Source of the DNA: Caldivirga maquilingensis IC-167 | GTDB taxonomy: Archaea > Thermoproteota > Thermoprotei > Thermoproteales > Thermocladiaceae | Assembly (NCBI RefSeq): GCF_000018305.1 | Contig: NC_009954.1 | Location: forward strand, 1,020,001 to 1,052,000 | Direction of reading: 5' to 3' | Length of the DNA stretch: 32,000 nucleotides | Notes under the pieces: model-generated | Seen by the model: only the letters and a program-made list of their open reading frames with translations | The model's database searches: none | Told to the model about the DNA's origin: nothing | Part shown: in pieces, positions 1 through 32,000 of the stretch | Position numbering within the stretch: position 1 is the stretch's first letter | Layout: the number at the start of each line of letters is the position of its first letter | Made by a program: the position numbers and the translations under genes

Positions 1-60
1 GTATACAAAATTAAAATATGTAATGTTAATCTTTAATATAGGGGATTCCATGTATTAAGC

Positions 61-747
61 ATGGTTAAGTGGATGAAGCTTACGGTAATTAATGATAATG
101 AACCTAATCCACCATTGCTTAATGATTGGGGATGGAGTATACTTATTGAGACTGATAAATGGGTTCTACTGTATGATGCTGACACTGAACCGGGAATCAT
201 GGAGAATAACATTAATGCCCTGGGTATTGACCTCAGGGGAGTGAATGCCGCATTTCTAAGTCACTATCATGCAGACCACTATGGGGGATTTAGATACATT
301 GGTGAGGTTAAGAGGGGTCTTGTGGTTTATGTGCCTGAGGAGGATAAGATCTTGGCCAAGTGGGGTCTTAGGCCAGTTACAGTTAATTCACCTAGTGGGA
401 TTCTTGAGGATGCGGTAACTACAGGTGTTATGAGGGGTATGGGTGTTAATGAGCATTCCCTAATTGTTAAACTAGATGGCTATGGCCCAGTGATTATTGT
501 GGGTTGTTCTCATCCTGGTATTGATAATATTGTTAAGAGAGTTTATGAAATGTTTAATAGTGTTTATCTAGTGATTGGAGGATTCCATGAACCATTAAGG
601 CATCAACTTAATACTGTCGTGGAGTACTCAAGATACGTATGTCCAGCCCACTGTTCAGGTGATGATGCTAGGAGTTATGTGAAGAACAATTACCCAGAAA
701 AATACTGTGGGATTAAGACTGGAGTTAGGCTTAGGTTACCGATGTAA
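61..747 (+). CDS. Metallo-beta-lactamase-fold protein (COG1237-like)
   Basis: 228-aa ORF with the HxHxDH motif SHYHADHYGG and later CSHPG and GGFH ligand-like motifs. A TATA-like CTTTAATATA at 31-40 lies about 25 nt upstream of the ATG. Confidence 0.8.
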   Translation: MVKWMKLTVINDNEPNPPLLNDWGWSILIETDKWVLLYDADTEPGIMENNINALGIDLRGVNAAFLSHYHADHYGGFRYIGEVKRGLVVYVPEEDKILAKWGLRPVTVNSPSGILEDAVTTGVMRGMGVNEHSLIVKLDGYGPVIIVGCSHPGIDNIVKRVYEMFNSVYLVIGGFHEPLRHQLNTVVEYSRYVCPAHCSGDDARSYVKNNYPEKYCGIKTGVRLRLPM

Positions 748-1008
748 ATACACTTAGAAATATTACTCCAAGTATATAATTTAGGTAGGTTTGAATTAAA
801 AGCATTACCTTAAACCTAGGTTATGCAGTAAGGCTCATTTAATTATTGGTGAAGGTACATGAACTGTATGAGGGAATAACATTTAAGTCCCTAAACTAGG
901 AAATACAATGCAGTGATTAAAGACTAACTGCTGAGGGGTGATGAACTGGCGACAGTATGAGGTAACTTAATGGTGAAAGCTAAATTAAGTTGAGTAAATT
1001 ATCCCAGT

Positions 1009-1392
1009 GTGGGTGTTTTAAGGAGGTTCCTAGTATATGTAACAAAGGACCTAGGTGGTGAGGCTAAGTACGTTGATGCCGTTACGTTCTGTAACCAAGG
1101 TGAATCAGTGATTAGGGTTAAGGTGGTTTACCAGGGGGCGTTCACTAGGACTGGTCTTGAGAAGTACGTTAAGGGCATTAGGCTTATATTTAATGACGGG
1201 GTAATTGTTGGTGAGGGTAATGAATCAACACCCATCCTAAGCCTAAGTAGTGGGCAGTGTATTAAGGGTACATTAATGTATTATATTGATCCTGAAATAA
1301 CCACTCAACTTAACCCTGTTAGGGTTAATTTAATTAAGAAGGGTTTAATGTTCATTGCTGGTTACCAATTTGATGTAGTTACCGTGGATTAA
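1009..1392 (+). CDS. Hypothetical small protein (127 aa, beta-rich, no recognisable motif)
   Basis: GTG-initiated ORF with local codon style. A TATA-like CTAAATTAAG sits about 25 nt upstream. No family was recognised. Confidence 0.45.
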   Translation: MGVLRRFLVYVTKDLGGEAKYVDAVTFCNQGESVIRVKVVYQGAFTRTGLEKYVKGIRLIFNDGVIVGEGNESTPILSLSSGQCIKGTLMYYIDPEITTQLNPVRVNLIKKGLMFIAGYQFDVVTVD

Positions 1393-1438
1393 TTCAAAGT
1401 TAAGTTAAATTAATAAGTCTACTTACGCATTAACCCAT

Positions 1439-2482
1439 ATGCAGTACTTTAAGTTACCTGACAGGATAAGCACTATTGATGAGCTTGAGGATTTATTATC
1501 AACACCGTATCCTGAAACCATAAGTGACTTAAAGGAAGTTGACGGTGATATAATGATACTGGGTGCTGGCGGTAAGATAGGCCCGTCATTAAGCATTATG
1601 GCGGCTAGGGCTGTTAAGGCCAGTGACCTTAGGAGAAGAGTGATTGCGGTTTCCAGGTTCAGTAGAGGTGACTTACCCAGTAGGCTTAAGGAAATGGGTG
1701 TTGAAGTTATAAGTGCTGATTTAAGTAATGAGGATGATGTCGCCAAGCTACCTGACGCTGAGAACATAATATTCATGGTTGGTAGGAAATTCGGGACAAG
1801 TAGTGAACCTGAATTAACCTGGATAACAAACACCTACGTACCCGCACTGGTGGCAAGGAGATTCCCTAAGTCCAGGTTCATAGTTTTCTCAACAGGCAAT
1901 GTTTACCCACTTGTCCCATTACACTCAGGCGGCGCCACTGAGTCAACTAAGACTGGGCCAATTGGTGAATACGCATGGGCGGCGTTAGCCAGGGAGAGGA
2001 TCTTTAACTACTTCTTTAGGATTAATGGTAATAAGGCCGTGATAATTAGGTTGAATTACGCTAATGAGCTTAGGTACGGTGTTCTACTTGACGTGGCCCT
2101 GAGGGTTGCTAAGGGTGAGCCCATTGACTTATCAATGGGTTACGTCAATGTTATTTGGCAGGGTGATGTTAATAACATGATTCTTAGATCCCTTAAACAC
2201 GCTCAAAATCCACCACTAATACTTAACATTACTGGACCAGAAACCGTACCGATTAGATGGGTTGCTGAGGAGTTCGGTAGGTTAATCGGGAGGAAGCCAG
2301 TATTCACTGGTAATGAGTCTGATACCGCCCTTCTCAGTAATGCCTCAAGGGCCTTTGAATTATTCGGTTACCCAAGGGTTACTTTAAGGCATATGATTAA
2401 GTGGATTGCGTATTGGGTTACTGAGGGTAAACCAATATATAACCTACCCACTCACTATGAAGTTAGAACAGGGGAATACTAA
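1439..2482 (+). CDS. NAD(P)-dependent epimerase/dehydratase family protein
   Basis: 347-aa ORF with the N-terminal Rossmann motif ILGAGGKIGPS. Its SDR-extended-like length and layout fit the family. Confidence 0.75.
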   Translation: MQYFKLPDRISTIDELEDLLSTPYPETISDLKEVDGDIMILGAGGKIGPSLSIMAARAVKASDLRRRVIAVSRFSRGDLPSRLKEMGVEVISADLSNEDDVAKLPDAENIIFMVGRKFGTSSEPELTWITNTYVPALVARRFPKSRFIVFSTGNVYPLVPLHSGGATESTKTGPIGEYAWAALARERIFNYFFRINGNKAVIIRLNYANELRYGVLLDVALRVAKGEPIDLSMGYVNVIWQGDVNNMILRSLKHAQNPPLILNITGPETVPIRWVAEEFGRLIGRKPVFTGNESDTALLSNASRAFELFGYPRVTLRHMIKWIAYWVTEGKPIYNLPTHYEVRTGEY

Positions 2483-2545
2483 TCTGATGCAGCATTATAT
2501 ATGTTACCCCCTTAGGAATCCCCTCAGTTAGCGTAGTCAACAAGG

Positions 2546-2554
2546 TTTTTATAC
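2546..2554 (+). promoter_or_regulatory. TATA box for the Cdc48 gene (leaderless)
   Basis: TTTTTATAC is centred about 28 nt upstream of the ATG at 2578. Confidence 0.5.
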
Positions 2555-2577
2555 ACCCTATTAGCAAATAGGTACGT

Positions 2578-5136
2578 ATGGCTAACGGTGAAGATTCATT
2601 AACACTTCGTGTGGCAGAGGCTAGGAGTCGTGATGTTGGTAGAGGTATTGTTAGGGTACCTATGAGATTAATGAGGAAGATAGGTATTGAGCCTGGTGAC
2701 TACGTTGAGATAAGTGGTAATAAGCGTATAGCCTATGCCCAGGTTTGGCCGGCTTACAGTGATGATGAGGATAAGGACATTATAAGGATGGATGGTTTCA
2801 TTAGACAGAACATTGATGTTTCACTGGATGACTTAGTTAAGGTTAGGAAAGCTAACCTAAGGCCGGCGCAAAGAGTAACAGTAGCCCCAGTGGGTGAGGA
2901 GATTAAGATTGATCCAGATTACTTGAAGAAATCATACCTAGTTGGTAAGCCAGTGTGGCGTGGTGCAATATTCGAACTACCCTACTATACTGGTGCATTA
3001 AAATTCATGATAACTCAAGTAATCCCAGCCCCAGCAGCCTACGTTGGCACTGAGACTGAGGTTACGATGCAGGATAAGCCAGTTCAGGAAACTAACCTGC
3101 CTCGTGTTACTTGGGAGGATATTGGTGATTTGGAGGAGGCTAAGCAGAAGATTCGTGAGCTTGTGGAGTTGCCTCTTAAGCATCCTGAGTTGTTTAGGCA
3201 TCTTGGTATTGAGCCCCCTAAGGGTGTTTTACTAATTGGCCCACCCGGTACTGGTAAGACTCTCTTGGCTAAGGCTGTTGCCAATGAGGCTGATGCGTAC
3301 TTCGTCTCCATTAATGGTCCTGAGATTGTTAGTAAGTATTACGGTGAGTCTGAGGCTAGGTTGAGGGAGATTTTCGATGAGGCTAAGCGTAATGCACCAG
3401 CAATAATATTCATTGATGAAATAGACAGCATAGCACCAAAACGCGAGGAGGTGACTGGTGAGGTGGAGAAGCGCATAGTGGCCCAATTACTAACACTAAT
3501 GGATGGTTTACAGGAGAGGGGTCAAGTAGTTGTTATAGGAGCAACGAATAGACCGGATGCAGTGGACCCAGCATTAAGAAGACCAGGAAGATTCGACAGA
3601 GAGATAAACATAGGCATGCCTGATAAGAGGGCTAGGTTAGACATATTATCCATACACACCAGGGGTGTTCCATTATGCACTCCCGACGATGTGTCTAACT
3701 GCAAGGGTGATAATTGCCCATGTAAACGTGGTGATGAGGTTGACTTAGAGAAGATAGCCGATATGACGCATGGCTACACTGGGGCGGATATAGCGGCGTT
3801 GGTTAAGGAGGCTGCAATGACTAGGCTTAGGAAGTTCCTTAACCAGAATGGTAAGGCCATAGACCTAGATAGACCGATACCCACAGACATGTTGAACATG
3901 ATTAAGGTTACTATGCAGGACTTCATGGATGCTATGAAGTACATTCAACCCACAGTATTAAGGGAAGTTATTGTTGAGGTTCCTGAGGTTCACTGGGATG
4001 ACATTGGAGGCTACGCTAGCGTTAAGCAGGAGCTTAGGGAGACTGTTGAATGGCCTATTAAGTATAGGGTTTACTTCGATGAATTAGGCGTTGAACCACC
4101 TAAGGGTATTTTGTTGTTTGGTCCTCCTGGTACTGGTAAGACTCTCTTGGCTAAGGCTGTTGCCAATGAGAGTGGTGCAAACTTCATAGCCGTCCGTGGC
4201 CCTGAAATACTGAGTAAGTGGTTTGGTGAGAGTGAGAAGGCTATTAGGGAAATATTCAAGAAAGCCAGAATGGCAGCACCATGCGTAGTATTCTTCGACG
4301 AAATAGACGCAATAGCACCAGCAAGAGGATACAGGATAGACAGTGGAGCCACTGATAGGATAGTTAATCAGATACTTGCCGAGATGGATGGAATAGCGCC
4401 ACTACGCAACGTAGTTGTGATAGCAGCCACTAATAGACCTGATATCCTTGATCCAGCATTACTAAGACCAGGAAGATTCGACAGAATAATATACGTACCA
4501 CCACCGGATAAGGAGGCTATACTTGAGATCTTTAAGGTGCATACTAGGCATATTAAACTCTCCAGTGAAGTTAATGTGCAGGAATTAGCGGACTCCATTA
4601 GGGTTAAGTCCATTGAGAAGGCTTTAACGCAACTCAATATTAGGGCACATGAGTTTAAGACTAAGGTCACCGATGCTGTTGAATCCGCCTTAACTGAGCT
4701 TGATAGCAGTGATATTAAACAGGGTGATAAGGCTAAGTTAATTGAGGCGTTAAATAATGTGAAGTCAATGCTAAGTAATGGTGAATTCAAGGGCAGTAAG
4801 GGGTTAAGGACAATGATTGATGTTGTTAAGATTCTAGTTGATGTGTTTGAAACAGCAACACTAGGGCAGGTTGACAGTGGGCTTGAATCCCTCAGGGAGT
4901 TTAAACTATACGCCTCCCTATACACTGGAGCTGACATAGCCGCTATTGTTAGGGAGGCATCAATGATGGCTTTAAGGGAGGCAATAACCTCAACGAAGAC
5001 GCCATCTGATGTGGCAGTGACCATGAGGCACTTCCAAATAGCCTTCCAGAGGGTTCAACCATCGCTAAGTGTTGAGGTGCTTAGGAAGTATGATGAAATG
5101 TCCAGGATGCTGAGTAGAGTAATCAGGGGTCTATAA
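2578..5136 (+). CDS. cdc48: Cdc48/VCP-like double AAA+ ATPase (N domain + D1 + D2) with lineage-specific insertions
   Basis: 852 aa. Two Walker A motifs [17 protein letters not shown], Walker B motifs IIFIDEIDS and [27 protein letters not shown] in both modules, and an N-terminal CDC48_N-like beta domain (RGIVRVP...IEPGDYVEI). Confidence 0.95.
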
Positions 5137-5216
5137 TCGCTAGTCTAGTAATGTAAGGTAACTTCCCTCTTATCGTGCTCGCACTGGGTGACTCATTACT
5201 ACATATAGCGTAATGC

Positions 5217-5230
5217 TTTAAAGTAAATAT
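5217..5230 (+). promoter_or_regulatory. TATA box for proC
   Basis: TTTAAAGTAAATAT lies about 27 nt upstream of the GTG at 5247. Confidence 0.45.
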
Positions 5231-6091
5231 ACTATAGGGGCTAGGGGTGGTTTTATTGCCAGGTACGCAATAATAGGTTTAGGTAAAATAGGCACTGCAA
5301 TAGCTAAGGCCTTAATTAAGGTAGGTATTAATCCAAGTGATATTGCTGGTTCAGTTAGGAGTGAGCATGGATTAAGGAGGACTCAAGTCGAGTTACCTGG
5401 TGTTCATGTAACGCTTAGTAATGGGGAGATTGTTAAGGATGCTGAAGTTATAGTACTGGCGGTTAAGCCTAGACAGGTAATTGACGTTATTAATGATGTC
5501 GCCGGGTTACTTAATGAGGATAAGTTAATGATTTCAGTGGTGGCTGGGCTTTCAACTAAGCTACTGGGTAGCCTCACTAAGGCTAGGGTAATTAGGACTA
5601 TGCCCAATATATCAATCCTGGAGGGTTCAGGCGTCACGGCTGTTTCAAGGGGACCTAGGGCTACTGATGCTGATGTTGAGTTCACATGCAGCTTATTTAA
5701 TGCAGTGGGTAAATGCTACATAGTTAATGAAGAGTACTTAAACGCAGTAACAGCGTTAAGCGGCTCCGGACCAGCATACGTGGCTATGATTGTTGAAGCG
5801 CTTTGGGAGGCTGGAATACTGATCGGCTTACCATCAGACCTAGCCTGGAGCCTCTCAATAGATGTAATTGAATCTGGGGCTAAGTTACTGAATTCTAAGA
5901 AGCCTTGGGAGATAATCAGTGATGTTGCTACACCAGGTGGTGTAACCATAAGTGGAATTAAGTTTGCTGAGGAGAGGGGGCTTAAGGGATTATTAATGGG
6001 TATGATTGAGTCAGCATATAGAAGGAGTACTGATGTCCAGAAGACTATTGAGGATACCATAGAGGCTAACTTAAGTAAGCTGAGAAAGTAA
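5222..6091 (+). CDS. proC: Pyrroline-5-carboxylate reductase; the true start is unresolved (open frame from 5222, first in-frame ATG only at 5528)
   Basis: The frame upstream of the tracked ORF reads ...RYAIIGLGKIGTAIAKALIKVG... (Rossmann GxGxxG), continuing into VLAVKPRQV and the C-terminal SGSGPAYV and TPGGVTI motifs typical of ProC. There is no ATG, GTG or TTG in frame between 5222 and 5527. Confidence 0.8.
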   Translation, partial: SKYTIGARGGFIARYAIIGLGKIGTAIAKALIKVGINPSDIAGSVRSEHGLRRTQVELPGVHVTLSNGEIVKDAEVIVLAVKPRQVIDVINDVAGLLNEDKLMISVVAGLSTKLLGSLTKARVIRTMPNISILEGSGVTAVSRGPRATDADVEFTCSLFNAVGKCYIVNEEYLNAVTALSGSGPAYVAMIVEALWEAGILIGLPSDLAWSLSIDVIESGAKLLNSKKPWEIISDVATPGGVTISGIKFAEERGLKGLLMGMIESAYRRSTDVQKTIEDTIEANLSKLRK

Positions 6092-6253
6092 AGGAATTCT
6101 TTACTGATTAGGGAAAAATTTTAAAAGTAGTGATAAGTTATTTCATTACTTAATCAATAAAATAATCCTCACTAGGTTTAATGATTATAAAAGGAATTTG
6201 ACTAAGAAACCACGTGAGCTATGTTTTAAAACTCCCCCTTGCAAACACTTAAT

Positions 6254-6916
6254 ATGCCGTATGACGTACCATATGTACCATCCCCGGAGGTTGTGGTAAG
6301 AAGAATGCTTCAAGTAAGTGGGGTAAGGCCTGGTGAGGTTGTTTATGATCTTGGGTGTGGTGATGGTAGGATAGTTGTAATGGCTGCTAAGGAATTTGGT
6401 GCAAGGGCTGTTTGCGTTGAGATTAGGAATGATCTTTATGAACAAACCCTCAGGAGGATTAAGGAACTTAACCTTGATAATGTTGTTAAGGTTATTCACG
6501 GCAACTTCTTCGAGGTACCTATAGAGGATGCCGACGTGGTAACCATGTACCTCCTAACAAGTGTTAATCAAATGCTTAGACCTAAGCTTGAGAGGGAGCT
6601 AAGGCCTGGGACAAGGGTTGTTAGCCATGATTTCGAGGTACCCGGCTGGAAGCCCATACTTGCTGAGGATGTTTACGAAGAGTGGAGGAGTCATAAAATA
6701 TACCTATTCAAGATACCTGGCGCTGAAATACCAATACCAGCCCAAACCCAGGTAAGTGTACCCAGTGAGTACTCAGATATAGTTAAGTTACTTGATGGGC
6801 GTAGATCAATAGAGGAGATAGCTCAGAAGACTGGCTTAACAATGAGGAGGGTTAGGGAAATAGTTAATGAACTTGAGAAACTGGGGGTAGTTAAGGAGGT
6901 TAAGGTTATTAAGTGA
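6254..6916 (+). CDS. Class I SAM-dependent methyltransferase resembling the crenarchaeal protein-lysine methyltransferase aKMT, fused to a C-terminal winged-helix domain
   Basis: VPYVPSPEVVVRRML, motif I VYDLGCGDGRIV, and GNFFEV...VVTMYLL...LRPGTRVVSHDFEVPGWKP. The C-terminal 50 aa LLDGRRSIEEIAQKTGLTMRRVREIVNELEKLGVV is wHTH-like. The ATG at 6254 is preferred over the TTG at 6239 because TATA TTTTAAAAC lies about 25 nt upstream. Confidence 0.75.
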   Translation: MPYDVPYVPSPEVVVRRMLQVSGVRPGEVVYDLGCGDGRIVVMAAKEFGARAVCVEIRNDLYEQTLRRIKELNLDNVVKVIHGNFFEVPIEDADVVTMYLLTSVNQMLRPKLERELRPGTRVVSHDFEVPGWKPILAEDVYEEWRSHKIYLFKIPGAEIPIPAQTQVSVPSEYSDIVKLLDGRRSIEEIAQKTGLTMRRVREIVNELEKLGVVKEVKVIK

Positions 6917-7041
6917 ATCAGTTAAATTAAACCAAGTGCACTTAAAATTAATAATCCCAATTAAACCCCATTAAGCCCACTCAACGCTTATTGAATCCAG
7001 GGGAGTAAAAGTTAAAACACCCACAATTAGGCATAGTCTTC

Positions 7042-8028
7042 ATGAACCATGAGGAGAGGGTTGCTGATGCAGAGTTAGGTGCTAAGTCAATTAAGGACCT
7101 TATTGAATCCTACAACCTCATTGGTGGTTTCATGGCCAGGAACCTTTACGATGCATCCAGGGTACTTGCCTCAATGTACAGTGATCCTGACGTCACAGTG
7201 ATACTATCATTCACAGCTAACCTAGTCTCCACAGGACTTAGGGGTATTTTAAGAGGTATAATAGAGAGGGGGCTTGCTGATGTAGTCATTACCACGGCGG
7301 GTACGGTGGATCATGACGTGGCTAAGTCACTTGGCGGAGTCTACTTTAAAGGCTCCTTCGACATTGATGACTCAGTACTATTAAGTAAGGGTATTCATAG
7401 GATAGGGAACGTATTCGTTAGGAAGGAGCACTATGGGCCACTTGTTGAGAAGGCTGTTCACTCGACTTTAAGTAAGGTTAATGCAAGTGAGATTGGTGTA
7501 AGGGAGTTGCTGTGGCTTATGGCTGATGAATTAGATGACTCATCAATAATAAAGGCATCTAAGAGGAGTTGCGTACCAATATACATACCTGGGTTTGTTG
7601 ATGGGGCCTTTGGTACAGCAATACTGACTTACAATGAGGTTCAGAGGACTAGGTCAGGGGGTAGGAGGATTAACGTTAATGTACTTAAGGATGAGGAGGA
7701 GATAATGAATATAATTTACTCAAGTAAGAAGCTTGGCGCCGTAATAATAGGTGGGGGTATTAGTAAGCACCACGTCATATGGTGGAGTCAATTCAAGGGT
7801 GGGTTAGATTACGTCGTCTACTTAACCACAGCCACAGAGTGGGATGGATCATTAAGCGGCGCTAGGCCTAAGGAGGCGGTTAGCTGGGGTAAGGTTAAGC
7901 CGGAGGCTAAGTCAGCCTTCGTCCTGGCTGATGCCACAATAACTGTACCAATACTATTCAACTACATAGCCTCAGAGGTGGGTTTCAGGAAGAGGAACAT
8001 GGGTGTTTACCCATGGAATTGCCAATAA
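7042..8028 (+). CDS. dys: Deoxyhypusine synthase
   Basis: 328 aa with IIGGGISKHH, TTAGTVDHD and AVSWGK motifs typical of DHS. The length is also typical. Confidence 0.9.
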   Translation: MNHEERVADAELGAKSIKDLIESYNLIGGFMARNLYDASRVLASMYSDPDVTVILSFTANLVSTGLRGILRGIIERGLADVVITTAGTVDHDVAKSLGGVYFKGSFDIDDSVLLSKGIHRIGNVFVRKEHYGPLVEKAVHSTLSKVNASEIGVRELLWLMADELDDSSIIKASKRSCVPIYIPGFVDGAFGTAILTYNEVQRTRSGGRRINVNVLKDEEEIMNIIYSSKKLGAVIIGGGISKHHVIWWSQFKGGLDYVVYLTTATEWDGSLSGARPKEAVSWGKVKPEAKSAFVLADATITVPILFNYIASEVGFRKRNMGVYPWNCQ

Positions 8029-8993
8029 TAATCACTGCATCCACATTGGCGTCAATACTGGCGGCGTACATTGTGTTGAAGTGTAGATGCGCCCTAGTGC
8101 CTGATGTTCATAAGCCTAATAAGCCCCTCATACCTAAACTAGGTGGATTAGTGGTATTAGCCTACGTTGCCGTCTCCTTCACTTTACTGAGCATTAGTAG
8201 GGACTTAACCAACTCAATGTACTATGTTGTATTCTACACAACACCCATAGTATTAGGCGTAATAGGCATTGTTGATGACTTTACCCATGTTCATGAATTC
8301 CTCAGGGTCGGTGCCTCAGTGCTTTACCCACTTATAATACTACTAGCCATGGGTGGTAAGTTAGGTTACTTGAATTTCCCAATAATAGGCCACTTCTCTA
8401 ACCCAGTGGTGATAATTGTATTAACCATTGCAGTGTACGGTGTATTCTCGAATGCCATAAACATGATGGATGTAGTTAATGGTGTTGTCCCATACTCAAT
8501 GATATTAACATCCATAATCCCCCTAGCCTACTCAATAATGACTAACAACATTACCCTACTTCAAATGACCCTGACACTACTAATACCATCTATAATACTC
8601 TTCGCCTTCAACAAGTACCCAGCCAGGTTATTTAACGGTAATGGAGGCACATACTCAATCGGCGCGCTCGTTGCTGGCTTAATGCTCTACAGTGGCTTGG
8701 GTACATTAATACTCTTAGTAACGGTACCGTACGTAATCAATGGTCTACTCATTGTGGTTAGTTCAAGGGGCATTAAATCAAGGGAGAAGCTTAAACCCTC
8801 AACATACATGAATGACTTCATCATATACCCTAACCTAGATAAGGGATCAACCTTAACGCTGATGAAGATGATAGTCACTGATGAGCCTGGAGATGAGCGT
8901 AAAGTTATAAGGGGCTTCTACATGGTGTTTAATGTGGCCACTGCATTAACAATATTACTCTTCATAGTGCTTTACATAATGGGGTGGGTTTAA
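8013..8993 (+). CDS. Polytopic membrane glycosyltransferase family 4 (MraY/WecA/AglH-like polyprenyl-phosphate sugar-1-P transferase)
   Basis: About 9-10 predicted TM helices. IGIVDDFTHV (DDxxD-like) and NAINMMDVVNG (a variant of NxxNxxDGxDG). It overlaps the DHS stop by 16 nt. Confidence 0.65.
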   Translation: MELPIIITASTLASILAAYIVLKCRCALVPDVHKPNKPLIPKLGGLVVLAYVAVSFTLLSISRDLTNSMYYVVFYTTPIVLGVIGIVDDFTHVHEFLRVGASVLYPLIILLAMGGKLGYLNFPIIGHFSNPVVIIVLTIAVYGVFSNAINMMDVVNGVVPYSMILTSIIPLAYSIMTNNITLLQMTLTLLIPSIILFAFNKYPARLFNGNGGTYSIGALVAGLMLYSGLGTLILLVTVPYVINGLLIVVSSRGIKSREKLKPSTYMNDFIIYPNLDKGSTLTLMKMIVTDEPGDERKVIRGFYMVFNVATALTILLFIVLYIMGWV

Positions 8994-9196
8994 TGGTTAA
9001 GACAGCATTATACTTAACCGTATCATCATGGGCACTGTTACTCATGGGGATTATTGTAATTGGTGTGGTTGCGCACATGTTCGGTAACCCATGGTTACTC
9101 ATAACCGTGGGCCTAATAATAGTTGCAGCTTGGTCAATAGTGGTCTATAGGGTTGCAGAAACCTTAGTGAGGAGGGGTGTTAATAAGGGTCGTTGA
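8984..9196 (+). CDS. Small two-TM membrane protein
   Basis: 70 aa with two hydrophobic helices. An alternative ATG at 8993 forms a TAATG stop/start overlap with the upstream gene, suggesting coupling. Confidence 0.45.
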   Translation: MGLMVKTALYLTVSSWALLLMGIIVIGVVAHMFGNPWLLITVGLIIVAAWSIVVYRVAETLVRRGVNKGR

Positions 9197-9220
9197 TTTT
9201 AATTGAAAGGAAACCTAATT

Positions 9221-10762
9221 TCACGAGTACCTCCAGACACCCTTACCTCTATAATTGTATACAATTGCCTTATATGCCGTAACATACTCAAGGGTGTAGC
9301 CAAGTCCCTCCCTCCCAATACCTGAATCCTTCCTGCCTCCAAATGGGTAGTAGCCTATACCGTGTCTTGGGTAATCATTCACGTACACTGCCCCAACCTC
9401 AAGTAGCCTAGCTGCCTTCCTTATCCTACTTACATCATTACTGAATATTGCTGCATCAAGTCCATACCTCCTACCATTAGATAATTCAATGGCCTCATCT
9501 AAGTCATTAACCTTCACTAACACTGCTATGGCTGCGAAGACCTCCTTATTGTAGAGGTACAGGTCCTTAACCTTACTCTTATCAATCTCAATTAAAGTGG
9601 GTTCAATGTAAGTGGGGCCGAGTTTCCTACCACCGTAAAGTATTCTACCACCCTTGGAGACTGCGTCTTGAGCCGCCTTAATGACTTCGTCAGCCGTGGC
9701 CTCATCTATTAATGGACCCATTGTTGTGTCTGGGCTTCTTGGGTCACCGACCTTAACCTTAGATAACTCCTCAATTAGGCTTGCCTTAAGTTGATCATAT
9801 ACGTTTGGTTCAGCGAAAATGAACTTAACTGCATCACACCTTTGCCCAGCGTAACTGTATATGCCTATGGCTATTCTTTGGGCAGCCCACTTGGGGTCAG
9901 CATCATTAAGCACTATGGCTGGGTCACCGCCACCAAGCTCCATTACAAACTGCTTAATGCCAGCCTCCCTAATAACCTCAATACCGGTCTCAGTGCTTCC
10001 AGTTAATGAAATTGCCCCTATCCTCCTGTCTGAAACCACCTTGCCCATGTCCCTACCTGGTATTGTTAATACTGCAAGTGCCTTAACTGGGAATCCAGCT
10101 AGCTCAAGTACCCTGGCGAAGAGTATTGTTGGTAATGGGTCAGCTGAGGCTGGTTTAATTAAGACGGCATTACCAGCTATTGCTGAGTATGCTATTTTAT
10201 TAACAGTGTCGAAGAGTGGGTAATTGAATGGTACTATGGCTAACACAACCCCAATGGGTTCCCTCTTAACTATGGCCTCGCTCTCCAAGGCATCAAAACT
10301 CCAGTCCCCTGGCACGTAGTCACCGTGAACCCCTTCAACATCAAAATCCAGTCTCCTCAGTCTCTCAATTGCTGAATTAACCTCCCCATTAGCCGCTGAG
10401 GTTGTTTTACCAGCGTTGGAGACTAGTACATTAACGAAGTCCTCCCTAAACTTATCAAGTAGGTCAGCCGCCCTATGAAATGCATCGAGTCTCCTTTGAC
10501 CAGGCATGTCCCTTATAGCCCACCTACCCTCCCTATAGGTGGTTTCGATAGCCTGCTCAGTTACGTTGCCTGGTAGTCTCGGTACCTTGGCTATTACAGA
10601 TAAGTCTATTGGGGACTTGACGTCCTGCCAATTATCACCCATGTACCATTGCCCATTAATGAATGTTGGGAACAGTGGTGTACCATCAGGCCCAGTCTTC
10701 AGTATTGATGATAGTTCAGGCGACTTAACCTCAACCTTAACTTTACCCTTAACCTCAATCAT
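9221..10762 (-). CDS. gapN: Non-phosphorylating glyceraldehyde-3-phosphate dehydrogenase (aldehyde dehydrogenase superfamily)
   Basis: 513 aa. ALDH motifs [16 protein letters not shown] and [10 protein letters not shown]. From memory it is end-to-end colinear with the Thermoproteus tenax GAPN pattern (KSPIDL...GRWA.RDMPG...[13 protein letters not shown]...GKGVW.Y). Confidence 0.9.
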
Positions 10763-10785
10763 TAATTAACCTGCCTTGGATAGCG

Positions 10786-10793
10786 CTTTTAAG
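10786..10793 (-). promoter_or_regulatory. TATA box for gapN embedded in the short inverted repeat GCGC-TTTTAA-GCGC (10783-10796)
   Basis: On the minus strand CTTAAAAG is centred about 28 nt upstream of the ATG at 10762. GCGC arms flank it. Confidence 0.5.
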
Positions 10794-10830
10794 CGCGGTG
10801 GGTTTTCTGGGTTAGCTTTAATTGACTTAA

Positions 10831-11394
10831 TTAAAAATTACCCTCAATTCTCCTTAAATTCAAATCCCTCTTCCACCTCTGTAGCCACCTATACACTGTG
10901 GAGTGTTGCCTACCGTTAATCAACATTACTATTGCATCCCTAACAGCCCTAACATTATCGTAATTACCTATTATGCCCACTGCCTTATCCTTCACAGCAA
11001 TCTTGGTTTCAGTTAATTCCTCAAGATTCCTCTTAACCTTACCGCCCTCACCAATTATTATTGCCTTAATCCTACTTAAGTGATTCTCCTTATCTTTACC
11101 AATGTAGTCGCTTAAATCCACTACATCAAGGTACTTATCATCGTTAAGTAACTCTAATGCATCATCCCTTGAGAAGCCTAGGGCTAGCGCTTGAATAATC
11201 TGCCTAGCCTTAATAACTGAGTCTGGGTTTGCATCCTGCATTGGTGTTAATACCACTGAGTCATCCTTAACCTCAACCTGCACCTTAAGATTTACCTCAA
11301 TGGAGTTCTTAACCTCCTCAGTAACTAGGGTCTTCGCCTTCTCTAAGGGTATCTCAAGTGGTCCACCGAAGTAATAATTAGCCATAATGCTCAA
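10831..11394 (-). CDS. Two-KH-domain RNA-binding protein (archaeal Dim2/Pno1-like)
   Basis: 187 aa with the KH GxxG loop IIGEGGKVKRNLEE and a second KH-like IIGNYDNVRAVRDAI. Confidence 0.75.
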   Translation of the reverse strand: MSIMANYYFGGPLEIPLEKAKTLVTEEVKNSIEVNLKVQVEVKDDSVVLTPMQDANPDSVIKARQIIQALALGFSRDDALELLNDDKYLDVVDLSDYIGKDKENHLSRIKAIIIGEGGKVKRNLEELTETKIAVKDKAVGIIGNYDNVRAVRDAIVMLINGRQHSTVYRWLQRWKRDLNLRRIEGNF

Positions 11395-11498
11395 TAACCT
11401 AACCCACTGGAGTTAAATAAACCTTAACCCAACATGTGTAGGAATTAGAGGCATGCCTCCTTAAGTAGATGCTTAATTTAAATCCTTAATTAGTCCTT

Positions 11499-12680
11499 CT
11501 ACTTCAAGTACTTGCCTCTCAGGATTTTAGCCGCCTCAGCCATTGAGCGAAGCTTCATGAATGCAATCCTCCTACTGTACCTCCTAAACATCCCAACACC
11601 GAATCCACAGTCGGGATTCAACCATACTCTGGTTGGGTCAAGTACCTTAAGAACCCTCTCAGCCCTGGCGACTATTTCACTAGGTTCCTCAACCCTATTA
11701 CCCCTAACTTCAACAACACCCAGTCCTATCTCCTTCTCCTGAGGCAGTAATTGAGCGAATTTCGCTGGATCCCCACTCCCTGGGCTTGCGTACTCTAACA
11801 CATACTGCTTAACCTTTATGTCAACGACCTCTGGGGCTAATTTCTCATAACCCACGCCATAGTATGGTGAATCTGGGTTAGGCCACCTATCCATATGCAT
11901 CCCAATCCTGACGCCGTCAATACCCTTAATCGTCTCATTGATAAGATCCCTGGCTAGGCTTAACTCATTCTTAAACCCCCTATACTTCTGTCCATTTAAT
12001 TCCTGAAGCACCTTCCTGTACCTATCTGGTTCATTCTCGGAGGCTTCAACTAAATCCCCAAGCATTGGTTCATCTAATTGAATGAAGTGGACACCCAGAT
12101 CCCTCAACCTAATTACCTCATTCCTAACTAACCTGGAGTACTGTTGAGCTAATTCCTCGGGTTCCTTATAATAATCCTTAGAGTACTTAATGTGCCAAGC
12201 CTCCCACATTATTAAGTATGGGCTGGGTATAGTTACCTTAACCCTCCTATCGGTTATGCTTAGGGTGAAGGACGCCTCATCCACAGTGAACGGCTTATCC
12301 TCAATAGGACCCACTGCCACTGGCCTATAGTATGTTAATTGAGCCTTATAACGCCTCATAATGTCTATTCCCTGTGGGTTTATTTCAGATATGTGCATTA
12401 CCTTGAAGCCAGGTATCTTCTGCCCCACGAAGGCCACGAAGCTAGTCCTCCTCTGTTCACCATCAGTTAAAACCTCCACACCAGCTAACTCCTCCTCCTT
12501 GACTGTTAACTTGACTGCGTCATTAACGTACTCCTCATACTCCTCCTTATCCATCTTACCCTCATTAAATAATTCAAAGGCCTCAACAAGCCACCTAGGC
12601 CTTGGGAAACTACCCACCACTGAGGTTACGAAGGCTTCCTCAACCATTAGTAATGCGTGGTTCAGGTAATTTAAAAGCAT
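11499..12680 (-). CDS. metE: Cobalamin-independent methionine synthase catalytic-domain protein (MetE C-terminal-like)
   Basis: VVGSFPRPRW, IQLDEP and WLNPDCGF motifs. The likely true start is the internal ATG at 12647 (MVEEAF...), because TTTTAAAT lies about 25 nt upstream of it. Confidence 0.85.
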   Translation of the reverse strand: MLLNYLNHALLMVEEAFVTSVVGSFPRPRWLVEAFELFNEGKMDKEEYEEYVNDAVKLTVKEEELAGVEVLTDGEQRRTSFVAFVGQKIPGFKVMHISEINPQGIDIMRRYKAQLTYYRPVAVGPIEDKPFTVDEASFTLSITDRRVKVTIPSPYLIMWEAWHIKYSKDYYKEPEELAQQYSRLVRNEVIRLRDLGVHFIQLDEPMLGDLVEASENEPDRYRKVLQELNGQKYRGFKNELSLARDLINETIKGIDGVRIGMHMDRWPNPDSPYYGVGYEKLAPEVVDIKVKQYVLEYASPGSGDPAKFAQLLPQEKEIGLGVVEVRGNRVEEPSEIVARAERVLKVLDPTRVWLNPDCGFGVGMFRRYSRRIAFMKLRSMAEAAKILRGKYLK

Positions 12681-12702
12681 TAATCCATGGTTAAGGCTGG
12701 TT

Positions 12703-12757
12703 TATTCAGATCGTCGTGAGGTCATCAGTAATCAGGTTTGATACCCATCATCACTAT
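12703..12757 (-). ncRNA. C/D-box sRNA (2'-O-methylation guide)
   Basis: The minus strand reads GUGAUGA (C, 12754-12748), 12 nt UGGGUAUCAAAC, CUGA (D', 12735-12732), UUA, CUGAUGA (C', 12728-12722), 12 nt CCUCACGACGAU, CUGA (D, 12709-12706). TATA TTAATAAG (12783-12776) lies about 26 nt upstream of the C box. Confidence 0.85.
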
Positions 12758-12830
12758 GAAGTAGGCTTAACCCCGCTTATTAACTCTTACTACAAAGAAT
12801 TATAACCCTCCCAGTGGAGGAAAACTGAAG

Positions 12831-13973
12831 ATGCCAGCTAACCTACCAGCTGAGGCTAGGGCCAAGTGGCTTAAGGTACTTGAGGCTAAGACACCTGAGG
12901 AGAAGCTTAAGGCCCTTGAGGAATTCATATCAGCCACACCCAAGCATAAGGGTACTGAGAACCTTATCCACTGGGCTAGGAGGAGGATGGCTCAGTTGAG
13001 GAGGGAGATTGAGTTGAGGAAGGAGAAGGAGAGGAGTAGGGGTGGTGGGGGTCTTAGGATTTACGTTGAGAAGAGTGGTGATGTTCAATTAGCTGTAATT
13101 GGACCACCCCTATCAGGTAAGAGTGCATTACTTAAGTGCTTAACCGACGCTAATGTGGAGCCGGACCTCATACCCTACTCAACTATTGAGCCCGTACCCG
13201 GAATGTTCATTGAGGGTAACGTTTACTTCCAATTAGTTAAGGCCCCATCAGTAAGCCTAGGCAAGGACAGTGATTTAAACAACATTACCTTATCCATAAT
13301 GAGGAACGCTGACGGTGTATTAATGGTGCTTAACTGCCTTAATGGTGATGTTAGGCAGCAGTTCGATGCAATAAGTAAAATGGCCCTTGACGACGGCATT
13401 TACCTAGTTAAGCCAAGAGGCATAGTGAGGGTGGAGCCTAAGACTGGTATGGGGGTTCAAGTCATTGGTAAGCTGCTTAATGCAACCCACAGTGATGTAG
13501 TTAAGTTACTCACGGGTTACAGAATATATGGTGCTATTGTGTACATAGATGGTGAAGCCACCCTAGATGATATTGAGGACGCCCTAATAAGGTCCCCAGC
13601 TTATAAGCCAACCATACTAATCCTAAACAACCATCATTTATGCGGTAAGGTTGATTTAACCGACTTAAGGATACCCATTATTCCAGCTAAGCTGGATGAA
13701 TGCGTTATTGATAGGGTTAAGTTATCTGAAACCATATTGAGGCACCTTGATTTAATAAAAGTCTACACTAAGGAACCTTGGGCAAGTAAACCAACTGATA
13801 AACCCTTCATACTTAAGAGAGGCTCAACGGTGGGTGACTTGGCTCAAAGAATACACAGTGAGTTATACAGGAACTTCAAGTATGCTAGAATTTGGTCACC
13901 CACCGGCTTCCATAGGAGGGTTGGGTTAAACTACGTGCTTAATGATGGCGACATCGTTGAGATACATGCTTAA
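12831..13973 (+). CDS. DRG/Obg-like protein with C-terminal TGS domain and degenerate G3/G4 motifs
   Basis: DRG-type N-terminal helix (PKHKGTENLIHWARRRMAQLRREIE), P-loop GPPLSGKSALL, and a TGS-like C-terminus (...LNDGDIVEIHA). The expected DxPG is KAPS and NKxD is NNHH. Confidence 0.75.
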   Translation: MPANLPAEARAKWLKVLEAKTPEEKLKALEEFISATPKHKGTENLIHWARRRMAQLRREIELRKEKERSRGGGGLRIYVEKSGDVQLAVIGPPLSGKSALLKCLTDANVEPDLIPYSTIEPVPGMFIEGNVYFQLVKAPSVSLGKDSDLNNITLSIMRNADGVLMVLNCLNGDVRQQFDAISKMALDDGIYLVKPRGIVRVEPKTGMGVQVIGKLLNATHSDVVKLLTGYRIYGAIVYIDGEATLDDIEDALIRSPAYKPTILILNNHHLCGKVDLTDLRIPIIPAKLDECVIDRVKLSETILRHLDLIKVYTKEPWASKPTDKPFILKRGSTVGDLAQRIHSELYRNFKYARIWSPTGFHRRVGLNYVLNDGDIVEIHA

Positions 13974-14035
13974 CTTGAATTAAGCCGTAAGCCCACTCAC
14001 AATGCTTAATAAGGTAGGTAGCGTTAATCAAGATT

Positions 14036-14965
14036 ATGCCCCTTGACCCATCGGTGAGGAGGATAATTGAAGAGTTCAATAAGGTTAAACCGCAGATGAG
14101 TAAGGTGCCTCTTAATGAGCTTAGGAGAATGAGTAGGGCATCATCCTTAAGCCAACCTAAGAGACAAATACATAAGGTCTTCGACATTTCAATACCAGGG
14201 AGTGAAGTTAAGATACCTGCAAGGGTTTACGTACCCAGGGATGGGGAGGATTTTGGAGTATTAGTGTACTACCACGGTGGAGGATTCGTGTTCGGTGACG
14301 TTGAGTCCTATGATCCATTATGCAGGGAATTAGCTGTTGCATGCGATTGCGTAGTAGTCTCAGTTGACTATAGGCTTGCCCCCGAGAACAAGTTCCCAGC
14401 AGCAGTAGTGGATGCCTTTGACTCAGTGCAGTGGGTTCTTGAACACGCTAATGAGGTTAATGGTGATTCTGAGAAGATTGCAGTGGGTGGGGATAGTGCT
14501 GGGGGTAATTTAGCAGCAGTGGTGGCTATAATGGCTAGGGATAAGGGGTTAAGGCCAAGCCTTAAGTATCAAGTGTTAGTTAACCCATTCGTGGGTGTAG
14601 ATGTCGCATCCTACAGTATTAGAGAGTACTCCATGGGCTTTCTCCTGGATAGGGATGACATGGATTTCTTCAATAAGGCTTACTTAAGTAACTTAACCGA
14701 TGCATTGGATCCACGCTTCTCACCAATACTGGTTAATGACCTCAGTAACCTACCACCCGCCTTAATCATAACGTCGGAGTATGATCCATTAAGGGATTCA
14801 GCGGAAACATACGCCACTAGGCTTTCAGAGGCGGGTGTACCAACAGTTGTTGTTAGATTCAATGGTGTAGTCCACGGCTTCTACAACATGCCCATACCCC
14901 ACGCGAAGGTGGTAGTGGGGTTAATAGGATCAACACTGAGGCAGGCGTTTTACGGTAAGTATTAG
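14036..14965 (+). CDS. Alpha/beta-hydrolase carboxylesterase, hormone-sensitive-lipase (HSL) family
   Basis: Oxyanion motif HGGGF, nucleophile elbow GDSAGG, and the distal DPLRD and HGF triad context. Confidence 0.9.
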   Translation: MPLDPSVRRIIEEFNKVKPQMSKVPLNELRRMSRASSLSQPKRQIHKVFDISIPGSEVKIPARVYVPRDGEDFGVLVYYHGGGFVFGDVESYDPLCRELAVACDCVVVSVDYRLAPENKFPAAVVDAFDSVQWVLEHANEVNGDSEKIAVGGDSAGGNLAAVVAIMARDKGLRPSLKYQVLVNPFVGVDVASYSIREYSMGFLLDRDDMDFFNKAYLSNLTDALDPRFSPILVNDLSNLPPALIITSEYDPLRDSAETYATRLSEAGVPTVVVRFNGVVHGFYNMPIPHAKVVVGLIGSTLRQAFYGKY

Positions 14966-14977
14966 AGTATACTGCAT

Positions 14978-16690
14978 TTAAATGGTGTTTAAACCGTATA
15001 ACCTCTGGTACGGTATTGGGATTGTGTTAGGATCAATGTGCACATCTACGATTGTGGCCTTGTCACTGTTTAAAGCCTCATTCAACAACGGCCTCAACTC
15101 CTCCCTACGTGTTATCCTTAAACCCTCCGCACCCAGGGATTCGGCTAATAGGTTGAAGTCAATGCTGGGTAGTTTAATTAATGATTCGGTTGCATTACTG
15201 AACCTCACCTTCTCGTAAATCCTCAATACCCTGTACGCTGAATCATTGAATACAATTATCTTGGGCTTAACCCCATATTGAACAGCAGTTGCAACCTCAA
15301 GCCCAGTCATTAGGAATCCACCATCACCAACCAAGGCAACAACATCCCTGTCACGGTATATTATTGATGCAGCCACGGCGCCAGGTACTGCTAACCCCAT
15401 TGAGACGTAGCTGGTGCTTGTTACGTAGTGTTCATTCTCGTTTATGGGCATTAGGAAGCTTTCAATCCTGTGAGCCCCAACATCACCAATGAATATTGAT
15501 CCACCCTTGTTGAAAACATCCCTAACCGCCCTAATAACCTCCCAGGGCTTAATTAAGCCTGTAGCCTTCTCGTAGTAACTATTAAGCTCCCTATTCTCAA
15601 TACTCCATAATTCCCTTAATTCATTAATTACACCACCTCTACGTCTAATACTCATGCCCTTAAGTACATTAATTAGCATTAGGAGGAATTCCTTAGCATC
15701 AGCCCGTATCCTTAAATATGGTTCATACGCCCTTCCTAAATCATACTCATCAATGTTAACGTGAATGAGCTTACCCCTAATCTCAAGACTATACCTACCA
15801 GTGCCAATTTCACTGAATCTATTACCAATAGCAAGCACTACGTCAGCTTTCTTAATAATCTCATAGGCAGTCATGTTACCTGCCTTACCAGCGGCTACAC
15901 CGGCGTAGAGGGGATGATTAGGTGATATTAACCCCTTAGCCATTATTGTTGTTGTGATTGGCGCATTCAGTAATTCAGCCAATTTAATCGCCAAATCCTT
16001 AGCGCCGGATAAGATAACACCCCTACCTAGGAGTAGGACAGGTAATTCAGCATTGGAGAGTAGGTTGGCTGCTTCCTTAACGGCATCATTATTGATTGCT
16101 ACTGTTTCCCCAGTAACAGGGTTTACATCCTTACGTTCACCGGTGGTGTCTAAGTCCATTAAGTCGGATGGTATATCAATGTAAACTGGGCCGGGTTTAC
16201 CACTTGTTGCAATTCTATACGCCTTAGTTAAAACCTCAGTAACGTTACTTGGATTACTTACTCTAAGGGATGCCTTAACAACATTACTTAACGTGTTTAA
16301 TTGAGTGTCGTCACGTATTTGATGCATGCGTGTACCCTTACCACCAATTATGGATGTGGCAATGACAATTAATGGATCACCCTCAATGAATGCCTCAGCA
16401 ATGGGTGATAATGCACCAAATATCCCTGGACCAGCGGTAACGATTAGTGTACTGGGCTTAAGTAGGAGCCTTGATGAAACTAATGCCATGAAGCCTGCTG
16501 AAGGCTCAAACTTAGAATTAATAATGAACCCTCCCCTATTGATTAAAGACCTTAATAAACCCAGAATATTTTCAGCGGCAACTGTAAACACGTAATTACC
16601 AACATTATTTATTAACCATTCTGAAACAAGATCACGCACCTTCACACCCATGAGTGATACTAAACTATAAGGAAATATAAGTATTAACAA
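14978..16690 (-). CDS. Thiamine-diphosphate-dependent enzyme, acetolactate-synthase large-subunit-like
   Basis: The three-domain length fits, with the TPP-binding motif GDGGFLMTG...N near the C-terminus. The probable true start is the ATG at 16651 (MGVKVRDLV...). Confidence 0.8.
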   Translation of the reverse strand: MLILIFPYSLVSLMGVKVRDLVSEWLINNVGNYVFTVAAENILGLLRSLINRGGFIINSKFEPSAGFMALVSSRLLLKPSTLIVTAGPGIFGALSPIAEAFIEGDPLIVIATSIIGGKGTRMHQIRDDTQLNTLSNVVKASLRVSNPSNVTEVLTKAYRIATSGKPGPVYIDIPSDLMDLDTTGERKDVNPVTGETVAINNDAVKEAANLLSNAELPVLLLGRGVILSGAKDLAIKLAELLNAPITTTIMAKGLISPNHPLYAGVAAGKAGNMTAYEIIKKADVVLAIGNRFSEIGTGRYSLEIRGKLIHVNIDEYDLGRAYEPYLRIRADAKEFLLMLINVLKGMSIRRRGGVINELRELWSIENRELNSYYEKATGLIKPWEVIRAVRDVFNKGGSIFIGDVGAHRIESFLMPINENEHYVTSTSYVSMGLAVPGAVAASIIYRDRDVVALVGDGGFLMTGLEVATAVQYGVKPKIIVFNDSAYRVLRIYEKVRFSNATESLIKLPSIDFNLLAESLGAEGLRITRREELRPLLNEALNSDKATIVDVHIDPNTIPIPYQRLYGLNTI

Positions 16691-16916
16691 AGCTCATGAG
16701 TGCGCCCGCTCTGTTAATCCATGAATTATGAATAATAATTAATGCAGTAATGTTAATGCTTAATGTTATTAATGCATAATTTACTAAATCACTACCTGAT
16801 TATCAATGAGGATGTGGGCGTACTTAGAATTATGAATACTATCCTTTAGGTTCGTGAATAATCATAGTAACCTAAATGAGATTCCTAAGTTAGGTTGCAT
16901 TTATTGGATTAAAGGG

Positions 16917-16928
16917 TGCCATATGGCA
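16917..16928. repeat. 12-bp perfect palindrome TGCCATATGGCA
   Basis: Read directly from the sequence. It lies in the 330-nt divergent intergenic region. Confidence 0.9.
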
Positions 16929-16946
16929 TGGTTTACTAAAAACGTT

Positions 16947-16968
16947 TCATATATAGTACTATATATGA
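16947..16968. repeat. 22-bp perfect palindrome TCATATATAGTACTATATATGA
   Basis: Verified base by base. It is centred about 65 nt upstream of the transporter ATG at 17022. Confidence 0.9.
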
Positions 16969-17021
16969 TACCAACTTTACTTAGATAGTATTAATTAATC
17001 CTAAGTTAAGTAGCCTAATTA

Positions 17022-18457
17022 ATGGGAGCTAACAGTTCACGGTCCCGGATAAATCCGTTTAGTGAGATAAATCAGTTAAGGCTGGGGTGGAGTCATATTA
17101 AAATATGGTTCACTGCTGGTATGGGTTTCTTCACTGATGCATATGACTTGTTCATAATCGGTGCAGTAATAGACTTGTTCTCAAAGGCATCGTTACCTGG
17201 TTTTGAACTGAAGGGTACTTTACTTGGGTTAACGTTAACTGGGTTCCTGGGCGCATCAGCTATAATTACTGCCATTATTGGGCAGTTGCTTTTTGGTTGG
17301 CTTGCCGATTATTGGGGTAGGAAGAGGATTTATGGTGTTGAGGCTGCATTAATGATCATAGGTGCCTTACTTTCAGCGCTTGCACCTAACATCTACTGGT
17401 TAATAGCCTTTAGGGGTATATTAGGTATAGGTATTGGTGGTGATTACCCAGTATCCTCAGTGATAATGAGTGAGTATGCAAACACTAAGGATAGGGGCAA
17501 GTTAATAGCACTAGTGTTTGCGAATCAGGGATTAGGCACATTAGCCGCCATACTTATTGGTGTTCTTTCAGCTGAATTACTACCACCCACATTAGCTTGG
17601 AGGGTTATGTTAGGTGTAGGTGCATTGCCAGCCCTTGCTGTAATATACTTAAGACGTAAAGTGCCTGAAACACCCAGGTATGCATTACTGGTTAAGTGGG
17701 ATAGGGGGAAGCTGAGAGAGCTGCATCAATACTTGGAGCTAGAATTAACACTAATGCTGTGGCTAGGAAAATACCTCTAGGTGAATTCCTGAGGAGGTAC
17801 TGGTTAATGTTAATTGTTACAGCTGGTTCATGGTTCTTAATGGACATAGCCTACTACGGTTCAGGCATCTACTCAGGGCCAATAGTGTCAACCTTCATAC
17901 CAATAAGCAGTAGTCTACCGGTGCAGGAGCAGATAGTTAATGAGATTATAATAAGCGGCTTACCATTCCTAGTGGGTTTCCCAGGCTACTTCACGGCTGC
18001 AGCATTAATGGATAAGCTTGGTAGGAGGACTATTCAAATATTGGGCTTCGCAATGATGGCAATCCTCTACTTAACTATTGTTAACCTAATGATTGTTCAA
18101 GGTACGAATATAATAGGCTTCCTAATACCCACCAGCTACGCCTTAGCCATATATGCCTTAACCTTCTTCTTCATAGACTTCGGCCCAAACACAACAACAT
18201 TCGTAGTCCCCGCTGAGGTTTACCCAACATCACGCAGAACCACAGGTCACGGTATATCAGCCGCAGCAGGCAAGGCTGGGGCAGCTGTGGCAACTCTGCT
18301 ATTTCCATCGCTTCAATTGGTCATTGGGATTAGAGGAATATTAATCATATATATGATTGCTGCAGCGGCTGGTGCATTATTATCAATGCTGTTAAAGGAA
18401 CCGAAGAACATAGACCTAGAAACAATAGCAGAAGAGGAGATAGTTCCATCCAGTTAA
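17022..18457 (+). pseudogene. MFS inorganic phosphate:H+ symporter (PHS/Pho84-like) interrupted by a frameshift in a G5 run (17704-17708)
   Basis: ORFs 17022-17780 and 17759-18457 are the N and C halves of one 12-TM MFS protein (GFFTDAYDLFIIG, GRKRIYG, PETPRY). Frame 2 is already open from 17705 and reads GEAERAASILGARINTNAVARKIPLGEFLRRYW directly after ...PRYALLVKWDRG. Confidence 0.8.
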
Positions 18458-18801
18458 AAAGATCCTTTAAGCGTCTTAACCTTAAAACACGTATTACAAT
18501 GTATTTAGGATTCAATTACTTTATTATTCCTACGCACTTTTAGGAGTAGGGTTATGCCGAGGATTAATTGCCCTGGTTTACTTAAGCATAACATCCACAA
18601 TAATAGTCAACTCACATTAACCATCCTTCACTGGTGCTGGGCTTATAAAGCTAGGCAATATTACTTGGTATTGGAGGTAGTGGGAGTCTATATGAGTATC
18701 GATTAGTCAATCATCGTATTGAGTATGGTTAATTAACCGTGATTTAAAGTTCGCATAATTAAAGTTAAGAATTAAAAGAGGATTCACCAGGTTCAGTTAA
18801 T

Positions 18802-19536
18802 ATGAAGGAGGTTGACCCTTCACTGGTGCATTACGTACTATACCCATCTACTGTCCCTATAATAGCTGCTAAGTCCGGCAATGATGCTGATGCAATGCCT
18901 GCCGTTTGGACAACCACTGTTTCATTAAAGCCCCCATTAATCATGACGGCGATAGCCCCTGAGAGATATACGTATAAGTTGATTAGGGAGAGTGGGTACT
19001 TCACTGTTAATCTCATGGACTTTAGCAAAGTCAGTGCGTTAGCATTTATTGGTGATGTATCAGCAAGGTTTATTGGTAATAAACTTGAGCTTGCAGGCAT
19101 TAAGTTGATTCCAGCCCGTAAGGTGCCTAGTGTAATTATTGATGGTGCATCTGCAGTAGTAGAGTGTAGGGTGAGTAGGGTGATTGATGTAGGTGGTGAT
19201 CACGACATATTCATAGGTAAGGTGATTAACGTAATGGTTAATGATGACTTCACTGATGGTGGTTGGAGGCTTGAGGATTACAGGCCCATACTCTACGTGG
19301 GCAGAACCCATAGACCTAGCCCCGTTATGAGAAGGTTCACAACTGTTGGTCAAGTCATTAATGTGGAGTATGCGAAGGGAATGCGGAATCCAGTTGAGGA
19401 GAGGAGGAGGGCTCAGGAATTAGCTAAGGAGATTATTAAGGAGTATGCGGGTAAACTAGGTAAAGACCCTAGGAATGCGACATACATTCTCCTAGACACC
19501 ATAAGAAACATGCTTTCAGATAATTGGGAAGTATAG
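18802..19536 (+). CDS. Flavin reductase-like FMN-binding split-barrel domain protein with a charged C-terminal extension
   Basis: PVWTTTVSLKPPLIMTAI, FTVNL and GGDHDIFIGKV are typical of PF01613-type proteins. Confidence 0.75.
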   Translation: MKEVDPSLVHYVLYPSTVPIIAAKSGNDADAMPAVWTTTVSLKPPLIMTAIAPERYTYKLIRESGYFTVNLMDFSKVSALAFIGDVSARFIGNKLELAGIKLIPARKVPSVIIDGASAVVECRVSRVIDVGGDHDIFIGKVINVMVNDDFTDGGWRLEDYRPILYVGRTHRPSPVMRRFTTVGQVINVEYAKGMRNPVEERRRAQELAKEIIKEYAGKLGKDPRNATYILLDTIRNMLSDNWEV

Positions 19537-19577
19537 GTGAATATAAATAAAGGATAATCATTATCAATACCGTTTGC

Positions 19578-20693
19578 TCAACTAATCGGTCTCCAGACTA
19601 GTCCGAGTTCATCAGCATATTGATAGGCCTCCCCCATTTCCCTCTTTGAGACTAATCTGTTCATCTCCATGTATTTAGATGATGAGACTAAGTAATCGGG
19701 ATGATACTGATCCATTATATTAACGAGAGCCCTCTTGCAATTCTCCGCTATCCATCGGAGCACGGGCTTCGTGCAACAGTTGACGTGGCTTGGGAGCACT
19801 AGGTGACGTATAATGATATCCTCCCCTCTTTTACATATTACTGAGAGATTCCTCGTGGTCACATCCCAGTAACGGGGAGCCACAGAATACCTCAGGGCAC
19901 AGGCATTGTTTCCATATTTGAAGTCTGGGAGCCATATATCCATGACGTGTAGTATCAAGCTTAAGCTCTCTGGTGTTAGATACATGTTGGAGTTCCAAAG
20001 CTGGGGTACATTAATTCTTCGCTTAGCGAGAATCTTCAACGACTCTAAGATGAATGGGATGCTGGGGGTTGGTTCACCACCAACCCAGTTAATGTTACGT
20101 GCCCCATCTTCCCTCAACTTAGCTTGGATAGCGGCTAATTCCCCTGGCGTGACCTCAACACCATTCTCAGGTCTCTGCGATATATCCCAGTTCTGACAGT
20201 AAACGCAGCGGAAGTTGCAGCCAGTGAAAAACACTGTGCCAGAGGGCACTAGTGGTGCCTCCTCCCCCATGTGGTGGAAGAAGCTTGCCACACGGGCCTT
20301 GGCGTTTAGGAGGCAGGCTCCACGCTTGATGGTTCTATCCACACCACACCTCCTCTCACATAGCATACAATGCCTCAACTGTCTTCTAGCCAGCTCTATC
20401 TTGACGTCGAGGAAGGAGGCTTGAGGCAGGTCCTTCCACACCAGTGAGGTATCCGGTCGCTCCCTCTGCTGCATCCACTCCTCATCGAAGGTATGCCCAA
20501 GCTCATCATGAATCCTCCACAGCTCCGCGTCATCCATGGATACGTAATCATTAGGGGCCTCTATCCTAGCCGCTATGTGAAACTTCGCCGGTGCTAAGTC
20601 ACGCATAACTGCGTAATACCAGTTTAGCCTCTCCCGCACTGCCTGTTCTCTCCATATTGTTACTGCATCGGGCCTGTAGGAGGCCCAAGCCAC
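19578..20693 (-). CDS. Radical SAM protein, PflX/COG1313-like (pyruvate formate-lyase activase homologue)
   Basis: CNFRCVYCQNW radical-SAM cluster motif, upstream CMLCERRCGVDR...GAC cysteine motif, and C-terminal HLVLPSHVNCCTKPVLRWIAE...NIMDQYHP. GTG start. Noticeably GC-richer than the neighbouring genes. Confidence 0.85.
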   Translation of the reverse strand: MAWASYRPDAVTIWREQAVRERLNWYYAVMRDLAPAKFHIAARIEAPNDYVSMDDAELWRIHDELGHTFDEEWMQQRERPDTSLVWKDLPQASFLDVKIELARRQLRHCMLCERRCGVDRTIKRGACLLNAKARVASFFHHMGEEAPLVPSGTVFFTGCNFRCVYCQNWDISQRPENGVEVTPGELAAIQAKLREDGARNINWVGGEPTPSIPFILESLKILAKRRINVPQLWNSNMYLTPESLSLILHVMDIWLPDFKYGNNACALRYSVAPRYWDVTTRNLSVICKRGEDIIIRHLVLPSHVNCCTKPVLRWIAENCKRALVNIMDQYHPDYLVSSSKYMEMNRLVSKREMGEAYQYADELGLVWRPIS

Positions 20694-21016
20694 AGGTAAT
20701 TTTAGTAACTTATTAATTTAAATATTAATTTAAGCAACTTACCTGGAGAACATATATAGGGTGAGGCTGCATTAGGTTGATATAATGAGGGGGTATGCAT
20801 AATGATTAACTGCATTAGAGTCTTCGTTCACTGTGTCGAACTTCAATGTATGCGTAAAGGCATTATTCATCATGGTTGCTTAAGTACATGCCCTTCTTTA
20901 GCCTGGCCATGAGTAATGTCTCCTCCTTCATGCCCCTTAATTAAACCATAGGGAATTCTTCAGTTCTTTACTTCAGTAATGACTTTACCCTGCTAGGATT
21001 TACCTGAATGATAAGC

Positions 21017-21058
21017 TCTTATATGATATTGAGGCCGGTTGTTCTTATATGGTATTGA
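21017..21058. repeat. Two 16-nt direct repeats TCTTATATG(A/G)TATTGA with 26-nt periodicity
   Basis: 21017-21032 and 21043-21058 match at 15 of 16 positions. They lie just beyond the 3' end of tRNA-Lys. Confidence 0.8.
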
Positions 21059-21086
21059 ATTACGAATTGATTTTCATAAATAACAG

Positions 21087-21161
21087 CGGGCCCGGTGGGA
21101 TTCGAACCCACGACCTACGGGTTAAAAGCCCGCCGCTCTAACCTGGCTGAGCTACGGGCCC
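21087..21161 (-). tRNA. tRNA-Lys (anticodon UUU), intron-less, CCA not encoded
   Basis: Reverse complement: GGGCCCG UA GCUC AGCCAGGUUA GAGC G GCGGG CUUUUAA CCCGU AGGUC GUGGG UUCGAAU CCCAC CGGGCCC G. All four stems pair. 75 nt. Confidence 0.95.
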
Positions 21162-21186
21162 TTGATTAGGCTCGGGGTTTAAGTAT

Positions 21187-21194
21187 CTTATAAG
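21187..21194 (-). promoter_or_regulatory. TATA box for tRNA-Lys
   Basis: On the minus strand CTTATAAG lies 26-33 nt upstream of the tRNA 5' end. Confidence 0.5.
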
Positions 21195-21257
21195 TTTATC
21201 TCAATGCTGGTTATCATTAATGCATTTGCCATGAATCACGGTGATCATCCACGTTTA

Positions 21258-22211
21258 TTAACTGTGCGATGGATAATATGCTATGCCTTTAGTATAGTTT
21301 CTCAGCACGCTTACCATTAATGGATTTTGATCTATACCGAATCCGCAGCAGTCATTCCAAACCCATATACCTATGTACACCGGCTTTAACCCGCTCACTT
21401 GGTTTAAGACCTCTGCTAAATATACTGCCGGTGCAGTGCAATTCCAGTTAATGGGGATGCCTGGATTAGCTTGTGAGGCACTATACCAGGCGTTGGCGTC
21501 ACATACCCTGAACCCAATTTCACCAATAATTAGCTTGAATCCAGCATCCTTAATGGTTTTAATGTTATTCATGAGGGATGGATTAACGATTATTGAGTAT
21601 TTAGCGACATGAACATAAGAGTATATGTCATATCCCAGTATCGTTATATTAGCCTCCTTAGCGAAGTTAATCATTAACACTGGGTCCACGCAGCAGTCGT
21701 AGTAGTAGAATTGAGCCTCGGGTAATTGAGCCTCAAGCCACCTATATGTTTGGGCAAGCGTATTGAAGCATTGCTTATTATACAGGCATCCCCATTGTTC
21801 ACTGAAACCAACGTAGAGCCCCTTACCGCTTGGGTCAATGGTCTTCAGGTAATTCACTATGTATGTTAAGTCACTGTAATTGAAGTAAACTGGGTTATTT
21901 AATCCTCCCCTATAAGTCCAATATGTTGGGTATAGTGCAATGAATACTTGATGATTAACACCAAGGTAATACTTAACTAACGCCAGTGAGTTATTAAGAG
22001 TCTCAAGACACATTACATTACCACTGCAGTAGTAAACAGTAACAATGCCGGCTAAGGCCCATTTAGGTATGGTTGTGTTAGGTATCCACGGTTCAATCCA
22101 AATGAAGATCCTGCCTCTTGCTAGTTGAGTATGCTTAACGTTGATCATTATGAGGGAGACTGATGCAATAATGATTACTACAATAATTAATATGAGGTAC
22201 TTGATCCTCAT
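21258..22211 (-). CDS. Membrane-anchored extracellular protein, Cys- and Asn-sequon-rich, possibly a TIM-barrel glycosidase-like fold
   Basis: N-terminal TM/signal anchor (LILIIVVIIIASVSLIMI), 10 Cys, and several N-x-S/T sequons. GFSEQWG and IIGEIGF resemble GH clan-A acid/base and nucleophile contexts, but only weakly. Confidence 0.55.
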   Translation of the reverse strand: MRIKYLILIIVVIIIASVSLIMINVKHTQLARGRIFIWIEPWIPNTTIPKWALAGIVTVYYCSGNVMCLETLNNSLALVKYYLGVNHQVFIALYPTYWTYRGGLNNPVYFNYSDLTYIVNYLKTIDPSGKGLYVGFSEQWGCLYNKQCFNTLAQTYRWLEAQLPEAQFYYYDCCVDPVLMINFAKEANITILGYDIYSYVHVAKYSIIVNPSLMNNIKTIKDAGFKLIIGEIGFRVCDANAWYSASQANPGIPINWNCTAPAVYLAEVLNQVSGLKPVYIGIWVWNDCCGFGIDQNPLMVSVLRNYTKGIAYYPSHS

Positions 22212-22310
22212 ACCTTCAATGCAACTTAGTGAGTTTTAAGGTTTACCCTCAATATTTATATTTCCATTAACTCCCCAGGTATACACTTAATTAAGGTTAG
22301 GCTGCTGCAT

Positions 22311-23345
22311 CTACTTAATGTTCATTGATTTAATTATTATTAATTCATCACCTGGTTTAATAATTAGTTCATCACTTGGGCTTATTAACACCTCATTATT
22401 TCTGAGAACACCAATGAGTATTCCCGACTCATCTTCCCTCACCCTAATGAGGGCATCCTTGAAACTCAACCCAGTGTACTTGCTTGAGTTAATAACTAAG
22501 ATTTCACTGTTACCTCTAAGTAGCCTCATTATTGCCTTTAATGATCCCCTATAAATGATTTCATTCGCCATAGCTATTGTTGTTAATGACCCCACGGCTA
22601 TTGCTTCATCGGCTCCAGCCTTAAGTACATACTCCGCATTACCCTCATTGAGGAGCTCAGCCACTATGTAGAGGCTTGGGTTAATGCTCCTAGCCACCAC
22701 AACCTCCATAAGTGTCCTAGCATCCGCTGAAGCAGAATCCCCCTGGGGTAGGATTATTAGTGATGATGCCTTATCAACATTAGCCCTAATTAAAGTATCC
22801 TTAAGCGTTGGGTTACCCTTAATGAATTCAACATCCTTAGGTAAGTTAGGTGGTTTTTCAAATTCACTTACGTAAACTATATCAATGAATTTACCTGACT
22901 CATCCATTAATTTAATCAAAGCCTTAATTAAGTTGATAGCCCTCTCAGGCTCACCCAGAATAACCACATGATTACCCTTACTGCTTGACTTCATACCACC
23001 CATCTTCTCCATAGCCCTCTCAGTTAATAAGGTGGCTATTGATGCTGTTAATATGCTTATTACCGCTATACCAATTGGCATTATAACCATATCCAAAACC
23101 CTACCCACAGTGGTTTGAGGAACAATATCCCCGTAACCCACGGTGGTTATAGTCTCCATGACGAACCAAATGGCATCGAAAAAGTTCCTAATACCAGGGT
23201 TATGACCATGCTCAACCAGATAAATGCCTAATGCACCTATGAACAACACAGCCATAAACATTAATATTACGTAAACTACTAGGCTTCTCAACACTCTCCT
23301 AATCCTCCTCATTAGCCTATACACATTCAATTGTATAATAGGCAT
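22311..23345 (-). CDS. Two-TM potassium channel with cytoplasmic RCK (TrkA-N/TrkA-C) domains, MthK-like
   Basis: Selectivity filter TTVGYGD between two TM helices, followed by the RCK Rossmann-like HVVILGEPERAINLIKAL and a C-terminal TrkA-C-like segment. Confidence 0.9.
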   Translation of the reverse strand: MPIIQLNVYRLMRRIRRVLRSLVVYVILMFMAVLFIGALGIYLVEHGHNPGIRNFFDAIWFVMETITTVGYGDIVPQTTVGRVLDMVIMPIGIAVISILTASIATLLTERAMEKMGGMKSSSKGNHVVILGEPERAINLIKALIKLMDESGKFIDIVYVSEFEKPPNLPKDVEFIKGNPTLKDTLIRANVDKASSLIILPQGDSASADARTLMEVVVARSINPSLYIVAELLNEGNAEYVLKAGADEAIAVGSLTTIAMANEIIYRGSLKAIMRLLRGNSEILVINSSKYTGLSFKDALIRVREDESGILIGVLRNNEVLISPSDELIIKPGDELIIIKSMNIK

Positions 23346-23469
23346 ACTAAACCCATAGTAGCATCCCCTCTAATAATGCTTAATTAGCGTTACCATTATA
23401 GAAACTTAACCTAACATTAAGCATCCTAGTATGAACCGGTGGTTTAGGTGACGGGAGAAGGAAAAGTGA

Positions 23470-23527
23470 TGCGGCCGCCGGGATTTGAACCCGGGATCTG
23501 CGGCGTTCCACGCGGGCGGTGCGTCAA
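23470..23527 (-). tRNA. Orphan tRNA 3' half (positions about 38-73, Gly-like) preceded by a GC-rich leader; candidate split-tRNA fragment
   Basis: The minus strand reads (leader) GCACCGCCCGCG UGGAAC, then GCCGC AGAUC CCGGG UUCAAAU CCCGG CGGCCGC A, then UCACUUUUCC. No GCGGCCG 5' acceptor strand or D-arm occurs within about 250 nt upstream or 120 nt downstream. Confidence 0.7.
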
Positions 23528-23546
23528 GGGTACTGCCTTATAGGCC

Positions 23547-23553
23547 TTTTAAA
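23547..23553 (-). promoter_or_regulatory. TATA box dedicated to the tRNA 3'-half transcript
   Basis: On the minus strand TTTAAAA is centred about 25 nt upstream of the start of the GC-rich leader. Confidence 0.55.
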
Positions 23554-23721
23554 CATTTCGTTAAGTACCCATAAACCTTTACCGCCTGCACTTTATTTCA
23601 CAATAATGTTATTCAAGCGTTCCTTAGACTTCACTAAATTAGCCACAAACTTAATGAATATTACAAAGTGAAGCATTAAATTAGTTTAAGAACGGTTTAT
23701 TACTAAGGTTTACCTTCATTG

Positions 23722-25065
<1,344 letters not shown>

Positions 25066-25144
25066 TTAAGTGTAAACCCAGGATTCACAGCCTGGAATGA
25101 CCAGTGGGTGAGGATTTTTAAAGAGGCTTAATTGATTCAGTGAA

Positions 25145-26320
25145 GTGCATGTTAGTAGTGAGGATGAGAGGCTACTAAAGGAGGGTGGGTACTTGGCTAA
25201 GGCCCTGGAGACCGTTATTAAGGTTGGTGAGGCTGTTAAGGCTGATAGGCTGCTTGACGTTGACACAGTGCACGTTAGTGGTGTTAGCTACTTAACTATT
25301 GGTGACGCTGGCTTAGAGTTCCTTAGGGATATTTCAAGTAGTGGAGCCAGGTTCAGAGTCTTCACAACAGTTAACCCTGCTGGGGTTGAGTACGGTAACC
25401 TGAATCTACCTGTTAATGAGGCCTTTATTAGGAGGCAAATGGAGATTATTGATTACTTGAGAAGAATGGGTGCTAGCCTTTGGTTAACCTGCACCCCATA
25501 TGAATTCATTAGGCCTCAACCCGGTTCAATACATGCATGGGGTGAATCCAATGCTATAGCCTACATTAACTCAGTTAATGACGCCTACACTGAGAAGCTT
25601 CCTGGGCCATTCACCATAATGATTGCCATAGCAGGTAAGGTACCTAGGTTTGGGCTCTACGTTGAGGAGAATAGGGTACCTAAGGTTATTGTTAAGGTTA
25701 ATGCAAGGCTCACCCCAGTTAAGGCTGGGTTACTTGGAAGGATTACTGCAGGTAAGTTGAAGGGTGAAGTACCGTTTATTGATTACGATAATTGGGATAA
25801 GCAGTTACTTAAGTCATTCCTAGCCAGCTACGCAACCTACTCCCCAACCCCACTGGCCGTGATTAAGGGTATTAACCCTAATTGGCGTAGGTACTTAAGC
25901 ATGGTTGATAAACCCGATTCAATAACCATTGATGATGCTGAGTTAAGGTATGAACAGCCCATTGAATACGATGCATTATTCATAGGATGCCCCCACGCAA
26001 GCCTAGAGGAGGTAATGAGCATTGTTAAGGTTCTTGAGAAGCATGGTTACAGGAGGTTGGCGAAACCCCTCATAGTGTCAACCTCAAGGTTCATTAAAAG
26101 CACCCTAAGCCCTGAATTAATTAATAAGCTTAAGGAGGCTAACGTATACTTAATCACCGATACCTGCCCCATGGTGTCACCTATACTTCAGGGGTTAGGT
26201 ATTAGGAGTGTGGCAACGCCGTCGTCTAAGGCTATATTTTACCTACCTAGGCTGGTGAATGTTAACGCCATGCCATGCAGTATTGAGGATTGTTTAGAAA
26301 GTGAATTAAGCAACCACTGA
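25145..26320 (+). CDS. Aconitase-X (DUF521) large-subunit-like hydro-lyase, a candidate phosphomevalonate dehydratase large subunit
   Basis: 391 aa with GTG start. The N-terminal ...EDERLLKEGG...AKALE.VIKVGEAVKADRLLDVDTVHVSG pattern and overall length match DUF521/AcnX as I remember the family. Confidence 0.65.
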   Translation: MHVSSEDERLLKEGGYLAKALETVIKVGEAVKADRLLDVDTVHVSGVSYLTIGDAGLEFLRDISSSGARFRVFTTVNPAGVEYGNLNLPVNEAFIRRQMEIIDYLRRMGASLWLTCTPYEFIRPQPGSIHAWGESNAIAYINSVNDAYTEKLPGPFTIMIAIAGKVPRFGLYVEENRVPKVIVKVNARLTPVKAGLLGRITAGKLKGEVPFIDYDNWDKQLLKSFLASYATYSPTPLAVIKGINPNWRRYLSMVDKPDSITIDDAELRYEQPIEYDALFIGCPHASLEEVMSIVKVLEKHGYRRLAKPLIVSTSRFIKSTLSPELINKLKEANVYLITDTCPMVSPILQGLGIRSVATPSSKAIFYLPRLVNVNAMPCSIEDCLESELSNH

Positions 26321-26370
26321 TACCTTATTTTTACATATAAGTCTTTTAAAAAAGCAGTGAGTACAGGGTC

Positions 26371-26646
26371 GTGGTACTACTTAGGTACAGGTGCCCCTAC
26401 TGTGGGGGTAGGTTAGTAATGTTTAGTGAGGGTGATGCAATAGTGGTTGGATGCAGTGAATGCGGCATATATGTGATTGTTGATGCTGAGGAGGCTATTA
26501 ATGAGGTTAGGACTGATAACGTGGGTAAACCCATGGAGAAGGCTTTAGCTAGGAAACTATATAAGAAGTATCTAATGTACTCCGTTAAGGCCATGGCTAG
26601 GAGGGAGAACGCTAAAAGTATTAATAATTCCCCAAAGGATAGGTGA
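26371..26646 (+). CDS. Small zinc-ribbon protein
   Basis: 91 aa with CPYC...(17)...CSEC (four Cys in two knuckles) and a basic C-terminal tail. TATA CTTTTAAAAAAG lies about 20-25 nt upstream of the GTG start. Confidence 0.5.
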   Translation: MVLLRYRCPYCGGRLVMFSEGDAIVVGCSECGIYVIVDAEEAINEVRTDNVGKPMEKALARKLYKKYLMYSVKAMARRENAKSINNSPKDR

Positions 26647-26649
26647 CCA

Positions 26650-27114
26650 GTGGTGGAGATTAACGCCAGTGAGGATTATGCTAAGAAAATGAGGGCATTT
26701 CTACTTGAGCTTTCCAATAGGTTAGGCGTTAGCTTAAACTGGGTTATTGACGTGTACTACTGGCTTTCAGACAACATTAAGTCGAGGGAGTTTCAATTGG
26801 AGCATGAAACCGATAAGCCAACTAGGGCTGAGATAATAAGGGTTTTCGATAATGGTGAGGAGGTTATTGGAGTTAGGTTAAGGTTCTCCTCAGACAGTAG
26901 GAGGAATGAATACTACTACACCACGGTGGGTAGGTATGGGGCTAAGTGCACTTGTGAACGCAATATGATTAATGGTAAAGTATGCAAGCACATAGTGGCT
27001 GGTTTAATATTAATGAACGTGATTAACGTTTTAAAATACAGTAGGGTGATTAATTTAAGTAACTATGAATGGCTTAATGAGGGAAGTAAAGGAAGCCTAC
27101 GAGAGGATAGCTGA
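26650..27114 (+). CDS. SWIM zinc-finger domain protein
   Basis: 154 aa with the CxC-x(n)-CxH signature AKCTCERNMINGKVCKHIVAG. It starts 4 nt after the preceding stop. Confidence 0.6.
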   Translation: MVEINASEDYAKKMRAFLLELSNRLGVSLNWVIDVYYWLSDNIKSREFQLEHETDKPTRAEIIRVFDNGEEVIGVRLRFSSDSRRNEYYYTTVGRYGAKCTCERNMINGKVCKHIVAGLILMNVINVLKYSRVINLSNYEWLNEGSKGSLREDS

Positions 27115-27691
27115 GGTTTATGGGGAATCAAGGAGGAGTCCATGGGTCTCAGTTTTCAATAAGTTACCTGTTAGGCAATATGGGGTGGTTATTGATGTTG
27201 GCTGCGGAAATAGTTCCAACACACGTTATGCAGTCTCAGTGATTCAGCATAGACTCTACGTGGCCTGCGACGTGGCATATAACATGGTTAAGAACCTCCA
27301 TGATGAGTTAGGGGGTGAAGTCGAGTACATTAACTGTGACGCCAGGCTACTGCCCCTTAGATCCTCGTCAGTAGACCTTTACATAACCATAGCCATGCTT
27401 CACCACTTAAGCAGAAGTGATAGGGATTCAGCGTATGCCGAGGCTAGGAGGGTATTGAAGAATGGTGGAGTATTCCTGGCTACAGTATGGGGTTGCGGTA
27501 ATGCCGACTGTGATAAGGTTATTAAGTGGTCATGGGGCCTTAAGGAACCTGTCAACAGGTACTACCACTTATTCACTAAGGGTGAATTGGATAGCGAGGT
27601 GTCGGTTAACTTAAGGATTATGCTTACGGATGAAGTACACATTGGGCGTAGGGTTAATTACCTAGTCTTAGCTGTGAGGGAAAATACCTAG
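27065..27691 (+). CDS. Class I SAM-dependent methyltransferase, Trm9/ALKBH8-MTase-like N-terminal pattern
   Basis: AYERIAEVYGESRRSPW...VIDVGCGNSSN (compare the Trm9 pattern Y..IA..FS.TR...W...DxGCGNGKY), with post-I and post-II motifs DARLLPL and GGVFLATVW. It overlaps the SWIM gene by 38-50 nt. Confidence 0.7.
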   Translation: MNGLMREVKEAYERIAEVYGESRRSPWVSVFNKLPVRQYGVVIDVGCGNSSNTRYAVSVIQHRLYVACDVAYNMVKNLHDELGGEVEYINCDARLLPLRSSSVDLYITIAMLHHLSRSDRDSAYAEARRVLKNGGVFLATVWGCGNADCDKVIKWSWGLKEPVNRYYHLFTKGELDSEVSVNLRIMLTDEVHIGRRVNYLVLAVRENT

Positions 27692-27709
27692 TTGCTTAAT
27701 TATTCCCCA

Positions 27710-28747
27710 TTAAGTCGATACTACAGAATACACTACATTACTTAAGTTAATGCGTCTCACTAATTCATAATTATGAACCTCAGCAATAATGTACTTATCC
27801 TTAGCTAACTCAGCCAGTAGACTCATTAAGACGTCCCATGTTTCATTACTCATGCAGTAATCTAAATTATCCACCAGGAGTATATCACCTCTATTCATGA
27901 GCATCACCTGGGTTGAAACAGCCAGAATAGTCCTAAGGTGACATGGTAACGGTGCCCCAATCCTGTAGTTACCTTTACTATCCCTGAAGCCTAAGGCTAC
28001 ATTACCATTAAATAAACCAACCCTAAGGGATCTGTAACCAAGCTTAGCCATAGCCTTCCTAAGTAATCCAACATCACTATCAAACCTGGGGTTCATGAAA
28101 ATCTCAGCCAAGGCCCTAATAACCCCATCCCCATTCCTACCAATGTTATCAACATGGCTTAAGGACTGCTCCTTACCATCATACTCAAAGTAGGGGCCTA
28201 GCATATGAACCCTATGATTCATTAACTCACCCCTAATTAAACCCATTAATACCCTTGAGGACTCCAAGGCATCCTCATTACTACTTATTAATACTGATGC
28301 CTCCCCCTCAGGTACCCTTAAGGCATCTTCACTGATAAGGCTCCATGCATCAGCCACAGGGGCTTCAATGGGGTGGGTTATCATTGACCTTGAGTCATCA
28401 GCCTCAAGAACAAGTAAAGCCTTATCACTGGTCTTAATAATCTGCCTAAGTGACTTACCGTTGTACTCAATTACATACTCCAAGTGGGCTTCAGGATCCT
28501 TCAACTCAAGCCCAGTCACCTTGCCGGCTGATTCATCATTAATTCTAACCCTAACCATTATGCTGACTTTACCAAGCCAATTAATCTTAGACTTAGCGTT
28601 AACACCCATGTTGGAGAATGTGTTCCAAAGTATGTTAATTAACCTAGATTTACCTGAACCAGGGGCTCCAGTAATTAAGGTTACCGGCATTAGGTTAATC
28701 GTAGCTGAGACACCACCCTCCTCCTCAACACTTAAGCTGACTATCAT
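27710..28747 (-). CDS. ABC/SMC-like P-loop ATPase (AAA_21/COG1106-like), stand-alone
   Basis: Walker A LITGAPGSGKSRL close to the N-terminus and a distal Walker-B-like ILLVDNLDYCM (no acidic residue after the Asp). The split-ATPase layout is typical of ABC-type ATPases. Confidence 0.65.
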   Translation of the reverse strand: MIVSLSVEEEGGVSATINLMPVTLITGAPGSGKSRLINILWNTFSNMGVNAKSKINWLGKVSIMVRVRINDESAGKVTGLELKDPEAHLEYVIEYNGKSLRQIIKTSDKALLVLEADDSRSMITHPIEAPVADAWSLISEDALRVPEGEASVLISSNEDALESSRVLMGLIRGELMNHRVHMLGPYFEYDGKEQSLSHVDNIGRNGDGVIRALAEIFMNPRFDSDVGLLRKAMAKLGYRSLRVGLFNGNVALGFRDSKGNYRIGAPLPCHLRTILAVSTQVMLMNRGDILLVDNLDYCMSNETWDVLMSLLAELAKDKYIIAEVHNYELVRRINLSNVVYSVVST

Positions 28748-28868
28748 TGGTTAAAAGGGTTTATGAGCCTTTAAATGCATTAAACTAAGGGATGAGGCGT
28801 AACTTAGTTTATTCCCAAGTAAAGCTCACGTTAAATATTTTAAATATTGTTAAGTTCAGTGAAGTGAA

Positions 28869-30038
28869 ATGAGTTCAACAATAAATAAGATTGCGCTACT
28901 TAATGGGATGAGGACGCTTGGTTTCTCCCTCATCTGGCCGTACATAGGCTTAATATTGTATAAGTTGGGTTTACCATTCTGGTTAATCGGCATTTACTAT
29001 AGTGCTCAGATGCTGGTTAACATTGTTTCACAGGTAATTGGTGGTGTTTTAACAGATATCATGGGTAGGGTTAAATTAATGCTTATTGGTAACATTGGGT
29101 CAAGTATGGTTCTCATATTAACTTACCTCCTAATTAGGTTTAATACCATGATAGTGATGGTATTACTGTTGGCTCAGTCATTATTCAACAGTATGTTTGC
29201 TGTGGCTAGTTCAACCATTGTAGGTGACCTTGAGAGAGGGTTAGGTAATTTAATTAGGGCCTACTCCAGGATTAGGGTGGGGGCTAATGCTGGTTGGGCC
29301 ATTGGTCCATTAATAAGTGGTTACGTAATGTATTACTTGGGTTATAGTTACGTGTTCTTAATAACGGCATTAATTGCATTAGCCTCAACACCATTAATAT
29401 TAATGCTAAGGGGATTAGAGAGGAAGGTGGTATCGTTTAGGTTAATTAGGGTTAATGCCCCATTTGCCCTATTCCTAATACCAACAATACTCCTCTTCTC
29501 AACAATGGGGTTACTTGGCTTCGCCTTAACAACATACTATAACGTTGTGAAGCATATTGAGATCTCAGACATAGGGCTTGTATACGCTCTTAACGGATTC
29601 ATGGTTGTTGCCCTACAGGATAGGGTCGGTGGCTTCATATCAAGGAGGGATATTAGGTATTGGCTTGTTTACGGTTCATTAATCTACTATATTTCATATG
29701 GTGTAATATTCATGGTAAGTAACATCTATGAGGCATTACTGGACATGGCACTGGTAACCACGGGTGAAATCATTGTCTCACCCATAGTTCAGGCAATAGC
29801 CATGAATATGGCTGAAAGCGATAAGAGGGGCCAGTACATGGGTGTCTTCGGTTTAGCATCCAACATTGGTAGAACCATGGGTTCAGTAATGTCCAGTGAG
29901 GCTATGCAGTATATGATTAATAACCCGATCCTACTATGGCAATCCTTATCATCCCCAGCCCTAGTGGCTTCATTAATCTACCTAAGCCTATTTAAGGTTA
30001 ACCGTAGGTTAATCAATATGACTAGGCAGCTTCATTAA
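28869..30038 (+). CDS. Major facilitator superfamily transporter
   Basis: 389 aa with about 12 TM segments and the MFS loop motif GVLTDIMGRVK between TM2 and TM3. Confidence 0.8.
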   Translation: MSSTINKIALLNGMRTLGFSLIWPYIGLILYKLGLPFWLIGIYYSAQMLVNIVSQVIGGVLTDIMGRVKLMLIGNIGSSMVLILTYLLIRFNTMIVMVLLLAQSLFNSMFAVASSTIVGDLERGLGNLIRAYSRIRVGANAGWAIGPLISGYVMYYLGYSYVFLITALIALASTPLILMLRGLERKVVSFRLIRVNAPFALFLIPTILLFSTMGLLGFALTTYYNVVKHIEISDIGLVYALNGFMVVALQDRVGGFISRRDIRYWLVYGSLIYYISYGVIFMVSNIYEALLDMALVTTGEIIVSPIVQAIAMNMAESDKRGQYMGVFGLASNIGRTMGSVMSSEAMQYMINNPILLWQSLSSPALVASLIYLSLFKVNRRLINMTRQLH

Positions 30039-30082
30039 GCGTGAGTCCTCGTTACTCATCCTATTAAGCCTAGGTTAATTAC

Positions 30083-30922
30083 CTAAGCCATGGTGTTGCC
30101 GTACTTAAGTAGCATATCCCTCATTTTTAATGCATCCTGCTCCAGTAGGGGTGATTCACATATTATTGTTATATCCAAATCCTCCTTAGCCAATTCCTGG
30201 GCTAAAGGTTCAAAGGGTGGGTTATTAGTGTCTATTGGTTCATGTTCATCAACCCACTCCCCCCTCCTATACTTAACGGCGGTGAAGTGGGTGTGCATTG
30301 GTTGATTACCGAAGTACTCCCTCCACATGTTTAATATAGCCTTATAATCTATACTTCCCCCATTCCTAGCATATATGTGTCCCCAATCCACCACAGCCAC
30401 CACTTGAGGGTTATTGATCTCCTTAACAAGCTTAAAAGTCTCCTCAAGTCCACCGAATTGGCTCCTCCTAGCCATTACCTCTAAGCCAAGTTTAACGTGG
30501 CTAATCCCCTCCTTACCCATTAATTCAATTACCCTCATTACGGATTCCCTCACTGCATTATAGCATCCCTCAGGGCCTAATTTACCGTAGTAGGCTGGGT
30601 GGAAGACCACTACCGTAGCCCCCATAGCCTCCCCCCTCTCCAGGGATTCCATCAGCCTCTTAATGCTTGCCTCAACGGTACTATCCTTATCACTGCATAG
30701 GTTTATGAAGTATGGTGCGTGAATCGATAACCTAACCCCAATTTCCCTAGCCAATTTCCCAGCATTCTCAGCGTCAGTGATACTCATTCTAACTCCCCTA
30801 ACGAACTCAACCTCCATGGCGTTTAACCCAATATCTTTAACATACTTAATCCCATCCAATGTACTCCTCTTACCCTTTAAACCCATTGGTACTCCAGCCG
30901 GCCCCACGTAGACTTTAGCCAT
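30083..30922 (-). CDS. nfo: Xylose-isomerase-like TIM-barrel protein, endonuclease IV (AP endonuclease 2) family
   Basis: HAPYFINL, VVFHPAYY, LGLEVMA, VDWGHIYA and ICESP are arranged as the metal-ligand strands of Nfo-like enzymes. Confidence 0.7.
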   Translation of the reverse strand: MAKVYVGPAGVPMGLKGKRSTLDGIKYVKDIGLNAMEVEFVRGVRMSITDAENAGKLAREIGVRLSIHAPYFINLCSDKDSTVEASIKRLMESLERGEAMGATVVVFHPAYYGKLGPEGCYNAVRESVMRVIELMGKEGISHVKLGLEVMARRSQFGGLEETFKLVKEINNPQVVAVVDWGHIYARNGGSIDYKAILNMWREYFGNQPMHTHFTAVKYRRGEWVDEHEPIDTNNPPFEPLAQELAKEDLDITIICESPLLEQDALKMRDMLLKYGNTMA

Positions 30923-30983
30923 TTAGGCAAATTCAGGCTTTGTACTTTTAATTATTTTGCCCGAGACGCATTAAGGGTAGTTG

Positions 30984-32000
30984 TTAGGTAAGCCAGTGAG
31001 GCCTCTTACCCATGAAGGTTAACGCAATGCCCCTTAACTCCACTGGTAGCTCATTAACTTGACTAGCATCACGTAGTAAAACTACACGACCCTTAAGTAG
31101 GGAATCCTTAACAACACTGCCTCTAACAGTCTTAAGACTCTTGGCCACGGCTTCCTTAATACTCTTAATCCTTCTAGGCCTAATCACAAACCACCTTCCA
31201 TTCCTTATGAATGGGCCAACCACATTACTGGCGTTAAGGTACTTCTCAATGAATGCCTCAGCCTCATCAGTCCAAACAGGGGGACCCATGTGTATTTCAT
31301 ACTCAGGTAACTCAGGTTCCTCAACAGTAAGCATTACTACAATGTAATTGTCCTGCGGCGTATAGAGGCCTATGTCAATTGGTTTAAAGCCACTGCTACT
31401 CACAGTACTCCATATTGTTGATGCAATCCTCCTTAATTGACCCCAAATAATATCCTCCACGTAACCCTTAGGGTACTCACCATACAGGATTAATGTTGGT
31501 GTGGTTAGTGTTAATGATTCTGAGGGTGATTGAGCACTGTTGGTGAAGAAAACCATGCTTGGTTTCTTAAGGAAACGCCTGGATGCTGCTATGAAGATCG
31601 CCATTGAGTCTAGGGAGACGGCTGCAGCAGCATTCCTACCTGGGTCAACTGGATCAATGACAACTAATGGTGCATTAAAGTTAACTTGCTTTGATGGTTC
31701 AAGAATTATCTTAACCTTGAATGGGATCCACCTTGAGGCTGCCTTAAGAGTATTTATGAAGCCCCCGTAGGCTAACGTGATTAATTCAGTCAAGTAACCG
31801 CTGAAGCCTTGAACCTTAACCTCGGCGCCATAGACGTTAATCCTCTTCATCATTAACTTAAGTAACCTAACATCATCCTCAAGGCCACTTAACCTACCCC
31901 TTAAGTAAAGTGTGTGGAGGGGGGTTCTATCAGCGGCTGTTACTGGTTTTTCACCAGGCCTAATCCTAATGCATGGAACTACGTCAATGTTAAAGCCATT
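30984..32000 (-). CDS. cca: Archaeal class I CCA-adding enzyme (tRNA nucleotidyltransferase); 5' end lies beyond the window
   Basis: The tracked ORF (GAEVKVQGFSGYLTELITLAYGGF) continues in frame without stops up to position 32000, reading ...NIDVVPCIRI...AADRTPLHTLYLRGRL..., the catalytic-domain motifs of archaeal CCA enzymes. Confidence 0.85.
   Translation of the reverse strand, partial: NGFNIDVVPCIRIRPGEKPVTAADRTPLHTLYLRGRLSGLEDDVRLLKLMMKRINVYGAEVKVQGFSGYLTELITLAYGGFINTLKAASRWIPFKVKIILEPSKQVNFNAPLVVIDPVDPGRNAAAAVSLDSMAIFIAASRRFLKKPSMVFFTNSAQSPSESLTLTTPTLILYGEYPKGYVEDIIWGQLRRIASTIWSTVSSSGFKPIDIGLYTPQDNYIVVMLTVEEPELPEYEIHMGPPVWTDEAEAFIEKYLNASNVVGPFIRNGRWFVIRPRRIKSIKEAVAKSLKTVRGSVVKDSLLKGRVVLLRDASQVNELPVELRGIALTFMGKRPHWLT

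Follow-up and report, generated by a model that had tools for sequence, protein, structure and literature searches.

A genus-restricted insertion, predicted to form a helical bundle, in the D2 lid of a Cdc48/VAT paralogue of Caldivirga maquilingensis

Paralogue A of C. maquilingensis and its known relatives

Cdc48/VAT is the universal archaeal unfoldase. In the Thermoproteales, which have no PAN, it is also the sole candidate for a proteasomal ATPase. In other AAA+ machines, insertions into the lid are key regulatory or partner-binding elements. The M-domains of ClpB/Hsp104 and ClpC, the β-domain of Vps4 and the stalk and buttress of dynein are all inserted in the lid, project from the ring and serve docking or regulation in a manner coupled to the nucleotide state. 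To our knowledge, no lid-borne accessory domain is known in the Cdc48 family, and a literature search revealed none described for it.

The window analysed here comprises 32,000 nucleotides (positions 1,020,001–1,052,000 of the single-contig, 2,077,567-bp genome of C. maquilingensis), and coordinates are given for its forward strand. It contains the gene of a Cdc48/VAT protein (paralogue A), which extends from 2578 to 5136 and encodes 852 amino acids followed by a stop codon. Pfam searches identified CDC48_N (residues 9–93, 1.2e-30) and CDC48_2 (residues 112–171, 1.4e-06), both above the cut-offs, as well as AAA (2.2e-99) and AAA_lid_3 (4e-24), each in two stretches, the AAA_lid_3 lid of D2 being divided by an insert. 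The closest solved structure is Thermoplasma VAT (5g4f, E 3e-228), whose alignment covers residues 6–672 (3.4e-228) and resumes at 782–842, and p97 is matched at approximately 1e-190. The N domain (double-psi barrel and β-clam, residues 9–171) is encoded at 2602–3090, the D1 ATPase core with Walker A G221–T228, pore loop K253-YYG and Walker B D280–E281 at 3100–3603, and the D2 ATPase core with Walker A G515–T522, pore loop K547-WFG and Walker B D574–E575 at 4090–4332. GPPGTGKT occurs twice in the protein. Walker A and B motifs, arginine-finger regions and aromatic pore loops (KYYG and KWFG) are all intact, and paralogue A has, as read from its translation, every motif expected of an active double-ring unfoldase. 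With an N domain, two AAA modules with their lids and a collinearity that runs from end to end, its sequence places it in the Cdc48/VAT/p97 group (type II AAA). An antisense ORF of 218 amino acids at 4368–5024 was rejected as a gene, since its Ser/Leu-rich sequence mirrors the coding strand. The flanking genes (an epimerase, proC, a methyltransferase-wHTH, deoxyhypusine synthase and a GT4) are unrelated housekeeping genes that suggest no functional link.

Paralogue A shares with VAT and p97-Cdc48 the architecture of N domain, D1, D2 and both lids, and its pore loops and Walker motifs are VAT-like. Unlike these proteins, it carries a 105-residue insert, predicted to be a bundle, in the D2 lid and a loop with four Cys residues in the D1 lid, and it has no HbYX tail. 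The Cys cluster (C367-x7-C375-x4-C380-x-C382; 3676–3723) is located in the α5–α6 loop. In the family, every A-type orthologue has a loop with two Cys residues at this place; in Caldivirga five additional residues contribute two more, and the B-type paralogues have no loop of this kind. The cluster lies one loop ahead of the α6–α7 turn that is altered in D2, so the additions to the two lids do not occupy equivalent positions. Short additions to the α5–α6 loop are also found in some other A-type proteins, with six residues of the DGNYRY type in sister genera of the family; genus g8 has a longer, Cys-containing loop. The paralogue A proteins of the sister genera and of the class are orthologous, approximately 745–750 amino acids long and 71–78% identical, with tails such as RGL, AGL or MLS. 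Those of the sister genera (745–749 amino acids, 76–78% identical over the matched region) are without the insert. The canonical RTEG turn of the D2 lid is kept in the sister-genus and class proteins, and within the family they share the Cys-containing D1-lid loop with Caldivirga.

Position and predicted structure of the insert

The insert comprises residues S673–L777 (4594–4908), a net gain of 105 amino acids according to the MAFFT boundaries and the VAT alignment. It replaces the turn of four to five residues between α6 and α7 of the D2 lid, directly before the YTGAD motif. In the alignment with VAT 5g4f, query residue 672 corresponds to chain residue 665 and query residue 782 to chain residue 670, so that about 105 query residues are unmatched, and HMMER alignment places the insertion site at approximately residues 676–681 of p97. 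In the family alignment, the spacing from ..LA to YTGAD is five residues (RRTEG) in orthologues compared with 110 in paralogue A of C. maquilingensis. An earlier note, made from the letters of this DNA, had described a large insertion in the D2 lid at a point where canonical Cdc48 has about five residues. The VAT and family alignments bear this out and place the insertion exactly at the α6–α7 turn; its position was given there as 4591–4905, which is correct within one or two codons (the string quoted with it ends at Y778, 4911).

The turn xxTEGY(T/S)GAD is shared by the 11 family paralogues that have no insert and is kept in 15 more paralogues from seven genomes of the class. Judged by these alignments, the Caldivirga insert remodels a site that is under strong constraint elsewhere. 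On its N-terminal side, the start of lid helix α6 (..VQELAD, 4576–4593) aligns to LRDLAR/LWRLAD of the orthologues and runs unbroken into the insert. On the other side, lid helix α7 (4921–4989) carries the Y782-TGAD motif, where classic AAA proteins have sensor 2. Y782, G784, A785 and D786 are invariant in the alignment, and AlphaFold predicts a helix at residues 784–804.

The AlphaFold model of the full-length protein, based on an alignment of 16 sequences, showed a mean pLDDT of 66 and values of 75–86 for the insert. The body of the putative bundle (4594–4854) is formed in this model by helices 667–686, 690–709, 715–734 and 739–759, the first being one helix that continues α6 into the insert. 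Folded alone, the insert was predicted as a three-helix antiparallel bundle with a short terminal helix (pLDDT 79.7, pTM 0.70). The body is followed by a variable linker (residues 760–769; 4855–4884), which differs in length between species, shows gaps and substitutions in the alignment and has pLDDT values below 50 at residues 761–767. The chain then enters a return helix (E770–A779; 4885–4914), which takes the place of the canonical α6 end and the RTEG turn. Seven of eight positions in this helix are invariant in five species, AlphaFold predicts it as helix 770–779, and HMMER places it on the C-terminal end of α6 in the D1 lid of VAT. Probably, the return helix restores the packing of α6 on α7.

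Structural comparisons yielded no specific relative. In a Foldseek search of the PDB with the insert model, the best match had an E of 0.2, and the Z scores obtained by VIA-align for 48,161 chains did not exceed 9.8, as expected by chance for helical models. The matches are generic bundles, e.g. the Hsp70 lid, talin/vinculin and EzrA. The insert is thus predicted to form a compact antiparallel bundle of three to four helices with a generic fold. The helical character suggested in the earlier note is supported by AlphaFold, whereas the long coiled coil also considered there gives way to the compact bundle of the models.

Distribution, origin and selection

The insert is present only in Caldivirga, where it was found in C. 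maquilingensis and in four of five other species; the genome of the remaining species is 82% complete, so that a missing match there need not mean a missing insert. Searches with the insert as query gave no match in the 56 remaining genomes of the order. The class was screened by the open-frame length of Cdc48 genes. In 65 high-quality genomes, the other complete Cdc48 open frames are 718–802 amino acids long compared with 854 for the insert-bearing frame, and all alignments to the query end near residue 672. A profile of the five inserts retrieved the Caldivirga cluster alone from 1.84 billion representative proteins, and when 5.8 billion proteins were compared by words, only Caldivirga entries matched the insert. 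The segment is therefore not a common feature of ordinary Cdc48 orthologues, a case that had been raised before, but is limited to this genus in the family and class comparison.

No source for the insert emerged from further searches. Pfam at E values up to 10 returned sub-threshold noise and no family, a feature search of the ESM Atlas reached a top score of 0.76, which is below the useful level, and blastn and tblastn against the own genome found nothing above chance. Alignment of the insert profile with the remaining Cdc48 sequence by hhalign gave a probability of 0.45%, and thus no hint that lid helices had been duplicated within the protein. Neither tandem repeats nor flanking repeats or target-site-like duplications were found around the insert, and GC3 amounts to 0.42 in the insert and 0.43 in the remainder of the gene. 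By all these comparisons the insert appears as an orphan, which either arose de novo or has diverged past recognition.

Across the five Caldivirga species the insert is 63–86% identical to the C. maquilingensis copy. Pairwise dN/dS values are 0.06–0.22 for the insert and 0.015–0.065 for the flanking lid, at dS values of 0.6–3, where synonymous sites are near saturation. Per-site differences in the insert amount to 0.18, 0.15 and 0.44 for the first, second and third codon positions. The dN/dS values and the codon-position pattern indicate that the insert is translated and under purifying selection, though a more relaxed one than the AAA lid; its rate of evolution is three to seven times that of the flanks. 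Within the insert, conservation is highest for the residues of the hydrophobic core, and approximately half of the polar positions on its helices 1 and 3 are invariant in the five species. As a sign of a binding surface, the conserved polar positions are weak evidence, because they come from five closely related sequences only.

The two paralogues and possible roles of the insert

Each genome in the family encodes two Cdc48/VAT paralogues, A and B, and both types occur throughout the class. Paralogue B of C. maquilingensis is a canonical protein of 735 amino acids encoded at 574–576 kb of the genome. Its architecture and its D1 and D2 cores are those of paralogue A, but its D2 lid is canonical, its D1 lid is without the Cys loop, its N domain is distinct, and its tail is of the Hb-F-X type (IFI, with LYV as the counterpart in sister genera). 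Among the B-type proteins, the tails are LYV, LYL, MYY, FYA, FYV, IYM or SFM, and IFI in Caldivirga. A-type tails are RGL in Caldivirga and the sister genera and MGG, AGL, VGL, ARG, LIR or MLS elsewhere, and neither Tyr nor Phe is the last residue but one in any of the orthologues sampled in the family and class. Forouzan et al. (2012; PMC3493965) counted tails with either residue at this position as HbYX class; they found no PAN in the Thermoproteales, and one or more HbYX-bearing Cdc48 proteins in archaea without PAN. By this measure, the tail of a proteasome-docking Cdc48 is absent from paralogue A and present in paralogue B (IFI/LYV). A search of the C. maquilingensis genome with a Cdc48 query gave no PAN-like match; the same search also matched a TIP49-like frame and a 570-amino-acid AAA protein ending in ..PTGSG. 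Three 20S subunit genes are present in the genome, and the 20S proteasome probably has paralogue B as its partner.

Paralogue A ends in ..SRVIRGL (5113–5133), a tail that is identical in four other Caldivirga species. The translation agrees with the earlier note that the protein does not end in hydrophobic-Tyr-X, the penultimate residue being neither Tyr nor Phe. The note had further presented this as a loss that accompanied the insert, which does not hold: since all sampled A orthologues without the insert are also without HbYX, class-wide, the absence of the motif is not coupled to the insert. Across the tails compared, it is an ancient property of paralogue A that long predates the insert.

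Paralogues A and B are 100% identical at the amino acid level and 96–100% identical at the nucleotide level in the D1 core (approximately residues 178–342), with corresponding values of 100% and 99–100% in the D2 core (approximately residues 508–582), and this identity takes in the third codon positions. Outside the cores, in the N domains, the lids, the linker and the tails, the identity of A and B is just 14–70%, the N domain showing 14–53% in 30-codon windows. Four sister-genus genomes repeat this pattern, with a third-position identity of 1.00 in the D2 core, and it is patchier in a fifth. The pattern is that of ongoing gene conversion, which homogenises the ATPase cores of the two paralogues and probably also explains the breaks of metagenome assemblies inside Cdc48 genes. 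With the cores homogenised, the peripheral modules, including the insert, are what sets A apart from B. Because gene conversion keeps the ATPase cores identical, A and B subunits might even co-assemble as mixed hexamers, in which insert-bearing A would tune the numbers of Hb-F-X tails and bundles of the ring. We consider such mixing improbable; if it takes place, mixed A/B rings would represent a combinatorial Cdc48, in which the insert would be an arm, specific to the lineage, for partner binding or regulation.

For the insert itself, we tentatively favour a role as a peripheral docking or regulatory arm. A new sequence of approximately 105 residues was gained at the α6–α7 turn of the D2 lid in Caldivirga alone. 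Helix α6 would be lengthened outward as the first helix of an autonomously folding bundle, and the short invariant helix would feed the chain back into α7, four residues ahead of the GAD nucleotide-sensing motif. In known AAA+ hexamers, the lid subdomains form the ring periphery, and α7 contacts the bound nucleotide. From these two features we infer the orientation of the bundles, six of which would project from the hexamer at the rim of the D2 ring, beside the D2 nucleotide pockets. The bundle might provide a surface for a lineage-specific partner, i.e. an adaptor, a substrate or another hexamer, and its position may respond to the nucleotide state of D2.

This reading is favoured by analogy with the ClpB/ClpC M-domain, the Vps4 β-domain and the dynein stalk and buttress, since lid-borne insertions act as partner or regulatory arms in these machines. 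The likeness, an accessory element in the small (lid) subdomain of an AAA+ protein, is one of functional analogy only: the insert has no sequence or specific structural relation to these elements and belongs to a different AAA module and clade, and it is predicted to be a compact bundle, not a long two-helix coiled coil or a β-domain. An M-domain of the ClpB/ClpC type was rejected, as the insert is located in D2 and not in D1, has no Pfam match and has no homologue outside Caldivirga. Apart from the precedents of other lid insertions, we count in favour of an arm the position of the insert, the constrained site, its retention in five species, the dN/dS values, the confidently predicted fold, the polar conservation, the intact ATPase and pore motifs and the fact that the paralogues differ in peripheral modules. 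Against it we count the unrelated neighbour genes, the lack of a known partner, the faster evolution than in the flanks, the restriction to one genus and the generic fold. Orthologues evidently work without the insert.

The main alternative is a tolerated, lineage-specific decoration, that is, a chance in-frame insertion which folded stably and was kept since its loss or destabilisation would harm folding of the lid, and which has no role in partner binding or regulation. The occurrence in one genus as an orphan among 1.84 billion representatives, the rate of evolution, the generic fold, a hydrophobic core that is conserved best and the absence of a linked partner gene would all be in line with this explanation, which we regard as somewhat less likely than an arm. 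It has to contend with a dN/dS of 0.06–0.22 held to near-saturating synonymous divergence and with the invariance of many polar positions and of the return helix. Moreover, the class-invariant turn lies beside the nucleotide-sensing helix, where a neutral addition of 105 amino acids would be expected to be costly. Another explanation is that the six bundles join hexamers into a higher-order assembly, e.g. a resting or storage state as in ClpC, or stacked or lateral arrays. Helical bundles at the ring periphery mediate hexamer contacts in ClpC, and the amphipathic Caldivirga bundle has conserved hydrophobic residues in every helix. However, the isolated insert is modelled as a closed bundle of a single chain (pTM 0.70), so that most of these residues are probably buried inside, and we consider an assembly role unlikely.

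In the earlier note, the insert was suggested to act as an adaptor or substrate platform where the usual docking on the 20S proteasome fails. On this view, it would have arisen to replace a lost HbYX tail and would give paralogue A another way to reach the 20S proteasome or the proteasomal substrates. Paralogue A has no HbYX motif, PAN is absent from the Thermoproteales (PMC3493965) and the genome has no PAN-like match, all of which would leave room for such a function. On the other hand, all sampled A orthologues do without HbYX and without the insert alike, and with the Hb-F-X tail of paralogue B and three 20S subunit genes in the same genome, a docking ATPase already exists. Compensation for a lost tail is thus unsupported, and we hold it to be very improbable; the insert may still act as an adaptor or substrate platform. 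We attach even less credence to an insert that is missing from the mature protein because it is an assembly artefact, an intein or a bulge-helix-bulge intron, although protein-coding introns and inteins do occur in Crenarchaeota. The artefact, which had also been considered before, is excluded by the single complete contig and by the same insert in four other Caldivirga assemblies, making five independent ones. An intron was rejected since the insert shows a coding substitution pattern under purifying selection, with dN/dS well below 1; the lack of flanking repeats likewise speaks against an insert outside the protein. An intein was rejected because Pfam gave no Hint or intein match at E values up to 10, the prediction is all-helical, the insert ends in ..EFKL-YASL without His-Asn, and 105 amino acids are too short.

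The insert is a new, genus-restricted variation on a well-known enzyme. The split into Cdc48 proteins with and without HbYX is an old, class-wide division of labour, and the missing tail is not special to this protein. What the Caldivirga protein offers is a natural Cdc48 in which the class-invariant turn of the D2 lid is swapped for a bundle predicted to be folded. It may serve as a test case for the grafting of new domains onto AAA+ rings and for a peripheral read-out of the nucleotide state of D2.

Shared ATPase cores of the two Cdc48 paralogues

The core tracts of both ATPase modules of paralogue A, the 852-aa Cdc48/VAT protein (D1, window 3100-3603; D2, window 4090-4332), were compared with those of paralogue B, the 735-aa Cdc48 encoded in the same genome (genome positions 574,139-576,343; L002:1270-3474, minus strand). 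At the protein level the D1 and D2 cores are 100% identical between these two paralogues of one genome, and DNA identity, counting third codon positions, is 96-100%. Outside the cores, the N domains, lids and tails have diverged. Judged from this distribution of sequence identity, mosaic gene conversion is the source of the pattern. This mosaic was also found in five genomes of sister genera, in one of them in patchier form. In metagenome assemblies, Cdc48 paralogue genes are located at contig ends.

A fragmentary Cdc48 frame from one metagenome-assembled genome (L019; G017:C112:1-2601) combines the Cys loop of an A-type D1 lid with a D2 lid of the B type, and its tail is SLYV. Either this frame is a genuine recombinant, or assembly has produced a chimera across the gene-converted core.

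Paralogue B ends in ..AEIFI in Caldivirga (L002 in C. maquilingensis itself and L035 in genome G005), whereas its sister-genus counterparts end in ..(T/S)LYV. The penultimate residue of the HbYX proteasome-docking motif is Phe in Caldivirga, in place of Tyr.

Other frames in the window

The proC-like gene occupies window 5222-6091. Its NADP-binding domain (F420_oxidored, E = 2e-16) is encoded in the open frame at 5222-5527, upstream of the first ATG, GTG or TTG at 5528. Counted from this first canonical start, the ORF comprises 187 aa and would hold the dimerisation domain only. A 218-aa antisense ORF overlapping the D2 insert (4368-5024, minus strand) was rejected as a gene, its Ser/Leu-rich low-complexity translation being a mirror of the coding strand.

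Lid loops of D1 and D2

The α5-α6 loop in the D1 lid of paralogue A carries a four-Cys cluster, C-x7-C-x4-C-x-C (window 3676-3723), which may bind Zn or form two disulfides. In the A-type orthologues of the family this loop is shorter and has two Cys residues, and B-type paralogues have no such loop. This cluster and the D2 insert are not equivalent, as the cluster occupies a position one loop earlier.

The A-type paralogue of g8, another genus of the class (L041; G054:C1:788900-791500), has a Cys-containing insertion of ~20 aa in the α5-α6 loop of the D2 lid, which contains ..KLCDEAASKDGKCKKEDV.., and the sister genera of Caldivirga have a DGNYRY-type addition of 6 aa in the same loop. These additions mark the loop as a hot spot for small insertions. 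The α6-α7 turn of the D2 lid, unlike the α5-α6 loop, is changed in Caldivirga only.

Follow-up and report, generated by a model that had tools for sequence, protein, structure and literature searches.

What is a perfect tRNA 3' portion doing behind its own TATA box when the 5' part of the molecule is missing from the DNA around it? The question is raised by a minus-strand locus of Caldivirga maquilingensis, within a stretch of 32,000 nt of the genome (referred to below as the window; G+C ~43%) for which a first-pass annotation, working from the letters, had proposed a candidate split-tRNA 3' fragment with features of tRNA-Gly. The kind of element and the appeal to Caldivirga as a precedent prove to have been well chosen, but we believe that the locus is a published gene and not a new candidate: it is very probably the independently transcribed, constitutive tRNA-Gly 3' half (positions 38-73), whose partners are encoded separately and joined to it in trans. 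This 3'-half gene is already known and is one of the founding examples of split tRNAs. Split and tri-split tRNAs are central to the debate on tRNA origins, in which an assembly from two half-genes is set against a late fragmentation of the genes. The rediscovery of the 3'-half locus adds no new kind of biology; what is recorded here in addition are three further Caldivirga lineages with orthologues, a leader that is frozen across the genus and a conserved trailer.

Anatomy of the locus

The window was identical to two assemblies from sequencing runs over 10,868 and 12,313 bases. The element lies in a gap of 376 nt which has a gene for a TrpB-like protein on one side and a K+ channel gene on the other; the TrpB-like protein matches the C. 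maquilingensis protein at NCBI with 100% identity. Direct reading of the minus strand confirmed the TATA box, the GC-rich leader and the perfect tRNA 3' portion that had been described in the first-pass annotation, and gave the order GTACTTAACGAAATG, TTTAAAA, GGCC, a 20-nt spacer, a 17-nt GC-rich leader, an exon corresponding to tRNA positions 38-73 and UCACUUUUCC, the last of which stands directly 3' of the discriminator A73. The parts are listed here with their identity to the window in the other Caldivirga lineages considered below.

23554-23568, minus strand: pre-TATA block GTACTTAACGAAATG; 14/15 and 15/15 identical in two lineages, 11/15 in the MU80 clade
23547-23553, minus strand: TATA box TTTAAAA; together with the adjoining GGCC (23543-23546), 11/11 identical in all lineages
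23523-23542, minus strand: spacer from the promoter to the putative transcript start; the sole variable stretch within the unit, 12-15/20 identical
23506-23522, minus strand: 17-nt leader GCACCGCCCGCGUGGAA, composed of GCACCGCCCGCG-UGGAA; helix strand invariant (15/15) in all lineages
23470-23505, minus strand: exon, tRNA-Gly positions 38-73; 36/36 identical in all lineages
23436-23469, minus strand: 3' trailer UCACUUUUCCUUCUCC-CGUCACCUAAACCACCGG, a T-run and an 18-nt block; conserved

The exon reads CGCCGC-AGAUC-CCGGG-UUCAAAU-CCCGG-CGGCCGC-A and consists of C38, the 3' strand of the anticodon stem (GCCGC), a 5-nt variable loop (AGAUC), the T-arm, the 3' strand of the acceptor stem (CGGCCGC) and the discriminator A73, with positions numbered by counting back from the T-loop and T-arm. 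The TATA box is situated 24 nt upstream of the leader. This resembles the intact tRNA-Lys(UUU) gene of the window, where TTATAAG is followed by 25 nt and then by the mature 5' end, leading us to place the transcript start, on the basis of this distance, near A23524/G23522. The variability of the spacer would be in accord with a start near these residues, the spacer itself not being transcribed. Judged at the sequence level, the 3' half appears to have its own promoter directly upstream; the GTACTTAACGAAATG block that immediately precedes the TATA box is probably a BRE or upstream promoter element, and the T-run in the trailer is probably a terminator.

Probable identification as the published tRNA-Gly 3' half

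Archaeal tRNA-Gly identity is determined by C2:G71, G3:C70 and A73, and a C at position 70 excludes Ala. The Gly character of the locus can be read directly, as the acceptor strand CGGCCGC of the exon implies the pairs G1:C72, C2:G71 and G3:C70, together with A73. Split and tri-split tRNAs were reportedly described in C. maquilingensis by Fujishima et al. 2009 (PNAS 106:2683), who are said to have verified both expression and the joined products experimentally.

According to the literature, from which we also take expression, partners, trans-splicing and endonuclease processing, C. maquilingensis has six split or tri-split tRNAs that are assembled from ten primary transcripts (PMC4033280) and are processed by the splicing endonuclease (PMC3218864). 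One constitutive 3' half is common to the tRNA-Gly isoacceptors with the anticodons CCC, UCC and GCC (PMC4390854, PMC4090602, PMC4033280). The Gly halves comprise positions 1-37 and 38-73. In the tri-split forms a shared 1-25 piece is combined with either of two 26-37 fragments, and the other split sites of this species are at 29/30 for Ala and 25/26 for Glu (PMC4090602). As the anticodon would remain part of the 3' piece after splits at 29/30 and 25/26, the Gly 3' half is the sole type of 3' piece without an anticodon, and a locus in this species that starts at C38, has no anticodon and carries Gly determinants is, by elimination, the published gene. Sequence strings of the locus had no match in the text of the relevant papers, and the proposed identification with the published gene rests on species identity and fragment type.

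The locus agrees with the published Gly 3' half in species, in fragment type (38-73, without an anticodon), in Gly features, in promoter and in GC-rich leader, and no difference between the two was detectable; the reviews (PMC4390854, PMC4090602, PMC4033280) are silent on conservation of the trailer. A separate 3'-half gene starting at position 38 is likewise found in Nanoarchaeum equitans (Randau et al. 2005), for instance for tRNA-Glu. There the tRNA-Glu 3' half is common to two 5' halves, so that one 3' half serves several isoacceptors as in Caldivirga, and a GC-rich leader of ~12 nt pairs with the trailer of the partner prior to processing by the splicing endonuclease (PMC4033280, PMC4390854). 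Caldivirga differs from N. equitans in belonging to a different phylum, in being free-living and in having a 3' half that also enters tri-split assemblies.

Conservation within Caldivirga

Orthologues of the locus were present in Caldivirga sp. UBA161 (L060), in the metagenome-assembled genome (MAG) GCA_049973695.1 (L142) and the related ERZ1669247 (L140), and in the MU80 clade (L147, L148). A unit of 133 nt is kept in these lineages and in the window, four in all, amid intergenic DNA that is unalignable, which goes far beyond chance; the flanking DNA, over 50 nt at each end, has 31-46% identity (upstream ~33%). Exon, leader helix strand and TATA box with GGCC are identical to the window throughout, and the less conserved parts are the pre-TATA block (11-15/15 over all lineages) and the spacer. 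The leader has a sole substitution, found in the MU80 clade, where position 23506 has G for A and UGGAAC becomes UGGAGC.

The unit occurs in three gene contexts, in one of which it is inverted. In strain IC-167, the source of the window, and in L142 it is flanked by the TrpB-like and K+ channel genes, in UBA161 the upstream gene is a different one, and in the MU80 clade (L147 ~6410-6540, minus strand; L148) it has the inverted orientation and lies between genes for a TrpB-like protein and endonuclease V. Its conservation through these three contexts indicates a self-contained gene under strong selection, which the comparison shows directly to be purifying and to act on promoter, leader and exon. 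That the leader should be as well conserved as the exon would be expected if it pairs with the trailers of three partners at once, since any change in it would then need three simultaneous compensations and a frozen leader would result.

In Thermocladium modestius (BMNL01000002.1, L141) and Vulcanisaeta distributa (CP002100.1, L143), the DNA upstream of the K+ channel orthologue had no tRNA-Gly, half or intact, and given this absence in the sister genera the position in Caldivirga does not obviously go back to an intact ancestral gene there. We also observed that the letters following A73 are CCA in the MU80 clade and UCA in C. maquilingensis.

Relationship to fusellovirus attachment sites

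An orphan 3' part of a tRNA gene may also be a partial duplicate left at the end of an integrated element, in this case fusellovirus-like or other, and would then be a nonfunctional remnant of an attachment site. In a BLAST comparison of the unit with phage genomes the exon alone was matched, with 94% identity over 36 nt, and the matches were located within integrase genes, those of SSV2, SSV7, SSV-Lassen and other Sulfolobus spindle-shaped viruses. One of these viral cores had been annotated by its depositors as "probable integration site; identical to part of tRNA-Gly". Alignment of the exon (23470-23505) with SSV2 (NC_005265.1, 2596-2631) and SSV-Lassen (KY563228.1, 3950-3991) identified the attP cores as copies of a Sulfolobus tRNA-Gly(CCC) that start at the anticodon stem and are identical to the exon at positions 49-73. 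This identity to a viral copy of tRNA-Gly(CCC) confirms the Gly isotype and supports the first-pass annotation in its Gly-like assignment, in which C70 was taken to exclude Ala. The attP cores of SSV2, SSV7 and SSV-Lassen are, like the Caldivirga exon, orphan 3' portions of tRNA-Gly, and integrations of this kind do leave such orphan parts behind.

The resemblance is nevertheless confined to the exon. The viral cores are internal to an integrase ORF and extend over the anticodon loop, with neither promoter nor leader, whereas the Caldivirga unit stands in no integrase context: the match of the SSV2 integrase to the window (tblastn) was confined to 16 residues whose codons lie in the tRNA-like core, with no integrase fragment flanking it, and the neighboring TrpB-like, K+ channel and AcnX genes encode no integrase domains. 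The att-site duplicate in an integrase-flanked element, which the first-pass annotation had kept in view as a counter-reading, is consequently not what we find around the locus. Viral similarity ends at A73 on one side and within the anticodon stem on the other, so that leader and trailer are unrelated to the viruses, and the exon had 0 matches in viral contigs and none in plasmids. A conserved TATA box and an invariant leader and exon in four lineages and three contexts would be unexpected for a remnant, and the literature has all tRNA-Gly of C. maquilingensis made from the constitutive 3' half (PMC4390854, PMC4090602). We therefore consider it very unlikely that the locus is an att remnant.

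The annotated core of SSV-Lassen, 42 nt long, spans the 37/38 junction, which implies that a split gene lacks a complete target of such a kind. The match between the exon and an att core that spans 37/38 bears on the published idea of a link between tRNA gene fragmentation and integrating elements.

Absence of a 5' half

ARAGORN and Rfam at its gathering threshold called a single tRNA in the window, tRNA-Lys(UUU) at 21086-21161, and neither of them called the 3'-half locus; a low-threshold Rfam scan matched its T-arm/acceptor part alone, via tRNA-like models. Reading of raw sequence alone can spot split-tRNA genes that are missed by standard tRNA finders.

We find it barely credible that the locus belongs to a permuted or long-intron tRNA gene with its 5' half nearby. 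Permuted tRNAs are known in Thermofilum pendens, which also belongs to the Thermoproteales (PMC4033280), but the intergenic space available here measures 376 nt only and has coding genes on both sides, and the missing parts of a tRNA were not found in the wider surroundings. Within the 32-kb window, the sole occurrence of the acceptor 5' strand GCGGCCG is a palindromic overlap at the 3'-half locus itself, and the strand was absent from the orthologous loci as well. No D-arm and no complement of the trailer were present in the window or in the orthologous loci, the 125 nt downstream to the K+ channel gene contain neither the acceptor 5' strand nor a D-arm, and searches for GC islands and promoter motifs yielded no further tRNA fragments in the window and orthologous loci. 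A 12-mer able to pair with the leader was not found elsewhere in the window with G:U pairs and one mismatch allowed. As both the acceptor 5' strand and the leader-pairing 12-mer are lacking in the window, neither a long-intron nor a permuted gene is present. The first-pass annotation had excluded both gene types from the absence of the 5' acceptor strand and D-arm close to the locus and had stated that partner fragments were not in the window; its view holds across all 32 kb.

A fragment of a decaying tRNA pseudogene, or a functionless sequence that resembles a tRNA by chance, would be in keeping with the silence of the tRNA finders and of Rfam at curated thresholds and with the lack of a significant fold of the lone transcript (z = 0.89), but folding is not expected of a half-molecule alone, the architecture of T-arm, acceptor strand and anticodon-stem strand is perfect, the promoter is present at the correct distance and exon and leader are 100% conserved next to unalignable DNA, and we accord this explanation practically no weight.

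Proposed joining to partners and the bulge-helix-bulge register

For a tRNA-Gly 3' half that is joined in trans, the promoter would give rise to a short transcript consisting of the 17-nt GC-rich leader, the 36-nt exon and the 3' trailer, and the leader would anneal to partners from separate genes via their complementary trailers. The literature gives these partners as a 1-37 half with the anticodon CCC and 26-37 fragments with UCC or GCC, the latter joined to the common 1-25 fragment. The annealed helix would, with the anticodon stem, form a bulge-helix-bulge (BHB) motif at 37/38, at which the tRNA splicing endonuclease would cut, thereby removing the leader, and ligation of the exons would produce the mature tRNA-Gly.

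In the canonical archaeal BHB the 3-nt bulges are 4 bp apart and the cut falls between bulge nucleotides 2 and 3, and an anticodon-intron pair is formed at position 32. Two registers of the leader were examined, with model partners only. In one of these, the central helix is made of GUGG and C32-U33-N34-C35, A-A-C38 forms the bulge and GCACCGCCCGC pairs with the trailer of the partner in the outer helix; the leader would then be made up of an 11-nt outer-helix strand, the 4-nt central strand GUGG and AA as the first two nucleotides of the bulge. The cut in this register falls exactly 5' of C38 and matches the published 37/38 junction, with four pairs (two of them wobble) for the anticodon GCC and one mismatch for UCC or CCC. 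In the other register, UGGAA is the perfect complement of U33-UCC-A37. It was this pairing, as UGGA with UCCA, that the first-pass annotation preferred, but the optimum in a co-fold with a model UCC partner was a near-continuous helix which has no 3-nt bulges and is not a BHB, whereas the GUGG register, which it had mentioned as an alternative, fits the cut at 37/38. We infer from this geometry that GUGG would be the central strand. The leader substitution of the MU80 clade fits both registers, being located in the bulge in the GUGG register and converting U:A to U:G in the UGGAA register.

The antisense of the leader reads GCGGC-GU-UCC-A-C-GCGGGCGGUGC and mimics a 27-37(UCC) fragment with its trailer. 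We rejected this antisense sequence as a partner on two grounds, as sense and antisense would form a perfect duplex without bulges, and as the antisense in the MU80 clade would have C33 in place of the universal U33. The mimicry is probably a relic of the pairing between intron and anticodon and not a gene.

Searches for partner fragments were extended beyond the window. In the genome collection, scanned with a permissive pattern, no partner was seen among the matches listed, which comprised the UBA161 orthologue of the locus itself and chance matches in GC-rich bacterial DNA. The whole metagenome collection was searched with a strict pattern that included a calibrated T-run filter, and returned one orthologue (L140) and 15 apparent chance matches in bacterial coding sequences but no partner; this is a weak negative, as MU80-type loci (TGGAGC) themselves fall outside the pattern. 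Viral contigs gave four chance matches and no partner, and no partner was found in ~112 kb of Caldivirga and Thermocladium DNA.

A conserved 3' trailer

Conservation does not stop at the discriminator. A trailer of ~34 nt (23469 to 23436, minus strand) is conserved past A73 and moves with the unit through all three gene contexts. It contains the 18-nt block CGUCACCUAAACCACCGG (CGTCACCTAAACCACCGG), which is identical at 18/18 positions in the equivalents of L060 and L142 and, as judged by eye, at ~16/18 in L147 of the MU80 clade. The tRNA-Lys(UUU) gene served as an internal control, and there conservation ends at the discriminator with no conserved trailer following it. Folding predicted no structure for the trailer and a low-threshold scan gave no Rfam match to it. 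Its complement was not found in the window or in the Caldivirga and Thermocladium DNA searched, and a 15-mer from it, which is a short pattern, had chance matches only in viral contigs.

It is possible, though we put this forward tentatively from the conservation pattern, that the trailer and especially CGUCACCUAAACCACCGG have a hitherto undescribed function in the split-tRNA system. Our best guess is that the trailer would aid the assembly or the processing of the half-molecules. One possibility is that the 5' leader of the 1-25 and 1-37 fragments pairs with it and so lengthens the 7-bp acceptor helix, in which case the pieces could assemble at ~85 C; were there such an assembly helix, a CCGGUGGUUUAGGUGACGG-like complement would be expected upstream of the 1-25 and 1-37 fragments. 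Alternatively, the trailer might be a binding or processing signal that is specific to half-tRNA transcripts.

Observations on neighboring genes

Several features of the surrounding DNA are recorded here in their own right. A strong Rfam match to Sso133 (Sulfolobus sRNA133; 83.9 bits) was obtained at 798-865 of L142 in the Caldivirga MAG and has no counterpart in the window. The K+ channel ORF (window 22311-23345, minus strand) had no identical protein at NCBI and is carried by the sequencing-run assemblies only, where it is called as 327 aa; the public record may give it a different start or list it as a pseudogene. Lastly, tRNA-Lys(UUU) (21086-21161 in the window, minus strand) is intronless in C. 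maquilingensis and has an intron at the canonical position 37/38 in L142 (9141-9232) and in L147 (8212-8300), from which it follows that the presence of this intron varies within the genus.
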